Program-made: the position numbers and the translations under genes
Shown here: positions 1 through 64,000 of the stretch, piece after piece
Layout: every line of letters begins with the position of its first letter
Position numbering within the stretch: the first letter of the stretch is position 1
Notes under the pieces: model-generated
Databases searched by the model: none
The model's input: the letters and a program-made list of their open reading frames with translations, nothing else
What the model was told of the DNA's origin: nothing
Assembly (NCBI GenBank): GCA_904063045.1
Contig: CAJFCJ010000002.1
Coordinates: 4,298,179 to 4,362,178, forward strand
Direction of reading: 5' to 3'
Length of the DNA: 64,000 nt
Source of the DNA: Dimorphilus gyrociliatus
Lineage: Eukaryota; Animalia; Annelida

Positions 1-78
1 AGTCGTTTCGCAAGCTTAATACTGGCAAAGGACAAAAACCGAACAACTTTTATGCAATTAAAAATCGCCTACATGAGA

Positions 79-2935
79 TCATTGCTGACTAGCGACTTCG
101 TCCACACTTTGACTATTCCCAGAAGAAGTTCCACTTCCGTTCTTGTTATTCACCCAGTTTGAACGTCTTTTACCGCCTATGAAAAACGAACTATATAATA
201 ATAAAAAAGTTTTTTTCTGACTCGTTTTAATATTAATGGAACAACAGACTGTAAAATTTCCTAATATCAGTTTCATATACCTACTTCAACGAAGAATTCT
301 AGCTAACTATTAAAACGAGTTCTAAATCTATACTTTTAAAAACACAACATACCACCACAAGCATTTTTTTGTCTCCTCACAGGTGGACAAGAGGATGTCG
401 GCGTCCTTATCGAAAACTGTTGCATTTGGTTTGTCGCTTGCTCAATACGATTTTGATATATATGATCCTGTGGGTGAGGAGGACATAAAACTATTGTATT
501 TCCAGTATGATTTGGAGGAGGTTGAGGCTGCTGTTGAGGAGGTGGCGGAGGTGGTTGTGGCGGTGGGGGCGCCACCTGCATCTGAACAGTATAAGGCTGC
601 TGCAGAACTTGCTGCTGGGGAACGACATAAGTTGGAGGGGGTGGGGGTGGTGCCAATGACGGAACTTGTTGAAAGCTTATCAAACTCCCGGCTGGAAGTG
701 GGCTTCCAGTTCCTGGATGCCTATATAACGAACCGTCGGACATTAAAAAAGGACTTCCGGTTTGAGGATTTATTATCACGCTTCCGCTGGGGATTTGTTC
801 AACTGATGTTGCTACCCAAACGGCGTATGGTCCCCCTCCGTCATACATGGACGTTAAATTAGATCCACTGGAATCTCTTGACATTACTAGTGATCTCGTT
901 CTGTCTGTAGAGTACCCGGATGAGTCAGTTGAACTCCATTGAAGTGGAAATGGAGAAACATGCTGTTGCATATCAGGAATAGAAAGGTGCTGTCCAAATA
1001 TTCTAGTTCTTGCCTGTAAATAATAACAAACGCGTTTTGAAAGTACTCGCTATGTCCGTAATTTAATTTTCTTCAAGTAAGGTTTTTCCTTTCAAACCAA
1101 AAAGAATAATTATCTTAAATTATAACATTAGTTATGAGATAGATGCTATTGTTATGAAAACTTTTTATAGCCTTTTCTAGTAAAAATCCTTAATAATTCT
1201 GGATATTCTTGATAAAAATAAACTTGATACTTCGGGCACATAATATGTTGGTATTCGAGTAAATAACTGTCTTTATCACATTTAGCACTCACAGACTATT
1301 TATTATTAAGAAAACAGTACGTACCTGATCATATTCCATTCTTCTTTCATCAACACTTTTTGATTTAGGTTGATTGCCTAATGGAACTTTCAGTGGAGCA
1401 TCTTCAACACTCGCCGGACGTCTTCTTAACAACTGCCTCGGTTGACCATTAGCCATTCTTATTATTTGACTAAAGGTTAGCGGAGGTAATCTAGTATTTG
1501 GTGTCCTATTTACAACAACGGCCTTTCCTGTATTATCAACATTGTGCTCTAAACCAAAGTAGGCGGCGACTCTGTGAACTAGCATCCTTTGATAACTAGA
1601 CATTGGAGGAAAACGTTTCAATGGCTCATTCGAATCTGTTACGAAAGTTATAAGTTCCATTTCCAACTTCAGGAGAAAAGTTCTATCTTTTGTGTTCCCC
1701 TTTGTCAATGTTTGGGTCAAAAATTGCTGAAGATCTACTCCCGAAGAATCAGTTGAAATTTCCAAACTTGATTCACGTGACAATCCCGAAGACGCGTCAC
1801 TTGCAGAAGAACCTGAAGCATCTTTAAGTAAACGACGATTAGGTTGAGGCGAAAGCGTCTTTGGAGATGGTAGTAAACTTCCAACATTATTGGGAGGTGG
1901 AGATGAACCGTCCAATGCTTGAGATCTTACCAGTACTTTCATCTAGGAATATAAGTTTGCTTGAGTAAAATGTTTGACCTAAGCTTAATATTTCTTGAGT
2001 TACTTATTTATATCATCACCGAAATGATTGATTGAGTCAGAAGGCTGACCTTATTGATATTTAGGTACAGAATTGTTATTCAAGTAATTCCTTGACAGTT
2101 CCCTTGCTTAGATTAGATTCTTATAATATCTCAAAGACATCGAAAAGTCTCGATGTAAGGTGCTGGGTGGATGAGGTAGTAGACGACTTGGACAATGAGC
2201 ACATCTATCTTATGAATGTATAACAAATTTTCAATATTCACAATAGAGCCTATTGAGCAGTGTCATTACGTTTTATTGCCAACTTTTATTTCACTTTCGA
2301 ATAAATATCTACGCCAAAAAGCTAAATTTTTCTAGGCTTACTCAAACTGTAATATAATTCTTCTCGGCTTATTCTTAGCTAACAAAATAAAAACTTCCCT
2401 GACCAAAATAGCTGATGATTCAGAATATGCGTATTACATTATATTATTTTAGTAATAAAGCAAAGTATGTACGGTTTACTAAATTCTTATACATTTAGCT
2501 TGGAGAAAAACGAGTTCAATAAGTGTTTTCGAAACTTCTGACACTAGCAAATGGAAGCCACATGTCGTAATAGAAATGGTAAAAACATAGTTCTTTATAG
2601 CTCTAACCGAAAACTCATTCCTGTAACTCCTACAATTTATTTTTTTGGTTTGTTTACCAATCTAGATGTTCAGGTTTAGTAGACCATTTGCTAGTTTCTG
2701 TTGGTTGAAATATCAAAGAGCGCAATAATTTGATCTATATAGCCTACATAGAACGCCAAATATTCTAAATCCTACATTTTTAAAAAATAAAATGTATCAC
2801 TTTTAACTGATTGTTGTCTTCCTCTTCCCCATCGGGAGTTGTTGTATCAGGTTCATCTTGAGACGCGCCATCTATCGGTTGAACTTCGGCTTTTTGACGT
2901 TTCAGTGAGGCTTTTCGTTCCAGCAGTTCTGCCAT
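79..2935 (-). CDS. R3HDM1: R3H/SUZ domain RNA-binding protein (R3HDM1/2-ARPP21-Encore family), ~503 aa; exons 2935-2801, 1942-1325, 1013-353, (298-281 optional), 176-79
   Basis: R3H motif 'FPPMSSYQRMLVHRVAAYFGLEHNVDNTGKAVVVN'. Upstream 'STDSSGVDLQQFLTQTL...DRTFLLKLE' and 'KVLVRSQAL'. SUZ 'DERRMEYDQ|ARTRIF' spans the 1324-1014 intron. All junctions are GT-AG and phase-consistent (1512 nt total). Pro/Gln-rich C-terminus. Paralogue cannot be resolved. Confidence 0.9.
220..320. repeat. Perfect 13-bp inverted repeat (actcgttttaata 220-232 / tattaaaacgagt 308-320) within the last R3HDM intron
   Basis: Direct reverse-complement match read from the sequence. Confidence 0.9.
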
Positions 2936-3548
2936 CTCTTTATAATGTTCTTTACTGAAATTTTACGCATATTTTTCACGACCTCCACAAAATAATATAC
3001 CTTTGCTAAGAGGAAAAAATTTCAATTGTCAAGAACTTACTTTTATTAGATCGTTCGCATATCTCTTTGGTCAATACCTAACATAGAAGTCTTGCTTTGG
3101 CAAAAAGTTGCTTAAAAATATCTAATTGAACACGAAAATTGAGAAAAACGAAAAAATCCAGGTCGATGGAATAGCCGGAAATGACATCACAGTATTCTAT
3201 AGTATCTTATGTTCGAGTCTGTTGAGTTTTTAAATTTATCATTTAGTGTTCAAATAGACAATTATATTAATTATTAATACCCAAACAAAACAAATAGATC
3301 TTAATTTTTTCGAAATTATATTTTGCGCGAAATTTATACGAAAACGAGCATGAGGAAAAATTAATCGGTGCTCACATATTATCTGGTTTATCTCAATATT
3401 ACAACTTTATCATACTTCAAAACCAATATATATGAAATCCATCGCTGATATTAATTAATATTATATCTAACGTATATTGTTACAATCTTCAAGCGTTAAA
3501 GCCAAGTACAAATTGGTTCTAATTTCGCGCCAGTCTTTATATCCGAAT

Positions 3549-6500
3549 ATGTCAGTTTATACTTGGAAAGCGGATAATTTGACTGTAGAACCCCGTAAAG
3601 TACAATGGAACAACAAAGAAAAAATAATTCAAGTCATAGCAGGACTGGATTACTTTGCATTGATAAGTGAAACCAGGAAATTACTGATGATGGGCTCAAA
3701 TCGCTACGGTCAGCTGGGGAACAATACAAAACAGGACTCTAATGAACCAATAGAAATTATGAAGAATATTGATATTGTTAGTTGTAGTACCCGACATACA
3801 GCTGCTATTGATTTTGAAGGTTCAGTTTGGTTTTGGGGAGATAATAGATGCAAGCAATGTGTTCCTGAAGAAATTGATTGTATTTTAAAGCCACAAAAAT
3901 TACGGTTTTCTGCAAAAATTAGACACGTTTCCCTGGCGAGTAACTTTTCTGCTTGTGTTGATGAAAATGGAAATTTGTATATTTGGGGTAGTAAAAATCA
4001 CATTGGTCTGAAATTGGAGGCAAATATTGAATCTCCCTATCTAATAGATAAGTCATTTTTTGGTGGAAAAGATGTTTTAAAAGTTTCATGCGGAGAATTC
4101 CATACACTCGCTTTAGTAAGAACGGATATGGATAAATTAAGAAGTAACATCAGCTTCGAAAAAGTAACCAAATCTAAGAGTGCTCCTGAAGATGTTAGAA
4201 GTTCTTATGAGCACGACTGCTCAACAGATAGGAAGAGGATGTTATCAGCTGGATCATTGGAGCTTCTTGAACAATTTACCGATTCTCAAGAGAAAGAGCC
4301 AGATTATTTTACAAACAAAGTGAGTCAAATCTTATCAGTAGTTCCGCCAAGACCTCGTGAAGTGGCTTTAGGAATGATGAAATCGCTTAGAAATTCTTTT
4401 TCAACTACTCAAGCTCCTAGTCAACCCATTTTTGGTGTTCGAAAATGCTGCCCACTTCAAAAATCGAACAGTTGTGACTCTTTACCAAAACTGATTGACA
4501 AAGCTATACCAGAAGCTCCATCGTTAGAAACTAATGTCGTAGTTCACACCGAAGTATGGTGTTGGGGTAATGGAAATCACGGTCAACTGGGTCAAGGTGA
4601 TCAAATTGATCGAAATAAACCTGTTCGTATTCGCTCTCTCATCAATAAATGCGTTATTGATATGAAGGCAGGAAATCAAACTTCCTTAGTGTTAACTGCA
4701 GATGGAACTGTTTACAAATTTGGCAATGATACGCTTGTTCCAACTCATATCAATCTACAAACACCAACTACTGGTATCTCTCTGACCGCTAACTGCTCTT
4801 TTTTTATAATGGATGCTCCTAAGTTTGCAACTCATTTGTGGGTCTTAAAGAAAACTGGCCTAAATCAATCATCCAGCTTGGACGGTAAAGGAAGAATACG
4901 TCAAATGGCGAGTTGTCCTTTTGAAGGAAGAACAGCGGCTGTCATTATAGAGGAAGATGAGCATAAAGGAATATATGAGCTTGCAGTAACCGAAAGACAT
5001 TTTCTAACATCCCTTGTAGCTGTTAGGACTCACCTTATTACTCCAATTATTAATAGCGAAGCTTATGGAGCTTTTAAAGGTAATTATAAATTAAATAAAT
5101 CCATCTTTCTAAGGAGTTATTTATCTTCGAATTAAGTTTAGTAAATTGACATGTAAAAAATAAAATTTTTTAGAACAACCTCATGACGGACAAGCCTTCG
5201 AGCGTCTCTTAGCAGCTTATAATGAAACAATCGATCGTGTGAGAACGCTATGTGTTGAATTATCTGAAATTTGCTCACTTTTGCGACCAATAGAACATTT
5301 AAGTTTAACAACAGAACATTCCAAAACGTTTGAAGAATATGGTATTCTTTACGACAACTGTTTATCACTAGGCAGTGTCCATTCTTTATCAAATGTATGT
5401 AGAAAAACGATAGATGAGGCTACAATCAAAGTTAAAGACATTTTAAAAAGAACAATAGGGCCAACAAATGTTCTAATTTATGCTCTCACATTACCGCTGC
5501 GGAGAAGTGGTGAATACGGTCGCCTCTGCTCAAAGATAGCTTCCAATTTTGCTCCAAATTCCTCCAGACATGTCTTCTTTGCTCAAATTGCCGAGATATG
5601 GGCTAATTTAAAAAGATCAACATCAGAGAGACATAACATAGCGGAAATGACTCGAAAATTTTGGGCTTCGTCCAAAATATCTGAGTCACTCCGATGCCCG
5701 GATAGAAGAGTTTTAAAAGAAGGTGACAAAAATGAATTAGTATCACAAAACGCTGGAAGATTTTTCTCAAGATCTTTCATTTTATTTAACGATATCCTCG
5801 TTGATGCCGGTTATGGAAATTTAAAGAAATATAATCTATTGACAATTTGGCTCGAAGAGGACCTCGATGAACAAAAGAACATTGTACTTGTAACACCTGA
5901 GGAAAGAATTGTGCTATGTGCCAGTCGATTAGAAGTGAGAAATAGCTGGATGAAAATTCTGCAGCAGTCAATTATCAAAGCACTAGGTTGCGAGGGTAGG
6001 AACATCCCTGTTGTCAGAAATGCAACATATGATTTTGACAAGAAAAAAAAAGGATTGTATAAGGGTGCTACATACACCGGTAATTGGATACAAGGTAAAA
6101 TGCACGGAACAGGAAGTATGATATGGTCCGACGGGCGCGTATTAAGTGGATTTTGGTCGAACTCTCTTCCTCATGGCTTTTGCGAGGAAAGAGTTCCCGA
6201 TTCTACAGGCAACTTAATGCACTATAAAGGTACTTCTATCAACATCTATTTAAAAAATAAGTTCTTTTAATGTATTCTGTTTTCCTAAAGGTCATTTTAG
6301 AATGGGTCAACGTCATGGTTCTGCTGAAATTGTTTATCCTGATGGTTCTGTGTACGAGGGTCGTATAAGAGAAGGACAAAGACAGGGACATGGACAGTTA
6401 AAACAAAATTTCTCTGTTTTCATAGGCGATTTTCTCCAAGACAAAAAAGACGGATATGGCGTTTTGGACTCTGGTAATGAAAGATATTTGGGAGAATGGA

Positions 6501-7997
6501 AGAACGATCTTCGGCATGGTCGGGGAATGACCTTAACTCTTGATGGCAGGTGCATTTGTGGTACCTGGAAGGAGGATCGATTAAATGGTGATTGTGTAAT
6601 TTTATACGAAAATGAGAGTCAATATGTCGGACAAGTAAATCCTGCCGTTGAACCGAATGGTCAAGGTATCTTTGAACTCGATTCAGGTTATTTGTTATTT
6701 GCAAAAGAAAGTGCAGCAAATTTAGTAATGGCATTTCATTTTAAATTTAGGTTACACCCTTGATGGGACTTTCGGCTCAGGCTCTGAGGGATTGGAGGTT
6801 CACGGTGTATTAACTTTTGACCCTACAAAAAAGAAAATTACAGATGTTCGAGATAGAATAAAATCCCCCCCAATTCATATATCAGCGAAGCAAAAGTGGA
6901 ATTCTATTTGGAGAGAATTAGAAGAGACTTTCGCCCTAGATGATGACCTCGAACCAATTCCTGAGTTGTCACCTGAAGAACTTTCTGCACATGCATGGAG
7001 ATGCGTAGAAAGATGTGCAGAAGCTGCTCCCCATCATCAAAAGATTCTCTCCCGTAATCCTTTGAAAAATTCCATATCTACCTTAACGACTGAAGATATT
7101 GACGTTCTCTCAGATTATCTCAATGCCGTTATTGATACAACGTGGCACCCATTAGGTATTGCTATGAGACGTCTTGTATCGGCTTTTCGTCTTTCCTATA
7201 CAGGTATAGGATGTCATCCAGCAATAATGTTGCATGTTGCTTTGAGCGAGGTAGCTGATTATTCAAAGCGCTTCGTTCGCTTAATTCTGCCACTTTTCCC
7301 TCAACTTCCATCGACTCTACCAGATGAACCAGGAATGATAGACGAAGATACTATTATTACCGCTGATAACTTGGTGCATCCCTTACTAGTTCCAAGAATT
7401 TATACATCTCTGTTTGCATTGCACGCCTTGGTAACTATCTATCATTAACACTTATTTGTCTTGTAAGCTTGATGAAGCACTTTACAAAACAAAATTCTTT
7501 CCTAATTAATCTATTTTTAGTAGCCATTATGAGAGGAAATGACCTTTTAACGATGTTTGTTTTTCAAGGTTGTTGGCTCTGACGAAGATGATTCTAGATA
7601 TTGGAAGAAAGTTATTACTTGCTCTCGACTGCAGCATAAGCAACTTTCAGCTGCCTTAGGCGTAGCTGAACGCCTGCAAATTGTAACCTGCGAAACGGCT
7701 GCCGATTGCCTGCAAAGATTACCCACCGCTTTTTCAATTTATACAAAATTTGACGTACTGCAAAGGACATTTCAATTACTAACTGATGAAGTAAGATCGG
7801 CTTCGGCAGACAGTACACCAATGGATGATTTACTTCCTCTTGTTGAAATGACTGTTGTAAAAGCTAAGATAAGACATTTAGGTGCTGAAATTTTGTTTAT
7901 GGAGAGACTTATGGAAGACCATATCATGCATGGTGAAAAGGGTATCCTACTCACAACTTTAAGCGCTTCTTATTTACAGCTGCAAAATGAAATTTGA
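3549..7997 (+). CDS. ALS2: Alsin (RCC1 repeats, DH/PH, MORN repeats, VPS9 Rab5-GEF domain), ~1363 aa; exons 3549-5079, 5174-6229, 6291-6686, 6751-7430, 7569-7997
   Basis: RCC1 repeats ('GSNRYGQLG', 'VSCGEFHTLAL', 'WGNGNHGQLG'). PH 'RSFILFNDILV'. MORN repeats ('YTGNWIQGKMHGTG', 'YLGEWKNDLRHGRG'). VPS9 'MDDLLPLVEMTVVKAKIRHLGAEI...GEKGILLTTL'. Exon sum 4092 nt, in frame. Confidence 0.95.
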
Positions 7998-8510
7998 TAT
8001 TGTTTATTTATTGCGAAACTTCAATGGAACAAATTCTATAGTTTATCTTTTTAGAATTAAATCAAGCTCACAGAGAAAAGCCATTGGCAGTTTTTTCTGC
8101 ACAATTACTATTTACCACAAATTGTAAATAAAACGATTTGATGTCCCTAAGAACCTCTAAAGAATTTTGAGTTCTATTTTACGTGTTCAATAAACCTATT
8201 GAATAATCTAAACAATTAAAATTATCGGTGTCTTGTATATTTTCCGCACAATTTATCAAACAACTATAAAGTGTACCAAATCTTTTTTATTACTTTTAAC
8301 AAACACATCTTCTCAAGTTGTTTATCAAGGATAAGTCTGCATTTATTCACAGTGCATTATAAATTACAAATAACTTATACATTTTTACAGTCTATCGCAG
8401 CTTCGATCAAATAATATACTCCGTCCTATAAATTAAAGTAGCACGAGTGCTATTTAGTACTCCTTTGCCATAAATAATTAAAAAAGAAAATATTTAAAAT
8501 GTTAATTAAA

Positions 8511-10451
8511 TCAGGATTTTCTTCTAAGTGTTCTTTTACGGCTGTTCGACAGAGTAGAAAAATTTCGGCTATGTAGTCCACTACTATGAATTGGATCAGA
8601 CCAGTCACTAACACTTTGTGAAGTATGGTACTTCGCACTAGAGGTTTTATTATAAACTGGTAAAAGCTCACTAGCATCATCAGGAAAAACTTTTATGTTC
8701 ACGTAGGCATCTGTGCCATAACCCTCAACAGATGACAAATGTAAATCCCCCAAGAAATACTTAGCATACAATCTGGATAATGGTAAACCATATCCATAAC
8801 CAGCAAGAGGTGTCGATGATGCAGCGGCTGGACTTGGAGGTCGGGGAGCAGTTGAATACATATAGTTAAATAGCAAAGGTAATTGAGATCTACTAATTCC
8901 ACCGCCTTCATCATGAATTTTAATAGTTAAATCTTCATTTCCTTTGCAGATCATAACTTTAATATCTGGTAGACTGTCTTTTTGACCATGAGTTTCAACG
9001 ACCGCTCTTAAAGCATTTTTAAACAGTTCAAAGAGAATATGATAGAGATGTGAAGGAACATATGTTACAGTCAGTGATCCCTCTTTGTTACCAGACGGGT
9101 CAACACTCTCAAATACACAATCTGGAGAATTTAGGTAGTATTGTTCACACAAAAATTTAGCATTCTCATATGCATCTTGAGCAACATCTTGAACACGACA
9201 AGCTGGGTCTATTGCTCCTATATGCTTAGAGGACTGATGCCGTTCCGGATCAAAGAGCAAAGTATGCTGATTGATTAGCATTCTGATAGAAATACGGCTC
9301 ATATAGAATCTATCAAGAAAGTATTGCACTTGTTTCTCCAAAAGACCAGTTGCGTAATTCTCATCTTCTTTCATTTCAATTACTCCTTGAGCCATAGTCT
9401 CTACTACTGACTGGTGACGATTCCTAATTTTCACCAAAGATTCAGTGAAATATTCTAAAATCGAACTGTCCTTCGGGTCAGACTTCTCATATCGTAATAT
9501 TTCCTAAGAGTAAAAAAATTTCCCTTTATGAAGATTCAAAAATCATTTCCACTTTTATAAACAAAACAACAATAAACAAATAACGATTCATAATATATAT
9601 ATATATACTAATATATATACTTTATATATATATATATAGATATAGAAACAAGTGAACTGTTGTAAATTTTTATCAGTCAACACGTCGTGATGAGAATAAT
9701 ACAAAATCTTATCTAAGTTCTATGTTTAGATATTTCATCATGTATTTCGTATTTCGGTTTAAAATAACAAATCCAAGGAGGGAGGCTATACTACTTAATT
9801 ATTAAGAGAAAGATGCAACTTACTTGAAAACTCTGTTCATACCATCCTTCCACTATTTGAACTGAGGGAGTTAAAAGCAACTGATCTGGTAGTAAGTTTA
9901 TTTCCTTCATAATATTAGCCAATCTCACTGGTAGTTCTTTCCTTAAAAAGAAGAAAGATGTTTTCTCACATCCGCTGTTGATCCCTGCATAATAATAGAA
10001 GGACTGTTTACTTCATTCAAAAAATAAGAGTTACAGAAATATAATACCAAAATCGATTAATCTTTTTAATGATAAACAGCTTGGATTGTAAACGGAATAT
10101 TCGTTTAACTTCAAAGAATCAATCGAGAAGTTTTTACATGCGTCTCTAAGGAATTTAGATAAACGCATTTTGAATTTCAGGTGATAACTGACTATGACAG
10201 TAAATAAATAAATAGAGATATAATTCTATGTTTGGACTTTGGCCTTGCATAATTGACCTCATCAAAACAGTTATAAACACTGTTTGATAACAATAGCTAA
10301 ATTCCAACGCATGCGCATAGAGCATCTTAGAAAAAAAATTTCCTTTACCGAAATCAAGAAATTGTCTGATCGTAAGCACAGTAGGATGATAGCGGGAGAA
10401 AGCTTCTATTGTGTCCGATAATTTTCGGAGAAGCGTTTGACTTTGCCGCAT
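8511..10451 (-). CDS. PDK: Mitochondrial pyruvate dehydrogenase kinase, ~418 aa; exons 10451-10349, 9984-9824, 9503-8511
   Basis: '[17 protein letters not shown]', '[19 protein letters not shown]', 'ELFKNALRA', 'KIHDEGGG', '[18 protein letters not shown]', C-terminal DW motif. Exon sum 1257 nt. Confidence 0.97.
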
Positions 10452-11177
10452 TTTTCAGGGAAATACAAATTTGGTGTATAAACTGTCTTTCATTCGACCT
10501 TCGCCTTTTAGAATATATTCACAAGAGCACGATGCTGATTGGTCGAGAGCGGATGAGCCCCAATCTTAATATGTGTATACAATGGAAAAATACCAAATGA
10601 TACGTCATAACTTACCAAAATTGATGAATCTTTCTAAAGATAGAGGAGACGGGTGAAATATAGCATAACGATCAACTAACTCATTAATTACGTTAGCTCC
10701 AACAGGCTTTGCCTTGGAACATAAACTGAGAAATAGTCTCATGTCTAAATTAGCTTTTAAAGTTTCAATGTCTTCTTAAAAGTTAGCTGTAGTTTGATAA
10801 TTCCACGATGTCAGATATAGCTGAACACTCTTTTAACGGCTCGAAAAAAGCACACAAAAAGATAGGAAAATTTCCTTCTCTTAAAGCGAGTGGCTCTTAT
10901 ATAAGCTATAGCTAGAAATCTGCTAATGCATATGCATAATCACAAAAATTCATGAGGTATATTTGTGTTTTGTATTCCTACCATGATTTGAATAGCTCGT
11001 TTTGCGGTGGAACTATGAACCAGCCCCCTGAATAGTAGAGGTTTCTCCGTGTAAAATTTTCAAAATGGCGAAACTTTATAATTACTTTGCGGACATCATG
11101 CGCTGTATGATTCAGTTGGTATCTTCATCACGCATGTGACTACGTCGATTTCTTCAACCAGATACACGCGTGGAACA

Positions 11178-12200
11178 ATGTCCTCGGACGAGGAACTTCA
11201 AGATTTTTTCGCTAAAAAAGATAAAACTAAGATCAAAAAAAAGGCAAAGACAAAAACTGGAAAAGAATCTGTTGATAGTCCAGTTGACAACAGCGGTAAA
11301 TCCAAAGTGAAAAAAGCCAAGAAAAAAGAAAAAGAAAAGGCTCCGGAAACGGAAAGTAAATCTGAAAAAAAGGACGATGAAGAAGAATGGATCGATTTTG
11401 AAACTCCAGCTGAAGTTGATTTGAGCGGATTACGAATAAATACCCAGCTAACGTAAGAACAGAAAAATTTCAGAATCGTCTTAATCGGAATACCGAATAT
11501 TCCCCAAATTTCATCACCATACTTCACAATTTATATTTTCCCAATTACTTCGCATACTCATGTTGAATTTAAATTTATATCATTATGTTCTTCAATTCGA
11601 AAATAACAAAAAAATATCGTATCCATTCTTCATACCGTATGGTCTTCTGTTTTAATTTAGGCAACAAGTAGAAGAAGAAAGTAAAGATATTGAAACTGAA
11701 GAGGAAAGAGCGGAAAAGGATAAGGAAGAAGGTCCTTGGAAGCCTGTAACACAGACAGCTAAACCCCCCACGCCTGAACCTGTTGTACCCGAGGGTAATT
11801 TTATTCATTATATCGGTTGTCTGATACACAATTTAATTTGATATTAAATTAGTTGATTTTTAGGTATAGTTTACACTGCATTTTGCTAAAGATTTTGTTA
11901 CATCCCTTAGTTGAGCCCACTCCAAAACAAGAGGAGACTGAGCAAAAGTACGTTCCACCGCAAAAGCGTTCAACCTCTGACAATAGACCATTAGCACCAG
12001 TGGTTCTTGGAAAATGGAAAAAATCGGCTCCTAATATAAAGTCAGAGGAAGATTTTCCAACTCTTGGAGCCATCGTTCCATCAGACATTTCAGGAGGAAA
12101 TTTTGAAAATGTACAACGAGGTGGTCGATATATGGACACAAGTAAATCGACTGTACCGACTCTGGAAGTAGGTAATAAATACGGCGCCTTAGCTGATTAA
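11178..12200 (+). CDS. CDV3: CDV3 homolog, ~232 aa; exons 11178-11452, 11661-11794, 11911-12200
   Basis: N-terminal 'LQDFFAKKDK', 'EEEWIDFE...VDLSGLRI', 'GPWK', 'YVPP', 'APNIKSEEDFPTL', 'LEVGNKYGAL' are CDV3 family motifs. Phases are consistent (699 nt). Confidence 0.9.
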
Positions 12201-13689
12201 CGGCAGAATATCGGAGTAGGCCATTTTATTTTTTAATTTCGCTGTCCAATAAAATTTGTGAATCTTGGATCAAATAAAAGTTGCTAAATCCGAAATTAAT
12301 TGTTTTCAATATCTAAGTATTAAATATACATATATATGAATCCATCATTAAAACACTCACAGAAGCCTTACGTAGTAATTCCTATAACCAATATCTAATG
12401 GAAATATTTAGTCATCTGACTATAGTTTTCGAGAATTGTTAAATTGTTAAAATACACTTACGAACGAAAATATTATAAAAAAAATTCGAGTATAAAAATA
12501 ATTGAATAATATTGATTTTACATATAATCTACTTATAGAGCAAACTAGATCTTAAGTAACGATTAAATGTTAGACTGTAAAAAAAATAACTCATTATAGA
12601 CGCAGACCGTTCACGAATTGCTATTTAAAATGAATCATCGAATGGGGACAATATTGCTGTTAATATAAATAATCGATTTAGTAATAATTGATTATATTGA
12701 ATTTTTTTCATAAGCATAACACATTCCAACAGATATTTTTTTGTATTGCACTTACTTTCACGCCACAAATACAACTTTTGATAGAATAAGGATTGTATTA
12801 TTGAAATTATATAAACAACTAATCTAAGGCAATTAAAAGAAATCTGTACTTGAGCACTTTCTAACATTTAAAACTTTTATGGTTTTATCATATTGTTAAA
12901 TTGAAAATTTTCTATTTTAAACTGTATTAGTTTCTTTGGGTAGTTTATAAAGGAAATTCAAGGAGACGCTCGTGTTTTTCATTGAATACTTATAATTTAA
13001 TAATCAAAAAGATAATACAGTTGTTTGATGTGAACATTTTCCGCAGGTGTTCTCATATTATTAAAATCCTTGAGAACTCGTTCTAGATGGCGCTTTTTAC
13101 CTGAAGAAACTGATTACTATGTTTTACCTATGAACAAATAAATCAAAGAATACAATACTTTAAACTTTTGATGACTTTTCACTTTCATTTCAAACTTTTC
13201 GAACTATGTAAAACAAGGCAAAATCAATCACCTGCAATCCAAGCTTAGAATTTCTTACAAATGAATTTAACAGCATATACAATTGTAAAGAAGTAAAATT
13301 AACTTAAAGTGAGAGTATATATTCCTCACAATATCTTTATTGTACTCAGAAAAAAAGAGAAAGTACTTTACTTTTAAAATGTTACATTGTTACATTTAGA
13401 TATTTTGCTCGTTGAATATATGAATAAGTAAATTTGACGGAAAATTTTCAAAGGGATTTGGCGAAATGTACTACTAACTTAAAGTAAATTAATAGATTGA
13501 GCTAGTGAGTTTAAGTATCATGGTTTTAAAAAATAAGTTAGCTATTAAATATCTTATTTATTCAATGTTTCTAAAGTAAAAGACACTATAGACTTTGTTT
13601 ATTGTATGGAAACTTCTCTAGTTATTATGTTAAAGTAAGTTGGAAGTATCTATATCAAGATTATATGGGTCTTTTTCAATTTTTTTGGT

Positions 13690-14900
13690 TTACTGAAGAG
13701 GTCGCCACGCTTCCCAAAAAACATATTAGTGTATACACTCTGCTTGCCCACTTCAACTTTTAACCTTGACCGACTTTTTTTTAAAGATTCTTCGAATCAA
13801 ACTTTTTTCTCGAATTCGATTGGCTAAGAATCTGATTACATAAGAATTATTGCATAATCAACTGGTGACATTTTTGGGGGGCGCTCTGAGTGTTTACCTG
13901 GTTAGAAGCTGTTTGGGCAGCATTGGATGAGGAACAGCCGTCTCTCTACCAACTCTCCTCTTGCATCAGGCTATCGATGGCTTTCAAACAACTTTATTAT
14001 CTCATTGTCTTTGCGCTTTTGCCAATGGCACTATAAGAATTCGCGAATGTGATTTTACAATTGATGGCGAGTTCTTTTAGGCCAGATGTGAAAGCTGCAA
14101 GAAATCTTCTTTACGAGCTCTTTTCCCTCCCTTCTCCCACTTCAAGGAGACTACTTCAAAAGAAATTTAACCATCTTCTTTAATTAATAAATTGTAGTTA
14201 GAATAAAGTTAGGAAAGAGACAGAATTTGAGAAAATAAATTTGAATCACTCATTGACCCATCAGTGACCCCTTAAACCTGTTTCAGGTTGAAACCCTGCT
14301 GTTTGACTTTCGCGGAGTCAACTAGACGCGTATATAGTCCCAATTTTTTTTATCAAGATAGTAAAGCTAATCCCTACTAATTCCCTTTATCTGAAAGAAG
14401 ATAGTTTGCTAAATTACGTAGATATGGTAGAGTTGAGCTTATGTAATGTTATCTCATATATGGTAAAAATGTGTTTTAAGAGCAGTCGATTAAATATATG
14501 GCAAAATAATCTACAAAAAGCATGACGCTTAATAATAGAAGTTAAGCGAAGCGTAAACAGAAGGATGTTCATAACGACCGTCTCTTTTGTGGAATTGTTA
14601 CATTGTTGCTTTTCTTCCTTTGTGACTGAAATTGGCATGCTATTCTTAAGCATAGTCTTACAAATGTTTCGAGTGAAAGTAATTTTCATTTCTTGCTCTC
14701 ATCTCATCTGAATCATTGTCGGTCATGGCATTAAATAAATAATGATATGATGAGCTGCTGTGTCACAGCAAGTTCAGGTATTGTATAGAAGTAATCGTGC
14801 GTAGAGGGAATGTTCGCGAGCGTTTAGACACGAGAGGGCAAAGGGTAAAATGATCTGCTTCTGTCCATAGATTCGCAGAGACATATAAATATACTCAATT
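13690..14900 (-). mobile_element. Possible degenerate retroelement/TE relic (GC-enriched island, stop-interrupted coding-like frames)
   Basis: GC is visibly higher than in the flanks. The minus frame 'AFTSGLKELAINCKITFANSY...QVNTQSAPQKCH' loosely resembles Gag/ORF1 but contains several stops. No LTR, TIR or TSD was identified. Confidence 0.25.
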
Positions 14901-15365
14901 ACAGCTTTATTATTGATAATATTGAAGCAATAATTTTTCTAAGATACTCAGCTTAAGCAATCTTCTGTTAGCCTTGTACCAAATAATGACCAACAATAGG
15001 TATCTCTACCTAATTATTTGATTAATTAAAATTGAATTTTCATCTTAAATTTTCCTAGACTTTTATCTTGGGACTTTTTTTAGCATGATAAAAATAATTG
15101 AATCATTTAAATACAAATAAATCACTTTAAATTTAAATTTGTTCATTACTTCAGATTGTAATCACATATTTTAGTAATTTTTGTATCTTTTATATATACA
15201 AAAAAAACTTTCTAAACAAGACGCGGTAACAAGTCTCTTCCAAACCGTAGTTTAGTTAACCCGAAAATATTTTTGACCAATCCCGAAGTTCTGGTAAATT
15301 TAAAAAAAACCGTTGCACTCTTTAAATTCGTAATTTCTATATTTGTAGCTATTATAGCTAAAAAG

Positions 15366-16544
15366 ATGTTAGATTTAGACTCATTACGTTATAATGATTT
15401 GCAAACTTTGGCCAAGCAATTTGGTATAAAAGCCAATCAAAAAGTAAGTAAGTTTGTATTTGTTTTCCATCCTTTAAAAACGAAAAATATATATCTTTTT
15501 TAGGCTGTCAAACTAAAAGCAGTCTTGAAGAAGAAATTAGAGTCAATTGAGGATGAAGACAAAAATGAATTACTCAATAAGACATTTGATATTACTGATG
15601 ATGAGGATATGGATACCAGCACTGCTACAGGTAAGCATATACCTGCTTCAATAAAAGCCAATTTTATAGTTATTTGTATTATGTAATATCAAAAAGAAGA
15701 GAAAGTCGATATACATCCAGATGTATCAATAGATAAATCGAAAGATATGGATAGAGAAAATGATATAAAAGGTAAAATTTAAGAAAAGACAATTTATGTC
15801 TTTTTCAATACAAATTTCCAAATATTTCTTTAAATTTAGACTTGCAAGAGGAAAGTAAAATAGTCAACTCAGAACCTGGACCATCTTCAGCTACTCCACT
15901 AAAAGGTTAGTCAGTGGTGAAAATGTTTACTACTCGATAATTATACTTTGATCAATCCTATTCTCCTTTTTTGTTGATCCAACAGAGAAAAATGAAACTG
16001 AATCTGCAAATGAACAAGGAACAGGCATGTTTACAAATAAACAAGAAATATTTTTAATCTAATAAAAACTATTCTGTCTCTCATTATAGAATCTTCGATT
16101 ACGAAGAAGAGACCACCCTGTGATCAAGACAAAGTAGCGAAAAGCGCGAAAAAAATAAAAGCTAGACCAGATTTTGCATCTATTCACAGAAAGAATTTTG
16201 ATAAAATGCAGTCAATTGACGATGTCGTGAAAAGACGTGAAGAGCAGAGGAAGAGACTCGCATTAGGTAAATCAGTAGAGAAAAAGATTTTCAAACCTTC
16301 TGTAACGAGTTTAAAAGAAGCAACATTTGATTTTGGAAAAACAACACCAGCTAATTCAACTAACAGTACTAAAATTTTCAAGTTTACCGCTACGCCATCT
16401 ACAGGATCACAGTCATCTCGAAAAAAGTTTAATTTGACGGAATCATTAAAAAAGCCTCTAAGTTACAAACCTCATTGTGGTAAATTGAAACCGTTTGATG
16501 GTAAAAATGTGTACACAACTGCACTGGCAAAAAGAAAGCTATAG
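15366..16544 (+). CDS. NUSAP1: Nucleolar and spindle-associated protein 1 homolog, ~279 aa; exons 15366-15443, 15504-15630, 15697-15771, 15840-15905, 15986-16024, 16090-16544
   Basis: SAP-like N-terminus 'LDSLRYNDLQTLAKQFGIKANQKAVKL'. 'PDFASIHRKNFDKMQSIDD' and 'KFNLTESLKKPLSYKPHCGKLKP' match recalled NUSAP1 motifs. The middle exons are less certain and one needs a GC donor. Confidence 0.85.
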
Positions 16545-16849
16545 AAAATCGCGCTAAATTGTGTTAAAGATTATACCAGACCTATATTCCTAATGAAAAA
16601 CGTATGTTTATCAAAGGATCGAAAAAAACTGTCCTATCTTTTCTATAGCTCAAAAAAACGTTACCAAAAAGAAAGTAATTTTTAGTGGATATTTTCTCAT
16701 TTTCATCTATTTGCAAATAATTATTTGAGAAGTGACATTGTTATTATCATTATCTATTTGTAAATATGTACTGTTATAAGCATTTTTTTTCTTGTGTATT
16801 AGTTCAATATCCAAAGACCAAGATGTAAATATCTAAATAGCTCTTTAAA

Positions 16850-18146
16850 TCAACTATGTTGTTTAATGAATTGAACTATGGATCCTATCAACTGTTTGTT
16901 TTCGAGGCAGAAGTCAACCAGATTGAGAAGAACATGAAATCCTTTGGGATCGTGATAATGTTCCACTTTAACTCCATATTTCTGAAGTCTCCTTAAAACG
17001 AGGAGACCATCGTCCCGGAGAACGTCGTACTGCATTGTTGCGAGAAAAGTTGGTGGAAAGTTTGTGAAATTTTTTAAAAGGATCGAGAATTTATCGTCTT
17101 GGAATAGATATCCGTATTGATCCCAAAATTCTTTGCTATATTCGCATTCTTCGTTTTCTGATAGTTCTTTTCCATAATCATATTTATTAGGAAAATGAAA
17201 ATCTAGTATTTTGGATTGATGCAATTCTTTCAAATAGGAACACTTAGTTTGAAGGTTCTTTCTAAATATCTCCTCCCACTCAAACGTACCAGTCATATAG
17301 AGCGACCAATATTTCGCCATGTTTTCAGTTGGCAATAGATGGTGATTTTCATTGACTTTATAACTAGGTCCCGAAAGACTATACGGCTGAGTAACTGGAT
17401 AGATGGAAATAATTGATCTTAATGAGGGAAGGTGATCTGGTCTGTTAACAAATCTATGTGCCATCTGAATACTAAGGTGCCCCCCGGCACTGTCTCCTCC
17501 AACCATAATTTTCTTTGGGTCAATTTTGAATATTTTTGCATTTTTCATCAAATAAACAATTGCCGCTTCGCAATCATCCTCTGGACCAGGATACTATGAA
17601 AATAATTAGATTTGATTATATAAAGCTAGACAAGCATTTCGTATAGAGTATTTCTGAGATGATAGTTACAAATCAATAATTTAAACAAACTTTATGCTCA
17701 GGAGCCATTTTATAATCTAAGGAAACCGTAAATATTTGCAATTCGTTGAATAATTTCTGAACAACAGGATGATGTGATTTCGGTGAGCCGCTAACCCAAC
17801 CTCCGCCATGGATGAACACGAAAGCTGGACCATTTTCTTCTACTTTATCATTAGTATAGATTCGAACCTTTGTATTATCCCAAGTTGCATCCGTCCAATC
17901 ACGATCTCTGCTGAATATGTCGGATGTAGATGCAAGCGCATTGAAGATAAAGCGTTTTCCGTCAGAAAAAGAGACTAATCCGAGAGAAACACACAAATTT
18001 TGGAGGTCATTGATGCCGCCGTAAATGAATTTAACGATCCTTAAGGATCCAGGTTTTGAAAAACCTGCTGGTACATCAATTCGTTGAACTTCGTAGGCAA
18101 CATATATACCAATGCATATTGCACCAAAGAGGAGTAGTTTTCTCAT
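16850..18146 (-). CDS. Arylacetamide deacetylase / neutral cholesterol ester hydrolase-type carboxylesterase (HSL family); exons 18146-17691, 17593-16850
   Basis: N-terminal signal-anchor, oxyanion 'HGGG', 'SLDYKMAPEHK|YP', nucleophile 'GDSAGG', 'DVLRDDG', catalytic His 'GFHV'. Confidence 0.93.
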
Positions 18147-19961
18147 TCTAATTTCTGCTGTATAGTCAAATATTAAAGTCTATCCTCTATCTTCTAGTAA
18201 ACGAGAAGTAGGTTAGAGAAAATGATGTCCTTTTTAAATTTATTCACAGATAATTATTGATAAGGTACAGACGAAATCAGTAATTTTTTGGCCTACTGCC
18301 TCTCTACTACTGTTTTTTTTTGACCTTAAAAAACCTAGATCTGTTTCAAAAAAGTTCGTATTGATCTGTCGAATAGCGAGTGTTAAACACAATTTTATAG
18401 CTATATATTGTATACAATAATTAACAACCGCTATGCATATGATGTGCTGCAAAAGAAACGCCACTATTAAAAAAATAATTGTATTATCACTCATTGCTGC
18501 ATTCCCCACTATACTTAGTCTCTTCTCCTATAAATTCTCAACTTGATGTCGTCCTTAAACTAATAGTCTTTTGCACTAGATTTACAAGAATAATATTTGT
18601 CAAAAGCCTTTCTTTCATTAGTTTACTAGTTTTCAGGTGTTTGACAAATGAAATATGAAACGCTCAATCTCAACGCTAATGGTTCTTCATTTATTTGTCA
18701 TTTTATTATGTGGCCAGAGATTTAAGAATCTAATTTCTTAATAGCATAGAATCTACAACCAGGAATACACAAATTATCTTTTCCCTTTGTTTATTACGCA
18801 ATCGCTAACCATCTTTCGTTTAATTCTCTAAATATTCGTTTCCCTTAGATGGCGATGCAAGAAGTATAATTTAAACTTTACACCATCAGGTATATGTTTA
18901 AAAGATGGGTGGATGGTTTTTAGTTCATATTTAATGAAAACATTACATTTTTTAAAGAAAAAAAAACAGTTTCTTTAATGTCTAATTCGAAAAGGTGCAG
19001 TTTATTTCTTTGTTACTAAACAATTAGTCACAAATATAAAATAAATTCTTCGTGTTTTTTCTTGGCTCAACAATAATTGTTAATAATTATCATAAGTACT
19101 ATATTTTTCTATAACGATCGTTAAATGACGAAACCGAAACCTGCACAAAAATGACTTCTCATATTGAAATTTAACTGACACAACCTATAGCGAGGTCATA
19201 AAAGAACACAAAAATTGACAAAAACAGTTTACAATAGACAAATTGGTCTTTGGCAATTTTTTAATGATTGGAGCGGAGCAAAAATCAGATAACATTTCTA
19301 GTCAAAATAATGTTACAAAAAACATAGACTGCATATAAATTCATAATTTGAATCTAAAAATATGCAATTCATTAATTTTCACTATATATAATTTTTATTA
19401 AGTGTATGTTGTATAAACACATAACAAGAGAATACTAATGTATAAATGTCACAGGAAGATAAAGGAGCTATGGATAGAGACATATTTTTTGATATTTGAA
19501 AACAACAATTTAGCTCTGCTACTTATTCTTTATTTCCAAGATTATATACAATTAGAAACAATTTCTGTCAGCCCCTTTATTTTCAGTTGCTATTAAAAGT
19601 ATAAGTCATTGTAGATTTGGATATTACTGAGAAAACGTAAATACTTGAGCGGGGAACACATAAAATAACAAACAAACACTTTTCTAGTGTGTTTTTAGGG
19701 AATAAATTATATACTACAAGATAAATAGTTTAATATCAAGGCTAATAATAATCTAAAATGTTAATAATGACTCGAAGTTATGAGTAAAGTAAAAGGAAAA
19801 ATTTTGATAAACAAACCAATAAATATCATTCAGTTACCTATGTTTTCACTTTAAACTGTACAACAACAATTTTCATAAACTTGACTTTTAAAATATGCAT
19901 ATGCGCTTACTAATTTGAAAAATAAAGGCATCCAAGCTATGATTTGATATCATTTAATGAC

Positions 19962-22759
19962 CTAATTTTGGGGGTATACACCAATCTGTGCATTTAAGAT
20001 CTTCATCATAATCCATGTATACAGAGGTCGATATTCAATTTTATCAACTTCATATTTCACTGAATTTAGCCCTTCTTGCTTATATCTAATAGGTCGCCAC
20101 CTATTTGCTAAATAAGCAAATTGAAAAGGAGGATTTCTTCTATCTCTATCATGCTTTATCATCTGATATGAAGAGGCAGTTTTGGGAAATCGTAAAATTC
20201 TAAGTTGTTGTGCAATCACTCTTTTGAACATATCATCATCTTCACCTCCCCATCCCCAAAAGTCATTTGAATATCCATTGCACTGTCGAAATAATTTCGG
20301 TGGCATTGATATAGCTCCTCCAAATATTGCTCTATAGGGAACCCTGCAATATAAATGGAATAGTACCTTTAATGTTTTTTTTGATAAATTTTTCCACATT
20401 TTTTTGCTTTGTACTAAAAATTACAAAACGAGAAATAGTTTCTTCAGTTTTACTATACAGGTTATAACTAGTAGATTTGGACGTTTGTATACATCGTCAA
20501 ATCTAATAATACCAAGTAATATTGTCCTATATAACTTACTAGAAAGGACGTTACTATGACAAAGCAAGTAATAAATCGTAAAAGCTTAGGAATTTGCCAC
20601 AGCTGTAAAAAATCGATGCTTCGAATTATTTATATATTTCAAGGTTTAGAGTTAGTCTCCTTCGTTCTTGGTATTGTAACAATAATAAAGTCTAATTCGT
20701 ATAGACTCCCAATTGCCTTAAGCTATTTGAAAACAAAAGAGAAGGATGGGGTTAAATTTGTTTGTATTATTTCCTAGTTAACCAATACTTCCCTGCAAAA
20801 CATGTTTAGAAGCGTTATAAAAATAACTTAAATAGAAACTACCTGACAGTGTCACAAAGTACAAAGAACTTTGATATAAACTTCATGCTAGACAAAAACT
20901 GTGTGGTCTAGAATTTTATTTACTTCAGTATACCTTAAATAGGTTAATGTGAAAAAATGCAGTAAAGCGTTTTGAGATCTATATAACTAAAGAACGAATT
21001 TTTATTGAATACCTAGTGTGTATGAAAGGTCTCGGACTTTCAACATCCAAGTTACTAAAAGGTTTCACTTTTTCGATAAATGGTTAGCTATAACTTTCGC
21101 ATTCTATCGTATGCCAGAAAAACAACTGCAGGAGACGGCGTACTTTAATCTTTGTATATTTTAATTTCTTTAATCAACACGAGCAAATAAAATAAACTGA
21201 TCTGGACTTTATCAGTTAAAAGCGAAAAAACTCATTATTTTCCCTTAATTAGTCGTGACGTTAAGTGTCAAAGATTTTGATACTGTAGCTGCGGTTGTTA
21301 CCTGCGTAAAATGCTACGTGATGCCACGTTTCTACAGATGTACGACCTAAAGAATATTGATCAGCAAAATAAATATAGAAAGTAAGTTTGCCACCAACTT
21401 ATATTATTAAAACATTAATTAACGTTCGATTAATCAATAAAAGACCAAGTAAACAGCTTTTCACTTTCTTAGTACAATAGGCCCTTATACGAAACTATAA
21501 GAAATGCATTGGAAAACAGGTGAAAAGAAAGGAAGGAGAAATGTATGCTTTACCAAAGAAGGTCGTAAATCGACAGGATAATAGAAAAAGAATCTATCAT
21601 TAAAAGAATAATAAACTTACGTATAATTCCATTTGCTCAAATGGCTACCAACATGTCTAAAGCTTTTACTACAAGCATAAAAATTTCTGTCATCCTCAGG
21701 TAACATATCAACGTCGTGAAATATTATGCAATCAAAATTTCCCAATTTATTCACCTCCAAGAAACCAGCATTCATTATCGCGGCTTTGTTGAATCTCTCA
21801 GGACTAGATTGTTCAACAACAAATATAGTGTAATCCAATAATTGTCTTTGCAGCATCGGATGCAGTATTGATAAAAAGATCTTCAAATGGGCATCTCTAT
21901 CGAGAAATGGAACAATCACAGCTAATTTTTGCCGGGGTTTACAAATGCTTGGCTGCCACGTTCCACCGGCTTTTACAGGTTTACCCGGATCTGGATTCGT
22001 TAGATTTATTGGCCCTTCTGTAAAAATTGAAACATCGTATAAATTAAATTGTAAAGTTACGATATCATTTAAATAAATTATGTATTTAAATTTCGGCATA
22101 TTGTTAAAAAAAGAAATTTTTATTTCATTTAAATTGCACTTACTTAAATATGGTGATACACAGGGGCAGGTATTTGCATGGTCTTTTATTTCACAAATAC
22201 TATCGTACTGCAATAAGAATTCTTGCATCGTCATACTGCAACACAATGTATTAAATTGATAAATGAGTTACTGTGCAGGCAACAATGAATAATTCATAAA
22301 AAAAAGATATCAACCAATAAACTGCATAGATAACATATACAGTATATATACTGCATATATGTATATTAAATACTGAAAATTTATATATACTTCTATACAC
22401 GTTCTCTACATACCCTATGCACCCCTATATATTTATACTACGCTTTTATATAGCTATGCTGATATATCTAATATAAAATTATCTTACTTATCAGGATATT
22501 CATCGATGTATTTTTGAAAGTTGTTGTCAAAATATCTTTGGTTAAGAGGAACTTTAACACTGTCATCGCTAAATAAAACGACTAGAATAACAACCAAAAC
22601 TTCAACACTGAGTATTGCAACCGTGAACAATGCACATGTTCGAAAAGAGCAATCGTTGGCAGAGTTAGAGCGAATTAGGGCTCTTTCGTAAGTGTACTCA
22701 AAACATTGGTGCTCCTTAGGCTCATACTTAATAATCTTATCTTGCATTGGATACTTCAT
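19962..22759 (-). CDS. Beta-1,4-galactosyl/GalNAc-transferase (GT7, B4GALT/bre-4 family), ~380 aa; exons 22759-22488, 22235-22144, 22017-21621, 20343-19962
   Basis: Type II TM, stem 'CPCVSPYLKGP', 'VIVPFLDR', 'FNKAAIMNAG', DxD motif 'FHDVD', 'FGG', 'WGWGGEDDDM'. Exon sum 1143 nt, in frame. Confidence 0.92.
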
Positions 22760-23499
22760 GGATATTCTGTTATAGAAACCATCTATTTCTCGACGATCAC
22801 TCTAGATTTTCCATTTGCTTCTTGCCAATGTAAATCTGTATTATCGCCCTCTGCAATACTATCCAAAGTCAACGGTTCCTGCCTAGTCCTTATATGACAG
22901 AGACACTACTTTACTAAGTTTTCTTACAATCGTTGATAAATTGCGATGTCGTTGGTAAGTGAAGAAAATTTCGGCAAGATGCTAATATAATTCCCTATTT
23001 GGACGTAACTGATATAGTAAATGCAGGTGTCGCCATCTTTGAGTACGTTTTTTTCTGAAACACTGTAGTTAATCATTTGTCCGTCAGGGAAAGTATCGAT
23101 TAATACTTGGTCATGTAAGAAGATTTATGATTAAAAATTGCGTTTACGACCGCAACAGTTAAGAGACGTCGATAAACTGTATCCTTATTTATTTTCTGTT
23201 GATACTTTCTAATGACTTGATGCAGGATCAATAGTTCATGCAATATACATCTATAGACTTATTGTGAAGTCTCAAAAAGTGTTAAAAATCTGTAACCAAT
23301 TTATTTGATGTTAAATCATTGATAGAAGATAGTAAATAGTAATACAAGAATATCTAAAAGTAACATATTTATTATGTTTTTCTAACTTTTCAGGGATTTT
23401 ACAAATAGCCATCTAGTGGTTATTCTTTCGTAAAAATTGATTGAACAAGTGTTCATTTCCCGTCATGTATCGCCACGTCGACTGAATTAGACTAAAGAA

Positions 23500-24728
23500 A
23501 TGTATAGAGGTGTATTCTTCTTTCTATTTGCTAGTTATTTGTTATCAATAATTAACGCTAAAACTGCTGATGGCGAAGGTGGTTATCCAGGCTTTCAATA
23601 TGAATTCAAAGTTGAAGTTGGAGCTGGTAAAAAAGAATGTTTCTATCAATATGTAAAGGAGCAAGCCCAAATGCATTTATCATTTGAAGTGTTGAGAGGA
23701 GCAGACAGAAACGTCGATGTCACTCTAAAGAAGGATAACAGAGTTATCGAAAGTCATATGTGGACTTTTGAGGGTAGTTCTGACATTGACATCACTGAGA
23801 GAGGTGTTTATAGTTTATGTATCGACAATTCCTTCGCAAGATTCTCAAGCAAAGTAGTATACATCTATTTTGTTGCTTATGTTACTGATGAATGGCAAAA
23901 ATATACGGAAGAGTTAAAAAGTTTTCAAATATCAGTTAATAATTTTACGGTAAGTTATTGGTGCTTTTTAACGCCAGCCGTCTGGTATATTGCTTTTTCA
24001 TTTAATTGCGATTGATTGAAGAATGATAAACAAAAAATAATTTGCTTCATTTGATTGACCATAGCGTGATTAACCATCCTAGAATTTATTAAACTGTGCG
24101 AAATTTAGCATACCAAACTTAAGTATTTACATTCAAAGGCATCTTATCTATTGCTTGCTAAATCAATTACTGTATGTATCAAAATTGATTGTTAATAATT
24201 TAATACTCTCATTCTAAAAATGGTTCATTATCTATAAAAAAAACAGAAAACTTTCAACTTTCTTTCTACTAGTTTAAGAAAAATGCACATCTATCTTCAT
24301 TCTTTTAGTAAAAGTTCAGAATCCGACACAAGATTATTATCTCTGAGTGCTGAAATGGTTGACTTCTATTCCTCTATGTTTGTCTTTGTTCTTATAAGTT
24401 CAGCAGTCATTCAAGTATTTTTTGTCAAGGGATTCTTCAATCAATTTTCAGTAATAAAAGTTTGAGATAACATTAAATAGTTTATGTTTATATTTGACAG
24501 AGAAGTGCACGAAGTGTACAAGAGGCTTTACAAAAAACCAAAGCTGAATTATTTGAAAAAAGAAAAATTGACATGTACCATATGTATTTGATGATTGATA
24601 CATCTTGGTCAATTAACTTTTGGTCTACAATATTTTTAATTGTACTAATATGTACATCCGCTCTACAAGTTTTCTTCGTGAGGCGACTATTTAAAATTAA
24701 TAAGCTACCAAGCGTACCCCGACCTTAG
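23500..24728 (+). CDS. TMED: p24/TMED cargo receptor (gamma-like GOLD domain); exon 1 23500-23949 splices to terminal exon 2A (24247-24465) or 2B (24501-24728)
   Basis: Signal peptide. GOLD domain 'FKVEVGAGKKECFYQ...GVYSLCIDNSF'. Phase-0 donor ACG|gtaagt. Both downstream phase-0 acceptors open frames encoding coiled-coil + TM ('...QVFFV(K/R)') + tail + stop. Confidence 0.9.
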
Positions 24729-25207
24729 ATGGCATAGACTGATGTAAGACTTTATTCTATGAAGTTAGGAATTATAAAATTACTAACATTCTTGGGTGCC
24801 TTGAACAACTTTTTATGAGTGGGTGTTTTTGCGAGATTTCGAAAAAACCACCCCATTTTAGAATATTTACTTTCTATCAAGATAACTGCTCATCTCTCTT
24901 CTAATTTATTTTAATACAACTTAAGGCGTTAGGACCATCCAAAATTCATCACTCACACAATTTTAATCATCAATTTATAATGGCTTCAAACACAAATCAA
25001 GTTAATAAAAAATAAAAAATGAATAATAACATTAGCTGAAAATTGATAGACAACCTGATATTGAGAATTGGCTATTTTACGAAAAATGGTAAAATATTCC
25101 AAAAAGTATACGTGTCTATAAACTAGTTAACTACAATAACACTAATGATTTTTTTATCTCGTAATCGTATCTTATATAAAACAAAAGGGATTTAATAAAA
25201 AGATCCA

Positions 25208-25826
25208 TCATATACAGACATTTTCTTGATCCTGCATAGCTTCATCGACATCTCTCATCAATTTCTTATGCACCATTTCTCTTGGCGTCATTGATCCTTG
25301 AACAACCTTAAATGGAGAACGGCTAGATATCTTCTTCCTTTTAAATTTTCGTTTTGGCGTCGGTGAATTTGAAGCTGAGCTCATTTTCTTCTCAAGAGTG
25401 AACGATCTATTTGGAAAATGATAGTAACGGTTACTTGTTCCAACTTTCCACTTAGATTGGATTATGGTTTTTATAGAGTATTTACATTTATTCGTTGTTA
25501 TTATTGAGAAATATATTTGCTTATACTTTGAAATAATACTAAGTGTGGTAATATAACCGCTTTTAGTAAGGTACTAACCTATTAAGCTCGGGATTAGATC
25601 GAGACTTGTGGATTTCATAGATCGGGGTTCTTGCAAAGCTAGCACACGGTGATCTTGGATCTGAGATCATTTCTGGAGTTTTCTGAACTTCAATTGGTGT
25701 TCTTTGTATTTCCAAAGAAGGAGAACGTGGGTCGAAAGCTGGATTAACCGACCGATAATTTCGTGGCGTCGAATATACTTCGTTCGGGAGAGATTCTGTA
25801 AATTCCTTAACACTCTGATTCCCCAT
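25208..25826 (-). CDS. CDCA3: Cell division cycle-associated protein 3 (Tome-1) homolog, ~148 aa; exons 25826-25579, 25406-25208
   Basis: Duplicated 'DPRSP...RTP' motif (DPRSPSLEIQRTPIEV; DPRSPCASFARTPI), N-terminal MG, C-terminal KEN-like 'DQEN'. 447 nt, in frame. Confidence 0.8.
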
Positions 25827-25938
25827 AATTGCAATTGTTTTAATATCAGCTATAGATCCTTCTTAGTCGATTAATTACTCTCTAGAAGTCCTGAAAATGA
25901 ATAAATTCTAAAATATTTAAATATGTTTAAAGTTGTTG

Positions 25939-25961
25939 TTCAAAATATGGCGCCGACCAAT
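25939..25961 (-). promoter_or_regulatory. CCAAT box + CDE-CHR tandem element upstream of CDCA3
   Basis: Minus strand reads ATTGG TCGGCGCC ATAT TTTGAA, 113-135 bp upstream of the CDCA3 ATG. This is the known G2/M (DREAM/MuvB) promoter architecture. Confidence 0.65.
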
Positions 25962-26527
25962 CAGCGATAACTCTGGTTGTCTAAATTGTTTTGAAAGTGA
26001 ACTGTTCTGAATAGTAAATACACTATTGCTTACTGTTGAAAGTGAACACTAAACACAATTTCGCGAGGGAAGTCATTATGTAATTCAAAACAAAATTTAA
26101 ATAAAAAAACGCAAATATATTCCATAGTACATTTAAGATTGATAGGCTTTCTAATCCTTATATTATAAATTATTCCAATAGACAACATATGATACACCAT
26201 CGAATATTGCTTACCTTTTATAAAATGATAGTAAGGAAAGCAAATGGAATTATAAACGATAACAAAGTTAAAACTTCAAATGAAATTTGAAATAACGCTC
26301 ATGAGCGATAATCGATTCAAAATATCGTTTAAGTAAAAAAAAGATCAAATGTAATCTGTATACCGATACTTATAATTAAAAAAAAAGATTTTATAAATAA
26401 AATATTTTTAAAACCTTTAAATTCTTCAAAAAAGCTAACTTCTCGTCACCTGCTGGTTCATAGCAATACCCGGTTTGGTTAAAAGTAAAATTTTCCTTCA
26501 CCCGTTTATTTCCTAAAATTATCAGCA

Positions 26528-29430
26528 ATGGCGGAAATTCTGCAACCTCATCTTTCTAAAGTACGCGTCCCTAAAGGGGGTGATAAAGTCTACAAGGATG
26601 AATGTGTTTATTCATTCGATTCCCCAGTAAGTGTTAAAAATTGAGTTCCATTCATGTTATAAATTCGTCTTGCACTGGAATTACTTACCGGTTCTGAGAA
26701 GCTGACTAGTCAAAACATTGCTTATTACAAGTCTATAATATTAATTAAAAATATTATTACTTGCTGTTTAGCAAATTTATGAACTAGAACTATGAGTTTA
26801 CAATTGTTATTTTAAGGGTTAGAATTAATTCTTTCAAAAGCACGCTATCCTGAGCTATAAAATATTTCAGCTGCTTGGATTTTTTTTCTTCTAAGATGTC
26901 TTACTTTACTTATTTTAGGAATCACCTGGAGGACTATACGTTTGTATGAACACATTTATAGGCTTGGGAAAGACCTACGTTTCAAGACATGCTGAAAGAA
27001 CTGGCAACTGTGTGTTTTTACATCTAAAAACCAAAAAGAAGAAGAAGAATGTTCGTACGGAGTCAGATGAGCCAGAGAAGAAAAAAGTTACTCGAATGGC
27101 CATAGGTGTTGAAGGTGGTTTTGACGCTAATACTGCCCAATTTGAATATGAGGAAAAACAGACTATTGTTATATTACCCTCGTGGACTGTTCTAGAATAC
27201 CCTGATGAAAACTTGCCAAATATTATTCAACGATCGGCCGTTGGTATTTTAAGCGCAGATTCTGGTTAGTATTTTTTTTATAAATTAAGCGAGGTACCAA
27301 ATTAATGATTAATTTTAATTGTGTGTTTTAGGTTCTAGAGTTGAACAATTTGCAGCTTGGGAAGAAGGTGAGCGAAAACTTTCCAGACATGCTAATGATC
27401 TCGTTCAATTGGACAATAACAAGAAAATCCCTCCTACTGGCTGGAAATGTGAGAAGTGTGATTTGACGAATAATTTATGGTTGAATTTAACTGATGGATC
27501 TGTTTTGTGTGGAAGAAAGCATTGGGATGGTACTGGAGGAAATGATCATGCTATTGAATACTTTCGAGAGACTGGATATCCTCTGTGCGTTAAATTAGGA
27601 ACTATAACTCCTAGTGGAGCTGATGTTTACTCTTACGCAGAAGATGAAATGGTTAGTCCTATTAACTCTCAATAAATAACATAATTAAACATATATTTAA
27701 TTTATTTCAGGTAATTGACCCGAAGCTCAAGGAGCATCTTGCTCATTTCGGTATTAACATGATGACATCGGAAAAAACGGAAAAATCAATGTCAGAACTG
27801 GAAATTGAGTTAAATGAACGAAGTGCAGAATGGGCTTCAATGCAGGAAACTGGATCTCAATTAGAGCCAGTTTATGGACCAGGATTTACGGGAATCCACA
27901 ACTTGGGGAATTCATGCTATATGAACGTGATACTTCAGATGCTATTTAATATACCTGATTTTTGCTCGATTTTTGCAAACAATTTTGAAATGTTTTTGAA
28001 TTCAATTGATTCAAATGCTGCGGATGATTTCACAATCCAATTTTCTAAGTTGGGAAGGGCTCTTTTAAATGGAGAATATTCAAAGAAACCTCAACCCGAA
28101 GAAGACGCAGAATTGTTGGATTTTGGTATAAAACCAAGACTTCTGAGATCAATTGTCGGACGAGGACATATTGAATTTTCGACAAAGAGACAGCAAGATG
28201 CTCATGAATTCCTACTTCATATACTTAGTTTGGTTGAAAGATCTGTTCGAGTTATTGGAGCGAATAACCCAAGTGATGCAATGAAATTTAGAGTCCAAGA
28301 AAGAGTGGAGTGCACGTTAACCAAAAAGGTAGGGCAAGAATCTTATTGTATTATTTATAAGAAAGAAAGAAAGTTGAAAAAACTCTTACTTTCCCAAAGG
28401 TACGATATACATCAAGAGATGAATACGTTTTTAGTTTACCCGTCCCTGTTGAAAGCGGTACAACAAGTTTACAATCTTGTGTCGAAGCTTGGGCTGCTCC
28501 TGAAATAGTTACTGACTTTTATTCGTCCGCAGCAAAAACGAAGACAAATGCTTTAAAATCTTCATCCCTTATTAGCTTCCCAGATTTTTTTGTCTGCCAA
28601 TTGAAACGCTTCACAGTGGCAGCAGATTGGACAGCTAAGAAGCTTGATGTTCTTGTTGATGTTCCAACAATTCTTGACCTAAGCGCATTTAAAAAGTCTG
28701 AAGGTTTAGAACCCGGTGAGGAGGAACTACCCAATGAGAGTGGTCCATCCAAGGTATTATATTAAAATCGTTTCCATTCAATAGTAATATAGCTCCTTAT
28801 CGGCAGATAACTTTGGATGAAAACATTATAGGACAATTGATGGATATGGGCTTTCCTCGTGAAGCGTGCAGACGAGCGGTATACAATACTATGAACAGTG
28901 GTGGCGCTGAAGCCGCAGCTGAATGGGCAATGCAACACGTCGGCGACCCAGACTTTTCTGATCCCTTTACCATACCGGATGGAAGCCAGAAACAAGGCTT
29001 TCAAGCAAACCCTGAATCATTGGCTTTGATTGTCAGTCTGGGCTTCACTGAAAATCAAGCTCGTGCCGCACTAAAAGCGACGGTAAGAATTTCTAAATTA
29101 CAACTTTAAGAGTTGCTTTAAGTTTTATTGCTTTAGGATAACAACGTTGAACGGGCTGCCGAATATGCTTTCTCTCACTCTGAAGAGTTAGACAGAGCTG
29201 AAGAGCCATCTTCAAGCAACCAACAGCAAGTTAAAGTAAGGGATGGACCAGGAATATACGAACTCGTAGGTTTTGTAAGCCACATGGGATCATCCACATC
29301 GGTTGGTCATTATGTTTGGCATGTTCGTAAAGACGATTCTTGGTATATATTTAACGATGAAAAAGTAGCAGTTTCTCAAAATCCCCCAAAATCGAGTGCA
29401 TATTTATACCTTTATAGACGTAAATTTTAA
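26528..29430 (+). CDS. USP5: Ubiquitin carboxyl-terminal hydrolase 5/13 (isopeptidase T), ~768 aa; exons 26528-26626, 26919-27264, 27332-27651, 27711-28328, 28400-28753, 28807-29082, 29137-29430
   Basis: '[14 protein letters not shown]'. ZnF-UBP '[26 protein letters not shown]'. Cys box '[12 protein letters not shown]'. Two UBA domains (MGFP, LGFT). His box 'GHYVWH', 'FNDEKV'. Exon sum 2307 nt. Confidence 0.97.
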
Positions 29431-29864
29431 ATTAACACTGACTATGTAATTTCGTTTTTGCTTGTTTACTATTATTAAAGTATTGAGTAAAAGTGTTAAT
29501 AAGACTGAGATTCTATCATAGACTTTCAAAGGAGTAAGTCTGATAGAATGTTATCTATGATTGAAAATCTCTCTTGTAATTCAATTATTTGTCAAGTATG
29601 AAAAAACAAAAAAAACTTGTCTTTCAAAAGTCCCATTGTTATGTTTCCATTGAGAGGAACAAACTTCTTTCAAGGTAAATATAATAATCGATCAATAAAG
29701 CTTGAATTGTTGTAACAATAAGGAACTAGTTTGTATAAAATTGAAAATTCGTTTGACTAGAAACATTTAAGAATAAGCAGTGAACAGACAGTGCATTGAA
29801 GAAAGTTATCTGCTATATCTTGCGCCATCTTTATTTTTTATAGGATAAACCTTTTTATCGGCGA

Positions 29865-32800
29865 TTATTTCCCGCGTTTCTTGCCACCTCCCCAACCACC
29901 GCTTAATTTAACTTGCTTGTTTCTCCAAGACATTTTTTCATGAGCTTTCTGATGAGGTGCCGAATTTGTTGTCTTTATTGATGGTAAAGATCCTTTTCTT
30001 GGTTCTACGAGTAACAATTTAACGATTATAACGTAGCTGTAAATTACCAACAGAGTTTACTTACTAAAATCTGTTGCGGAAAATCTTCTTGTTCCACTTA
30101 TAGTTGAATCGCCTATAGATTGTAGTTCCATGGAAATAGGACTTTCCTATAAAAATAATGAATATAATGAATTTATAGTTATAAATTCTTATTTACATAC
30201 TGTTAAATTTGATCGTCCACCAGAAAGGACTCTGTTATCAAGCTTAGGGAGATTTTCGCTCTGATTAATTCTAGAGCTAGACAATGGAACATCAAAATTC
30301 GAAATTTGTGTATGTATCCATTCGTAAGTCCTATTTTCTTTAGAAGAATTTTCCAATACTTTTGTTTTCTGTTCTTTTTCACTATTCTTTTGCACCCCTT
30401 GAAAATATTCAGTTCGTTCAACACCCTTCTTTACAGCTTGAACCGACGGCTTCTCTCCCTCAAATTTTTTAAATAGTGCCAGGCGCTGTTTGGCGTCCAA
30501 CTTACTGATTTTCTTGCGTCTTTCAGAATTATATTTCATTTTTTTCGCCCTTTCTAACATGAGAGCGGCTGTTTGAGAATTTTTGAAACCCCTGAAATAT
30601 CATTTTATTAAAAATTATCAATTGATCTGCGTTTTTTCCTATTTTGCAAAGTACATACCATTCTTGTTGTAGTTCTTCCTCCTTTTTAGACGCAAAAGTT
30701 CTTTGTGACGTTATATCAGGATCTGCTATGCGTGATGAAGCTCTCGATAGAAGTGGGGGAAGTGGAGGCTTCATTCTTGAATTATTTAGGGGTGAGGCTC
30801 TCCAAGCTTCCACTGGTATATTTGGGGGTTGATTTGAACTTTGATTGTCAGTAGTAGACAAAGGTGGAAGAACTATATCGTTTTGTCTATAACAACAAGT
30901 ATTGAATAGTATATTGATATGATAACTAAATTACTTACAAATCAGGAACATCAGATGGTCTTATCACAATATCAATTGAATCCTCGTTGAAATTAAAATC
31001 AATTTCCTCCTCTTCGTCACTCTTTTCACTTTCAGCTGTTTCTCTTACTACATCAGACTTGAGGAATAGCTGTTTTACACTATCAAGTTTCTTTCTCACT
31101 CTATAACCTCGCCATGTTTTCTGAATAAAATAAGATATCAATGGAAGATATATAAGACCTAAGAGATCAGCAAACCTGAATAAGAATTGCTGCATTGTGT
31201 TTGTAAAGATCATATTCATTATTATATTTGTATGATCTCCATGCTTGTTGTATAGTTATAGCAGCTAAGCACCTTTTAATATATGTATCAAAATCTTGTC
31301 GAGCTTTATAGCCTCTCCACAGGGCTTGAATTTTTGTGGCTGCAGCATTCTTCTTTTCCCTACAAACAAATATATTAGCTACCAAGTCAAGAAGTCAAAT
31401 AAAGATTATTAAATACACACATTTGTTTCTCATTTAGTCTTTGATTAAGATTTGATCGACCATTGGATGGCGAATCTGATGGAGGTTTCGGTACAGCGGA
31501 AAATTGTTGAAGAGATTCTTCGAATTTATTTTTTCCATAAGTGGTCATAACTTTACTCTCCAAATTTTTATCATAAACAGTTTTTTCTGTTCTATCTTCT
31601 CTTATTTGAGAGAGAACTTTTGCAATTTTATTATATCTATTATCTATTTCTTCTAACTCAGCCAAGTCCGTGTCGCTTAAACCGCTTTTTTGTTTTTCTT
31701 GATTTTCGTCAAGTGTTGTAGCTTTAGAGTTTCTTTTTCGTATTTCGTCCAATTCTCTATTTATTTTCTCCAAACGCATTTTCTCCTTGTCCGTTGGTAA
31801 TTCTTCTATAATATTCTTTTTGTCTTTGTCTGTATAACGTTCAACTTTTCCTCCTCTTTCCTCTTCTTCTGAGAGCTTCAACTTCAGAACTCTTTCTGTC
31901 TCTTGTCTTTTTTTTTCTTCTTCGTCTTGGATCTTTTTTAGATGTAATCGCTCTTGTTCTTGTATTCTCTTCTCTTCTCTTCTCTTTTCTTCCTCTTGCC
32001 TTTTCTTTTCCTCTTCTTGCTTTCTCTTTTCCTCTTCTTGCCTCTGCTTTACCTCTTCTTGTCTCTTCTTTTCCTCTTCTTGCCTCTTCTTTTCCTCTTC
32101 TTGCTTCTTCTTTTCCTCTTCTTGCTTCTTCTTTTCCTCTTCTTGCCTCTTCTTTTCCTCTTCTTGCCTCTTCTTTTCCTCTTCTTGCCTCTTCTTTTCT
32201 TCTTCTTGCCTCTTCTTTTCCTCTTCTTGCCTTTTCCTTTCTTCCTCCTTTTTTTTCATTTCTTCTTGCTTTAGTTTCTCCAATCGCAAATTTTCCTCCT
32301 CTTGCTTTTTCTTCTCTGCTTGTCGTATTTTTTCCAACCGTTCTTCTTCTTTTCGTAATTTTTCTGCTTCTTCGAGTTGTACTTTCTCCAAACGAATACG
32401 TTCTTCTTCAGCTTGCTTTTCTTTTTTCATTATCTCTGCTTCTCTCTTTCGTTCTTCAATTTCCGCTATTCGCTTCTGTTCATAATGAATGCGAGCATTA
32501 TATCTTCTTTCGTCAATAGCTTCTCCATAAAGTTTACGAGCGCTAAAAACAGTCAGATTCATGTATATTACAATTGAGGAGTGAATTTTACTTACCAGTA
32601 TCGTCTGAAGGTCGTTTGAATGCTTATGGCGGCCTTAATTTGTTGATTCTCTTTCTTCTGCTTTTCAAATTCAGCTTGTTTGTTAAATTCTTCATATTCA
32701 CTTGCTTGAACTCTGCCAAGTTGTTCTATTCTTTCCTAAATTATAATGTAACTGTACTAAAAGCAAGAGGTATTGAAAGTTTATTAAATACCTCATATTT

Positions 32801-33883
32801 TTTTTGGGATTTCATCAAACGTTCAAGCAGAGATTCATTCTCCCTTTCATTATCTTCTTCTAATTTCTGTATGAAATAGTGGATGTTAAGAATTAAATAA
32901 TAACTCTATTATACTAAATATAAAAGTACTTTATTAATTTCAACTAGATTATGCTTTTCGTCTTCTATCCATGCTCGTTTCTCTTCCCTCAGCACAGCTT
33001 TTCTCTCTTCAATTTCTTTTAACGGCTTTAAAATATTTTCTTCGACCTGTCAAAAAGACGATGATAAGAATACAAATAGTAAAAAGTTTGTTGTCAAAGT
33101 GAGCTTACTTGTTTCCTTTCCTTTTCCTTTTCTATTGCTTGTTTATTAAATTGAATGATTTTTTCTCGTAAGTCTCTCTCCATTTTTTCAATATCTGTTG
33201 CTAAAATAATTTCTCCATTGTTTTCATTAATTTCATTCTCTTCTGCAAAACATTTTTTGGATCATTAATCTTGAAATAGATATACTTTAAATAATAAACC
33301 TTTATCGTCCTTAGTTTCCTCGATAGCTGAAACTTCAGTGGCAAAAAATTGTTCTTCGCCATTATTTTCATCTCTTCTAAGTTCTGCAAGTTCCTTTTCG
33401 TCTTCTTCTTCAAGTTGCTTGATAATCTGATTGGAAATTATGTATGGAATTAAACTGGTGTAAAGGTAATTTTTTATTTTTAATCTTACATCCTTACGAC
33501 GTTTGACTTCCTCATCATCTTCTTCATCCCTATGTATCACTAGATTAAGAAAAATAATTGGTGAATATTTCATAGAAATTTTATTATTAATACTATTAAA
33601 AAATACTTTTGCAATTTGCTTCCTCCATCAATATGTCACATTCTTCCAAATCTTTTAATAAGGAATCTGATTGATCTTGGATTCTCGTAAAGTAATCATT
33701 CATTGACAGCAATATAGCATTATCCTGGAGTTTGTGATAGTTAATAATTAACTTTAACGTTTCAAAAATACTATTTCTTACATTTGTATCAGTGCAATTT
33801 TCAACAGGCCTTTCTGTCGAATAAATATCATTGTAGTCATCTTCATCTGAATCAGGATTAAATTCTTCACTTTTTTCGCTCAT
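29865..33883 (-). CDS. LRRIQ1: LRRIQ1-like IQ-motif/coiled-coil protein lacking LRRs, ~1068 aa; 14 exons (33883-33607, 33539-33490, 33426-33300, 33200-33109, 33046-32930, 32866-32792, 32735-32596, 32542-31421, 31359-31176, 31120-30939, 30886-30659, 30591-30201, 30146-30065, 30004-29865)
   Basis: IQ motifs (AAISIQTTFRRY, AATKIQALWRGY, AAITIQQAWRSY, AAILIQ|KTWRGY). C-terminal blocks 'EWGFKNSQTAALMLERAKKMK', 'QRLALFKK', 'TYEWIHTQ', 'LPKLDNRVLSGGR' match the recalled LRRIQ1 C-terminus. All 13 introns are GT-AG; sum 3207 nt, in frame. Confidence 0.82.
31985..32240 (-). repeat. Coding 21-nt tandem repeat, ~12 units, encoding (K/R)QEEEKK heptads (charged single-alpha-helix-like)
   Basis: Plus-strand unit cctcttcttttcctcttcttg repeated with few substitutions, inside the LRRIQ1 exon 32542-31421. 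Confidence 0.95.
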
Positions 33884-34938
33884 ATTTAAATCTAGTAAAA
33901 TAAAATTGGTAACTAGGGACGCCAATATCAAACAAGAAAAAACAAATGAAAAAGTATGATGTATTTAAAAATAATGAGCCTAACTTCTATTCTCATCAGA
34001 TTAGAATGAACGGCTGGATTACCTTTTATCATAATTAATCAAAACTCTCTGATAATGTATAGTTTGCTTTCTGTGTCGTCTGTTAACAACATTCCGTGGC
34101 CGCAGCCATCTTACGCAATAGTAAATTTCGTACAAAATTAATAAACTAATTTCCGATTTAGTTTAAATAATTCTAAAATATATCATGAAGATATCCTTCC
34201 TGAAAAGGAAATAAAGTTGTTTTTTTACGAAAATACGAATGAACGTCCTTGGCATTATGTAGCGGTCCCTTTTGAAAAAGCTGTTTTCCTTTAAAAAATG
34301 ATTAAATAATTCTTTCCTCCAGGAAATTTTTAAAATAAAATATATGAAATTCAAATCAGCTAGCAGACTTAAATGACAAAGAGGACAGGTTTTATATATT
34401 GCAGAGTTTATTCAGGATAAACTTAGCTATATAAAATATGATAACGTGTTTTCTAAAAGTAACAATTTCTACGCAATACTAAAAAATATAATAGAGGACA
34501 TAAGCTGGATTTATTTCGTAGATTTTTTACATTTAATTAACTATATTAACATCTTTTGAACGTAAGAAACAAATTACATACATTTGTGCAACCCAGAGAT
34601 CCTAAAAATGTTCTTCTCCTTTGATTGAAAGGCTGATCAAAATTAGTTAGTTATGAATAGTGTATTTAATAAATATGACTTGTGGGCAATGAATAATAAA
34701 TCAAGATTATTTAAATAAGAATCTGTATAAATCTCTGCTAGAAGTTTTGCAACCCAAAGAGGAGCATTGGAAGGTTTCATCTGCAAGAAATATCTTTACA
34801 GAAGATTATAGCTTAATTTGTATATAATTTTGTTTGCTGTTATAAGTAAGATTTATATTGTTTCTTAAATAGTTTTTACTTAATAACTATCTTAATAATC
34901 GAATTTCACTTTTAAAACAGAATTGAAAGTGGGCGATA

Positions 34939-36009
34939 ATGCAAGCCCTTCGACGATGTTCACACGTGCTTAAATTAATACCAACAACACGCACTTACTT
35001 AACTAATCCAAAAACACTAGAAAAGCGTAAGCCAGATGATCTATGTTATAAAACGACAATACCATCCCCAAAAATACCATTTGACAAAATTACTGTGGAA
35101 GATGCAAAGAAAATCCTTACCAATTTAACACCAGAAGAAGAGAAGCAATTAAAAATTCTGAAATTAGAATATGATGTATTCTTTTCAACTGGAGTTCGAG
35201 TTCCTAATGAAATGACCTCAGAAATGTGGTGCACAATACTTAAGAAACCATCAGTAGCTTCACGAAGAAGGATGTATAACTTTTGGTTTAAGACTGAAAA
35301 GAAAATTGAAAATGAGAAGAAGAGAAAACAAAAAAAAGCTCTGCAGCCAAAACCTGAAAAGAGTTTTAACTTCTATAATAACATATATTTTTTTGTTAGG
35401 GAGACGACTATGAATCAACATTATTACAACAATTTATGCCATGCCATGAGATTTGGACCTCCTTTACTCTTTGATATGTCATTTGAAAATAAGATGACTG
35501 ACAGAGAAGTCAAAAACTTTGTCACTCAGCTCCAATATTCTCATTCAATCAACAAGATGAATCAAGAACCATTTCATTTTTCATTTTATAACGTTTTAAG
35601 CGAAGGTAGATTCTTTAATCAAATGCACTTCTTTGGAAAAGACTTGAGTAATATACCATGGACAGTTAGTAATAACGACTTCCAGGACATATATGATAAG
35701 GAAAATCTTATTTACCTGTCGCCTAACGGAGCAAGAACAATGAAAGAATACGATCATAATGCTATATACATTATCGGAGGAATTGTCGATAGAAGTGAAG
35801 AAGTACCTTTAACGTTTGCCAAAGCCAAAAAGGAAAAGATCAGGTCCGTAAGGTTTCCTCTAGAGAGATATTTGGATTGGACACGTGGTAGCAAGAGTTT
35901 AACTATTGATCAAGTTGTAGGCATCTTACTTAGGATAAAGCAGAATAATAATAACTGGGAAGCCGCCTTTAGTGAATTTGTGCCAAAGAGGAAGACTTAT
36001 AAAGATTAA
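34939..36009 (+). CDS. TRMT10C: Mitochondrial tRNA m1G9/m1A9 methyltransferase, RNase P protein 1 (single exon, 356 aa)
   Basis: Mitochondrial-type presequence. SPOUT Trm10 motifs 'LLFDMSF', 'LIYLSPN', 'IYIIGGIVDR', 'RFPLERYLDW', 'KSLTIDQV'. Confidence 0.93.
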   Translation: MQALRRCSHVLKLIPTTRTYLTNPKTLEKRKPDDLCYKTTIPSPKIPFDKITVEDAKKILTNLTPEEEKQLKILKLEYDVFFSTGVRVPNEMTSEMWCTILKKPSVASRRRMYNFWFKTEKKIENEKKRKQKKALQPKPEKSFNFYNNIYFFVRETTMNQHYYNNLCHAMRFGPPLLFDMSFENKMTDREVKNFVTQLQYSHSINKMNQEPFHFSFYNVLSEGRFFNQMHFFGKDLSNIPWTVSNNDFQDIYDKENLIYLSPNGARTMKEYDHNAIYIIGGIVDRSEEVPLTFAKAKKEKIRSVRFPLERYLDWTRGSKSLTIDQVVGILLRIKQNNNNWEAAFSEFVPKRKTYKD

Positions 36010-36814
36010 AACTATCAAACTTTATTCCAATGTTTGTTATATTTGTATGAATAAAACCAATAAGAGAAATTCAGTTGTATTTATTGAATTTTGAAAACAA
36101 AACAGATGTTACTAGAATTTTAAGTATCAATATCACAGTTTTTTGCAAAATTGGCCAAAACGTTAAGCATTTAAACATTACGAATAGATAATATATATAT
36201 ATATATAATTAATATATATTTTTATAAATAGATCAATTAATAAATATGATGAAAAATGTAAATAATATAGAAGTATATATAGTTTTTTTACATTTCAAGA
36301 AGAATAACATACTAAAGAAAAAACTTCACTGAAACAGCAGAATTTTGGGTGATTTTACCTTATTTAATCCCATAATGACATTAACAATAACAAATGCAAC
36401 TATATAAATGTTAGATGAAAATTTTAAGCATTATTATGAATTCCATTATATATTTAAAAGTGAAATTAATTATTTAAAGGCACTTAGTTAATGAACTTGA
36501 TCACGAGCTGTTAAATTATCGCTTTCATTTTCAAGTCACCAATTGCTAAGCGTATTATGGTTTGTGAGAGAAGATAAAATAATTACTATTGTTTTAATAG
36601 AAGCAATGAGAAAAGCACAACGATCCTTTTCAAATTTTGGGTTCTTTAGCAATCCTATGACGCAAAGAAAAGTGACTTATTTCTGCATGACGTGTATACA
36701 AACGTAATTATTTTGTCATAATAAATTTGTTAAAATCCTAAAACAATAAGTTAAACTTCTGAAGTTTATCTTTTAAAGAAGAAAATTGAAAAAAAGGATA
36801 ATTTGCGAAATAAT

Positions 36815-38158
36815 TTAGGCTTGTATAACGTCACCATCTTTTCTTGCTATAGAAATAGATCTCGGTTGAAGGGCTGACATTCTTCTTGCATCATAGTCTC
36901 TTGCTTTGTTGTACAAAAGAACACCAACAGTAACGACGACAGTTCCCAAGCCCGACAAGAAAGTTACAGAATTTCCAAAAATTAAAATAGAGAGCCAGAT
37001 TAAAAAAGCTCGTTTCACGGTATTAGCAACAGAATGAGTCACGGGAGATATGTAGCTCATTAAAACATAAGCAGTTATAGATTGGAAATGAAAAAAAATG
37101 CCGTTTAAAACTAAACTAATTATCATTTTGTAGGTTAGACTATCTTCTGCTCTACCCCAATCCATGATTAAAGCACATGTGGGAATTTGTACTACTATCG
37201 ATGCTAGAGAAGTGTAGAATTGAAGTTCTGCAGGTCTGTTCAATAAAAAAGATAAACTATTACTTAGTTCTTTGAGAAATTAAAATATGTGAAGGTGCTA
37301 AAGATTATCTGTGTAATTCACATTTCTTGATGATGGAAGGGCAAATTTATCAGAATTGAACATTTCATTTAATAAATATTTGCCAGAAATATTCAATATA
37401 GACTTTATCGCCAAAGAAAAGTCCATTAACAGACAACTATATGACTTTCAAATAACGTTAAATGAATGATATTTAACTTTGAGTGAATTATGTTATGTAA
37501 AAGAAAGAGAATATTAGGGACAGGTAAAAACTTACGTATATTTAAATTTTTCACCACTAATCAACATTTTTGAATAAACGTTTTGTAGGCATTCTGTCAG
37601 ATTGGTTGCGAGAGCCGCAAAAAAGCCCTGAATGTTGAATGATAACTCATATGCAGAGCACAAAGCCAATCCCCCCATTATAGGAATGAGAGATAGTTGC
37701 ACAAAGACTCCAGTTCTTTCACCCAATATACATCTTGATATCATAACGGTAAAAATGGGAGCTGAGCTCTTTACAGTTTCAGTGAAACTGACGGCAACAT
37801 ATTTAAGAGCAACTAAACCTAATAATACGGTTATGAACCTAGTTGATCCGACAATTATCATATTCCTCCAAAAGTTTGGAGGTTTTCCCTGTCGTTTTAT
37901 TGGCTTATACATCCCCAATGGCAAATACATTTGAATAAATCCTAAACTGGTTGTCATTATCATTTGAACTGTTCCTAGAAGATATGGTTCCCCTTTTAGT
38001 GTTGTTAGAATGTACTTGTTTAGAAACAGAGTGCAAGCTGAGAAGAAATACCACAGAATCAGGAATAGCATAGGTCGAGGATGGCATAAGCCTTCCCGAA
38101 TCTCTTCAATCGGAGATTCATCAACATTTTCGTCATCTTTCTTGTGACGTTCCGACAT
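36815..38158 (-). CDS. SLC35E2: Solute carrier family 35 member E2 (TPT-type transporter), ~347 aa; exons 38158-37536, 37235-36815
   Basis: 'LWYFFSACTLFLNKYIL', 'VAVSFTETVKSSAPIFTV', 'PAELQFYTS', 'ISPVTHSVANTVKRA'. 1044 nt, in frame. Confidence 0.92.
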
Positions 38159-39149
38159 TGACGTAGTTCTATTAAGTCTTGAAATTATATTCCGAAGATC
38201 TAAATAAGAAAAATAATAGCATTTATCGCATAACACGCAGAGACGACTTACTGCAACACGACGGGAAAATCATAACATTCTCGCAAATGAGCGATAATAG
38301 GAAGTGAAATCCGAATGATTAGAAGGAGTCTGTCACGCAATTGTTAGTTTATAAGCAAATATGAGATTGTACGATTTTTCCTTTAAAAACCTTAACAAGT
38401 CCTTTTCAATTTCCAACAATGATTATTTAAAGCGATTTTCGATCAAGTTACAAAAAAAGCGACATGTTGGCAGTAAGACTACTAACCGCAAACGTTTCGG
38501 AAAATTATTACACAAAAGTCAAAAAATCAATATTTAAAAAAAAATTAAATTTACCCTAAATGTTAAATATTAAATCCATATTTAAGTTTAAAAAACATCA
38601 ATAAGCTTATCAGTAATTCCTTTTATCTTTATCATTATTCTTTAAATATATATTAATGTATATATTATAATAGGAGCTAAATTCCTACTATATAACGTTC
38701 TTTTTCATTGTTGAATATCTTGTTCTCTTTTTGAATATGCTAATTAAGTATATTAATTAGTAAAGTTAGATTTTGAAATAATAGAAAAAAATTATTAATG
38801 ATATGCAGAAATTTTTTTTATAGAAATTACCCAAGTAATTATTACTTTGTATATTTAAAGAACTCTAGGATTGAATGCTAGATTTTTGAACTGCTGTCTA
38901 AAGTTTGATATTACAGTTGTTAGCAAACTTTGACACTCAATGGACATGTAAAGCACTAATATACAGATAGATATCTGAATAGCAGTCTGATCAAATTTTT
39001 CCTATTATATTTATATATTTAAGCTCTTAGTATAACACGATGAAACTACCACTTTAATCGTGTTATTCAATATAATGTATTGATTCAAGTTAGCTGTACT
39101 TAATAAGTTATTTCAATTTCCACTCTGAATTTAGTGGGACCAGGTAGTA

Positions 39150-41374
39150 ATGGCGCTGGCTGTAAACAACGAAGTCGTTTTAGAAAATATTTTTACTATT
39201 AATCGGATCTGTTATAATGTGTGCCTTGGCGAAACACATTTAGAATGGTTTGAAACAAATGAAGGAATATTCGAAAACGGAGGTCACTATTTTATTTTAT
39301 AATGCTTTTATGTCGATTATAATATCTCTTTCGTAGATCTGCATCATTCGAAAAAATCTGTTCCAATAGAACAAATTCTCTGCATAAGGGAAGAATGTAA
39401 AGGCAGCGAAAGAAATTGTTTTTCTGGTTTGCATTCTAGATCCTACGTAAGTTGATAGTTGTTGAATGTTAACATAAGTAGAAATTTTCATTCGCAAACC
39501 TATAACAGTTGCTGTCTGGCTATCATTCACTGGTAATTCAAGCTTAATCTAAAACAAATCATTTATAAATTTCTATAAAACCCTTACTCTCAGTACCTTA
39601 GCTCTCTTTCTTTACATTTGTAACATATATTAAAAATTAAATAACTAGCTGTTCTTTAGTATTTTATTTTCATTTCTTGTAGAAATCTTTCTTAAAGAGT
39701 TAAAAGAGAAAAAAGAAAATCGTTTTAAGAACATTGATTTTGAGATATTTTAAAAAATTCCACAGCTTTTCAAAATATTTTCATGTACCAGACTTCATTT
39801 TAAGAGTATTATAATAAAGTTAATTTATCTTGTTTTATTTGTATACTCTATTATTTCTAAAATTTGAACTGTCCTAGTTTGAACAATTTCGATTGTAATG
39901 CCCCCTATACTATTATTATTTTTCATATTTTATTATTATTATCTCAATGTTACTATTATAGAGCTATTTTCCAACTTAAATATAATATGATTGGTTTTTC
40001 ATTCATGTTTTTGGAGTATACAGTTCAAAATCAGTCAATGAATTAGACAGCAAATGTTAAAATTTCCTTACAGAGTCAAACAGTCGTACCCTGCTTATCG
40101 GCTGAAATTTGGTACATGCATAAGAAAAAGGCTGATAGATGGCGACTAAAGCGTCTTGTTATTACATCTCCACATGATACAATCGTTTCAAAATGGTTAC
40201 ATTTTGGACAAGAAATTTTAAGAAAGCATGTTATTAAACGCCCAAAGAGATTATTAATTTTTATTAATCCGATTAGCGGTAGTAAGTCTGGAGTAAGAAA
40301 ATTCAGAAAATGTGTTGAACCAGTTTTTAGGATGGCCAATATCGAAACAGTTGTTGTAAGAACCAAACACAAAAATCATTGCAGGTTTGATATTAAAAAA
40401 TTCCCTAAAGGTTTTGTTTATTTTTTCTTTCATTAATAAATAGAGATATCTTAAAGAACCAAAATCTGTCTCTCTATGATGGAATTTGTTTAGTCGGTGG
40501 AGATGGTCTCTATTCTGAAGCCATACATGGTTTACTACCAGATTCATCACTTCCTATCTCAATTATTCCGTGTGGTAGTACAAATGCTGTAGCCTGCTCT
40601 ATTTGTGGACCTAAAGTCGATGCAATAAGTGCCGCTCTTCAGGTTGTAAGAGGCTGCCAAATATCATTAGACGTATCAAATATATATGCAGAAGATCGAC
40701 TAATAGCTCATCATACTTGTATGCTTTCTGTTGGATACTTTGGGGATCTTTTGGCAAGAGCTGAGCCTTGGAGAAGAATTCTAGGAAAACGTCGCTACGA
40801 CGCAGCTGGATTTAGAACATTGTTATCTATGAGAAGTACCCGTGTTCGAATTACCTATAAAAAGATACCTGATGTGGTGGATTCTGTGTGCCACGAAAAC
40901 TGTCTTCGTTGCAGTCGGGAAGATGATAATTCAAGTTTAGAAGAACGTCGCATTGAAAGAAATGTTGCCGTTTTCAGTATTTTTACAATTTCATGCAGGT
41001 GTCCCATGTCTACGACTGGAGGAAGTCCTTACAGTCATTTGGGAGATGGTTGTGCAGTTATCTTAATCGTTAATGAGTGCTCCAGATTTCAATTCTTGAG
41101 ATTTCTAATAGCTCTAGCAAAAGATAGCACGAACGCATTAAAGTTGCCATATGTTGAATCCTTTAGAACAACTGATGTAAAAGTTGAAGTGTTAGCTGCG
41201 TCAATGGACACGCCAAATTGGAATTGCGATGGGGAAGTCGTACGTGAAAGATCTCTTCATGTTAAAATGGAGAGGAAAGCAATAAATGTCTTTGCCAACG
41301 GTGTTGAAAAAGTTGAAAAGTCTAACAAGAAATGTTGTAGTCTATGCACGTCTCGAGCAGATGATGATTTTTGA
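39150..41374 (+). CDS. CERK: Ceramide kinase-like (PH-like N-terminus + DAGK catalytic domain), ~494 aa; exons 39150-39282, 39337-39446, 40074-40384, 40444-41374
   Basis: 'RPKRLLIFINPISG', 'YDGICLVGGDG', 'IIPCGSTN', 'GYFGDLL', 'RYDAAG', 'CRCPMS', 'HLGDG', 'WNCDGE'. Exon sum 1485 nt. The first two exons were read manually. Confidence 0.85.
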
Positions 41375-42794
41375 TTTTTAATCTGTTTCCACATAATTGG
41401 AAACAAGAAAAAAGTTCACTTTTTGCAATTTCGTCATCGAACTGATATCTTTTATAAAGAGAAAAGAAAATAATAATAATCTCAGAAATATTTTATCAAC
41501 TGCATCTGGTCTCAATTTTTTTTTAGTGACATATTTTTTTTTTTAACAATCAAATCAAGCAATGCAATGCACATTCTAATCTATGTATATATATATATAT
41601 ATAAATTGCAGATTTTCTCTTTGTTAATTATATCCATCACTTTTAGATTAGGATACCAATTCCTAATTAATTTAATTAAGAACTGCGTGATAAGTTATTA
41701 ATGTATATTTATTATACCAAACATAAGAAAATTTCCTATGTTTGTTCGTTCAAAAGAGTTTTTAATACATTTCTGTCAGAATAAAATATGTTCAATTTTT
41801 ATTTGTGTTACTTTCCTTGTATTTTCTTTTTAGTTTTTTAGTATTATATTTTATTTTTATCTTTTTATGACTGAAAAATGTCAAAAAACTATATTTTCTT
41901 GTCAATAGAGCAAATATGAAAGGTAGATAACTGATAAACAAACATTAAAATATACTTTTAAAATTGTAATAAGAGGTTATATATAGAATGAATTTATCAA
42001 CTTTTGCGCAACAATTATATGTAAATGTTTTTCGTGCGTGCTAAATTTGTCTTTTTTTTTGTCTATTTACATGTAACTATACCGGTTTAAAGTTTTGTTT
42101 ATTATCTACTAATTCAGCCCTGATTTGATCAGCTACTCGATATTTAATTTATATTGAAATTATACCAAATATACTTATTTTGTTCGCAAATCAAATACAA
42201 ATATTTGAAGGTTTTCCAGGCAGAATTTAGTTGTAAAAGTTGGTTATTTTTTTGGTCTTAAACGTGTTTATTTTCTTTTTCTCTAACAATAGGTGGCGGT
42301 ATATCTTTAAAAAAAATCATATTCTTTTCACCACATAGGTTGAATTTGCGATTGATCGATAGGTGCCGCCTAACTTAGTTGGGTATTATATTAAAGAAAC
42401 GTGATTTTCAGATCAATAGTATTTGTAATGGTAAAGTCTCCAAGATACGACTGTCCTGAAAGTTTATACGTCCTTTGAAAATTCAATCTTCAAAAGTAAT
42501 ATTCAAACTATCAGGTGTGTGTAAATATTAGTAATATTGCAAAGAAGATCTTGAGATAATTTGAATGACAATAGATAACTACACCCATAGATTCAGCATT
42601 CTGGCTTCTCTATTGCTGTGTAGGCTCAAGTGCTAATTAATATACGTAAGAAACATCGCTCAAGTGCTTCCTTTAAAGTACAAGGGCGTTTTCATTGCAG
42701 GTATATATATATAGATCGCCATTTTGATTTTGGCCAATCTCTAATATTTGAATTGTGACAGTGATAAGTGACCTAGGAGAATGCGAAAGAAACA

Positions 42795-45700
42795 ATGAAA
42801 ACTCTCATTTTACTTGTAATTATTCTTCAAATAAACGTGGCTTTTTTGAACTCAACTCAAGATGCTTCTCAAAGAAATACAACTTATCGGGAGTATACCG
42901 GCGAATGCGGAGTTGAGGTTATCGATGCTAACGTTTACGGGAGGATAAAGGAATTGGTCGCCATGAGGATAAAATTGCTTGTCTATGACTTTTCCTTTCC
43001 TAATGCCTCTGCTGACCCGTTTAGAACATCAGATCATTATTTTAAACCCAATAAATTTTATAGGGCATTTCAAAAGCATGGCCAAACTTTGTTGGCTTTA
43101 GCTTTTAATTATGGAATATTATCGGTTTTTACCTTAGAATTGGGTGTCATCACTGAACGAATAGAGCTGAGAGACGTTCCTTCAGGTTGCTTCGCTGAAA
43201 TTTCGGGTCCTAAAAAAATGGATATTCTTTTAGATGCCATCTTCCACGGTTTTGAAAAAGGTGAAAATGCTCATATCCAAATTGAACCTTTTGAAAGAGT
43301 TTGTCATGAAATAATCATGACATCAAGTATATACGCGGATTTCGAAGATAGATGTTGTCATTGGGACGCTCAAAAAAAAAAAATTACGTGCTCGAAGGAT
43401 ATCTATAACTTTTGGGTAAAATTATTAAACGTTCTTCTTCTCATTCTTAAAGTTTTGGTATTTGTATTTGGGCCATTAATGATACCCCGTTGGTTGTATA
43501 CTTCGCAGCCTCATAGAGTTAGATATTTAGTAAAATTAAAGGAGCCACTAGTCAAGTTTATAACAGTTGCTAATCCTGGGAATGTAGAAAGATACGTGGC
43601 CAGATCGAAAAAGATTATTGATTTAACAAGCGTCGAGAGGGGATTTCCGACATGTAAGTTGGAGTTGAAAAATTTTACACCAGGAGACAGAATAAGAGTA
43701 AAGGTAATAACGAAACGTAAAATTTTCAATTATTAATATTTTCCCCCTCTTTCAAATTTTATACTTTCTTTATTGTTAAGAAAGAATAGATTCTAATGAC
43801 CTTTTATGTCTGTTTGTGAAACTTTTTATGTCCTATATTTATTCAACTATTTCATGCCATATAGAGCGTGCCATTTATGTGTCATAAACTCGAAACAGTT
43901 TTATCTGAGTCTATTTTACAAAAGGTAAAAAGAAAAATGTATGAAGTACAGCAAAAAAGGAATTGTCATAAAAGAACTGTTTAATAGATCTTCCTTAGTC
44001 CTTAATCTTTTAGAAGTTACTATATTATTTATATGTTCTGTTTTTTTATGTTCTCTCATTTTATTGCACTTATAATTTTTGTATTATATGGTAATTACGT
44101 TCTTTGAAAAGAAATAAGAATTTTGTCGATACTTCTACAAATTTTTTATTACCTTATAGATATCGTCCTATCGATTATTGATTAACTACGGAAAACTGTT
44201 ATTGGAGAACAAGGTTCCTGTAGGCTTGTTTAAAGTTTTGAAAAGAGCTATTTGTCTGTGCAAATTAAAGGAAATTTCACCTTTTAATGACTGTTGTGAC
44301 TCTCCTATATTACCTGTGAAGCAGATAAAGGATATAAAATGGATTCATTTTTGCAAATTGTTAACAAGAATAATGCTAATCCTACTTCTTCCACTTCCAT
44401 ATTACATAAGAATAACCCTGTTCTATATGTATGAAAGCGAGGAAATTGATGCCCGATTTAAAGCCACCGATAAACTTGGAAAGACAATCCGTTTCAATTT
44501 TAGGTTTATGCACTCTCTCGGTCCGACCCATGGACTTTTCATTGGAATATATATAGTTTACATTTTCACAGCTTGCTTTTTAGCATACTCACATCAAAGG
44601 GGGAAAGATTCTCATTTCCAAAGAGTTATGATAAAATCTTTTAGGGAATTAAGGAATTCAGTTTGGCTCTCTTCTTTAAAGTTTTTAACTTTCAATATTT
44701 TGTATCCTATGAGGAAATTTGGACTTCTTGGAATTATCGTAGGATTAATTTATTGGCCATTTGCTATACCATTTTCTTTGTTAGTTTGCGTAATCTATTG
44801 TCTGCCCTTATTCTATCTCATATTTAGAATGCTGAGATATGCTAGAGATGCTTCTACCTTAAAAGAAGATGATGATGATGAAATTTTATTCATGGCGGAT
44901 AAGCAAAGAATAAATAAGAAATTAGAAGAGGAAATGGAAAAGCTTAAAACAGGTAGCCTCCTTCGAGAGTTTAAACAAAGAAGAAAATCAAAAGCTGACT
45001 CAAAAATTAACCTTCACAAAATTAGCTCTGAGAATCTCGGAGATAAGAAAAAAGTGAAGGATAAAGATGAAGAGAAATGCAAAGATAAAGAAACAGAGAA
45101 GGACAACGATAAAGAAAAGGATGTAGACAAAGAGAAAGAAACTGATAAAGAGGTAACTAAAGATCGCCTTATTCAACAAGATAGTATAGGAACATTTTCT
45201 TCATTTGAATCGGAAGAAACAGATCAGATGCTTAAGCAACAACAGAGTGAGATGGAATCAAGTGCTAAAAAAACAAACAGAGATAAAATTAAATTTATTG
45301 TACTGAGGGCATGGCAAAATTTAGTAGGTTTAATGTGTATCATTGCAATGGCAGCCGTAATGATGCTCATGGCAGAATGTGTTGGCTACATGGTTGAAAT
45401 GTTCGTGTTTACTTTAATGGGTATAATTGTCAATGCAGGAGCGGTTCTTCGATATGTTACTCTATCCTTACTTGTAATTCTATACTCTTACGATTGCTAT
45501 AATAATGTTGCCAAGCAATATCTAAAGCTAAATCAAGCCATGTTTGCAGAAGTAAAGGATAGAATACATGGTATCTCTGAAGTTACATCCCTTCCCTCTT
45601 ATCTGCAAGAAAATATGGGATTTAAAGCCCAAGAGGCTAGTGATCAAGCTGAACACGAAAATCCTGATGACATAGCAAGTGGAGAGGATGGAGAAGCTCT

Positions 45701-46496
45701 CCTCCCGCAAAATATTTTTTGGGATTTGAATGATTTAATTTTATTTATCGACTCAGACGATGTACCCAGAGTGCCTAGAAAATTATTTGAGGAACTTTGC
45801 GAAATTAGAGTATCTGGAAGTCCTGGTCCTGTTTATTTATCCCTATTAGCAGCTACAAAGAGGTTTCTAATTATCGTAATCTTCCTATTATTTGTATTAA
45901 TTGTCGTAATGTCGTTTGGTGAAATTTATCAAGTATCCTCAACTAATCAAATGTTGGCAACATTTGCCGGCGGCTTTTTGCCCCTTATGCTTCGAAAAGT
46001 TTTACAGCCCATTGCACCCGAGCCTGAACTTAAAAGTTTAACTTTCAAGTCAAAGATGGACGAAATCATAAAGAATTATCACCAATTGTGGCCAATGTTT
46101 GACCTACCCCTAGAGCCATATCCAGAGGAAGAAGATGAAAAAGACAAAGACTCTGAAAACGAAGGTGGATCAGATCAACCGGATGGATGTAGTAGTCGTC
46201 TCAAGCAAATGAGAAATGATTTTAAGAAAGCAGTATCATTTTCCTTTGATAAACAAAGCGATCAATTTAAAATTGAAATGGATGAAGGTCCGGAGAAAGA
46301 CATCGATATTCTATTCGTAATTCCTTCAGAATTAGATCCGAATAGAAATTCTTGGGGACCCAGATCAAAATCAGATTTCAGGCGGAAAGCTATTAGAAAA
46401 GATATACCATCATCTCCTACAAATCGAAAATCATTAAATGCTCTCCAGCGAATGACAAGTATCGGAAACTTTATTAAAGATAATCTAGATGTATAA
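42795..46496 (+). CDS. Uncharacterised multi-pass membrane protein, ~1081 aa; exons 42795-43703, 44160-46496
   Basis: Signal peptide, Cys-containing ectodomain, many hydrophobic segments and a long K/E/D-rich loop. Phase-0 intron AAG|gtaata...ttatag|ATA joins the two long ORFs. No family recognised. Confidence 0.85.
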
Positions 46497-47434
46497 AAAC
46501 GCTTGAATCTCGTGTAAAATGTTGGTTTACTCCCACATAGTTATATGTTATATACTCTACTGTAAGCTCTACATGCAAAGTATACTTCAGTTTTGTTATC
46601 ATACATATTCAATAAAAAATTATCCAGTTAAGAACGATTGATAGTTTTAGATTAGATATAATATTCCGATGATAAATAGAAAGATTTTGTCTAACTAGAT
46701 TTTCTATTGAGCTGTAGAGAAAAAAATTGGTTATTTTCTTTTTGTAAGGCATGGTCTTTTTGATTAGTTTAATTATTTGGTGCACTCGTATCTTTGTTTG
46801 GAGTGTTCAAAGATAAAATCTATAAAATACTAAGTTATCATTAATTCTCTAATTATTGTTTATTGTTTTAGTGTAAGTAACATGTGATATTATTTAATAT
46901 ATTATTTCGATTAACATTCTTGCTAGTACCTCTTCTGAAGATAGGACTTTTAAATTACAGTTATATCACAATCCACTTATCATTTGTGGAGAGATAATAA
47001 CTGATAAATTTAATAAATTTATAATTTTGTAAATTTTGGGTTAGTGACAAATCTTCTGAAATGAAAAGAAATCAGTGGATAAAGTTCAAACTCAAGTGCA
47101 TTTGAGAGGAGCGAAATTGTACTAAAAAATAAAGGGGTGTAAAAAGGGCTGACAACAAATTATAAAATATGTCTCCCTAGATGAAAGACAGAGTAATTAT
47201 GGTACGGAATTTTCAATCACAATAGGAAACGAAGATTCGCACTTGGGCGAACTGTTGACCATAGTTTTCTTCATGAATATGCAGTACGTTTTAGAAAATA
47301 CGCGTTAAGTGCAGCAATCGAAATTCTAAATTAAACACCTACGTATAAGATTTGATAAAGTACTCTCTTAACCGATTAAGACTGATATTTATAAGTAAAG
47401 AATTTAAATCACAGATTAATTTATTACGCGCAAG

Positions 47435-48513
47435 ATGATCCATCGTTTGATAACTTTATTATTGGGATTTACTCTTTTGCAGTTCGCTATTTGCAACGAC
47501 TGTATAGGTAAACCAGATGGTGAACATATTCATCGGGCATGTAACTACTACGTTGAGTGTAGAAATCAACAAGAATTTCCAGTATTTTGCACCAAACCAT
47601 ACGTTTATAACCATGTGAAAAGAAAATGTGATTTGTAATTATCAAACATTTTTTCAATTCTTTCATATTATTATCTTTTTTCTCTTTTAGATGAAAAGAC
47701 ATATCTTTCTTTGTTTAAAATTTTGTTTTATATTTCAAAAATTATTGAGATTATTAAAATAAGCAATAACTAATATTTATAAAACTTTTCAGAGAATCGG
47801 TCAGTCCTCCTCCTTGTGGAAATCAGGTCAATTGTAATGGAATACCAGATGGACGCTATCCACTAGTAAACCTTGATTGCAAATGCTACTTTACATGTAT
47901 GAACAATATAAATGTTGGAACCCAATGTTGTCCTTCGAGTAAGGTCTTTACTATTTATACCCTTTTTAATACGTGTAATAACAATTGTTTAGATAGATGG
48001 CGCCATTGTACAAAGTATCGTGTCATTTTTTCATAATACTTTATCACTAATTACAGCTATAGTATTGATTCTGTTATTGATTTTTTTAAATTTTCTTTTA
48101 TTGTAGATTTACGATGGGATGTTTACCTAGAGCTATGCAATTGGGCACATTTAGTTCCCCCTCCTTGCGGTACGTTACCTCCTGTAGTCACCCCTGAACC
48201 TGTAACACAAACTCCAATAGTGGAACAAACAACCACAACAAAACCACCAGTTTTGGAAACCACTCAGCGTCCTGTACTAGGTAATTGCACGGCGAATAAT
48301 ATCTGTGACGTAAATGGAGAAGTCTGCTGTTGGCATATTCAACCTAATATAAGTGGATGTTGTGCTCAGGGTGAAATGTGTTGCCCTTCTGCAATCGGAG
48401 ACTTTCATGACTGTTGCCCAATTTCGGATGGAGTTTGTCATGCTGTCGGTGGTACCGGTTGCTACAAAAACAGAGTTCGTGACAACCAACCAAAAATTAG
48501 GGGTAGAAGTTAA
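47435..48513 (+). CDS. Secreted protein: 2 chitin-binding type-2 (CBM14/peritrophin-A) domains, Thr/Pro-rich linker, 12-Cys granulin-like domain, ~250 aa; exons 47435-47634, 47793-47938, 48107-48513
   Basis: Signal peptide. CBM14 patterns 'C..KPDG.......C..YVEC........C.....YN.....CD' and 'C.GIPDGRYP....C..YFTC........CPS.LRWD.....CNW'. Phases 2 and 1 are consistent; 753 nt. Confidence 0.85.
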
Positions 48514-50410
48514 TTGTAGACATTGATACCTTTGAATATGCTGATTAGACAATAAAATAAACATGTTTAGTCCGCCCCCAATCCAAGATTTACACGCGCA
48601 TGCTTAAGTTTACAATGGCTTGACCCTCATCCGGTTCGTTATTACTAATTTATCTAATTTTAGAAGTACGTCTTGATAAATAAATAACACCAACAATAAT
48701 AATGAAAGTAATATGTTTTAAAGTAAAGTAATCTTATAAAGGAATTATTAAAAATAAACCTAATTGTAAATTCAAGTAGACAGTATCGGAAAAGAGATGA
48801 TGTCTAATATATCTTATATGAATTGTCAATATTCTCTATAATTAATACAAGAAAGCAGGAAATGCAGTAATATCCAATGAACAGAATCAATTATTGAACA
48901 GGAATAGTATACGTTCTGTTTACATAATGTACTGTGTAAGCATATATGTACATTATAAATAGTGTATGCATAAACATAAATATAAACAAACACAAACAGA
49001 TACACAGACGCATCCACGCACATATAAATATATACTGTATATGTGTATATATAAAGCCTATATACCTATTAAATTCAACGCATAGGCCTATATGATGTTA
49101 TTATTTTTTTTGTAAAAACATATAGGCTTAGTAGAAACAGTTAATTAATGCTGCATCGTCTCTTTTCAGAATGTAACATCCGGTGAAAATAGCTATTAGT
49201 CTATTTCGGATAGCATATAGATATATACAAATGTGCTTGCTCCTCAAAATCACAACCATATTAGTCATAGAATTTGAATAGGTTTAAGAGTTCAAATGAT
49301 TTTATCCTATGTCCCGTATAAAAACGACTAGGCAATAACGTTTCAAATAATACAAAACATAGGTTGCTGCATTCGTCAACGCGTGACAAGAGTTATAATC
49401 ACATTTTACATCTTATAAATAAATGCTCTATCATCAGTTCAATGTCTTTTAACAATAATGCTTTACCTAATTAGTAAAGTGAAAATCGTGTTAATATAGA
49501 GCGTGATGAGAATTTATTTAGTAATTGTAGTGAATATTCAATAGTTGACACTTAAAGCTGTTTTCTTTTTCTTAATTGCACAAATATTGCATAACATTTG
49601 AACTATTTTGTTACGTTTTATTAGAGGATGTCAACTTTGGCATTATTTATTTTAAAGAATTCGGGGAAAATAGCAAATTTCCCTTGAGATTTAGTTTAGT
49701 TTGGTCTTTTTTTGTCTGTTATAAGTTTCCCTAAAGCGAAAATTGATCAACTTGTCTTTACTAAATTTTACACTTGCTTTCTAAATCCTAGTTTTTTTTT
49801 TCATCTCTTTCTCTCATTTTTTTTACTACGAAACTAAAAGGCGAGTTGACGTAGTATTTATAGGCCTAATATTGAAAGTAGTCCCATTCCGGCAAAAAAA
49901 TAAAAATATAGTACCAATAGATTGGCTGTATTCCTACATTTCTGTAAAGCCCGCGATACAAGAGAAATAAACTACCTTGTAGGAGCATATGTGCGCTCAA
50001 AAGAGCGATCGACGTCGAAGACAAAAGACCATATTCCCTCAGAGTTGAGTGTAAGTAAATTGCTACTTTATGTAAGATAATTCATTCGTATCGAAGCAGT
50101 TATTTTTGGCGGTATATAGAAACGGTATTATACCTTTAGTATTATTCAGTTGCTTCTTTATTCTTCGGGAAATACCTGCACTCTAATCAATTATACCCCA
50201 GTATTGTAACCAGATAGTGTTTGTCGATTTTGTGATAACTTCAGTGTATCTCTCTTATGGACAGAGAAATGTGTGATTTTTAACCTTGACCTTACAAATT
50301 AATAAAGAAAAATTGTAAATTATGACTAATAAATGGTATTTAAGTCGAAATAGTTTTACTCATACGAATTGCTTATTCATGTTTCAGATACATTACGAGT
50401 AGGAAAAAAG

Positions 50411-54551
<4,141 letters not shown>

Positions 54552-54824
54552 AAAAGAAAAGATCAGGAATTTTAACAAAACAGTATTTAATTACTGAAAA
54601 AAAGAAAATATTTTTTAAATTAGATATATTTTAAACATTTATGTCAGAGGAAGACAACCAACCAACTAAACAAAAAAAAAAACAAAAGGCAAGAAACGGA
54701 AAGAAACAAACAACTAGCAAAAAAAAAGTATATTTTAATAACAAAGAAAGTGAAAATTATATTTAGTTTTCTTTTTTTTTCCATTCTATTCAAAAAACAT
54801 ATAAACTAAACAAAATCCGGATGA

Positions 54825-54925
54825 AAAATATATATATATGTATATGTATATATATATACTGATTGGGAAAAACCATATATATTATATGGTTATATATATT
54901 ATATATATATATATATATATATTAC
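54825..54925. repeat. (TA)n-rich microsatellite region in the PKC 3' flank; similar (TA)n tracts occur near 9590-9640, 36190-36215, 41583-41602, 57095-57140 and 63850-63910
   Basis: Visible TA dinucleotide runs. Confidence 0.9.
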
Positions 54926-56526
54926 TTCGTGTGTATATTTTATTTATGCTTTTAAAATTTTTATCTGATAACAAAAAATAGCAAAATTAATAACAAAACA
55001 AGAGGAAAAACATTATTAATTTTATTATTTTTTTTCTTTTATTTGTGTATTTGTATTAATCTCATTTTCTTATTATATTATCAACTAATATCAAGAAGAT
55101 TGAGCTGTGATAGATCTAACAATTGTAAGAAAAAGAAATACATTTTTTGAACTAATTCCATTCTAAAGTGAGAAAAAAGAAAAACGTATTGAAATCATTA
55201 AATTCATAAGATCCATTTTATTACTCGTCTTTATATTAAAGATAAAGAATTTAGATTGAATGGAAGTTAAATGACATAATTTATACAAACAAAATCTATA
55301 ACATTACCTTAGTAGACAGAAAAATGACTTTCTGTTTAAAATTATATAAAAGTGAAAATGAACAATTAATTGGTTTTTCATTTGAGAATATTTTAATAAT
55401 GATTTATTAGAATTGAAGAGAATATCAATGGTTATATGAGGTATATATCTATTGCGATTGAATGTATATTTGCAGATATTGCTTGTATATTTAGACTTAC
55501 ATATAAATAGGTAGAAAAAGTTGTTTGTTTTTAAAATTACAGTAGAAGAATAGATTAAATATGGGTAAAAACTATTTTATAACAACAATCCCTGTTTTGA
55601 GAGAAAAAGAAAAGGGTATAGTTTTCGGTCTTTTCCTCCTTTAACGTAGACAGAGAATGAAATAAAAAATATTTTCATTTGTTAAAAGTTTGTCGATTAT
55701 CCTACCTTATTCATGAAAATTGTACATAGGTGTTTACCATAATTAAATACACAATAAATCTTATTGAATACTATGAAAAATACCAAACATTTTCGTATCT
55801 TCGCAATATTATAATATATATATATTGTATATAGTATTTGTCTAAATAATCGATATTTTTATTAATAAAATAGCAATAAATAGACTTTTGTACTAATATT
55901 ACTAGATCAAATGAATCACAATCACACGTGTAGAAAAATTAGGCGCAAACTTCTTGAAATGTTAATCATGAGCTATTTTCTTCTGGGTGGGGTTTTTTTT
56001 TCTCTTCTTTATTTGACTTATTCTTAATTTTAAAATTATAAAAAAAGTAAATTCTCATTTATATATATTTAAAAAAATCTATTCATTATAACTGTTTTGA
56101 AATGGTTACATTCAATAAATGATGTATCAGCTTTCTTTTTGATTCAATGAACCTTACTTCTATCTCTTTTCTTTTCTCTGCTTCAATGATGATTGATTCG
56201 ATGCTATCCTATAATATTTATAAACGGCGTCAAAACAATTCTACATTAGAAAGTGGGAATGTCATCTTTGTAAACGAAGTCAGAAAAAAGATATCGTATT
56301 GACTCATTCAATAAAATCGTTGAAGTGAAAGTGTGAAATATCAATAAACGTTCATAGCTTCAACTATAGTATTTCCAAATAAATAAAAGACTATATATCT
56401 TACTATAATGTAATTAGTATCATAATTATAGCAACTGTAATATTCAATGTTCAAAGAAAATAAGAATCAATGTAAAAATGGATTATTTGATTTTTTTATT
56501 TGAAAAATATAAAAAGTATGGCAAAA

Positions 56527-56539
56527 AGGTCAAAGGTCA
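56527..56539 (+). promoter_or_regulatory. Perfect DR1 nuclear-receptor element AGGTCA-A-AGGTCA
   Basis: Exact consensus sequence in the AT-rich spacer between the convergent PKC and PTB-protein 3' ends. Function is not demonstrated. Confidence 0.45.
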
Positions 56540-57242
56540 CAGGAATAGATATAAAAATTGTACAATCAAAGAGATTGATTACTTCCAATTAAATAACTAC
56601 TTTTGTAAATGAAAATTTTTTTCCTTTTTCTTAAATTATCGTTTGTCAGAAGATACAATAATATCATATATAGTATCATATAATATCATATTTGACGGAT
56701 ATATAACTATGCCACGTATCCATAAACATTATCATACAGTTCTAGGTGCTCTTATGTATTTTATAGATTATTATTATTTGTATATGGAAATATAGATAGA
56801 CTACACCAAGGTTACAATCTGTTAAGTAACAAAGAAAAATGAGAAAGAGGTAGAATATATTATTAAATAAGTGACATATCATATTACTAAATGAGTGTTA
56901 GTATATGAAATCCTTACATTTTTATAGTTGTCTTTTTTTTTGCCTTTTTTTTTATTGTTAGCCTGTCATTTCTGCATCTTATAGAATCCCCGTTTAAATA
57001 AAATACCAACCACCAAATTAGGACTCGAATCTTTTAGTTAAAAAGTATTTTTAAAGACAAACGATACTTATCATAATTTTATAAAAATATATATGTATGT
57101 ATATATAAATTTATATATATATATATATATATATAGATATAGATATCTTTTCTTTATAAAACGTATACATATTGAAAAACCCTCTTGTTTAAGACGATAA
57201 GTAAGACGATAACTTATCTACACTCGCAAAAAACTTAAAATA

Positions 57243-59255
57243 TTAATAGTCGAGCCCCCCGTCAAAGGCTCCTCCTTGTCCTGAATTTCTCATATGTCCA
57301 TTTTGATCCTCAAATTGATTTGCATCAACTGAAATAATATTTTCTAGGTTCATCTCGTAAGGATCAACGTTCGGGAAAGCTCCAACTTTATTTTGAGCTC
57401 TTATAGAATCCATAAAGTATTTCCTGCTGTTAGGAAATTTCTGTCTAGTAGGATAATCAGGCTCAATGTCATCCAAATATGGCGGTCTTTGTCTCTCATT
57501 TTTTTTAAATTGAACTTCACCAGTATTTATTATACCTATGTCATCAAATGATTTTGGTCCACCTCGTAAAAATTCAGAATCTCCTTGTGTATTAGGTGCA
57601 GGGCGCCTTGGACTAGGTTGGCGTCTCGGTGGGTTACGTTGTGCTCTGTCGTTGTCTCCTAGTAATTTACAAATTAAGTATAGAAAGTTGTACTTTGAAG
57701 TTGAATTTAAAAAAAAAAACGACTTACTTGGAAGTGGCATAGGTCTTCTTCCTGGCGGACTCTTTGTCCTTTGTCTATTCCTTGGTGACGGACTTCTTCT
57801 GGGAGAGGGACTCCTTGATGGTGAATTGTATTGTCCTCCTCTTCTCGGCGAATATCTTCGCTGATTACTTTCATAGTTGTCATAATCTGAATAGTAGTCA
57901 TCTTCGTATTCATCGGAATCATCTGAAAATCTGCGCTCATCGTGATGGTATGGTGGTCTTCTATTATATGCTGGCGGAGGACTTTTCATTCTGCCATCTT
58001 TTTTCGGTGGTGGACTTCTAGCCTTTTCCGGTGATCTTGAGGCGCTACGATGTTTTTTAAAGCCATGCTTATAATGCTTCTCCTTACGGGAGCGGCCTCT
58101 TGACTTTCTCTTGATGTCTTCCTTCTTAAAAGTGGGCCTATAAGAATTTGGTGGAGGCGGACGGCCAAATCCTGGTCTTAGTGGTCCCATTGGACCACGT
58201 GGGCCAAAAGGGGGCCCAGGAGGACCAAAATTAGGCCCAGGGGGACCATAATGATGGCCATGAGGACCAATAGAAGCAGGAGGCATTGGTCGAGGACCAC
58301 CTATAACAGGTCTTGGCCTGGTTGGTGGCAAAGACATGGGAGGACCTGGATAATTCATTCGTAGTGGTTGCATGTCAAAAAGATTGTACTTTTTAACAAG
58401 GTGTTCCGAAGTAGCGTAAAAGTATCCTTGAAGAGGAGGTCTTGCGTAAAACTCAGGTGGAGCTAGTTCCTTAACAGGCTCAGCCGGAACTAAGCTGACA
58501 GTCTGCATGGGTGCGGTCAGCTCACTGGCTACAACATCAGCGGGCGGAGGCTCATTCGACCAACCTTCTTTTTGGGAGTATCCCCTTGTACATGATTGAA
58601 CAAGGGCCACGGCACCTGATTCGGATTTTGTGACAAATACGTGACACTCCAAAACTTTTCTTCCGAGATTCCTTCTCATAACAGCGCAAAAGATGGGAGG
58701 GTGTGTTCTACTTGCTACCCCCTAGGGAAAATATTAATACTCTATAATATTAGTAAATTTACTTTCCTGATTATATATAAACTTAAAGTTCAGAAGGGAT
58801 ACGTTGATATTATTTCAATTTATACATTTAACTTGAATAGTTAAAATGTTAGCTATATATCAAAAATTTATGATTTACGAATTTCTTTTTTTGTTAAATT
58901 TACAAACCGGAGCGTCCAGAGACACAAATTTGGCTTGTTTTTCTCCTGTAGCTCCATTTACAATAACCAAAGCTTTAACTGCAGCACATAAATGTAAAGT
59001 TTGGATTGGAAACCAAACTACTCTGGATCTTTCATCGACGTATTGAAGTTGAAGTCCCGTTGAAAACACTGTTAACCAAGCATCGATGCCAGGTACATCT
59101 CCTTCTTTCTCAATTGGATATCTTTCTCTTAAAGGTTGTTGAATGGCATCGAGACCTTCGGAAGTTTCCGTTGGTACAGCGGATCCTAAATAGAGAACCC
59201 GGCATTTTGCCAGGGGGATATGCTCGACTTTTCCTCCAGTATTCTCTTGAACCAT
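57243..59255 (-). CDS. PTB/PID-domain protein with Pro/Gly- and Arg/Ser-rich low-complexity tail, ~585 aa; exons 59255-58908, 58721-57728, 57658-57243
   Basis: PTB signature 'CRVLYLGSAVP...EGLDAIQQPL...LTVFSTGL' and 'HPPIFCAVMRR...KVLECHVFV'. Splice phases are consistent (1758 nt). Confidence 0.8.
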
Positions 59256-59723
59256 ATTTTCTCAGCGAGAAGGGCGAGGCTATGGGCGGCGAAGGCTTAT
59301 GGGGGCAGCACTACAATAGTTCAATATTGAATATTGATATGTTGATTTTATTCTTAAAAGGATCAACCTTCAGTATAGGACTAATTGAAATTTACTAGAG
59401 GGGAGTCATCGGCAAGAAAGCCTATATCAAAAATAAAGTGCTTTCTAGTACAAGTTCCATTAGGGCGAGGTTATAAGCGTACGAGAAAAAATAGCATATG
59501 AATTAGTTTGTCCTATGAGGGCTAATAGAAATAATTTCATAATTATCAGCAGACATAATTCCTATCCCTTTTCCTGTAGAGAAGTCAGTTATATTCCTAT
59601 GCACCAGTTGTGCACTGTGAAGTGCACTACAACTTTCTCTCTATGCAAAAATAAATTTATAAAATTGAATTTTAAGCCACATTGCATGTAACATATATTA
59701 CATACTATGCCGGACAGTTGAAT

Positions 59724-60626
59724 ATGAGAGTTTTATACTATCTGGGTATTGCATGTATTTTGTTCATAATTCTTCTCTTTATACATAAAACTTCATCTAT
59801 GCATAAATGGAGATTTGGATTAGTTGGGATTTCTGATGAAAAAAATGGAATTTCAAAATTTCATTACGTCTATTGGTCCTCAAATGTTACTTCAGTATTT
59901 CCAGAATGCAAAACTCTCTATTCGAAGTATGATTCGTTCACACCTGTATTAACCATTGAAAATTTAATAGATATAGAGAATATGTTGCGAACATTTGATG
60001 AATTCTGTAAAAAAAGAAGCATACGATATTTTGCAGCATCTGGAACTAGACTTGGCACTAATAGGCATCATGGTCCTATACCTTATGACGACGATATAGA
60101 TCTCGTTCTCTTGGAGGAAGATAAGGAAAAATTTGATTTTTTCTTGAAAAACTCTACGGATTACAGGATTTCTAAGAGAGATAAAACAAAAAAATGGAAA
60201 TTTTATAATAAGCATAATGCTAACATTAAATCCTACGATTATTCTTGGCCATTTCTAGATATATTTTTCTTAGAACCAGGCAAGAATAATAACAAGTGTA
60301 TATATGCCGATTATTTAAATTTCTGCATCACTAAAAGACAATTTAACCATATTGAAAGAAAACCGTTTTTAAATCTTTTCCTTCCCATTTTAGCAACACC
60401 TAATTTAGATCCAATTTCTGACCCTAACAGCTTGGTGTACTGCGTAAGTCGGCATTATAATCATAGGGATGAGATACACGAAAAAAATAGTGTAAAAAGG
60501 ATTCTATGCAGCAAACTATCAAGTTGTTTACCGATAGTTAATATTATTAAAACAAAAAATTGCAGAATAGCCGAAGTATTAAAGTTTAATGATAAAATTT
60601 TGAATATTTTCTGTAGTACTGTATGA
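59724..60626 (+). CDS. LicD/fukutin-family nucleotidyltransferase-fold phosphotransferase, type II membrane protein, intronless, ~300 aa
   Basis: N-terminal TM 'YYLGIACILFIILLFI'. LicD motif 'YFAASGTRLGTNRHHGPIPYDDDIDL' (canonical GTLLGAVRHxGxIPWDDDID). 'WPFLDIFF'. ATG at 59724 preferred over the TTG ORF start. Confidence 0.85.
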   Translation: MRVLYYLGIACILFIILLFIHKTSSMHKWRFGLVGISDEKNGISKFHYVYWSSNVTSVFPECKTLYSKYDSFTPVLTIENLIDIENMLRTFDEFCKKRSIRYFAASGTRLGTNRHHGPIPYDDDIDLVLLEEDKEKFDFFLKNSTDYRISKRDKTKKWKFYNKHNANIKSYDYSWPFLDIFFLEPGKNNNKCIYADYLNFCITKRQFNHIERKPFLNLFLPILATPNLDPISDPNSLVYCVSRHYNHRDEIHEKNSVKRILCSKLSSCLPIVNIIKTKNCRIAEVLKFNDKILNIFCSTV

Positions 60627-61909
60627 AAATTCATTTCTTTTGAATAAAATACACTTTATTATGCCAATTCCAATACAAGATATTAAGTTCTTTTACAGTT
60701 TTTTCCCACTATATTGTTTAATGACTGACTGTTATTCAAATAGCAAAAAAGAAAACATTTTCAACAGTAGCCATAAATTGTGGATACTAACGCCACCTGC
60801 TTAGTATTTATTTGAAATTGTACATTATAAATAAATATCGATAGAAAATAAAGCCTTAATATAAGCATCTTTTTTCATTATAATATTTACAATTGTAGGT
60901 TTTTATTTGCGCCACGTTGTAGTGTACATCATAATTTCGTAGAAAATATATGTAATGTTAGAACTTGTGCACGCCTTACATCTGTACGTGAACAGAAGAG
61001 TTTACAGAAAGAAAAGATATATGCTACGCGTATATCTAATTAAGTTTTTGAAGAACAATATTGAAAGAAATAAAGAAAGAGAGAGAGAGAGAGAAAAAAA
61101 AAGGAAGAAAGTAAAACATCTTTGTACCGTAATTTTTTCAGTACAATAGAACTTTTAATCATATTAAAAAAGCTTTTGTTTATCTGTCTTTAAGTAATAC
61201 AGCTTTTTATATATTTTTTAAACATAAATCCTATATAAAAATCAATTTATCCTATTTATAGTTTGTCTTTTGATATTAATCCAGGAAAAAACCATATATG
61301 GCTCTTTTATACTTCTTAATTATTTTCAAGTTAACAATATGGTCACTAAACTCTGTAAGAGTGAATGAAGGGCTCCAATTTCTTTTGCACTCTCCGTGAA
61401 ATGTGCTAACCTAACCATGCTATTTTATGTAGGTTATGTAAATCGCATGTTTAACGTAGCCTACTTATCTAGAGTAAGTATATAAAAAGTTTCATTTTTG
61501 ATTCTCATCGCTCACAAACCACGAGGTAACAAACTTTAGATAGAAAAGATGTCTTTTAGCGTGTTCTTTTAAGTAGTCCTATATTTTTTAAATTAGTTAT
61601 TCTTATTGTTTTTTTCTTAAGTGTATTAGTTTATCATCATTTAAAGTTATACAGAATTACTTAAAGCTCTATTGTAACAGCGTAAAAAAAAAACAATAAT
61701 GATAGGACAAACGATAATTGAAAATTTCCGTTTACATGTTTTTATAATTATTTGGCTAACAAAACTCTCATCTCCTATTGTTACAAATGTATTTTTTATT
61801 TGCGTCCAAGATATCGAAGGAGATTTTTCGTATTCTTTTATAAACATCTTTTTTCTTTATCTATTTAGATATTTGAAGGAGGAAAAATATTAAATCAATT
61901 TATGAGAAG

Positions 61910-63826
61910 ATGTGGATTGTTACTTTCTTCAAATTTCTACTAATTGGAGGTTATCTTTTTATGAGAATCAAAGCTGATAGGGAAATTATTATTCCTCCTC
62001 GAATGTTTTCTTTTATTTCTCCTGAAGAGAAGGTTTTTCTTCAGGATGAAACGGTTACATTAAACTGTGAATCAGAAGGAACTCCGTTGCCGAAATATAG
62101 TTGGAAGAAAGATGGAAAACGAATTGTGCAAAATGAAAGAATAGCAATTAATAATGGAAAAACTATAATAAAAGATGCTATGAAATCTGACGAAGGTTAT
62201 TATCAATGCTTTGCCACTAATTCTGGAGGAACGTCTGTATCAGAGAAGATATCTTTGAGAATGGCAGTTTTGGAAAGTTTTACAAGTAAAAAAATAAAAA
62301 CCTATCAAGGAAAGATAGGTGCAGAAGTGAAGTTATTATGCATTGCACCCAGATCTTATCCTGCACCGGAAATTTTCTGGGTTCATAAATGGCATAAAAA
62401 TAATTCAGTTGTGCCGGTGATTTTGAATAGACGAATTGCCATGGATCCGGATGGAAATTTATATGTTTTGGCAGTTGCTGAGGAAGATTTCATTGATGGA
62501 AAAGTATGGGCTTGCGCAGTGAGAAATAAATTTCTACATAGAACGGAGATTGGCTTTTACAGTGTAATTCAGCCTCAACCGAACGTACCCCAGTCTCAAC
62601 ATCATAAATTACTACTCGGCAGTGCAAAGCACCAGGTGGCGCTACAAGGCGAGACTATTCAACTCATTTGCATATTTGGAGGTAACAAATATAACTATAA
62701 TAAATTTTAGAAATAGTATTCAATTAAATATCGAAATGAACCAATTATTATTGCTTTTATAGGGGATGCTAATCTTAATATTCAATGGGGGCGAACTGAT
62801 GGACAGGCATTAAAAAATAGTCACGAAATAGAGAAATTCGGTAGGCGGTTGACTTTACGTCAAGTTGACTCGACAGACTCCGGAACTTATTTTTGCTTTT
62901 GTCGGGGAACCGAGCATCATATTGAGTTAACGGTTAAATCAGAAAGATTAAGGCCTGAGTGGGACAAAATGCCACTATCTGTAGATGCTAATGAACAAGA
63001 CAATGTTGAATTTCGATGCAGTCCTAAAGATAAAGACAATGCCCATACATCTTGGTTTATAAATGGTGAATCTATCTCTAAACTTGATCTAGATCCAAGC
63101 TGGGTTGTGAATAAATATTCTTTGATCATAAGTAATGTTACAGCCGAAGATATCCAAGTGATACAATGTAACATTTCTTCACACCATGGATACATTTTCG
63201 CAAATGCATATTTGAACGTGAATATAAAGCCGAGAATACAAGTAAAAGCTCTTCAGGATGTCGTTGAGGGAGCAACTGCAGTGTTGGCTTGGAAAATAAT
63301 CGTCATCCGAAACCTAATGTCTATTGGATGAAGGGAAACGTGATAATTTCGGAAAACGCAAGATTTAGAGTAACTACTGATGGCTTTTTAAGAATCTTCA
63401 ATGTATCTACAGAGGATGCCGGACTTTACACTTGCACAGCGAAAAAACACAGCGGGAAAGATGTCGGCCAGAGGATCTCTGGTTGTGATTAGTCCTTCTG
63501 TAGCAGTAAATAAACAAGACCGTGTTTACAATAAAAGAGAATCAACAGTTAAGAGTCCAGACAATACTGAAACAAAAACGGAAAATCTTCCAAAGAAAAG
63601 TAATAAGAAAATATATATGAATAGTGGAGGATTTGAAGTGGAAGTAACGAATATTTTTATATGTCTTTTCTTGCCTTTTTTAGTAAATTTCTTTTATAAA
63701 TTTACGAGATTTATACACCCAACAGCGAGATTTTTTTTTATAACTTTTGTAATATTAATTTTTTTTTTAAAAAAAAAAGAAAGAGTTGTTTCTTCAGCTT
63801 TATCTTTGTTTTTAGGTAATATGTAG
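61910..63826 (+). CDS. L1/neuroglian-like Ig-superfamily gene; intact Ig1-4 (exons 61910-62681, 62763-63331), then a frameshifted Ig5 and a Ser/Thr/Lys stalk with hydrophobic tail; possibly a pseudogene or assembly error
   Basis: Signal peptide. 'LNCESEGTPLPKYSWKKDG', 'DEGYYQCFATN', 'RIAMDPDGNLY', 'LICIFGG', 'DSGTYFC', 'VIQCNISSHHGYIFANAYLNV' follow the L1-family Ig1-4 pattern. Ig5 is readable only by switching frames at ~63302 and ~63445. Confidence 0.75.
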
Positions 63827-63845
63827 AATATGTATGCTCTTAAAT

Positions 63846-63880
<35 letters not shown>

Positions 63881-64000
63881 TATATACAGCATATATATAT
63901 TATATATATCCATTGTGAATTTACCTGTATATACTTCGTGTATTGATACTCTATACTCCATGTGATTAATATTGAATAATACATTTATATTTTTATTGAA

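What the first reader, a model, noticed from the sequence alone, without database searches (positions are those of the whole stretch)
23500..24728. p24/TMED gene with two tandem duplicated terminal exons: one GOLD domain, two alternative coiled-coil/TM/cytoplasmic tails
Seen: exon 1 ends ACG|gtaagt (phase 0). It can join acceptor aaacag|24247, giving KTFNFLSTSLRKMHIYLHSFSKSSESDTRLLSLSAEMVDFYSSMFVFVLISSAVIQVFFVKGFFNQFSVIKV*. It can also join acceptor tttgacag|24501, giving RSARSVQEALQKTKAELFEKRKIDMYHMYLMIDTSWSINFWSTIFLIVLICTSALQVFFVRRLFKINKLPSVPRP*. Both are stop-free, nearly the same length (72 vs 75 aa) and align over the p24 'xNFWS...QVFFV(K/R)xxF' TM motif. They are only 35 nt apart. AATAAA (24453-24458) and ATTAAA (24472-24477) sit on or next to exon 2B's branch/pyrimidine region, so polyadenylation after 2A and splicing to 2B should compete. 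Known: p24 coiled coils set hetero-oligomer partners, and the tails (FF, C-terminal Val, basic residues) set COPII/COPI binding. Tail 2A ends ...FF...V, a COPII-like export signal; tail 2B has RRLFK and no terminal Val. Inference: a splicing/polyadenylation switch gives two paralogue-like p24 receptors sharing one cargo-binding domain. I do not know of this arrangement in p24 genes.
Basis: partly seen in the sequence, partly recalled or inferred. Interest (0 to 1): 0.82.

Follow-up and report, generated by a model that had tools for sequence, protein, structure and literature searches.

The report
p24 gene with two alternative tails
A cargo-receptor (p24/TMED) gene of the tiny annelid Dimorphilus gyrociliatus has a duplicated last exon, and RNA and cross-species evidence show both copies are used, giving two receptors with one cargo-binding domain and different stalk, membrane anchor and sorting tail.

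Summary
The window is Dimorphilus gyrociliatus, and the gene is DgyrCDS1899, annotated only as exon 1 + exon 2B. Exon 1 (23500-23949) encodes the signal peptide and GOLD domain. Exons 2A (24247-24465) and 2B (24501-24728) are 35 nt apart, both in phase 0. Each encodes a 41-aa stalk, a 19-aa membrane helix and a short tail.

- **Both junctions exist in RNA.** Intron-free contigs of a public run carry exon1>2A and exon1>2B, at similar contig depth.
- **Both exons are conserved.** Two related species keep both open, at the same lengths and with the same acceptors. dN/dS is 0.13-0.20 for 2A and 0.06-0.07 for 2B.
- **Which copy is ancestral.** 2B carries the tail of mollusc and arthropod TMED5/6-like orthologues. 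2A is the derived copy, with an FF motif and a terminal Val. The Lottia orthologue has one terminal exon.
- **The proposed polyadenylation switch is not shown.** The 2A contig runs through the spacer into 2B, so the protein choice is an alternative 3' splice-site choice.
- **New here.** A conserved 13-14 nt intron element, and a conserved 5'UTR element, are each complementary to the 3' end of exon 2A. This suggests competing RNA pairings, without covariation support.

It is a new member of a known class, tandem-duplicated alternative C-terminal exons. I found no report of this in p24 genes.

The parts
23095..23338 (+). 5'UTR exon (minimum extent; true start unknown)
   Evidence: RNA-derived contig record 1 covers 23095-23338 and is joined to 23394-23949.
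23339..23393 (+). 55-nt GT..AG intron in the 5'UTR
   Evidence: Joint 23338>23394, skips 55 nt, GT..AG. The sequence was read.
23394..23949 (+). Exon holding the rest of the 5'UTR and the CDS 23500-23949 (signal peptide plus GOLD domain, 150 codons, ends in phase 0)
   Evidence: Pfam PF01105 E 1.2e-18. 100% identical to residues 1-150 of DgyrCDS1899.
23433..23448 (+). 5'UTR element complementary to the 3' end of exon 2A (16 nt, 94%). It lies inside a 60-nt block (23429-23488) that is 90-100% identical in relative B.
23950..24246 (+). Intron removed in the 2A isoform (297 nt). In the 2B isoform the intron is 23950-24500 (551 nt).
   Evidence: Joints 23948/9>24246/7 and 23948/9>24500/1, both GT..AG. 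Zero contig depth over 23972-24214.
24011..24024 (+). Conserved intron element, perfectly complementary to 24432-24445 in exon 2A
   Evidence: with the same pair found in relative B. The 13-nt core is invariant in three species. It is part of the MFE, centroid and consensus folds. A perfect inverted repeat of 14 nt or more occurs in 0.3-0.4% of shuffles.
24247..24465 (+). Terminal exon copy 2A: 72 codons plus TGA. Stalk 41 aa, membrane helix at residues 42-60, tail KGFFNQFSVIKV.
   Evidence: Conserved in relatives B and C, omega 0.13-0.20.
24432..24448 (+). 3' end of exon 2A, the common arm of both long-range complementarities. It codes for the tail motif G-F-F-N-Q-F.
   Evidence: Five consecutive codons show no synonymous change in three species.
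24453..24458 (+). AATAAA hexamer inside the last 2A codons. Its use as a poly(A) signal is not shown.
   Evidence: The 2A contig runs past it.
24466..24500 (+). 35-nt spacer. It is 3'UTR in the 2A mRNA and the end of the intron (pyrimidine tract and AG) for the 2B acceptor.
   Evidence: It is 36-40 nt in relatives, with poor sequence conservation apart from the acceptor.
24501..24728 (+). Terminal exon copy 2B: 75 codons plus TAG. Stalk 41 aa, membrane helix at residues 42-60, tail RRLFKINKLPSVPRP. This is the annotated and ancestral form.
   Evidence: Its tail matches mollusc and arthropod orthologues. Omega is 0.06-0.07.

Best explanation
This is a gamma-type (TMED5/6-like) p24 cargo-receptor gene of Dimorphilus gyrociliatus. 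Its last coding exon was duplicated in tandem in the dinophilid lineage.

The single exon 1 donor (23949|gt) is spliced to one of two acceptors. One is the weak proximal acceptor at 24247, which has an A-rich tract. The other is the stronger, U-rich distal acceptor at 24501.
- Use of 24247 gives an mRNA that ends its reading frame in 2A and carries 2B as untranslated sequence.
- Use of 24501 gives the annotated 225-aa protein.

Both proteins share the signal peptide, the GOLD domain and the N-F-T sequon. They differ in the 41-aa luminal stalk, the membrane helix and the cytosolic tail. 2B keeps the tail of the orthologue group. 2A is a faster-evolving but constrained copy with a K/R-G-F-F motif and a C-terminal valine.

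Shown: both junctions, both conserved reading frames, and purifying selection on both. Inferred: the two isoforms differ in p24 partners, lipid contacts or coat binding, and hence in trafficking. Also inferred: conserved RNA pairing helps set the acceptor choice.
For: - **Identity and annotation.**
- **Family.** Pfam matches on all three exons. The best solved relatives are TMED5 and TMED1. Orthologues are named TMED5/6-like.
- **RNA.** Run X1 has zero depth in the intron. It has GT..AG joints 23948/9>24246/7 (312-nt contig, depth 109.5, continuing to 24529) and 23948/9>24500/1 (depth 95.7). No 2A>2B joint is seen.
- **Conservation.** Relative B (L001) and relative C (L011) keep the donor, both AG acceptors, and open frames of exactly 72 and 75 codons.
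- **Selection.** Nei-Gojobori omega is 0.04-0.09 for exon 1, 0.13-0.20 for 2A and 0.06-0.07 for 2B. The excess of synonymous changes has P from 4e-5 to 8e-14.
- **Origin by tandem duplication.** The best match of 2A in the whole genome is 2B, at 32 bits. Tails of the other p24 genes score 23.5 bits or less.
- **Ancestral copy.** The 2B tail matches orthologues (VFFVRRLFK...PR).
- **Outgroup.** The Lottia orthologue has a single terminal exon behind an intron at about the same point of the alignment.
- **Architecture.** The membrane helix and tails sit at identical positions in both copies.
Against: - RNA evidence comes from one run, kept only as contigs and not recorded as RNA. Contig depth is a poor measure of isoform ratio, and strand, ends and poly(A) sites cannot be seen.
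- No protein-level evidence exists for either isoform.
- 2A alone scores below the Pfam cut-off (19.2 against 25.9 bits) and evolves 2-3 times faster than 2B.
- The functional difference between the tails is untested.
- dS between species is near saturation (about 1-2), so the omega values are rough.
Confidence: 0.85

Rival explanations
1. Splicing/polyadenylation switch. Cleavage at a poly(A) site just after 2A competes with splicing to 2B, and this competition decides the isoform.
For: AATAAA at 24453-24458 is kept in all three species, and a U/GU-rich stretch follows it. Cleavage before commitment to the 2B acceptor would force use of 2A.
Against: The only contig with the exon1>2A joint runs through the spacer into 2B without a break. 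AATAAA lies in constrained coding sequence, so its conservation needs no poly(A) role. ATTAAA is not conserved. Once exon 1 is joined to 2A, the poly(A) site no longer changes the protein.
Confidence: 0.2
2. Competing long-range RNA pairings steer the acceptor choice. This adds to the best explanation and does not replace it. The intron element 24011-24024 pairs with the end of exon 2A (24432-24445). That loops out the 2A acceptor and brings the donor within about 130 nt of the 2B acceptor, which favours 2B. The 5'UTR element 23433-23448 pairs with the same 2A sequence and would compete, which favours 2A.
For: - These are the only two inverted repeats with seeds of 11 nt or more in the pre-mRNA, in both D. 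gyrociliatus and relative B, and they share one arm.
- The 13-nt intron core is invariant in three species inside an otherwise diverged intron.
- Spacing is fixed: donor to arm 60-61 nt, and arm to 2B acceptor 54-56 nt.
- A perfect inverted repeat of 14 nt or more occurs in 0.3-0.4% of shuffles.
- The helix is in the MFE, the centroid and the three-species consensus fold.
- The 10-mer ATTGATTGAA occurs three times in the 64 kb window, all three in this gene.
- The five codons of the exon arm show no synonymous change.
- Known analogues exist: Dscam1 docking/selector and 'balancer' pairings (PMC8791459, PMC4691838).
Against: - No compensatory change is seen, because both arms are invariant.
- The duplex energy is only modestly better than shuffles: z -1.4, -3.3 and -2.7.
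- The whole region is not more stable than shuffles, z +0.77.
- The exon arm is constrained by coding for the FF tail motif.
- The repeated sense motif TTGATTGA, including a further invariant intron copy at 24051-24058, could instead be a site for a protein acting on RNA or DNA.
Confidence: 0.3
3. 2A is a decaying duplicate, and its junction is splicing noise.
For: Only 2B is annotated. 2A scores below the Pfam cut-off and evolves faster.
Against: The frame is open, with the same length and acceptor in three species whose synonymous sites are near saturation. Omega is 0.13-0.20 with P of 4e-5 or less. The junction contig depth is comparable to that of 2B. The stop lies in the last exon, so the exon-junction rule for mRNA decay does not apply (inference).
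Confidence: 0.04

Closest known systems
Tandem exon duplication-derived C-terminal substitutions (Kondrashov and Koonin; Martinez-Gomez et al. 2021, PMC8373072: 77 C-terminal cases in human, e.g. GNAO1, NECTIN2, PRKCB)
   Same: The final coding exon is duplicated in tandem. The copies are homologous and used alternatively. Both are conserved, so the isoforms differ only in a homologous C-terminal module.
   Different: No TMED gene is mentioned in that paper's main text. That class is described as generated by alternative poly(A) use. Here the RNA contig shows the upstream copy's mRNA reading on through the downstream copy, so the event behaves as an alternative 3' splice-site choice within one terminal region only 35 nt apart.
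p24/TMED family, gamma subfamily (TMED5/TMED6, Drosophila logjam/opossum; review PMC7045115)
   Same: Signal peptide, GOLD domain, stalk, one membrane helix with a conserved Gln, and a short tail. The 2B tail matches the orthologue group.
   Different: In known p24 biology, diversity of stalk, membrane helix and tail comes from separate genes. The splicing event I found in the literature is a Tmed2 exon 3 inclusion event (PMC4448682). Here a single gene supplies two C-terminal modules to one GOLD domain.
Bivalve orthologues of the same gene (Ruditapes philippinarum isoforms X1-X3; P0008-P0010)
   Same: The same orthologue group also has isoforms that swap one segment, homologous between X2 and X3.
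   Different: In the clam the swapped segment lies in the middle of the GOLD domain and the tail is constant. In Dimorphilus the GOLD domain is constant and the tail module is swapped.
Docking/selector and balancer RNA pairings in Dscam1 and other mutually exclusive exon clusters (PMC4691838, PMC8791459, PMC6071210)
   Same: Conserved long-range complementarity would loop out the proximal exon and counteract first-come-first-served splicing. Two alternative pairings share one arm.
   Different: The common arm lies inside the coding end of exon 2A, not in an intron upstream of each variant. No selector was found for 2B. There is no covariation and no mutational evidence. The exons are terminal.

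Membership tests
p24/TMED (Pfam EMP24_GP25L, PF01105) | Luminal GOLD domain | tested here: met
   Exon 1: E 1.2e-18, 68.3 bits against a cut-off of 25.9, profile positions 2-122. PDB relatives are TMED5, TMED1 and TMED2.
p24/TMED (Pfam EMP24_GP25L, PF01105) | C-terminal stalk, single membrane helix and short cytosolic tail, for the 2B isoform | tested here: met
   2B: 33.5 bits, above the cut-off, profile positions 120-182. The hydrophobic 19-mer is at residues 42-60 and the tail is 15 aa.
p24/TMED (Pfam EMP24_GP25L, PF01105) | C-terminal stalk, single membrane helix and short cytosolic tail, for the 2A isoform | tested here: inconclusive
2A alone scores 19.2 bits, below the cut-off of 25.9, although on the right profile positions 123-182. 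It has a hydrophobic 19-mer at the same place, the conserved Gln, and a 12-aa tail with FF. It aligns to 2B at E 2e-8.
p24/TMED (Pfam EMP24_GP25L, PF01105) | N-terminal signal peptide | not tested
   A hydrophobic N-terminus of 20 residues was read directly. No signal-peptide predictor was available.
p24 gamma subfamily (TMED1/3/5/6/7) | Groups with gamma members rather than alpha, beta or delta | tested here: inconclusive
   Best-hit evidence only. PDB gives TMED5 at 1e-18 and TMED1 at 1.7e-13, ahead of TMED2 at 1e-8. Orthologues are named TMED5-like or TMED6-like by NCBI. No tree was built.
Tandem exon duplication-derived C-terminal substitution | Two adjacent exons homologous to each other | tested here: met
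   35 nt apart, same phase, 72 against 75 codons, the same Pfam positions, BLASTP E 2e-8. Each is the other's best match in the genome.
Tandem exon duplication-derived C-terminal substitution | Alternative rather than joint use in mRNA | tested here: met
   Joints exon1>2A and exon1>2B are seen, and no 2A>2B joint. This rests on one run, kept as contigs only.
Tandem exon duplication-derived C-terminal substitution | Both copies conserved as coding sequence | tested here: met
   Three species. Omega is 0.13-0.20 for 2A and 0.06-0.07 for 2B.
Tandem exon duplication-derived C-terminal substitution | Generated through alternative poly(A) site use (as the class is described in PMC8373072) | tested here: inconclusive
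   The 2A contig continues through the spacer into 2B. Contigs cannot show poly(A) ends.
Docking/selector-type competing RNA structures | Conserved complementary arms placed so as to loop out or activate alternative exons | tested here: met
Docking/selector-type competing RNA structures | Compensatory changes that keep the pairing | tested here: not met
   The 13-bp core is invariant in all three species. Only one-sided G-U changes occur in the extension.
Docking/selector-type competing RNA structures | A selector for each alternative exon | tested here: not met
   Only exon 2A carries the arm. A candidate pair with 2B (24051-24061 with 24606-24616) is broken in relative C.
Docking/selector-type competing RNA structures | Splicing changes when an arm is mutated and is restored by compensation | not testable with these tools
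   Needs minigenes or genome editing.

The most novel reading that the evidence does not exclude
The choice between the two p24 tails is set by two mutually exclusive, conserved long-range RNA pairings that share the 3' end of exon 2A as their common arm. An intron element would loop out the 2A acceptor and favour 2B. A 5'UTR element would compete for the same arm and release 2A. This would be a docking/selector-like switch acting on terminal exons in an annelid with a miniature genome. It would give regulated production of two cargo receptors with one GOLD domain and different coat-binding tails.
Probability: 0.3. Interest if true: 0.7.

Novelty: new member of a known kind. Interest (0 to 1): 0.5.

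Why it matters
p24 proteins act as hetero-oligomers. Their partner choice, lipid contacts and COPI/COPII binding are ascribed to the stalk, membrane helix and tail, while the GOLD domain is linked to cargo and dimer contacts.

Here nature has made a domain swap within one gene. The same GOLD domain is placed on either the ancestral gamma-type tail or a derived tail with an FF motif and a terminal valine. Both forms have been kept by selection in at least three species. This gives a clean system to ask what the C-terminal module alone contributes to localisation and partner choice.

It also corrects the annotation, since a second protein product of DgyrCDS1899 is missing. It offers a compact (under 1.3 kb) candidate for RNA-structure-guided acceptor choice outside arthropods. 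Together with the clam isoforms, it shows that one p24 orthologue group has repeatedly diversified by isoforms that swap an exon-sized segment, in different modules.

Tried and rejected
- **More relatives.** I searched proteins with exon 1, with the full annotated protein and with 2A alone, and searched 1.84 billion representatives with 2A. Only two relatives turned up. One further hit, P0016, is a repetitive 712-aa protein and was judged spurious.
- **Metagenome scans.** One scan by protein and one by a 27-base conserved DNA pattern found nothing. No fourth species was available to test covariation.
- **Ruditapes locus.** It is not on record, so the clam gene structure was inferred from its isoform proteins only.
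- **Other complementarities, rejected.** The pair between the end of exon 1 and 2B (23922-23931 with 24550-24559) and the pair between the second intron motif and 2B (24051-24061 with 24606-24616) are both broken by a synonymous change in relative C.
- **Whole-region fold.** It is not more stable than shuffles, z +0.77.
- **Micro-intron.** A 41-nt intron from 24460 to 24500 that would join 2A to 2B in frame was considered. No such joint is in the RNA contigs.
- **Capture from a paralogue.** I considered that 2A was captured from another p24 gene. This was rejected, because its best match is 2B.

Full report
**Observation**

- An ATG at 23500 opens a 150-codon exon that ends ACG|gtaagt at 23949, in phase 0.
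- Two AG acceptors follow. Reading from 24247 gives 72 codons and a TGA. Reading from 24501 gives 75 codons and a TAG.
- The two reading frames are 35 nt apart.
- Pfam EMP24_GP25L matches exon 1 on profile positions 2-122 (E 1.2e-18), 2A on positions 123-182 (1.4e-3) and 2B on positions 120-182 (5.6e-8).
- The two tail exons align to each other at 43% identity over the membrane helix, E 2e-8.

**Organism and annotation**

Exon 1 plus 2B is 100% identical to DgyrCDS1899 of Dimorphilus gyrociliatus, 225 aa. Only the 2B form is annotated. The best solved relatives are TMED5 and TMED1. Mollusc and arthropod orthologues are named TMED5-like or TMED6-like. The gene is therefore gamma-type by best hits; no tree was built. 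The genome holds about eight p24 loci.

**RNA evidence**

One public run (X1, 2017, kept as Logan contigs, kind not on record) holds the locus.
- It has no depth over 23972-24214 and shows GT..AG joints, so it derives from spliced RNA.
- There are three joints. The first removes a 55-nt intron in the 5'UTR (23339-23393). The second joins exon 1 to 2A (23948/9>24246/7). The third joins exon 1 to 2B (23948/9>24500/1).
- The two alternative joints are the two arms of a bubble between the exon 1 contig and the downstream contig. Their depths are 109.5 and 95.7. Contig depth is a poor measure, so I only say that both are well represented.
- The 2A arm is one 312-nt contig that runs from exon 1 through 2A and the 35-nt spacer into 2B, to 24529. 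At least part of the 2A mRNAs therefore carry 2B as 3'UTR.
- No 2A>2B joint is seen.
- The 2A stop lies in the last exon, so the exon-junction rule for mRNA decay does not apply (inference).

**Conservation**

Two relatives were found as genomic contigs.
- Relative B (L001; exon 1 is 73% identical in protein) came from the exon 1 search.
- Relative C (L011) came from the search of protein representatives with 2A. Its run is cited in a coral-microbiome paper, so it is probably a worm in an environmental sample.
- Neighbouring genes are the same in both relatives.
- Both keep the donor, both AG acceptors, and open frames of exactly 72 and 75 codons.
- Nei-Gojobori omega is 0.04-0.09 for exon 1, 0.13-0.20 for 2A and 0.06-0.07 for 2B. 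dS is about 0.5-2.4 where it can be computed. The excess of synonymous over non-synonymous changes has P from 4e-5 to 8e-14.
- Most of the intron between the conserved islands is only 30-50% identical and is full of indels.
- 2A is thus a constrained coding exon, evolving two to three times faster than 2B.

**Origin and polarity**
- In the whole genome, 2A and 2B are each other's best match, at 32 bits. Tails of the alpha-, beta- and delta-type genes score 23.5 bits or less against 2A.
- The 2B tail (VFFVRRLFK...PRP) matches the tails of scallop, clam, limpet, tick and scorpion orthologues. 2B is therefore the ancestral copy.
- The Lottia orthologue (L010) has four coding exons and one terminal exon. 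Its last intron lies at about the same point of the protein alignment, just after the N-x-T sequon. No second tail exon is found in the intron or within 6 kb downstream.
- The duplication is therefore younger than the annelid-mollusc split and at least as old as the ancestor of the three dinophilid-like species.
- Dimorphilus has lost the two introns inside the GOLD domain and kept this one. At 297 or 551 nt, it is far longer than the genome's median intron of 66 bp (PMC7854359).

**The two products**

Both exons encode a 41-aa stalk, a hydrophobic 19-mer at residues 42-60 with the conserved Gln, and a short tail.
- Tail 2A is (K/R)GFFNQFS(V/I)IKV in all three species. It has a diaromatic motif and a terminal valine, features known from alpha- and beta-type p24 tails and linked to COPII binding (PMC7045115 and general knowledge). 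It has no dilysine.
- Tail 2B is (R/K)RLFKINK...PRP.
- The stalks share no detectable similarity.
- That the isoforms differ in partners and trafficking is inference.

**How the choice is made**

The proximal acceptor has an A-rich tract and the distal acceptor a U-rich one, in all three species. This fits a weak-proximal, strong-distal competition (inference).

The 2A contig reads through. ATTAAA is not conserved. AATAAA sits in constrained codons.

A new observation bears on the choice.
- In the pre-mRNA from 23394 to the 2B acceptor, only two inverted repeats have seeds of 11 nt or more, in both D. gyrociliatus and relative B. Both share one arm, the 3' end of exon 2A at 24432-24448.
- One partner is an intron element at 24011-24024 (14 nt, perfect). 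Its 13-nt core is invariant in all three species within a conserved island.
- The other partner is a 5'UTR element at 23433-23448 (16 nt, 94%). It lies inside a 60-nt block that is 90-100% identical in relative B.
- Spacing is fixed: donor to intron arm 60-61 nt, and exon arm to 2B acceptor 54-56 nt.
- A perfect inverted repeat of this length occurs in 0.3-0.4% of dinucleotide shuffles.
- The helix appears in the MFE, the centroid and the three-species consensus fold.
- The 10-mer ATTGATTGAA occurs three times in the 64 kb window, all three in this gene.
- The five codons of the exon arm show no synonymous change.

Several results count against a role for this pairing.
- There is no compensatory change.
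- Duplex energies are only modestly better than shuffles, z -1.4 to -3.3.
- The region as a whole is not unusually stable.
- The exon arm is constrained by coding for the tail.
- The sense motif could instead be a protein-binding site.

I rate an RNA-pairing role at about 0.3. If real, the intron pairing would loop out the 2A acceptor and favour 2B. The 5'UTR pairing would compete with it. This is analogous to the docking/selector and balancer pairings in Dscam1 (PMC4691838, PMC8791459).

**Comparison with what is known**

Alternative homologous C-termini from tandem-duplicated terminal exons are a recognised class. Human has 77 such cases, described as arising through alternative poly(A) use (PMC8373072). 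No TMED gene is mentioned there. A TMED review mentions no isoforms (PMC7045115). The p24 splicing event I found in the literature is a Tmed2 exon 3 inclusion event (PMC4448682). NCBI isoforms of the clam orthologue swap a mid-GOLD segment, not the tail. This finding is therefore a new member of a known class, in a family where it appears unreported, and it adds a missing protein product to the annotation.

**Limits**
- RNA support comes from one run of contigs.
- There is no protein evidence.
- Only three species are available.

Noticed in passing
window 23429-23488: A 60-nt block of the 5'UTR is 90-100% identical to relative B, while flanking sequence and even the signal-peptide codons diverge. 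It holds a six-codon upstream ORF (ATG 23465 to TGA 23485) and the ATTGATTGAA motif.
   Followed up: partly
window 23339-23393: A 55-nt GT..AG intron lies in the 5'UTR of the p24 gene, with an upstream non-coding exon reaching at least to 23095 in the RNA contigs.
   Followed up: partly
P0008, P0009, P0010 (Ruditapes philippinarum isoforms X3, X2, X1): The clam orthologue has three annotated isoforms that are identical except for a segment in the middle of the GOLD domain (homologous between X2 and X3). The same orthologue group is thus diversified in the cargo-side domain there and in the tail module here. Scallop orthologues are also listed as isoforms X2 and X3.
   Followed up: partly
L010 6001-9292 (Lottia gigantea orthologue): The limpet gene has four coding exons. 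Dimorphilus has lost the two introns inside the GOLD domain and kept only the intron before the stalk, which is the one that hosts the duplicated exon.
   Followed up: partly
window 24051-24058 and 24181-24191: There are further copies of the TTGATTGA motif in the intron. The copy at 24051-24058 (TTTGATTGAC) is invariant in all three species, and its role is unexplained.
   Followed up: partly
window 24500-25400 and beyond: One 5952-nt RNA contig runs from 2B through the 3'UTR into the convergent minus-strand neighbour (ORF 25208-25384, conserved in relatives B and C). The 3' ends of the two genes probably overlap or abut.
   Followed up: no
If real, exon duplication as a source of isoforms may recur in this compact genome.
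   Followed up: no
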